Source of the DNA: a virus
Taxonomy: Duplodnaviria; Heunggongvirae; Uroviricota; Caudoviricetes
DNA: 4,828 bases
IMG/VR virus record: IMGVR_UViG_2695420822_000011
Strand: one strand, 5' to 3'
Shown: piece after piece, positions 1 to 4,828 of the stretch
How the letters are laid out: each line of letters starts with the position of its first letter
Position numbering within the stretch: position 1 is the first letter of the stretch
The notes under the pieces: model-generated
The model's database searches: none
Seen by the model: only the letters and a program-made list of their open reading frames with translations
What the model was told of the DNA's origin: nothing
Program-made: the position numbers and the translations under genes

Positions 1-40
1 TCTGAACATAAAACACTATCAATAAGTTGGAGTCATTACC
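1..40 (+). mobile_element. IS1 right terminus (3' end of an IS1 copy truncated by the window edge). Carries the last insB codons (..L N I K H Y Q, TAA stop at 23..25) and the 23-bp terminal inverted repeat at 18..40.
   Basis: Positions 1..40 (tctgaacataaaacactatcaataagttggagtcattacc) match the IS1 right end as I remember it, finishing with the terminal repeat ATCAATAAGTTGGAGTCATTACC. Reading frame 2..25 gives the insB C-terminus. Confidence 0.85.
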
Positions 41-128
41 CCAATTTTTTACGTACGTAAACCACTAAATGATATTTGCGAGAATGCTACCGAGTATTGA
101 AAACACCACTACAAATACATAAGCAAAT

Positions 129-414
129 NNNNNNNNNNNNNNNNNNNNNNNNNNNNNNNNNNNNNNNNNNNNNNNNNNNNNNNNNNNNNNNNNNNNNNNN
201 NNNNNNNNNNNNNNNNNNNNNNNNNNNNNNNNNNNNNNNNNNNNNNNNNNNNNNNNNNNNNNNNNNNNNNNNNNNNNNNNNNNNNNNNNNNNNNNNNNNN
301 NNNNNNNNNNNNNNNNNNNNNNNNNNNNNNNNNNNNNNNNNNNNNNNNNNNNNNNNNNNNNNNNNNNNNNNNNNNNNNNNNNNNNNNNNNNNNNNNNNNN
401 NNNNNNNNNNNNNN
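129..414. other. Assembly gap (286 consecutive N)
   Basis: Uninterrupted run of n characters. The ORFs in the track that span it (76..453 +, 87..446 -) are artefacts of translating N. Confidence 0.99.
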
Positions 415-478
415 TTAGATGAATATTTATCGCGCAGTGACATCATTTTTTAATAATAGTTCAAAAAAAGGGCTCACG

Positions 479-1561
479 ATGAAAAAATTAACAGTGGCAA
501 TTTCTGCTGTAGCTGCATCAGTACTGATGGCGATGTCTGCTCAGGCAGCTGAAATTTATAATAAAGACAGTAACAAGCTGGATCTGTACGGGAAAGTTAA
601 TGCTAAGCACTACTTCTCCTCTAATGATGCAGATGATGGTGATACTACTTATGCCCGTCTTGGCTTCAAAGGTGAAACCCAAATCAACGATCAACTGACT
701 GGTTTCGGTCAGTGGGAATATGAATTCAAAGGCAACCGCGCTGAATCTCAAGGTTCCTCCAAAGATAAAACCCGTCTTGCCTTCGCTGGCCTGAAATTCG
801 GTGACTACGGCTCCATCGATTACGGCCGTAACTACGGTGTAGCATACGACATCGGTGCGTGGACTGACGTCCTGCCAGAATTCGGTGGTGACACTTGGAC
901 TCAAACAGATGTGTTCATGACTGGTCGCACCACTGGTGTTGCAACTTATCGTAACAACGACTTCTTTGGTCTGGTTGATGGTCTGAACTTTGCTGCTCAG
1001 TATCAGGGTAAAAATGACCGCACTGACGTAACTGAAGCTAATGGTGATGGTTTCGGTTTCTCCACTACTTATGAGTATGAAGGATTCGGTGTAGGTGCAA
1101 CCTATGCTAAATCTGACCGCACTAATAATCAGGTTATCTACGGTAACAACAGCCTGAATGCATCTGGTCAAAATGCTGAAGTATGGGCAGCTGGTCTGAA
1201 ATATGATGCGAACAACATCTATCTGGCTACCACCTATTCTGAAACCCAGAACATGACTGTTTTTGGTAATAACCATATTGCCAACAAAGCACAAAACTTC
1301 GAAGTAGTTGCACAATATCAGTTCGACTTCGGTCTGCGTCCGTCCGTTGCTTACCTGCAATCTAAAGGAAAAGACTTGGGTGCGTGGGGTGATCAGGACC
1401 TGGTTGAATATATTGATGTAGGTGCAACCTATTACTTCAACAAAAATATGTCCACTTTTGTTGATTACAAAATCAACCTGATTGATAAGAGCGATTTCAC
1501 GAAAGCATCTGGCGTTGCTACCGATGATATCGTTGCTGTAGGTATGGTTTACCAGTTCTAA
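479..1561 (+). CDS. nmpC: Outer-membrane general porin, OmpC/OmpF/PhoE family, prophage-encoded NmpC / Lc type (360 aa precursor)
   Basis: Translation [23 protein letters not shown]|[16 protein letters not shown]... has a typical Sec signal peptide (cleavage after AQA), a mature N-terminus as in OmpC/NmpC, aromatic/Gly-rich beta-strand pattern and a C-terminal ...VGMVYQF ending in Phe. The track ORF begins upstream at 419, but the ATG at 479 gives the canonical signal peptide. Position next to the Q antiterminator gene matches the DLP12 nmpC and phage PA-2 lc arrangement. Confidence 0.93.
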
Positions 1562-1585
1562 TTTGATTACTAAAAGATATGTTGC

Positions 1586-1602
1586 GGGAGGCTTTGCCTC
1601 CC
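1586..1602. repeat. Inverted repeat / hairpin GGGAGGC-ttt-GCCTCCC, 25 nt downstream of the porin stop
   Basis: Perfect 7-bp inverted repeat read directly. No U-tract follows on either strand, so it is not a canonical intrinsic terminator; it may be an RNA-stability or processing hairpin. Confidence 0.5.
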
Positions 1603-1610
1603 CAACATAT

Positions 1611-1632
1611 AAGTGGCTCCCTCAAGCCACTT
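1611..1632. repeat. Inverted repeat / hairpin AAGTGGCT-ccctca-AGCCACTT
   Basis: Perfect 8-bp arms with a 6-nt loop read directly; no adjacent U-tract. Confidence 0.5.
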
Positions 1633-1697
1633 CCTTTAGGAGCACAACCTTGCTTCTAACTATATAAACCTTCTGTTATATATTACCCTTTATTTTT

Positions 1698-1722
1698 GGG
1701 GGCGTTGCAACGCCCCATTTTT
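1698..1722 (+). terminator. Rho-independent terminator for the porin transcript
   Basis: GC-rich perfect palindrome GGGGCGTTGCAACGCCCC (1699..1716) immediately followed by ATTTTT. On the minus strand the same hairpin is followed by an A-run, so it is oriented for the + strand. Confidence 0.8.
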
Positions 1723-1749
1723 AATAATTTTTAGTAAACAATTGGCATA

Positions 1750-2133
1750 TTAATTAGAGTTATTAACAACGATATCCATCTCTAACCGGATATCTAATGC
1801 CATTAACATCCCTTCAATTATGCCCTCAGCCTTCTGTAACCTTTTCCCGATATAACCATCAGAGCAGCAATGCTTACCTGCCAGTGACATGAATGTCATA
1901 CCGACTACATAATAATCTACTAATAAATCGTGCAAATCGCTGTTGTTCTTTTTCAGACGGGCCATGCACCCGCAAATAATCATCGCGTCATCGTCACAAC
2001 ATTGCGGGCGAGATTTTACTTTTGAAGTAATTAATCCCTTAAAACCGGCGGCAATGGACGACCAGGTCACATCTTCATGATTATTAGCCGCCCACGCTCC
2101 CCAACGCTCAAGAACCATCTGAATATCACGCAT
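1750..2133 (-). CDS. quuD: Late-gene antiterminator Q (DLP12 QuuD / YbcQ type, 127 aa)
   Basis: Translation [26 protein letters not shown]...[16 protein letters not shown]...DIVVNNSN matches my memory of E. coli QuuD. Start ATG at 2131..2133 is preceded by GGAG at 7-nt spacing. The track ORF begins at an upstream TTG (2148) that is unlikely to be the real start. Confidence 0.88.
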
Positions 2134-2218
2134 CAACTTACTCCACAAAAATCAGACCAGAACGCCAATTACAAGCAAAAATCAACAAAACAGTATTAGT
2201 TGATTGTTATCTCTGACT

Positions 2219-2356
2219 TCATACTCCTGCTCCTGTCAGGGTTTTGGCGTAATTCTTCAGTATTCGGTAATCGGTCAAAACAGAACCGGGGAAACGATAT
2301 AAGCGCAGATGCCCCCAGCGGTGGCGAAGAAGTTCTGCCATATAAAACTCAAACAT
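2219..2356 (-). CDS. ylcG: Small prophage protein, YlcG-like (45 aa)
   Basis: Minus-strand [48 protein letters not shown] found by hand (below the ORF-track size cutoff). Its ATG overlaps the rusA stop (TGATG), and it fills the rusA-quuD gap where K-12 has ylcG. Confidence 0.65.
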   Translation of the reverse strand: MFEFYMAELLRHRWGHLRLYRFPGSVLTDYRILKNYAKTLTGAGV

Positions 2357-2718
2357 CATTCATTCCCCATTTCGGTGATGGTCAGTTCCAGCCTCCCACC
2401 TTTGGTAACAGGCATCTTCACAACGCGGTAATCAACGACCTGAGCATCATCCAGCCAGAAACCTGCTTTGGTGAGTGCGTCAAAAGCGGCTTTTTGCAGA
2501 TTATCCAGGTCACGGCGACGGCGATCCGGCATGTGGCACTCAATACGGATTTTCACTGGCATAGCCAGGCCGATATCCAGCATTGCGTTTTTAATGATTC
2601 GGGTGACGTTATCGCGGTATGCCTGCCCTTCTGCGCTGATGTGTGTGCGCCCGCGATTATGGCGGTAATAGCGGTTATTGCTCGGAGGCCAGGGTAATGT
2701 GATGCTGTAGGTATTCAC
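2356..2718 (-). CDS. rusA: Crossover junction endodeoxyribonuclease RusA (Holliday junction resolvase, 120 aa)
   Basis: Translation [26 protein letters not shown]...[12 protein letters not shown] is essentially identical to E. coli K-12 RusA as I remember it. Its start overlaps the ybcO stop (ATGA). Confidence 0.95.
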
Positions 2719-3005
2719 GCCTTAATAACCCCCTCTTTCAGCCAGATAACCTGCGTTCTCGCCATACCTTCCAGCGCGCATTCTTTTGCATACTCAGCAT
2801 CGACAAAATATGTGCGGCGGTCGATTTCGTCGTGACAGGCAGAACATGCAATGGTGGCAATCAGGTCTGGCGGTTTGATACCGGTACCGCACAATCCAGC
2901 CAGCCGGATATGTGCCAGTACTGACGTTTCAGGATTGCCATTACATACGCCAGGGATTCTTACCTGGCATTCCCGACCACGCGCTGCTTTTCTCAAATCA
3001 GCCAT
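2715..3005 (-). CDS. ybcO: YbcO-like prophage protein (96 aa, Cys-rich, putative nuclease)
   Basis: Translation [37 protein letters not shown]... with several Cys residues. Length and position (between ninE and rusA) match DLP12 YbcO. Confidence 0.82.
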
Positions 3006-3169
3006 GATTCCTCCTTGCTGCCAGTCGCAACCATTTTTTTATCAACCAGGCTAGCGGTATATCCGAGCAGTGTTGGTATTTCGGATGGCTTCAGCTCAGG
3101 CTTACGCTTACGACGATTTGATACTCTGTAGATGTGCCCGTTCATGACACGAATAAGCGGTGTAGCCAT
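2993..3169 (-). CDS. ninE: NinE-family small protein (58 aa as encoded here; C-terminus possibly frameshifted)
   Basis: Hand-translated minus-strand [61 protein letters not shown]. The start overlaps the ybcN stop (TAATG). A 7-nt A run (plus-strand T run 3034..3040) precedes the C-terminal 13 codons. Confidence 0.7.
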   Translation of the reverse strand: MATPLIRVMNGHIYRVSNRRKRKPELKPSEIPTLLGYTASLVDKKMVATGSKEESWLI

Positions 3170-3624
3170 TACGCCTCCTGCTTATCGCGCAGCTGCTGGT
3201 ATTCACAGCTCTGCGGAATTGTCAGGTGGCAGCCGATATTCATCGCCCAGGCTTCGACTTTGCACAGGAAGATGTACATCTCGCCGGTTTCCAGCTCTGA
3301 CGTATGGCGGAGGGATTGGACGGTGGTGACCTCGCCGGACACGACATCTACACGGTCTTTGCTTTCGTAGCCGAGATAGGTGTGCTTCATCGCGTCTTTG
3401 ACCCACTCAGGCGTAGCGAAGGTCTTGCCGCGGGCGATGAGATATTCGCTGATCTCCGTGTACCACATGTGGCTGAGCGCGTTCTGCGACAGGCTGCGCT
3501 TCTCGCGCCACGGCTTAACCTGCAGGCGTAAGCATTGCCCGGCATCCAGCAATGGCTGAATCTGCTGGCCGATGGCCGCGAAGTTACCGCGATGGAGTTT
3601 GATGCCGTCTACTGGCAGAGTCAT
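3169..3624 (-). CDS. ybcN: NinB-family protein (DLP12 YbcN-like, 151 aa; reported DNA base-flipping / recombination-associated)
   Basis: Translation MTLPVDGIKLHRGNFAAIGQQ...REKRSLSQNALSHMWY... contains the RSLxQN motif shared with lambda NinB. Strong SD (GGGAGG, plus-strand 3629..3634) lies 4 nt upstream of the ATG at 3622..3624. Confidence 0.85.
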   Translation of the reverse strand: MTLPVDGIKLHRGNFAAIGQQIQPLLDAGQCLRLQVKPWREKRSLSQNALSHMWYTEISEYLIARGKTFATPEWVKDAMKHTYLGYESKDRVDVVSGEVTTVQSLRHTSELETGEMYIFLCKVEAWAMNIGCHLTIPQSCEYQQLRDKQEA

Positions 3625-3650
3625 ACGGCCTCCCTAACGGAAACCGCAGA

Positions 3651-3680
3651 ATGCAGAAAATCGCAGGTGCATTTCTGCAT
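3651..3680. repeat. Inverted repeat ATGCAGAAA-(12 nt)-TTTCTGCAT upstream of ybcN
   Basis: Perfect 9-bp arms read directly, 27 nt upstream of the ybcN start. Function unknown (operator or terminator-like element). Confidence 0.45.
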
Positions 3681-3711
3681 CTGTGACAAGGTGATGAGTT
3701 CAGATTGTGGT

Positions 3712-3735
3712 CGCATTTAAGTCCCCTTAAATGCG
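3712..3735. repeat. Inverted repeat CGCATTTAA-gtcccc-TTAAATGCG
   Basis: Perfect 9-bp arms with a 6-nt loop read directly, in the divergent intergenic region between ybcN and the AT-rich cassette. No flanking U-tract. Confidence 0.45.
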
Positions 3736-3822
3736 CAGAAGTCACCGGAGTTGTTCAGGCTCCGATGAGAGGATTATGGCGGATTGATTACGATAAATCA
3801 AAACTATCTTGAAGCCAAAACA

Positions 3823-3851
3823 GTGATCTTCGCTTTAAAAACCTTGTATAC
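3823..3851 (+). promoter_or_regulatory. Candidate sigma70 promoter for the AT-rich cassette (-10 TATACT at 3846..3851; weak -35 GTGATC at 3823..3828)
   Basis: Hexamer match only: the -10 has 5/6 matches to TATAAT, the -35 is poor. Sits about 38 nt upstream of the ATG at 3889. Confidence 0.25.
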
Positions 3852-3888
3852 TTTCACCTAATCACAGCCAGAACTATGGATCTAACCA

Positions 3889-4266
3889 ATGACCAACAAA
3901 GAAAACAAAGATAAATATATTAACAAGTTCAAGAAAGAGCTTTCAAAATATATACAACCAACTGCTGGAGTGGACATTCAATTATTTAACTCTAAGGATG
4001 GTGGTGGTGTAATTAAAGCCACTTTGAATAGAAGTGGAAAAAGAAAATCATCTATTGCTGGTAATTTTACTAAATTAGGTGAGGCAATTACCTCGAGTGG
4101 GCAGAGGGTTTTTGGTGGTGATCTATCAAATGTGAATTTTTACGGAACAAATACGATTTTTGATGGAGATACAATATTTTTAATTAAATCACCTGATTCA
4201 GAGGAGTGGTCATCACAAAAAGCTTCCAAAGACGTAGAGGGCATCGTATTTGGAGGGAAAAAATGA
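3889..4266 (+). CDS. Hypothetical protein, 125 aa, Lys/Gly-rich, no transmembrane segment, no recognisable domain
   Basis: Long ORF in very AT-rich DNA, translating MTNKENKDKYINKFKKELSKYIQ...GGDLSNVNFYGTNTIFDGDTIFLIKSPDSEEW...GIVFGGKK. Its stop overlaps the next gene's start (ATGA). Weak RBS. Confidence 0.6.
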   Translation: MTNKENKDKYINKFKKELSKYIQPTAGVDIQLFNSKDGGGVIKATLNRSGKRKSSIAGNFTKLGEAITSSGQRVFGGDLSNVNFYGTNTIFDGDTIFLIKSPDSEEWSSQKASKDVEGIVFGGKK

Positions 4267-4691
4267 TTAACATTACTACTAAGGATGGCACTCAAGTCAG
4301 TGGTGAAGTAAGAGATCTAGTAATTCTTCTTGAAACTGATGGAAAAACGGTGTCTGATTATTTGCAGCCAATCCCTCCCAAAAAAGATACACACTGGAGC
4401 ATGATTTTCATTCCGGTAGCAATTTATATACTACTTAATCTTGTATACATTATTGCTCACCCATTATTTCCTGAAAAATATCTAAAAACATCAACATCTA
4501 TATTTCTATTCATTTCCTTCATATTAAGTGCAATAGTAGCATATTTTGTTTTCCATAAGCATAAATCTGCCACTCTATCCATATGCAGCTTAGTGTTCTT
4601 AGTGTTAATTGTAGGTGCTAACGTAGGGTTTATCAGTTACAGCGACCTAACACAAAAAGCGACGCAAAAATTAGATAGTTTGTCTAAATAA
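4263..4691 (+). CDS. Hypothetical small membrane protein, 142 aa: about 45-aa soluble N-terminal domain followed by three predicted transmembrane helices
   Basis: ATG at 4263 is preceded by a strong SD (GGAGGG, 4252..4257, 5-nt spacing) and overlaps the upstream stop. Hydrophobic stretches at roughly residues 45-69, 77-97 and 103-125 (WSMIFIPVAIYILLNLVYIIAHPLF; SIFLFISFILSAIVAYFVF; LSICSLVFLVLIVGANVGFI) with short K/H-rich loops. The track's upstream extension to 4206 is probably not translated. Confidence 0.65.
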   Translation: MINITTKDGTQVSGEVRDLVILLETDGKTVSDYLQPIPPKKDTHWSMIFIPVAIYILLNLVYIIAHPLFPEKYLKTSTSIFLFISFILSAIVAYFVFHKHKSATLSICSLVFLVLIVGANVGFISYSDLTQKATQKLDSLSK

Positions 4692-4698
4692 TTATGTT

Positions 4699-4719
4699 GC
4701 CATGCGAAGTATGCATGGC
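4699..4719 (+). repeat. Inverted repeat GCCATGC-gaagtat-GCATGGC just after the cassette stop (possible terminator stem)
   Basis: Perfect 7-bp arms read directly, 8 nt after the TAA at 4689..4691. No clean U-tract follows, so a terminator call is weak. Confidence 0.35.
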
Positions 4720-4798
4720 TGCATGTCTGCCTTCCATTTAAAATGGGCTAAGACCTATAACCCTAAATATTATTCTTTATTATCTTCTTTACCACTTC

Positions 4799-4828
4799 GG
4801 TGATGCTGCCAACTTACTGATTTAGTGT
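4799..4828 (+). mobile_element. IS1 left terminus (5' end of a second IS1 copy, in the same orientation as the one at 1..40); 23-bp terminal repeat 4799..4821
   Basis: GGTGATGCTGCCAACTTACTGATTTAGTGT matches the IS1 left end upstream of insA as I remember it. The window ends inside the element. Confidence 0.85.

Follow-up and report, generated by a model that had tools for sequence, protein, structure and literature searches.

Two IS1 copies at the ends of a Shigella sonnei-type draft contig were very probably inserted separately into a decaying lambdoid prophage

The stretch of DNA analyzed here (the window; 4,828 bp) is an entire draft contig, CXBP01000228.1 of assembly GCA_001255875.1, from which it shows no differences, the run of Ns included. 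Judging by the junctions that it has in common with complete genomes, the assembly appears to be of the Shigella sonnei type. The features of the window are collected in Table 1. The contig stops 40 nt and 30 nt into IS1 because a repeat with so many copies is impassable to an assembler, and the two IS1 ends are the points where the short-read assembler halted at this multicopy repeat. Since the window is a complete contig, its bracketing by insertion sequences is largely a product of assembler break points. The flanks of the source isolate lie outside the contig, and full-length IS1 copies and target duplications were read from four related complete genomes with both junctions (L011; L013; L016, which is S. 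sonnei 4303; and L020).

Table 1. Features of the 4,828-bp window
Feature	Position	Strand	Basis and remarks
Left IS1, last 40 nt	1..40	+	insB stop TAA at 23-25, right inverted repeat at 18-40; contig end
Inner copy of 8-bp target-site duplication CCAATTTT	41..48		Left IS1 insertion
N run, 286 N	129..414		Scaffold gap of estimated size; AT-rich region upstream of porin gene
OmpC/NmpC-like porin, 360 aa	479..1561	+	Pfam Porin_1, E 3e-153; "porin OmpC" in ETEC1747
Antiterminator Q (quuD)	1750..2133	-	Pfam Phage_antitermQ, E 3.5e-53; RefSeq annotation
ylcG, small phage gene	2219..2359	-	Position and annotation in L001; PF26818 in relatives
rusA, Holliday-junction resolvase	2356..2718	-	Pfam RusA, E 1.6e-22
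ybcO (DUF1364/putative nuclease)	2715..3005	-	Pfam YbcO, E 1.6e-42
ninE, 58-aa form	2993..3169	-	58-aa form due to a T7 run at ~3034-3040 (T6 in relatives)
ybcN/NinB-like	3169..3624	-	Pfam NinB, E 3.6e-5, 24.0 bits vs 23.8 cut-off; YbcN family annotation
Two overlapping ORFs, 125 aa (3889-4266) and 142 aa (4263-4691)	3889..4691	+	phrog_18061, phrog_16940
Gene P 3' end, last 29 nt with stop codon	4770..4798	-	P CDS in L001 at 10681-11394 (-)
Right IS1, first 30 nt	4799..4828	+	Left inverted repeat; contig end

Between the IS1 ends, the cargo consists of some 4.7 kb of lambdoid (DLP12-like) prophage DNA. An uninterrupted prophage of E. coli ETEC1747 matches the inner segment colinearly at 99.6% identity and has it between essD and P; this closest intact relative is located at icd. 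The identity of the inner segment to its counterpart in L011, L013, L016, and L020 is 99.8-99.98% (no mismatches and one indel in L016), and several Escherichia phage records match the cargo at 90-95% identity over 77% of the query. The order of the nin, Q, and porin genes, located between P and the lysis genes, is that of a lambdoid (DLP12-like) prophage (ybcN/ninB, ninE, ybcO, rusA, ylcG, and Q, followed by the divergent porin gene), and position 4798 of the window corresponds to position 10709 of L001, inside the P coding sequence. The DLP12 prophage of E. coli K-12 carries ybcN-ninE-ybcO-rusA-ylcG-quuD-nmpC-essD, with nmpC interrupted by IS5. Our locus resembles it in gene order, in gene families, and in being a defective lambdoid prophage struck by insertion sequences. 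It differs in that the porin gene is intact, the insertion sequence is IS1 and lies outside the porin gene, and an extra two-ORF cassette is placed between ybcN and P. This cassette has a G+C content of 0.34, as against 0.47 for positions 41-3624, and runs on the strand opposite to the nin genes. Both of its PHROG families are labeled "unknown function," and for the two ORFs PADLOC returned no defense-system match and Pfam nothing above its cut-off. Rfam and tRNA scans of the window gave no matches.

The first-pass annotation had placed a 4758-bp segment between two directly oriented IS1 ends. Its coordinates and the direct orientation are correct: both terminal stretches are on the plus strand and match exactly the ends of a RefSeq-annotated 768-bp IS1A in L002, with the terminal inverted repeats present (IRL, GGTGATGCTGCCAACTTACTGAT...; IRR, ...ATCAATAAGTTGGAGTCATTACC). 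With up to 3 mismatches tolerated, each IS1-end pattern still has a single occurrence in the window, against 0 matches in 200 shuffles. The base at position 4799 (G) is compatible with both IS1 and the native P gene sequence, which leaves the right junction ambiguous by 1 nt. The interval 41-4798 likewise stands, whereas its length of 4758 bp counts the 286 Ns and is 4704-4709 bp in the four complete relatives. The N run (positions 129-414) corresponds to L001 6089-6326 and is a stretch of about 238 nt in relatives, which rules it out as a mask that preserves length.

Full-length IS1 copies, which the same annotation had proposed to look for beyond the window edges, were found on both sides in three of the four complete genomes. 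In L011, L013, and L020, both flanking copies measure 768 bp once an IS21 nested in the right copy, which splits it into 231 and 541 bp, is removed; the copies are 99.2-99.5% identical to IS1A, and InsA and DDE_Tnp_IS1 genes are called in them. At this locus, L013 has three IS1 copies of 768 bp each, the left one being the same in sequence as the third and the right one differing by 1 base. The same junctions are present in S. sonnei 4303 (L016), with IS1 copies assembled with internal gaps, and these garbled interiors are probably an assembly artifact.

The left IS1 is a simple insertion between essD and the porin gene with its own 8-bp duplication. In the four complete genomes, ...ATAACCAATTTT stands before it and CCAATTTTTTAC after it, so that CCAATTTT is present on both sides; the outer flank is the native essD-side sequence of the prophage, and E. 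coli ETEC1747 has ATAACCAATTTTTTACG as the empty site. The duplication made by IS1 is usually 9 bp, 8 bp being a known minority outcome. An IS1 control in L002 has a 9-bp duplication.

The right IS1 has a different structure. It interrupts the replication gene P, 29 nt short of the 3' end of the gene, and lacks a target duplication, its flanks being ACCACTTC and CGCTTGCAG in the four complete genomes; the junction therefore marks an IS1 rearrangement. On its outer side, part of the sucrose (csc) locus follows in inverted orientation, and a third, inverted IS1 lies 3.57 kb beyond the right copy. The inverted block between these two copies holds cscB, torI, and two ORFs. The 9-bp CGCTTGCAG next to the right IS1 matches CTGCAAGCG on the IRL side of the third copy. 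When the csc flanks are joined with a single 9-mer, the resulting empty site, at the cscB/cscK boundary, is at least 80% covered in 2,647 complete E. coli genomes, with 100% identity over all 400 nt among the top matches listed. The other flank of the third IS1 natively runs on into TraR and Dam of a torI-ended prophage adjoining cscB. If homologous inversion between IS1 copies in P and in csc were all that had happened, the rest of P would be expected beside the third copy; this is ruled out, as the flank there is the distal end of the cscB-torI block. An extra step of deletion or relocation is therefore needed.

Intramolecular replicative transposition of IS1 gives rise both to adjacent deletions and to duplicative inversions. 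The present arrangement resembles such products in that the right IS1 lacks a duplication, the 9 bp occur once beside it and in inverted form beside an inverted IS1, and the DNA between the right and third copies is inverted. The same end product is reached when a plain insertion is followed by recombination between homologous, inverted copies, and sequence does not distinguish the two routes.

The first-pass annotation had read the whole segment as a composite-transposon-like unit. In Tn9, cat lies between directly repeated IS1 copies (IS1-cat-IS1). A Tn9-like transposon here would mean that both IS1 copies and the 4.7-kb cargo entered the site as a unit by way of their outer ends. The geometry is of the right type, with two full-length, direct IS1 copies (1 nt different) around a few kilobases of cargo. 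However, the left copy by itself carries the 8-bp duplication CCAATTTT, and beyond it the cargo's own prophage runs on toward essD in its native order, as in ETEC1747; the cargo therefore did not come from elsewhere. The outer ends of the pair, at which target-site duplications were to be sought, have unlike flanks in all four complete genomes (...CCAATTTT vs CGCTTGCAG...). In contrast to Tn9, the locus thus has no outer-end duplication in common, one copy has a duplication of its own, and the cargo, which is colinear with the prophage around it, is present as a unit at one locus only. At least 80% of the cargo was found in 0 of 72,556 plasmids and 0 of 50,697 phage records; either junction was found in 0 of 5,426 complete E. 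coli genomes and, by exact scan, in no species-representative genome, a collection in which the source lineage is not a representative. No second location of the unit came to light in these collections. Given the unlike outer flanks and the absence of the unit and its junctions from plasmids, phage records, and complete E. coli genomes, composite transposition is not supported and does not pass the refuting test named in the first-pass annotation, and we regard joint entry as extremely improbable. It is only marginally less improbable that the pair, although built in place by separate insertions, now serves as a functional translocatable or amplifiable IS1-porin-Q-rusA-IS1 unit in S. sonnei. 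Such a unit, if real, would alter the dosage of this prophage-borne porin gene or take the gene onto plasmids.

An explanation by solo or truncated IS1 ends in place of full elements, or by a chimeric misassembly of the contig, draws on the fact that 40 and 30 nt of IS1 are all that the window shows, and on the internally deleted IS1 at both positions in L016. It is nevertheless most improbable, in view of the complete 768-bp IS1 at both junctions in L011, L013, and L020 (nested IS21 removed); the same junction sequences also recur, both in the four complete genomes and in an unrelated Logan contig from another sample, which ends at the same right junction as the window. The two direct IS1 copies could mechanistically support deletion or amplification, as direct repeats of 768 bp that differ at 1 nt and lie about 4.7 kb apart are a competent RecA substrate, and IS1-linked rearrangement has clearly happened immediately to the right of the segment. 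That homologous recombination has left detectable deletion or tandem-amplification variants of the porin-Q-rusA segment in the population is nonetheless unlikely, if less remote than the other readings weighed here. In all four complete genomes the segment is present once between these junctions, with no deletion or amplification variant seen, and the homology is shortened in three of them by the IS21 that splits the right IS1. Moreover, the cargo ORF is located on contigs of 2-5 kb in thousands of draft assemblies, as expected for an intact unit; the 125-aa ORF was on contigs of this size in 6,298 of 12,488 collection blocks.

Collectively, these data indicate that the contig is very probably broken at two genuine IS1 copies, which entered and cut a decaying prophage in separate events, with no composite transposon involved. 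Junctions, target duplications, and full-length IS1 copies are observed directly, as is the csc empty site in contiguous form, and from these we infer the following order of events. The two flanking IS1 copies would have arrived separately, the left one by plain insertion into the essD-porin intergenic region with an 8-bp target duplication. The right one would have inserted near the 3' end of P and afterwards taken part in an IS1-mediated rearrangement, as a result of which the rest of P and the early prophage region no longer adjoin it. Its right end instead abuts the 3.57-kb inverted cscB-torI block, bounded by the third, inverted IS1, and the 9-bp duplication of the csc site is split between the second and third copies. 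The segment from P to TraR may have been deleted or moved elsewhere.

The first-pass annotation had pointed to IS1-dense genomes (Shigella, some E. coli) as ones in which prophages are often eroded in this way. The data support a host of an IS-dense Shigella type, since one of the genomes with the same junctions is S. sonnei 4303, and a prophage eroded by IS1, with both IS1 cuts and an IS1 rearrangement at the locus. In Shigella, IS1 is the most abundant insertion sequence and chromosomes carry hundreds of insertion sequences, whose copies interrupt genes and favor deletion and rearrangement between one another; in S. sonnei, the median is 286 per chromosome, of which IS1 makes up 42-59%, and IS21 is also listed for S. 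sonnei 53G (Hawkey et al. 2020, PMC7373316). Compared with the expansion of insertion sequences and genome decay described there, our locus is one example and does not differ in kind. IS1 erosion of a Shigella prophage is thus supported here as an ordinary event of a known kind.

For scans of draft genomes, the locus indicates that a window with the same insertion sequence at both ends is usually a whole contig broken at repeats, and that calling a composite transposon in such a window needs the outer flanks. For Shigella itself, it adds one more documented prophage cut by IS1 to a process already described at population scale, which amounts to little beyond bookkeeping. The locus also provides a clean worked example of a 9-bp IS1 target duplication split between two inverted copies of the element.

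The window began and ended in exact IS1 termini. Its first 40 nt were identical at all bases to the final 40 nt of the annotated 768-bp IS1A (RefSeq) of E. coli CV839-06, a stretch with the stop codon of insB and the right inverted repeat, and its last 30 nt to the opening 30 nt (left inverted repeat) of the same element. Both lay on the + strand, so that the direct orientation and positions given in the first-pass annotation were correct. Each end pattern matched the window once at ≤3 mismatches and none of 200 shuffles; the sole ambiguous base was position 4799, a G compatible with IS1 and native target alike. Flanking sequence was read from ten long contexts retrieved by the 125-aa open reading frame (ORF): six were E. 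coli-like uninterrupted prophages and four carried both window junctions, with inner segments at 99.8–99.98% identity to the window. One of these, L016 (GCA_002073875.2), which is Shigella sonnei 4303 according to its genome note (PMC6201595), differed from the window's inner segment by one indel. Full-length IS1 copies at both junctions, as had been supposed, were found in the other three related genomes (L011, L013, and L020), the left copy being complete (768 bp) and the right copy complete once a nested IS21-family element (istA/istB) was set aside. This element, at IS1 position 228–231 and with a 4-bp duplication, inactivates the transposase genes of the right copy and divides its homology into stretches of 231 and 541 bp. 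In L013, the left IS1 was identical to a third copy further to the right, and the right IS1 differed by one base. Both IS1 copies of L016 had internal gaps or duplications (e.g., 1–211 fused to 516–768), most likely a product of repeat collapse in the assembly and not of biology.

Loci sharing both junctions, and coordinates of features in the window and related prophage loci
Feature	Position	Strand	Remark
Loci with both junctions	L011 (CP104423.1), L013 (CP049179.1), L016 (CP029794.1), L020		exact junction match
N run	window 129–414		equivalent to L001 (ETEC1747) 6089–6326
Porin substitution cluster	window 586–901		
ninE T run	window about 3034–3040	-	T7
Two overlapping ORFs, function not known (125 aa, 142 aa)	window 3889–4691	+	strand opposite nin genes, between ybcN and P
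Missing G	equivalent of window 4288–4289		L013 and L007
Nested IS21-family element	L013 11141–13271		also in L011, L020
Inverted block: cscB, torI, two ORFs (3.57 kb)	L013 13813–18158		right IS1 to third IS1
Garbled IS1 copies	L016 5738–6201, 10911–11732		
IS1A in 125-aa ORF	L002 (CV839-06) 9946–10713		

The first-pass annotation had read the bracketed segment as composite-transposon-like, with target-site duplications to be sought at the outer ends. In all four genomes, the left IS1 was flanked by a repeat (...ATAA CCAATTTT - IS1 - CCAATTTT TTACG) whose empty site was present in E. coli ETEC1747 (ATAACCAATTTTTTACG), and the DNA outside it continued as native prophage toward essD; the left copy is a simple insertion bearing an 8-bp duplication of its own. 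The right IS1 (...TTTACCACTTC - IS1 - CGCTTGCAGTAACGG... in all four) was without duplication, and its outer flank was not the remainder of P, the gene it cuts 29 nt before the 3' end. Since CCAATTTT and CGCTTGCAG, on the outside of the pair, did not match, the two copies did not insert as one unit. Window 41–4798 was colinear with the uninterrupted lambdoid prophage of ETEC1747 at 99.6% identity, where the equivalent segment lies between the holin gene essD and the replication gene P of a prophage adjoining icd, and several Escherichia records in the phage collection shared 90–95% identity over 77% of the cargo. Pfam matches to porin, Q, RusA, YbcO, and NinB-like proteins bore out the previously named cargo genes porin, Q, and rusA. 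At ≥80% coverage, the cargo occurred in 0 of 72,556 plasmids and 0 of 50,697 phage records. The best matches among 5,426 complete E. coli genomes spanned 41–4799 only, without the IS1 ends; 120-nt junction queries returned only spurious matches (85–88% identity) in complete E. coli genomes, and both junctions were absent from the species-representative genome collection. The IS1-cargo-IS1 unit is known from a single locus and a single lineage. Three defining features of a composite transposon were lacking: a duplication common to the outer ends, occurrence at a second site, and foreign cargo. The companion proposal, that the genome is IS-dense and of Shigella type and that its prophage is eroded by IS1, was supported. 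Recombination between the two direct copies is possible in principle; no deletion or amplification variants were seen, the segment being single-copy in all four complete genomes.

Beyond the right IS1, the flank was cscB of the sucrose locus, inverted, followed by torI and two ORFs. At 3.57 kb lay the third IS1, in opposite orientation, with its IRL side flanked by CTGCAAGCG, the reverse complement of CGCTTGCAG. An empty csc site of 400 nt, rebuilt by reverse-complementing the first flank and joining it to the second through one copy of the 9-mer, was matched in full length at 100% identity among the top-listed records and, at ≥80% coverage, was present at the boundary of cscB and cscK in 2,647 complete E. 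coli genomes. As the joined flanks restored this native site, a single 9-bp target duplication is divided between two inverted IS1 copies, with inversion of the intervening DNA. Duplicative inversion through intramolecular replicative transposition could have produced this structure, as could homologous recombination of the inverted copies after a simple insertion, and the two routes are not separable by sequence. Beyond the block, cscK was broken further by an IS3-family element; given the inversion and this break, the sucrose locus is inactivated in this lineage. In L022, where a torI-ended prophage adjoins cscB, the sequence found on the other side of the third IS1 runs on natively into the prophage genes for TraR, an ORF of 71 aa, and Dam; in the ETEC1747 prophage, these same early-left-arm genes come after P, O, the repressor region, and the recombination genes. 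In the simplest history, IS1 would have inserted close to the P 3' end, the P-to-TraR segment would then have been lost from the junction via IS1-mediated adjacent deletion or recombination with another direct IS1, and the remaining 3.57-kb block would finally have been inverted. Judging from the 20-kb loci, the P-to-TraR segment was presumably deleted or relocated in the chromosome.

A look-up of the 58-aa NinE variant showed the window to be identical over 4828 bp to contig CXBP01000228.1 (GCA_001255875.1), including a run of 286 N, and it is therefore one complete contig from a scaffolded draft assembly. Because complete relatives have about 238 nt at the N run, and inner segments of 4704–4709 bp versus 4758 in the window, the run, present in the deposited NCBI contig too, is a scaffold gap of overestimated size and not a true-length mask. 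In complete relatives this stretch is AT-rich and precedes the porin gene, so that the promoter region of the porin is unsequenced in the source isolate. Short-read assembly yields contigs that stop tens of bases into a multicopy IS at either end. At the same right junction, contig L007 of an unrelated sample (Logan SRR22302711) ended after 26 nt of IS1, and the 125-aa ORF lay on 2–5 kb contigs in 6,298 of the 12,488 protein-collection blocks listing it. The apparent neatness of the IS1 bracketing is partly owed to where contigs break.

Sequence variation was also observed within the cargo. The window differed from ETEC1747 by 16 substitutions within 316 nt of the porin gene, each at a third codon position, compared with two substitutions and one indel in the remaining 3.9 kb of alignment, and this cluster looks like a small recombination patch. 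The T7 run, which is T6 in ETEC1747 and in all four complete Shigella-type genomes, alters the ninE frame to give the 58-aa product; as T7 also occurred in L007 and six other prophage contexts (L003–L005 and L008–L010), it is probably a real polymorphism and not an assembly error. The two-ORF region had a G+C content of 0.34 (0.47 for window 41–3624). The 125-aa and 142-aa ORFs matched phrog_18061 and phrog_16940, respectively, both labelled "unknown function," a PADLOC search gave no match for either, and the 142-aa product matched a 7-TM family in Pfam below threshold. By position and composition, they look like a putative moron-type cassette, possibly with phage exclusion as a candidate role. 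The G missing from L013 and L007 (GGATGGCACT to GGATGCACT) lies early in the 142-aa ORF and frameshifts this gene, which was not called in L011, L013, and L020 and was intact in the window and S. sonnei 4303. The same prophage in porcine E. coli CV839-06 has an IS1A copy that inserted independently into the 125-aa ORF and is flanked by a 9-bp duplication (TGAATAGAA); IS1 has struck this region in at least two lineages.

The median number of IS insertions per S. sonnei chromosome is 286, with an IS1 share of 42–59% (PMC7373316). By our own arithmetic, these counts correspond to approximately one IS1 per 30–40 kb, and at least a dozen neighbouring IS1 pairs per genome would be expected by chance within 5 kb, about half of them direct. 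At this density, direct IS1 copies lying 4.7 kb apart are unremarkable, and the structure of the window is ordinary and already known in kind.

Follow-up and report, generated by a model that had tools for sequence, protein, structure and literature searches.

What kind of gene lies at positions 479–1561 of a 4,828-nt stretch of viral DNA (hereafter the window), and could its product still behave as the phage-borne porins of Escherichia coli do? Such porins affect antibiotic permeability and the availability of receptors for phages and colicins, and the PGAP label 'porin OmpC' masks in this case a phage gene of the NmpC/Lc type linked to the ipeX element. As set out below, the gene very probably specifies a complete general-diffusion porin of the NmpC/Lc/OmpD group that looks functional, carried as a 'moron' by lambdoid prophages of the DLP12 type in E. 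coli and Shigella and acting in the manner of Lc and NmpC. The features of the window are collected in Table 1.

Table 1. Features of the window (position 1 is its first nucleotide; loop positions are predicted)
Feature	Position	Strand	Description and basis
IS1, terminal 40 nt (IRL end)	1–40	−	Exact match to K-12 IS1I
Run of 286 N over the porin promoter region	129–414		238 nt in near-identical DNA
Unmasked proximal leader	415–478	+	Weak Shine–Dalgarno sequence AAGGG 8–12 nt before ATG 479; sequence
Porin CDS	479–1561	+	360 codons and a stop codon; type NmpC/Lc/OmpD; same protein as WP_000737275.1
Signal peptide, 23 residues	479–547	+	Ends AQA, mature start AEIYNK; PDB alignment, PA-2 record
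CAGUGGC, possible pairing site in codons 5–7	492–498	+	Complementary to the 5′ end of RybB sRNA; in-silico match
Mosaic patch	907–1715	+	About 81–85% identical to K-12 DLP12; nucleotide comparison
L4 (predicted), codons 177–190	1007–1048	+	3 residues shorter than NmpC/Lc: T---DVTEA versus SDFDNYTEG
L5 (predicted), codons 214–231	1118–1171	+	Most divergent segment: 10 substitutions and a 2-residue deletion versus NmpC/Lc
L6 tip (predicted), codons 263–267	1265–1279	+	GNNHI versus ADHFV
L8 (predicted), codons 334–350	1478–1528	+	Four substitutions versus NmpC
3′UTR, 161 nt	1562–1722	+	Homologous to ipeX; four stem-loops and an intrinsic terminator; sequence, fold, terminator scan
quuD, Q antiterminator	1750–2133	−	Convergent with the porin; Phage_antitermQ, E 4e-53; 127/127 identical to K-12 QuuD
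Cassette gene 1	3889–4266	+	125-aa soluble protein; PHROG match, unknown function
Cassette gene 2	4263–4691	+	142 aa, soluble N terminus and hydrophobic stretches; PHROG match, unknown function
Second IS1, first 30 nt (IRR end)	4799–4828	−	Oriented as the first; exact IS1 end

The list of open reading frames gives an open frame at 419–1561 on the plus strand, in which the ATG at 479 opens a 360-aa product ending at a stop codon at 1559–1561. In a search of the PDB, residue 24 of the query pairs with residue 1 of the mature chains of crystallised porins, which puts the cleavage site of the signal peptide behind residue 23, the last residue of AQA; the PA-2 record (J02580.1) marks the same 23-residue sig_peptide. 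The C terminus reads GMVYQF, and the final Phe, the aromatic residue of the β-signal, is present. A preliminary description of this DNA had called the ORF full length, with a complete signal peptide and a C-terminal Phe, and each of these statements holds for the uninterrupted frame; alignment to Lc, to reconstructed NmpC and to OmpD, which it had proposed as a check, reveals neither a frameshift nor a truncation. Some annotation pipelines use an in-frame ATG at 419 and report a product of 380 or 385 aa. We rejected this start (380-aa product) as a likely annotation artefact: no Shine–Dalgarno sequence precedes it, the signal peptide would no longer be N-terminal, and ATG 479 is the start used for both PA-2 and PGAP. 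Near the start of the coding sequence, the 7-nt RybB complement CAGUGGC occurs once in the whole window, and this putative site is consistent with the reported targeting of nmpC mRNA by RybB (PMC3333887).

The product is confirmed as a general bacterial porin of the OmpC/OmpF/PhoE type, far beyond a chance match. It matches the Pfam family PF00267 (Porin_1) with E 3.1e-153 over the whole profile (1–337 of 337; porin residues 29–360), and it scores 518 bits against the 'porin OmpC' subfamily model of NCBIfam (cutoff 484), the equivalog cutoffs for PhoE and OmpF not being reached. The PDB search matched 48 distinct sequences of enterobacterial porins with solved structures, at E values from 1e-108 to 2e-137, with solved chains of OmpC, OmpK36, OmpK37 and PhoE at about 1e-135. 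An AlphaFold2 model built from 38 homologues (mean pLDDT 68, pTM 0.67, pLDDT below 50 in the L3 region) predicts a 16-stranded β-barrel, with 16 long strands, and Foldseek aligned it to 6v78, 2j1n and 6rd3 (OmpK37, OmpC and OmpK36, respectively) with TM scores of 0.83–0.86 and a probability of 1.00. The model is of moderate confidence, so the loop boundaries used below are approximate. The motif of the L3 constriction loop, PEFGGD, lies at residues 133–138, and all six equivalents of the OmpF eyelet residues (K16, R42, R82, R132, D113 and E117) are kept. The porin thus shares its fold, eyelet residues, PEFGG motif and C-terminal motif with OmpC, OmpF, PhoE and OmpN of K-12 and with OmpK36 and OmpK37 of Klebsiella, and differs from these proteins in the external loops; its identity to the OmpK36 and OmpK37 structures is about 58–63%.

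Comparison with named relatives places the gene more narrowly. Its identity is 90% with PA-2 Lc (329 of 365 alignment positions), about 90% with reconstructed K-12 NmpC and 80–82% with Salmonella OmpD, against 64% for K-12 OmpC, 62% for OmpF, 64% for PhoE and 68% for OmpN, in agreement with the NmpC/Lc type first proposed for it. PA-2 Lc (also called protein 2; J02580.1) and reconstructed NmpC differ from one another at 4 residues. Lc and the window porin share the whole signal peptide and their first 98 residues, and the gene order and the ipeX-type 3′UTR are alike; the 36 alignment positions at which the proteins differ, five indel residues among them, fall mostly in loops L4, L5, L6 and L8. 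The K-12 gene (b0553, in the cryptic prophage DLP12, or qsr′) occupies the same type of locus, next to a QuuD that is 100% identical, and the preliminary description had stated, correctly, that it is disrupted by IS5 near its 3′ end. NC_000913.3 annotates nmpC as a pseudogene: IS5B interrupts it after codon 346, which cuts off the last 58 nt and costs the interrupted copy its last 19 residues; rejoining the fragments gives an open frame of 365 aa. The window copy, by contrast, is uninterrupted and carries a divergent patch of 800 bp. OmpD of Salmonella enterica, according to the literature a major porin encoded on the chromosome, differs in its signal peptide and in the length of L6. The exact protein is found in the active Escherichia phages PhiR34_1 and PhiR68_2, where it is named OmpD (100% identical), and relatives at 63–99% identity occur in 40 further phage records.

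The surroundings of the gene are those of a lambdoid prophage. Downstream, an ORF on the minus strand (1750–2148, annotated start 2133) matches the Pfam family Phage_antitermQ, and its stop codon and that of the porin are 188 nt apart, tail to tail. Rightward of quuD, also on the minus strand, follow ylcG, rusA, ybcO, ninE and a gene of the ybcN family. On the opposite side of the porin, close relatives carry essD, rrrD, rzpD and the terminase genes. This holin side is visible in the relatives L002, L003 and L012, in K-12 and in PhiR34_1, and in the window it is cut off by IS1. The earlier claims that the porin is prophage-borne and convergent with the Q antiterminator both stand: the flanks are phage genes, quuD faces the porin, and PhiR34_1 encodes the identical protein in the interval from Q to holin S, followed by the identical 3′UTR. 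The moron sits on the opposite strand, with the Q antiterminator gene on one side and the late/lysis region on the other. E. coli ETEC1747 has the same 4.7 kb inside an apparently complete lambdoid prophage, in the order terminase, nohD, iss(bor), rzpD, rrrD, essD, porin, quuD and on to P, O and the repressor.

The window itself is a remnant of a DLP12-type prophage, with an IS1 390–438 bp upstream of the porin start codon and another 3.2 kb downstream. A prophage fragment of 4,758 bp lies between two direct IS1 copies, and both edges are exact IS1 ends, so that the window is most likely a contig assembled from short reads that stops at these copies. The left IS1/prophage junction (as a 34-mer) had no match among species-representative genomes; both junctions are present in CP049179.1 (L012), which is 99.93% identical to the window over 415–4828. 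The left IS1 of L012 is complete; it is a simple insertion, marked by an 8-bp duplication (CCAATTTT), and separates the porin from the lysis genes. The right IS1 is truncated to 231 bp and adjoins another transposase gene, and further IS elements lie near the prophage region. The gene itself does not differ from that of other carriers of WP_000737275.1; in the window, IS1 interrupts the surrounding prophage on both sides.

Where the porin departs from NmpC, it does so in a confined region. The two proteins are separated by 32 substitutions and 5 indel residues, none of them before residue 149, and they cluster at residues 149/151, 182–187, 216–231, 263–267, 302–312 and 335–347. On the strand boundaries of the AlphaFold2 model, these clusters map to the end of L3 and to loops L4, L5, L6, L7 and L8, so that the predicted external loops hold 24 of the 32 substitutions and all of the indels. 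In the comparison with NmpC/Lc, the 16-residue stretch at residues 216–231 is changed to DTQVNAGKVLPEVFASGK, and at residues 263–267 GNNHI is changed to ADHFV. These are the two Ser/Asn/Gly-rich segments that had been singled out as the likeliest places of difference; the comparison with NmpC/Lc confirms them, and they correspond to the predicted L5 and L6. In these two loops the window motifs (NNQV...) are nearer to OmpD than to NmpC.

The nucleotide sequence delimits this region sharply. Mismatches with K-12 number 10–31 per 100 nt within 907–1715 and 0–2 on either flank; within the porin gene, nt 1–428 differ by one base and nt 429–1083 by 125. Synonymous divergence (dS) from K-12 accordingly rises from 0.02 before codon 143 to 0.85 after it. 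In the divergent part, the barrel has a dN of 0.026 against a dS of 0.51, which amounts to strong purifying selection on the barrel between alleles, and the loops have a dN of 0.27. Through this 800-bp patch the allele carries loops L4–L8 that are closer to those of OmpD, with no change to the barrel or the pore lining. We read 907–1715 as a recombinational exchange of a loop cassette, and its sharp boundary makes it a clean example of such an event between porin alleles. Another allele, P0034, combines L4–L6 of the NmpC type with L8 of the window type, which shows that such porin mosaics are common. A second block divergent from K-12 begins near position 3200, in the ybcN-family gene.

The patch runs on into the 3′UTR, which the preliminary description overlooked although ipeX is part of the known lysogenic-conversion effect. 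Positions 1562–1722 fold at −64.6 kcal/mol (z = −8.2 against shuffled sequences), and the terminator scan places an intrinsic terminator at their end, with a stem at 1699–1716 followed by a run of T. The K-12 sequence downstream of nmpC is identical to the 3′UTR of PA-2 lc, and the window differs from both at 7 of about 192 positions; the differences either lie in hairpin loops or preserve pairing (A-U to G-U). To judge from these comparisons, 1562–1722 is the ipeX element, 7 positions removed from the K-12/PA-2 sequence that was tested. A search of the window against Rfam at E ≤ 1 returned no family, which indicates that ipeX has no Rfam model. In the relative, a Trp_leader match of 20.8 bits fell below the cutoff of 41 and was judged to be due to chance. 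In published work, ipeX represses OmpC and OmpF (PMC12197685, PMC5069750).

By analogy with Lc and NmpC, the porin would be transcribed in the lysogen from a promoter of its own, against the direction of late transcription. The porin promoter of PA-2 is CRP-dependent, and its counterpart in the window would lie in the masked stretch. The product would then be exported by Sec and assembled by BAM into trimers, and these trimeric general-diffusion pores would furnish the cell with an additional or alternative major porin. The ipeX element at 1562–1722, made within the porin transcript, would lower OmpC and OmpF post-transcriptionally, as the homologous element does; the phage porin would thereby partly replace the host porins and change permeability and the receptors for phages and colicins. 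PA-2 itself uses OmpC.

Because the prophage is riddled with IS elements and the upstream region is masked, an intact gene does not establish an expressed one. The same anchors that bound the 286 N of the window are 237–238 nt apart in every close relative, L012 included, and the excess of 48 nt reflects either a real insertion or masking that altered the length. Of the CRP sites annotated in the PA-2 lc record, the promoter-proximal one has exact copies in L012 and L002, close relatives of the window; in the window its position falls within the mask. In L012 the distal of the two PA-2 sites lies on the far side of IS1 from the porin, and in the lineage of the window IS1 likewise stands between the distal site and the gene. 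The masked stretch probably also holds the Q-dependent late promoter of essD, to judge from a tR′-like terminator on the minus strand of L002 (7963–7942).

The most serious alternative is that the gene is intact and transcriptionally silent, a quiescent relic of a decaying prophage and too young to have decayed itself. An intact nmpC of E. coli B is reportedly quiescent, going by the title of Prilipov et al. 1998 (cited in PMC3333887). IS1 ends at both edges of the window, with more IS elements nearby in L012, speak for such decay, as do the loss of the distal CRP site annotated for lc to the upstream IS1 and a scan for consensus σ70 sites in the unmasked upstream region of a relative, which found no promoter-like site. 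Against this, L012 keeps about 390 bp upstream of the gene, including the promoter-proximal CRP site; active phages keep the identical gene; and the barrel has been held under strong purifying selection between alleles. Homologues of nmpC are, moreover, expressed elsewhere: in the literature, the intact homologue of Shigella flexneri is induced anaerobically, in part through FNR, that of the uropathogenic E. coli (UPEC) CFT073 is expressed preferentially at 37 °C (RNA and protein), and that of Nissle 1917 was detected in vesicles. Taken together, we consider silence a possibility to be kept in mind, though an unlikely one.

Considerably less likely is that the porin and ipeX survive as a host-domesticated module in an IS1-rich lineage, probably of the Shigella sonnei type, in which the OmpD-like loops and ipeX re-tune OmpC and OmpF. 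The upstream IS1 would then have separated the porin from the lysis genes and from the distal CRP site, the second IS1, beyond the nin genes and a two-gene cassette, would have cut off the replication genes, and the upstream excess of 48 nt could be a real regulatory insertion. If this were so, susceptibility to phages and colicins, or virulence, would be altered in a way not seen in K-12.

That the gene is the chromosomal ompC of the host, and not a phage gene, is suggested by its PGAP name (ompC) and by its passing the NCBIfam model 'porin OmpC'. That model is, however, of the 'subfamily' type and not an equivalog; identity to K-12 OmpC is only 64%, as opposed to 90% to PA-2 Lc; and the neighbours are Q, RusA, NinE and the holin rather than micF and rcsD, beside which K-12 ompC lies, outside any prophage. 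Gene neighbourhood and identity together refute this reading, to which we attach almost no weight. Just as remote is a cryptic pseudogene, open but with inactivating substitutions, for which nothing specific speaks beyond the degraded state of the surrounding prophage, and which we rejected as very unlikely given that the protein is identical in plaque-forming phages and thousands of genomes, that every invariant family residue checked is present and that the frame has neither a frameshift nor a premature stop.

The reading of 479–1561 as a complete NmpC/Lc/OmpD-type moron porin is correct but ordinary, since thousands of genomes, and active phages too, encode this very protein; the gene, the protein, the genomic position and the 3′UTR regulator have all been described before. 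Records from E. coli and Shigella list it (WP_000737275.1) under the name 'porin OmpC', 'OmpD' or 'LC'. The exact protein is present on at least 1,000 contigs, with Shigella sonnei among the name records, and is indexed in 17,488 blocks of an assembly collection. The loop-coding segment 1000–1300 is shared at ≥99% identity by 644 complete-genome records of E. coli, with 406 more at 95–99% identity, both from 5,426 genomes, and about one fifth of complete E. coli genome records carry this loop allele.

Several minor observations concern the porin locus in other phages and the far end of the window. In the deposited genome of phage 434 (OL657227.1) a porin gene is interrupted by IS5 after codon 346, just as nmpC is in K-12, which suggests that this region came from DLP12, and phage P7 (AF503408.1) has an nmpC relative at 82% identity. 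In the window, the cassette at 3889–4691 has a GC content of about 33% amid nin genes of about 52%, lies on the strand opposite to them and joins its two genes by an ATGA stop/start overlap. Its products match PHROG 18061 and 16940, both of 'unknown function', and neither ORF has a Pfam match above cutoff or a match in PADLOC. Judged by eye, the 142-aa product looks like a protein with about three membrane helices. The two genes are a candidate moron or exclusion module; they fill the slot that ybcL–ybcM occupy in K-12 and PhiR34_1, and are also found in Enterobacter.

What the first reader, a model, noticed from the sequence alone, without database searches (positions are those of the whole stretch)
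3780..4798. AT-rich, translationally coupled two-gene cassette (soluble 125-aa protein plus three-helix membrane protein) inserted divergently next to ybcN: candidate undescribed moron / defence or exclusion module
Seen in sequence: base composition drops sharply at about 3780 relative to the flanking prophage genes. Two + strand ORFs (3889..4266 and 4263..4691) overlap by ATGA, and the second has a strong SD. The first protein is Lys/Gly-rich and soluble; the second has a short N-terminal domain plus three hydrophobic helices. I recognise neither product. In K-12 DLP12, as I remember it, the region upstream of ybcN holds different genes (ylcH, ybcM, ybcL), so this looks like a strain-specific insertion at a known moron position of lambdoid phages. 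Pairing a small soluble protein with a small membrane protein is the architecture of many prophage-encoded abortive-infection or superinfection-exclusion systems and of toxin/immunity pairs; the function here is pure inference.
Basis: partly seen in the sequence, partly recalled or inferred. Interest (0 to 1): 0.78.

Follow-up and report, generated by a model that had tools for sequence, protein, structure and literature searches.

The report
Uncharacterised prophage two-gene membrane module
A low-GC pair of coupled genes (a small soluble protein plus a three-helix membrane protein) carried as cargo in a lambda-like prophage belongs to an unnamed gene pair found across many bacterial phyla; it is most likely a phage-exclusion or toxin-like conflict module, but no function has been tested.

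Summary
Window 3889-4266 (A, 125 aa, soluble, basic) and 4263-4691 (B, 142 aa, three TM helices) are real genes. They overlap by ATGA, GGAGGG precedes B, GC is 0.34 against 0.52-0.58 in the neighbours, and dN/dS is 0.07-0.19. They sit antisense to the early-right operon, between replication gene P (cut here by IS1) and ybcN/ninB. K-12 DLP12 holds emrE-ybcK-ybcL-ybcM-ylcH in that slot and lambda holds ren.

New here: the pair is not a strain oddity. An exhaustive profile search places A in a family of 111 clusters (50% identity level). In every fetched locus with sequence downstream (58 of 58, at least seven phyla), A is followed at once by a protein with a short N-terminal domain and three TM helices, usually with a 4-nt overlap.

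Neither protein matches Pfam, NCBIfam, PADLOC, PDB sequences, lambda RexA/RexB/Ren or any annotated PHROG. Fold searches were uninformative. Contexts are prophages, a conjugative element, toxin-antitoxin islets and defence-gene neighbourhoods, but also housekeeping genes. One relative fuses the A domain to an HNH nuclease.

Best reading (about 0.45): a cytoplasmic sensor or regulator (A) controlling a membrane-damaging effector (B), Rex-like in logic but unrelated in sequence. The function is inference.

The parts
3847..3852 (+). Candidate -10 box (TATACT) of the cassette's own promoter, about 37 nt upstream of A's ATG. The -35 is weak.
   Evidence: The TATACT/TATGAT/TATAAT block stays aligned in six prophage contexts whose surrounding sequence has diverged. 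The consensus scanner did not call it, so its function is inferred.
3889..4266 (+). Gene A: 125-aa soluble basic protein, member of phrog_18061 (unknown function). Broad-family near-invariant residues are Y10, G39, F84, G86, T87, K100, W107 and D115.
4252..4257 (+). Shine-Dalgarno GGAGGG for gene B, lying inside the 3' end of gene A.
   Evidence: Read directly from the sequence.
4263..4691 (+). Gene B: 142-aa membrane protein, member of phrog_16940 (unknown function). It has an N-terminal soluble segment of about 40 aa and three TM helices (about 45-66, 78-97, 104-126). Its start overlaps A's stop (ATGA).
4693..4725 (.). Conserved stem-loop just after B's stop codon (core GCCATGC-N7-GCATGGC at 4699-4719). 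Candidate terminator or 3' end-stabilising hairpin of the cassette, with no canonical U-tract.
   Evidence: The stem is invariant and the loop variable in five different prophage contexts. Free energy is -16.6 kcal/mol, z -2.8 on the plus strand and -2.6 on the minus strand.
3712..3764 (.). Two strong hairpins (3712-3735 and 3746-3764) in the ybcN-A intergenic region. They lie at or near the left edge of the mobile unit; their role is unknown.
   Evidence: z -4.0 on the minus strand. The second hairpin is kept with a different loop in Enterobacter locus L028, which has another left flank.

Best explanation
Shown: the cassette is a self-contained two-gene accessory module (a moron) carried in the replication-to-nin cargo slot of lambdoid prophages. 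It belongs to a widespread, strictly paired, unnamed A/B gene family.

Inferred: it is expressed in the lysogen from its own promoter, antisense to the phage early-right operon, and A and B are made in fixed proportion by translational coupling. B sits in the inner membrane with its conserved N-terminal domain of about 35-40 aa and its conserved (H/Q)xR(F/H)K loop in the cytoplasm. A is a cytoplasmic sensor or regulator that docks on B. When an infecting phage supplies or removes a cue, A releases or activates B, B oligomerises and permeabilises or depolarises the membrane, and the infection aborts or is excluded. The logic is Rex-like but the proteins are unrelated.

The steps from 'expressed in the lysogen' onward are inference only.
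For: Real, selected genes:
- dN/dS is 0.07-0.19.

Module integrity:
- Of 61 A-family genes in the fetched loci, 56 are followed directly by a B-family HMM hit.
- Two more are followed by a divergent 3-TM protein, and the remaining three end at a contig edge.
- The 4-nt overlap is kept in 13 of 16 cross-phylum loci.
- B homology: hhalign E 2e-5 over 105 columns, with shared motifs.

Moron features:
- GC is 0.34 against 0.52-0.58 in the neighbours.
- A -10 box and a 3' hairpin travel with the cassette.
- The cassette is identical between different flanks: lambda O/P, DnaB-type or DnaC-type replication genes; NinB, DUF1367 or DinI; different Q types.
- The slot holds other cargo in K-12 and lambda.

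Sporadic and mobile:
- 46 of 5,426 complete E. coli genomes.
- Absent from the species-representative genomes in the A1 pattern scan.
- Decayed copies exist.

Conflict-system neighbourhoods:
- Prophages (L033/L034, L059, L061).
- An ICE beside Peptidase_C14 and DUF4238.
- A toxin-antitoxin islet with BrnA, Gp49/HigB-HTH and Hypoth_Ymh.
- A DrmD-like SNF2 helicase plus a Lon_C protein, a Schlafen + NB-ARC STAND protein, and full-length PDC-M49A.
- Colicin-like, DndB and HNH genes in the same slot.

Effector swap:
- In P0104 the A domain is fused to an HNH nuclease (PF01844, E 1e-12).

Topology:
- K+R counts are low in loop 1 (0.45) and higher in loop 2 (1.73) and before TM1 (2.41).
Against: - No experiment exists, and no homology to any known defence, toxin-antitoxin, holin or Rex protein was found.
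- PADLOC 2023 has no model for either protein.
- Many loci lie beside housekeeping genes such as ValRS, ThiC or an MCP, and no statistical enrichment for defence neighbours was computed.
- The HNH fusion is a single case on a 1.6-kb contig.
- No isolated phage or plasmid carries the pair.
- The C-terminal tail of B is also K-rich, so the topology call is soft.
- The A model has low confidence (pLDDT 58.5), and no fold or active site could be assigned.
- The promoter's -35 is poor, and the hairpin lacks a U-tract.
Confidence: 0.45

Rival explanations
1. Toxin-antitoxin (addiction) module. B is a small membrane toxin and A is its labile soluble antitoxin. The pair stabilises the prophage or island, or causes post-segregational killing, and has no primary anti-phage role.
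For: - A two-gene, translationally coupled, sporadically distributed module on mobile elements.
- Neighbours in some loci are toxin-antitoxin genes: BrnA, Gp49/HigB-HTH and an Xre-MbcA/ParS antitoxin.
- The upstream-soluble, downstream-effector order matches the usual antitoxin-toxin layout (sequence).
Against: - A has no recognisable DNA-binding or antitoxin domain, and B matches no toxin family.
- In E. coli CV839-06 gene A is cut to 49 aa by IS1 while B stays intact, and in L054 A is frameshifted with B intact. This is unexpected if A were an essential antidote, although polarity could silence B.
- Both proteins are equally and strongly conserved.
Confidence: 0.17
2. Non-abortive superinfection exclusion at the membrane. 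The A/B complex at the inner membrane blocks DNA entry or an early membrane step of incoming phages, in the manner of P22 SieA, T4 Imm/Sp or HK97 gp15, without killing the cell.
For: - A prophage cargo position, antisense to the lytic operon.
- A small inner-membrane protein with a cytoplasmic partner.
- Prophage-only distribution in Enterobacteriaceae.
Against: - Many family members lie in non-prophage chromosomal sites of free-living marine and soil bacteria.
- Injection blockers are usually host- and phage-specific and not conserved across phyla.
- The HNH fusion suggests an intracellular effector logic.
- No homology to known Sie proteins in Pfam, PHROGs or PADLOC.
Confidence: 0.13
3. An accessory physiological function unrelated to conflict, for example a small membrane-stress, signalling or transport adaptor pair that happens to be mobile.
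For: - Heterogeneous neighbourhoods include housekeeping genes: ThiC, aminoacyl-tRNA synthetases, a pantothenate kinase, an MCP.
- No hit to any defence model.
- Wide phyletic spread with strong purifying selection.
- An automatic JGI label 'VIT1/CCC1 family' on B.
Against: - The VIT1 label is not supported by Pfam.
- The family is rare and patchy (111 clusters among 1.84 billion representatives), it differs in base composition from its host locus, and it shows decayed copies. These are traits of mobile conflict genes, not of physiology genes.
- There are no conserved neighbours other than B.
Confidence: 0.2

Closest known systems
Phage lambda RexA/RexB and RexAB-type systems (for example P. 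putida PP_5643/5644, PMC12894663)
   Same: A prophage-borne two-gene operon with a cytoplasmic protein plus a small multi-pass inner-membrane protein (RexB 144 aa, B 142 aa). The proposed logic is a soluble sensor activating a membrane-damaging effector, and the genes are expressed from the prophage.
   Different: - No sequence relationship: hhalign probability 0.04% for A against RexA and 2.2% for B against RexB.
- B has 3 TM helices, not 4.
- The location is between the replication genes and nin, not next to cI.
Mycobacteriophage two-component prophage defences (Sbash gp30/gp31; PMC6426596 title and abstract. The details of gp31 as a multi-pass membrane protein, and the similar Butters gp30/31 pair, are from my own knowledge)
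   Same: A lysogen-expressed pair of one cytoplasmic and one small membrane protein that defends against heterotypic phages; Rex-like in architecture without homology.
   Different: Different phylum and no detectable homology (nothing in the PHROGs, Pfam or PADLOC scans links them). Not compared directly here.
Lambdoid 'morons' (independent promoter-gene-terminator cargo units with deviant GC; concept from the HK97/HK022 comparisons, from my own knowledge) and the ren-ninB cargo slot
   Same: Low GC, own putative promoter and 3' hairpin, inserted between genes that are adjacent in relatives, antisense to the lytic operon.
   Different: 'Moron' describes the mode of carriage, not the function. 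Promoter and terminator activity are untested.
Defence systems with small TM effectors in PADLOC (for example the Rousset 'Hydrolase-3TM', Kiwa KwaA, CBASS/Pycsar TM effectors)
   Same: A small multi-helix membrane protein paired with a soluble partner on a mobile element.
   Different: No PADLOC model matches A, B or any of 74 A-family members at a meaningful level.
phrog_18061 and phrog_16940
   Same: Full-length matches (E 9e-85 and 2e-96). All 74 diverse A-family members hit phrog_18061.
   Different: Both PHROGs are annotated 'unknown function', so membership adds no functional information.

Membership tests
phrog_18061 (A) / phrog_16940 (B) | Significant full-length match to the family HMM | tested here: met
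   E 9.3e-85 (1-125 of 125) and 2.3e-96 (1-142 of 142). 74 of 74 broad-family members hit phrog_18061.
Lambda RexAB-type exclusion system | The soluble component is homologous to RexA or has the RexA fold | tested here: not met
Lambda RexAB-type exclusion system | The membrane component is RexB-like with four TM helices | tested here: not met
   B has three TM helices in all family members. hhalign against RexB gives probability 2.2%.
Lambda RexAB-type exclusion system | Located in the immunity region beside the cI repressor and co-transcribed with it | tested here: not met
   The cassette lies between the replication genes and the nin region, far from the repressor (compare lambda).
Lambda RexAB-type exclusion system | Phage exclusion with membrane depolarisation | not testable with these tools
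   Needs phage challenge and membrane-potential assays.
Lambdoid moron | Base composition deviates from the flanking phage genes | tested here: met
   GC 0.34 against 0.52-0.58.
Lambdoid moron | Present or absent between genes that are adjacent, or separated by other cargo, in related phages | tested here: met
   The same cassette occurs between different flanks. K-12 and lambda carry other genes in the slot. Only 46 of 5,426 E. coli genomes carry it.
Lambdoid moron | Own promoter and terminator, expressed from the repressed prophage | tested here: inconclusive
   There is a conserved -10-like box and a conserved 3' hairpin, but the -35 is weak, there is no U-tract, and the scanner made no call. 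Expression was not testable.
Known anti-phage defence systems (PADLOC-DB v2.0.0) | Match to a component HMM of a described or candidate system | tested here: not met
   No hits for A or B. Only scattered chance-level hits (E 0.002 or worse) among 74 family members.
Type II toxin-antitoxin | Recognisable toxin and/or antitoxin (DNA-binding) domains | tested here: not met
   No Pfam or NCBIfam domain in A. Only sub-threshold compositional hits for B.
Type II toxin-antitoxin | Toxicity of one gene neutralised by the other | not testable with these tools
   Needs expression assays. Natural A-disrupted, B-intact alleles exist but are uninformative because of possible polarity.
Class I (three-TM) holins | Match to a holin family, and a location in the lysis cassette with an endolysin | tested here: not met
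   No holin Pfam or PHROG hit. The prophages have their own essD/holin-lysozyme cassettes elsewhere.

The most novel reading that the evidence does not exclude
The A/B pair is the enterobacterial branch of a previously undescribed, phylum-spanning two-gene anti-phage system. A small cytoplasmic sensor with a new fold gates a dedicated three-helix membrane effector, and an HNH nuclease occasionally replaces that effector. The system is carried by prophages, ICEs and small islets.
Probability: 0.35. Interest if true: 0.7.

Novelty: new variant of a known kind. Interest (0 to 1): 0.58.

Why it matters
If the pair is a working exclusion or abortive-infection module, three things would follow.

- It would add a compact (about 0.8 kb) and widely distributed system to the bacterial immune repertoire, and one that current annotation tools miss entirely (no Pfam, NCBIfam or PADLOC model).
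- It would give a function to two 'unknown' PHROGs.
- It would mark the replication-nin junction of lambdoid prophages as a cargo and defence slot worth mining. In this data the same slot also holds emrE/ybcK-M, ren, colicin-like, DndB and HNH genes.

The strict A-B pairing over 20-30% sequence identity gives a clean system for studying how a small soluble protein controls a minimal membrane effector.

If instead it is a toxin-antitoxin or physiological module, it is still a conserved unnamed family that deserves a name. That outcome would be much less surprising.

Tried and rejected
Family and structure searches that gave nothing:
- Pfam, NCBIfam, PADLOC and PHROGs on both proteins, and on 74 A-family members: nothing beyond the two unannotated PHROGs.
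- PDB sequence profile search: only chance hits, E 0.02 or worse.
- The structure predictions were run on the shallow enterobacterial alignments before the deep family was found, so the models are weak (A pLDDT 58.5, B 67.7).
- Foldseek of A against BFVD: no hit at E 0.001 or better.
- The afdb50 library was not available.

Locus searches:
- The search for related loci with A1 in species-representative genomes found no relative.
- A3 and A4 were too divergent for pattern generation. A6 worked.
- blastn and tblastn against 50,697 phage records and 72,556 plasmids: no match for A, P0142 or P0036.

Literature:
- No paper mentions WP_000182282, WP_000608370 or the PHROG ids.
- The accessions are not in the DefensePredictor supplements.
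- Brenes & Laub 2025 is not held in the library, so prior description there cannot be excluded.

Readings rejected:
- Membership of RexAB, or a relationship to Ren.
- The JGI label 'VIT1/CCC1 transporter' for B (no Pfam support).
- The hit P0013 (a pentapeptide-repeat chimera) and P0130 (1,251 aa, repeated weak matches), treated as artefacts.
- The 161-aa GTG-start version of B. The ATG at 4263 with its Shine-Dalgarno is the conserved start.

Full report
**1. What is in the window**

The window is a DLP12-like lambdoid prophage segment. Its features, in order:
- an N-masked run at 129-414;
- an intact ompC/nmpC-like porin;
- on the minus strand, quuD (Q), ylcG, rusA, ybcO, ninE and ybcN (3169-3624);
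- a 264-bp intergenic region;
- gene A (3889-4266, +) and gene B (4263-4691, +);
- the last 29 nt of a lambda-P-like replication gene on the minus strand (from 4770);
- an IS1 end at 4799-4828. This is an exact 30-nt match to the terminus of an annotated IS1A.

**2. Checking the observation**

Every sequence statement holds.
- GC is 0.341 and 0.336 in A and B, against 0.52-0.58 in rusA, ybcO and ybcN.
- A's TGA overlaps B's ATG (ATGA, 4263-4266), and GGAGGG lies 5 nt upstream of B's start.
- A is Lys/Gly-rich with pI 9.5 and has no hydrophobic segment.
- B has three hydropathy peaks. Its model has an N-terminal beta-hairpin plus helix, then three long helices.
Lambda carries ren between P and ninB.
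- The genes are real: pairwise dN/dS between enterobacterial variants is 0.07-0.19 with near-saturated synonymous sites.

**3. The cassette as a mobile unit**

- In complete E. coli genomes the cassette is present at 80% coverage or more in 46 of 5,426, always as 'hypothetical protein x2' next to 'replication protein P'.
- The exact proteins occur on at least 1,000 contigs of E. coli, Shigella sonnei and Enterobacter. Every source calls them hypothetical.
- Word-indexed homology searches found only 13 and 17 clusters, all Enterobacteriaceae and all 63% identical or more.
- In Klebsiella, Enterobacter and other hosts, the A(122-125 aa)-B(142 aa) pair sits in the same slot: downstream of the replication module, upstream of the nin genes, and antisense to them.
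- The flanks themselves differ. Replication genes are lambda O/P, DnaB-type or DnaC/IstB-type. The left neighbour is NinB, DUF1367 or DinI. The Q or antiterminator is of different types.
- In one Klebsiella-group locus the slot also holds a colicin-like gene with an immunity-like gene, and DndB plus HNH.
- Flank alignments show that a -10-like box (TATACT, 3847-3852) stays with the cassette while the surroundings diverge. The same is true of a hairpin right after B's stop, with an invariant stem GCCATGC/GCATGGC and a variable loop. The hairpin is stable (-16.6 kcal/mol, z -2.8) but lacks a U-tract.
- This is the anatomy of a lambdoid moron, although promoter and terminator activity remain untested.

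**4. The main new result: a phylum-spanning paired family**

- An exhaustive HMMER search with the A profile against 1.84 billion representatives found 111 clusters at E 0.001 or better (30 at E 1e-10 or better). Almost all are 120-135 aa and match over their full length.
- The 74-sequence alignment shows 20-35% identity to the window protein. The near-invariant residues are Y10, G39, F84, G86, T87, K100, W107 and D115. There is a recurring YINNFRR...Q.AFGGNL.GF.F.GTN...LIKD..EW motif set.
- All 74 sequences hit phrog_18061.
- Loci were recovered from Synechococcus, Nitrospira, Horticoccus (Verrucomicrobiota), Cellulophaga, Algibacter, Robertkochia and Lentimicrobium (Bacteroidota), Syntrophaceae, an Acidiferrales MAG, Photobacterium, Neptuniibacter, Nitrosomonas, Thiohalobacter and others. 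Marine and other metagenomes added more.
- In all of them the A gene is followed at once, usually with a 4-nt overlap, by a 123-135-aa protein. That protein has an 'MK.G..EGTPEE(I/V)K....G(L)...Y...P' N-terminus and three TM helices.
- Tally: of 61 A-family genes in all fetched loci, 56 are followed by a B-family HMM hit and 3 end at a contig edge. The other 2 (long A variants) are followed by divergent proteins with exactly three TM helices.
- The enterobacterial and distant B proteins are homologous (hhalign E 2e-5 over 105 columns). Shared positions include a W at the start of TM1, 'IP' in TM1, 'FL.G' and W in TM2, an (H/Q)xR(F/H)K loop after TM2, and a P after TM3.
- Decayed copies exist. 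A is frameshifted in L054, B is truncated or frameshifted in L053, L015 and L007, and A is split by IS1 in E. coli CV839-06.

**5. What could not be assigned**

- Neither protein, nor any of the 74 relatives, matches Pfam, NCBIfam or PADLOC at a meaningful level.
- The PDB sequence profile search is empty.
- B finds generic helical bundles.
- Lambda RexA, RexB and Ren are unrelated to the A and B profiles.
- No isolated phage or plasmid record encodes a relative.
- No paper in the held library mentions the accessions or the PHROG ids. They are not in the DefensePredictor supplements. The Brenes & Laub prophage screen could not be read.

**6. Context evidence on function**

Mobile or conflict contexts recur:
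- lambdoid prophages in Enterobacteriaceae;
- another prophage, where the pair lies between the integrase/replication genes and the lysis genes (L033/L034);
- a phage-like element (L059);
- viral contigs (L061/L062);
- an ICE beside a caspase-like peptidase and DUF4238 (L057);
- a toxin-antitoxin islet (L037);
- a Nitrospira locus between a Lon_C protein and a DrmD-like SNF2 helicase, an Algibacter locus next to a Schlafen-AlbA_2 + NB-ARC protein, and a Syntrophaceae locus next to a full-length PDC-M49A.

Three integrases and two OLD/AbiL-type ATPases appear among the 126 neighbouring ORFs.

However, other loci abut ValRS, ThiC, an MCP and similar genes, and I did not compute an enrichment statistic. 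One relative (P0104, 447 aa) fuses the A domain to an HNH nuclease, which looks like the effector swaps typical of sensor-effector immune modules. It is a single case without context.

**7. Mechanism**

- Shown: the module is real, selected, mobile and strictly paired. A is soluble, and B is a three-helix membrane protein with a conserved N-terminal domain.
- Inferred: B has N-in topology (few K/R in loop 1, more in loop 2 and before TM1), A and B interact, and B is the effector.
- My preferred model (about 0.45) is a Rex-like but non-homologous sensor plus membrane-effector exclusion or abortive-infection module, expressed from the prophage.
- Rivals: a membrane-toxin/antitoxin addiction pair (0.17), a non-abortive injection block (0.13), and a non-conflict accessory function (0.20).

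**8. Novelty and score**

- By architecture and carriage this is a known kind of thing: a prophage moron encoding a soluble protein plus a small membrane protein.
- By sequence and predicted structure it belongs to no described family, and its strict pairing across phyla has not, to my knowledge or in the searchable literature, been described.
- I rate it 'new variant of a known kind', with interest 0.58. It is a well-defined, cheaply testable candidate, not yet a surprise. Candidate defence pairs are now common, and the functional evidence here is circumstantial.

Noticed in passing
window 4799-4828 (and 4770-4798): An exact IS1 terminal repeat begins at 4799 and truncates the lambda-P-like replication gene, leaving only its last 29 nt. 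No complete E. coli genome shares this junction, so the window probably comes from Shigella or a draft genome, and the prophage is likely defective.
   Followed up: partly
L002 6340-7110 (E. coli CV839-06): An independent IS1 insertion inside gene A leaves a 49-aa stub, with gene B intact downstream. This is a natural A-minus, B-plus allele.
   Followed up: partly
window 129-414: A run of 286 N (masked sequence) lies just upstream of the porin gene. The two long 'ORFs' listed across it are artefacts.
   Followed up: no
window 479-1561: The ompC/nmpC-like porin moron is intact here, whereas K-12 nmpC is split by IS5 (L063 10530-12826).
   Followed up: no
window 3712-3764: Two strong adjacent hairpins (GCATTTAAG-TCCC-CTTAAATGC and CGGAG...CTCCG; z -4.0 on the minus strand) lie between ybcN and gene A. 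The second is kept with a different loop in an Enterobacter prophage that has another left flank. Possibly nin-region terminator or processing signals.
   Followed up: partly
L001 13527-15175: An ImmA/IrrE metallopeptidase plus DUF4411 gene pair sits directly beside the prophage XRE repressor. This is another two-gene cargo unit of unclear role. iss/bor lies at L001 3711-4004.
   Followed up: no
L021 5665-7348 and 9118-10971: The same replication-nin slot also holds a colicin-like 377-aa gene with a Colicin_im-like gene, and a DndB + HNH pair. The slot therefore behaves as a multi-cargo hotspot.
   Followed up: no
L025 13685-14446: A KilA-N + BstA_C protein (BstA-type abortive-infection defence) lies in the immunity region of a Klebsiella-group prophage that also carries the A/B pair.
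   Followed up: no
L055/L056 246-1589 (protein P0104): A 447-aa protein with an N-terminal A-family domain, a central HNH nuclease (PF01844, E 1e-12) and an unassigned C-terminal domain of about 200 aa. The contigs are too short to show neighbours.
   Followed up: partly
L059 258-1895: A 545-aa protein with a GHKL/HATPase-like motif (…DNGCGM…) lies immediately upstream of a long (243-aa) A variant and its 3-TM partner, in a phage-like element.
   Followed up: no
L057 4990-5760 and 9756-10640: A Peptidase_C14 (caspase-like) gene and a DUF4238 gene flank a long A variant and its 3-TM partner, inside a conjugative element (TrwC, TraG).
   Followed up: no
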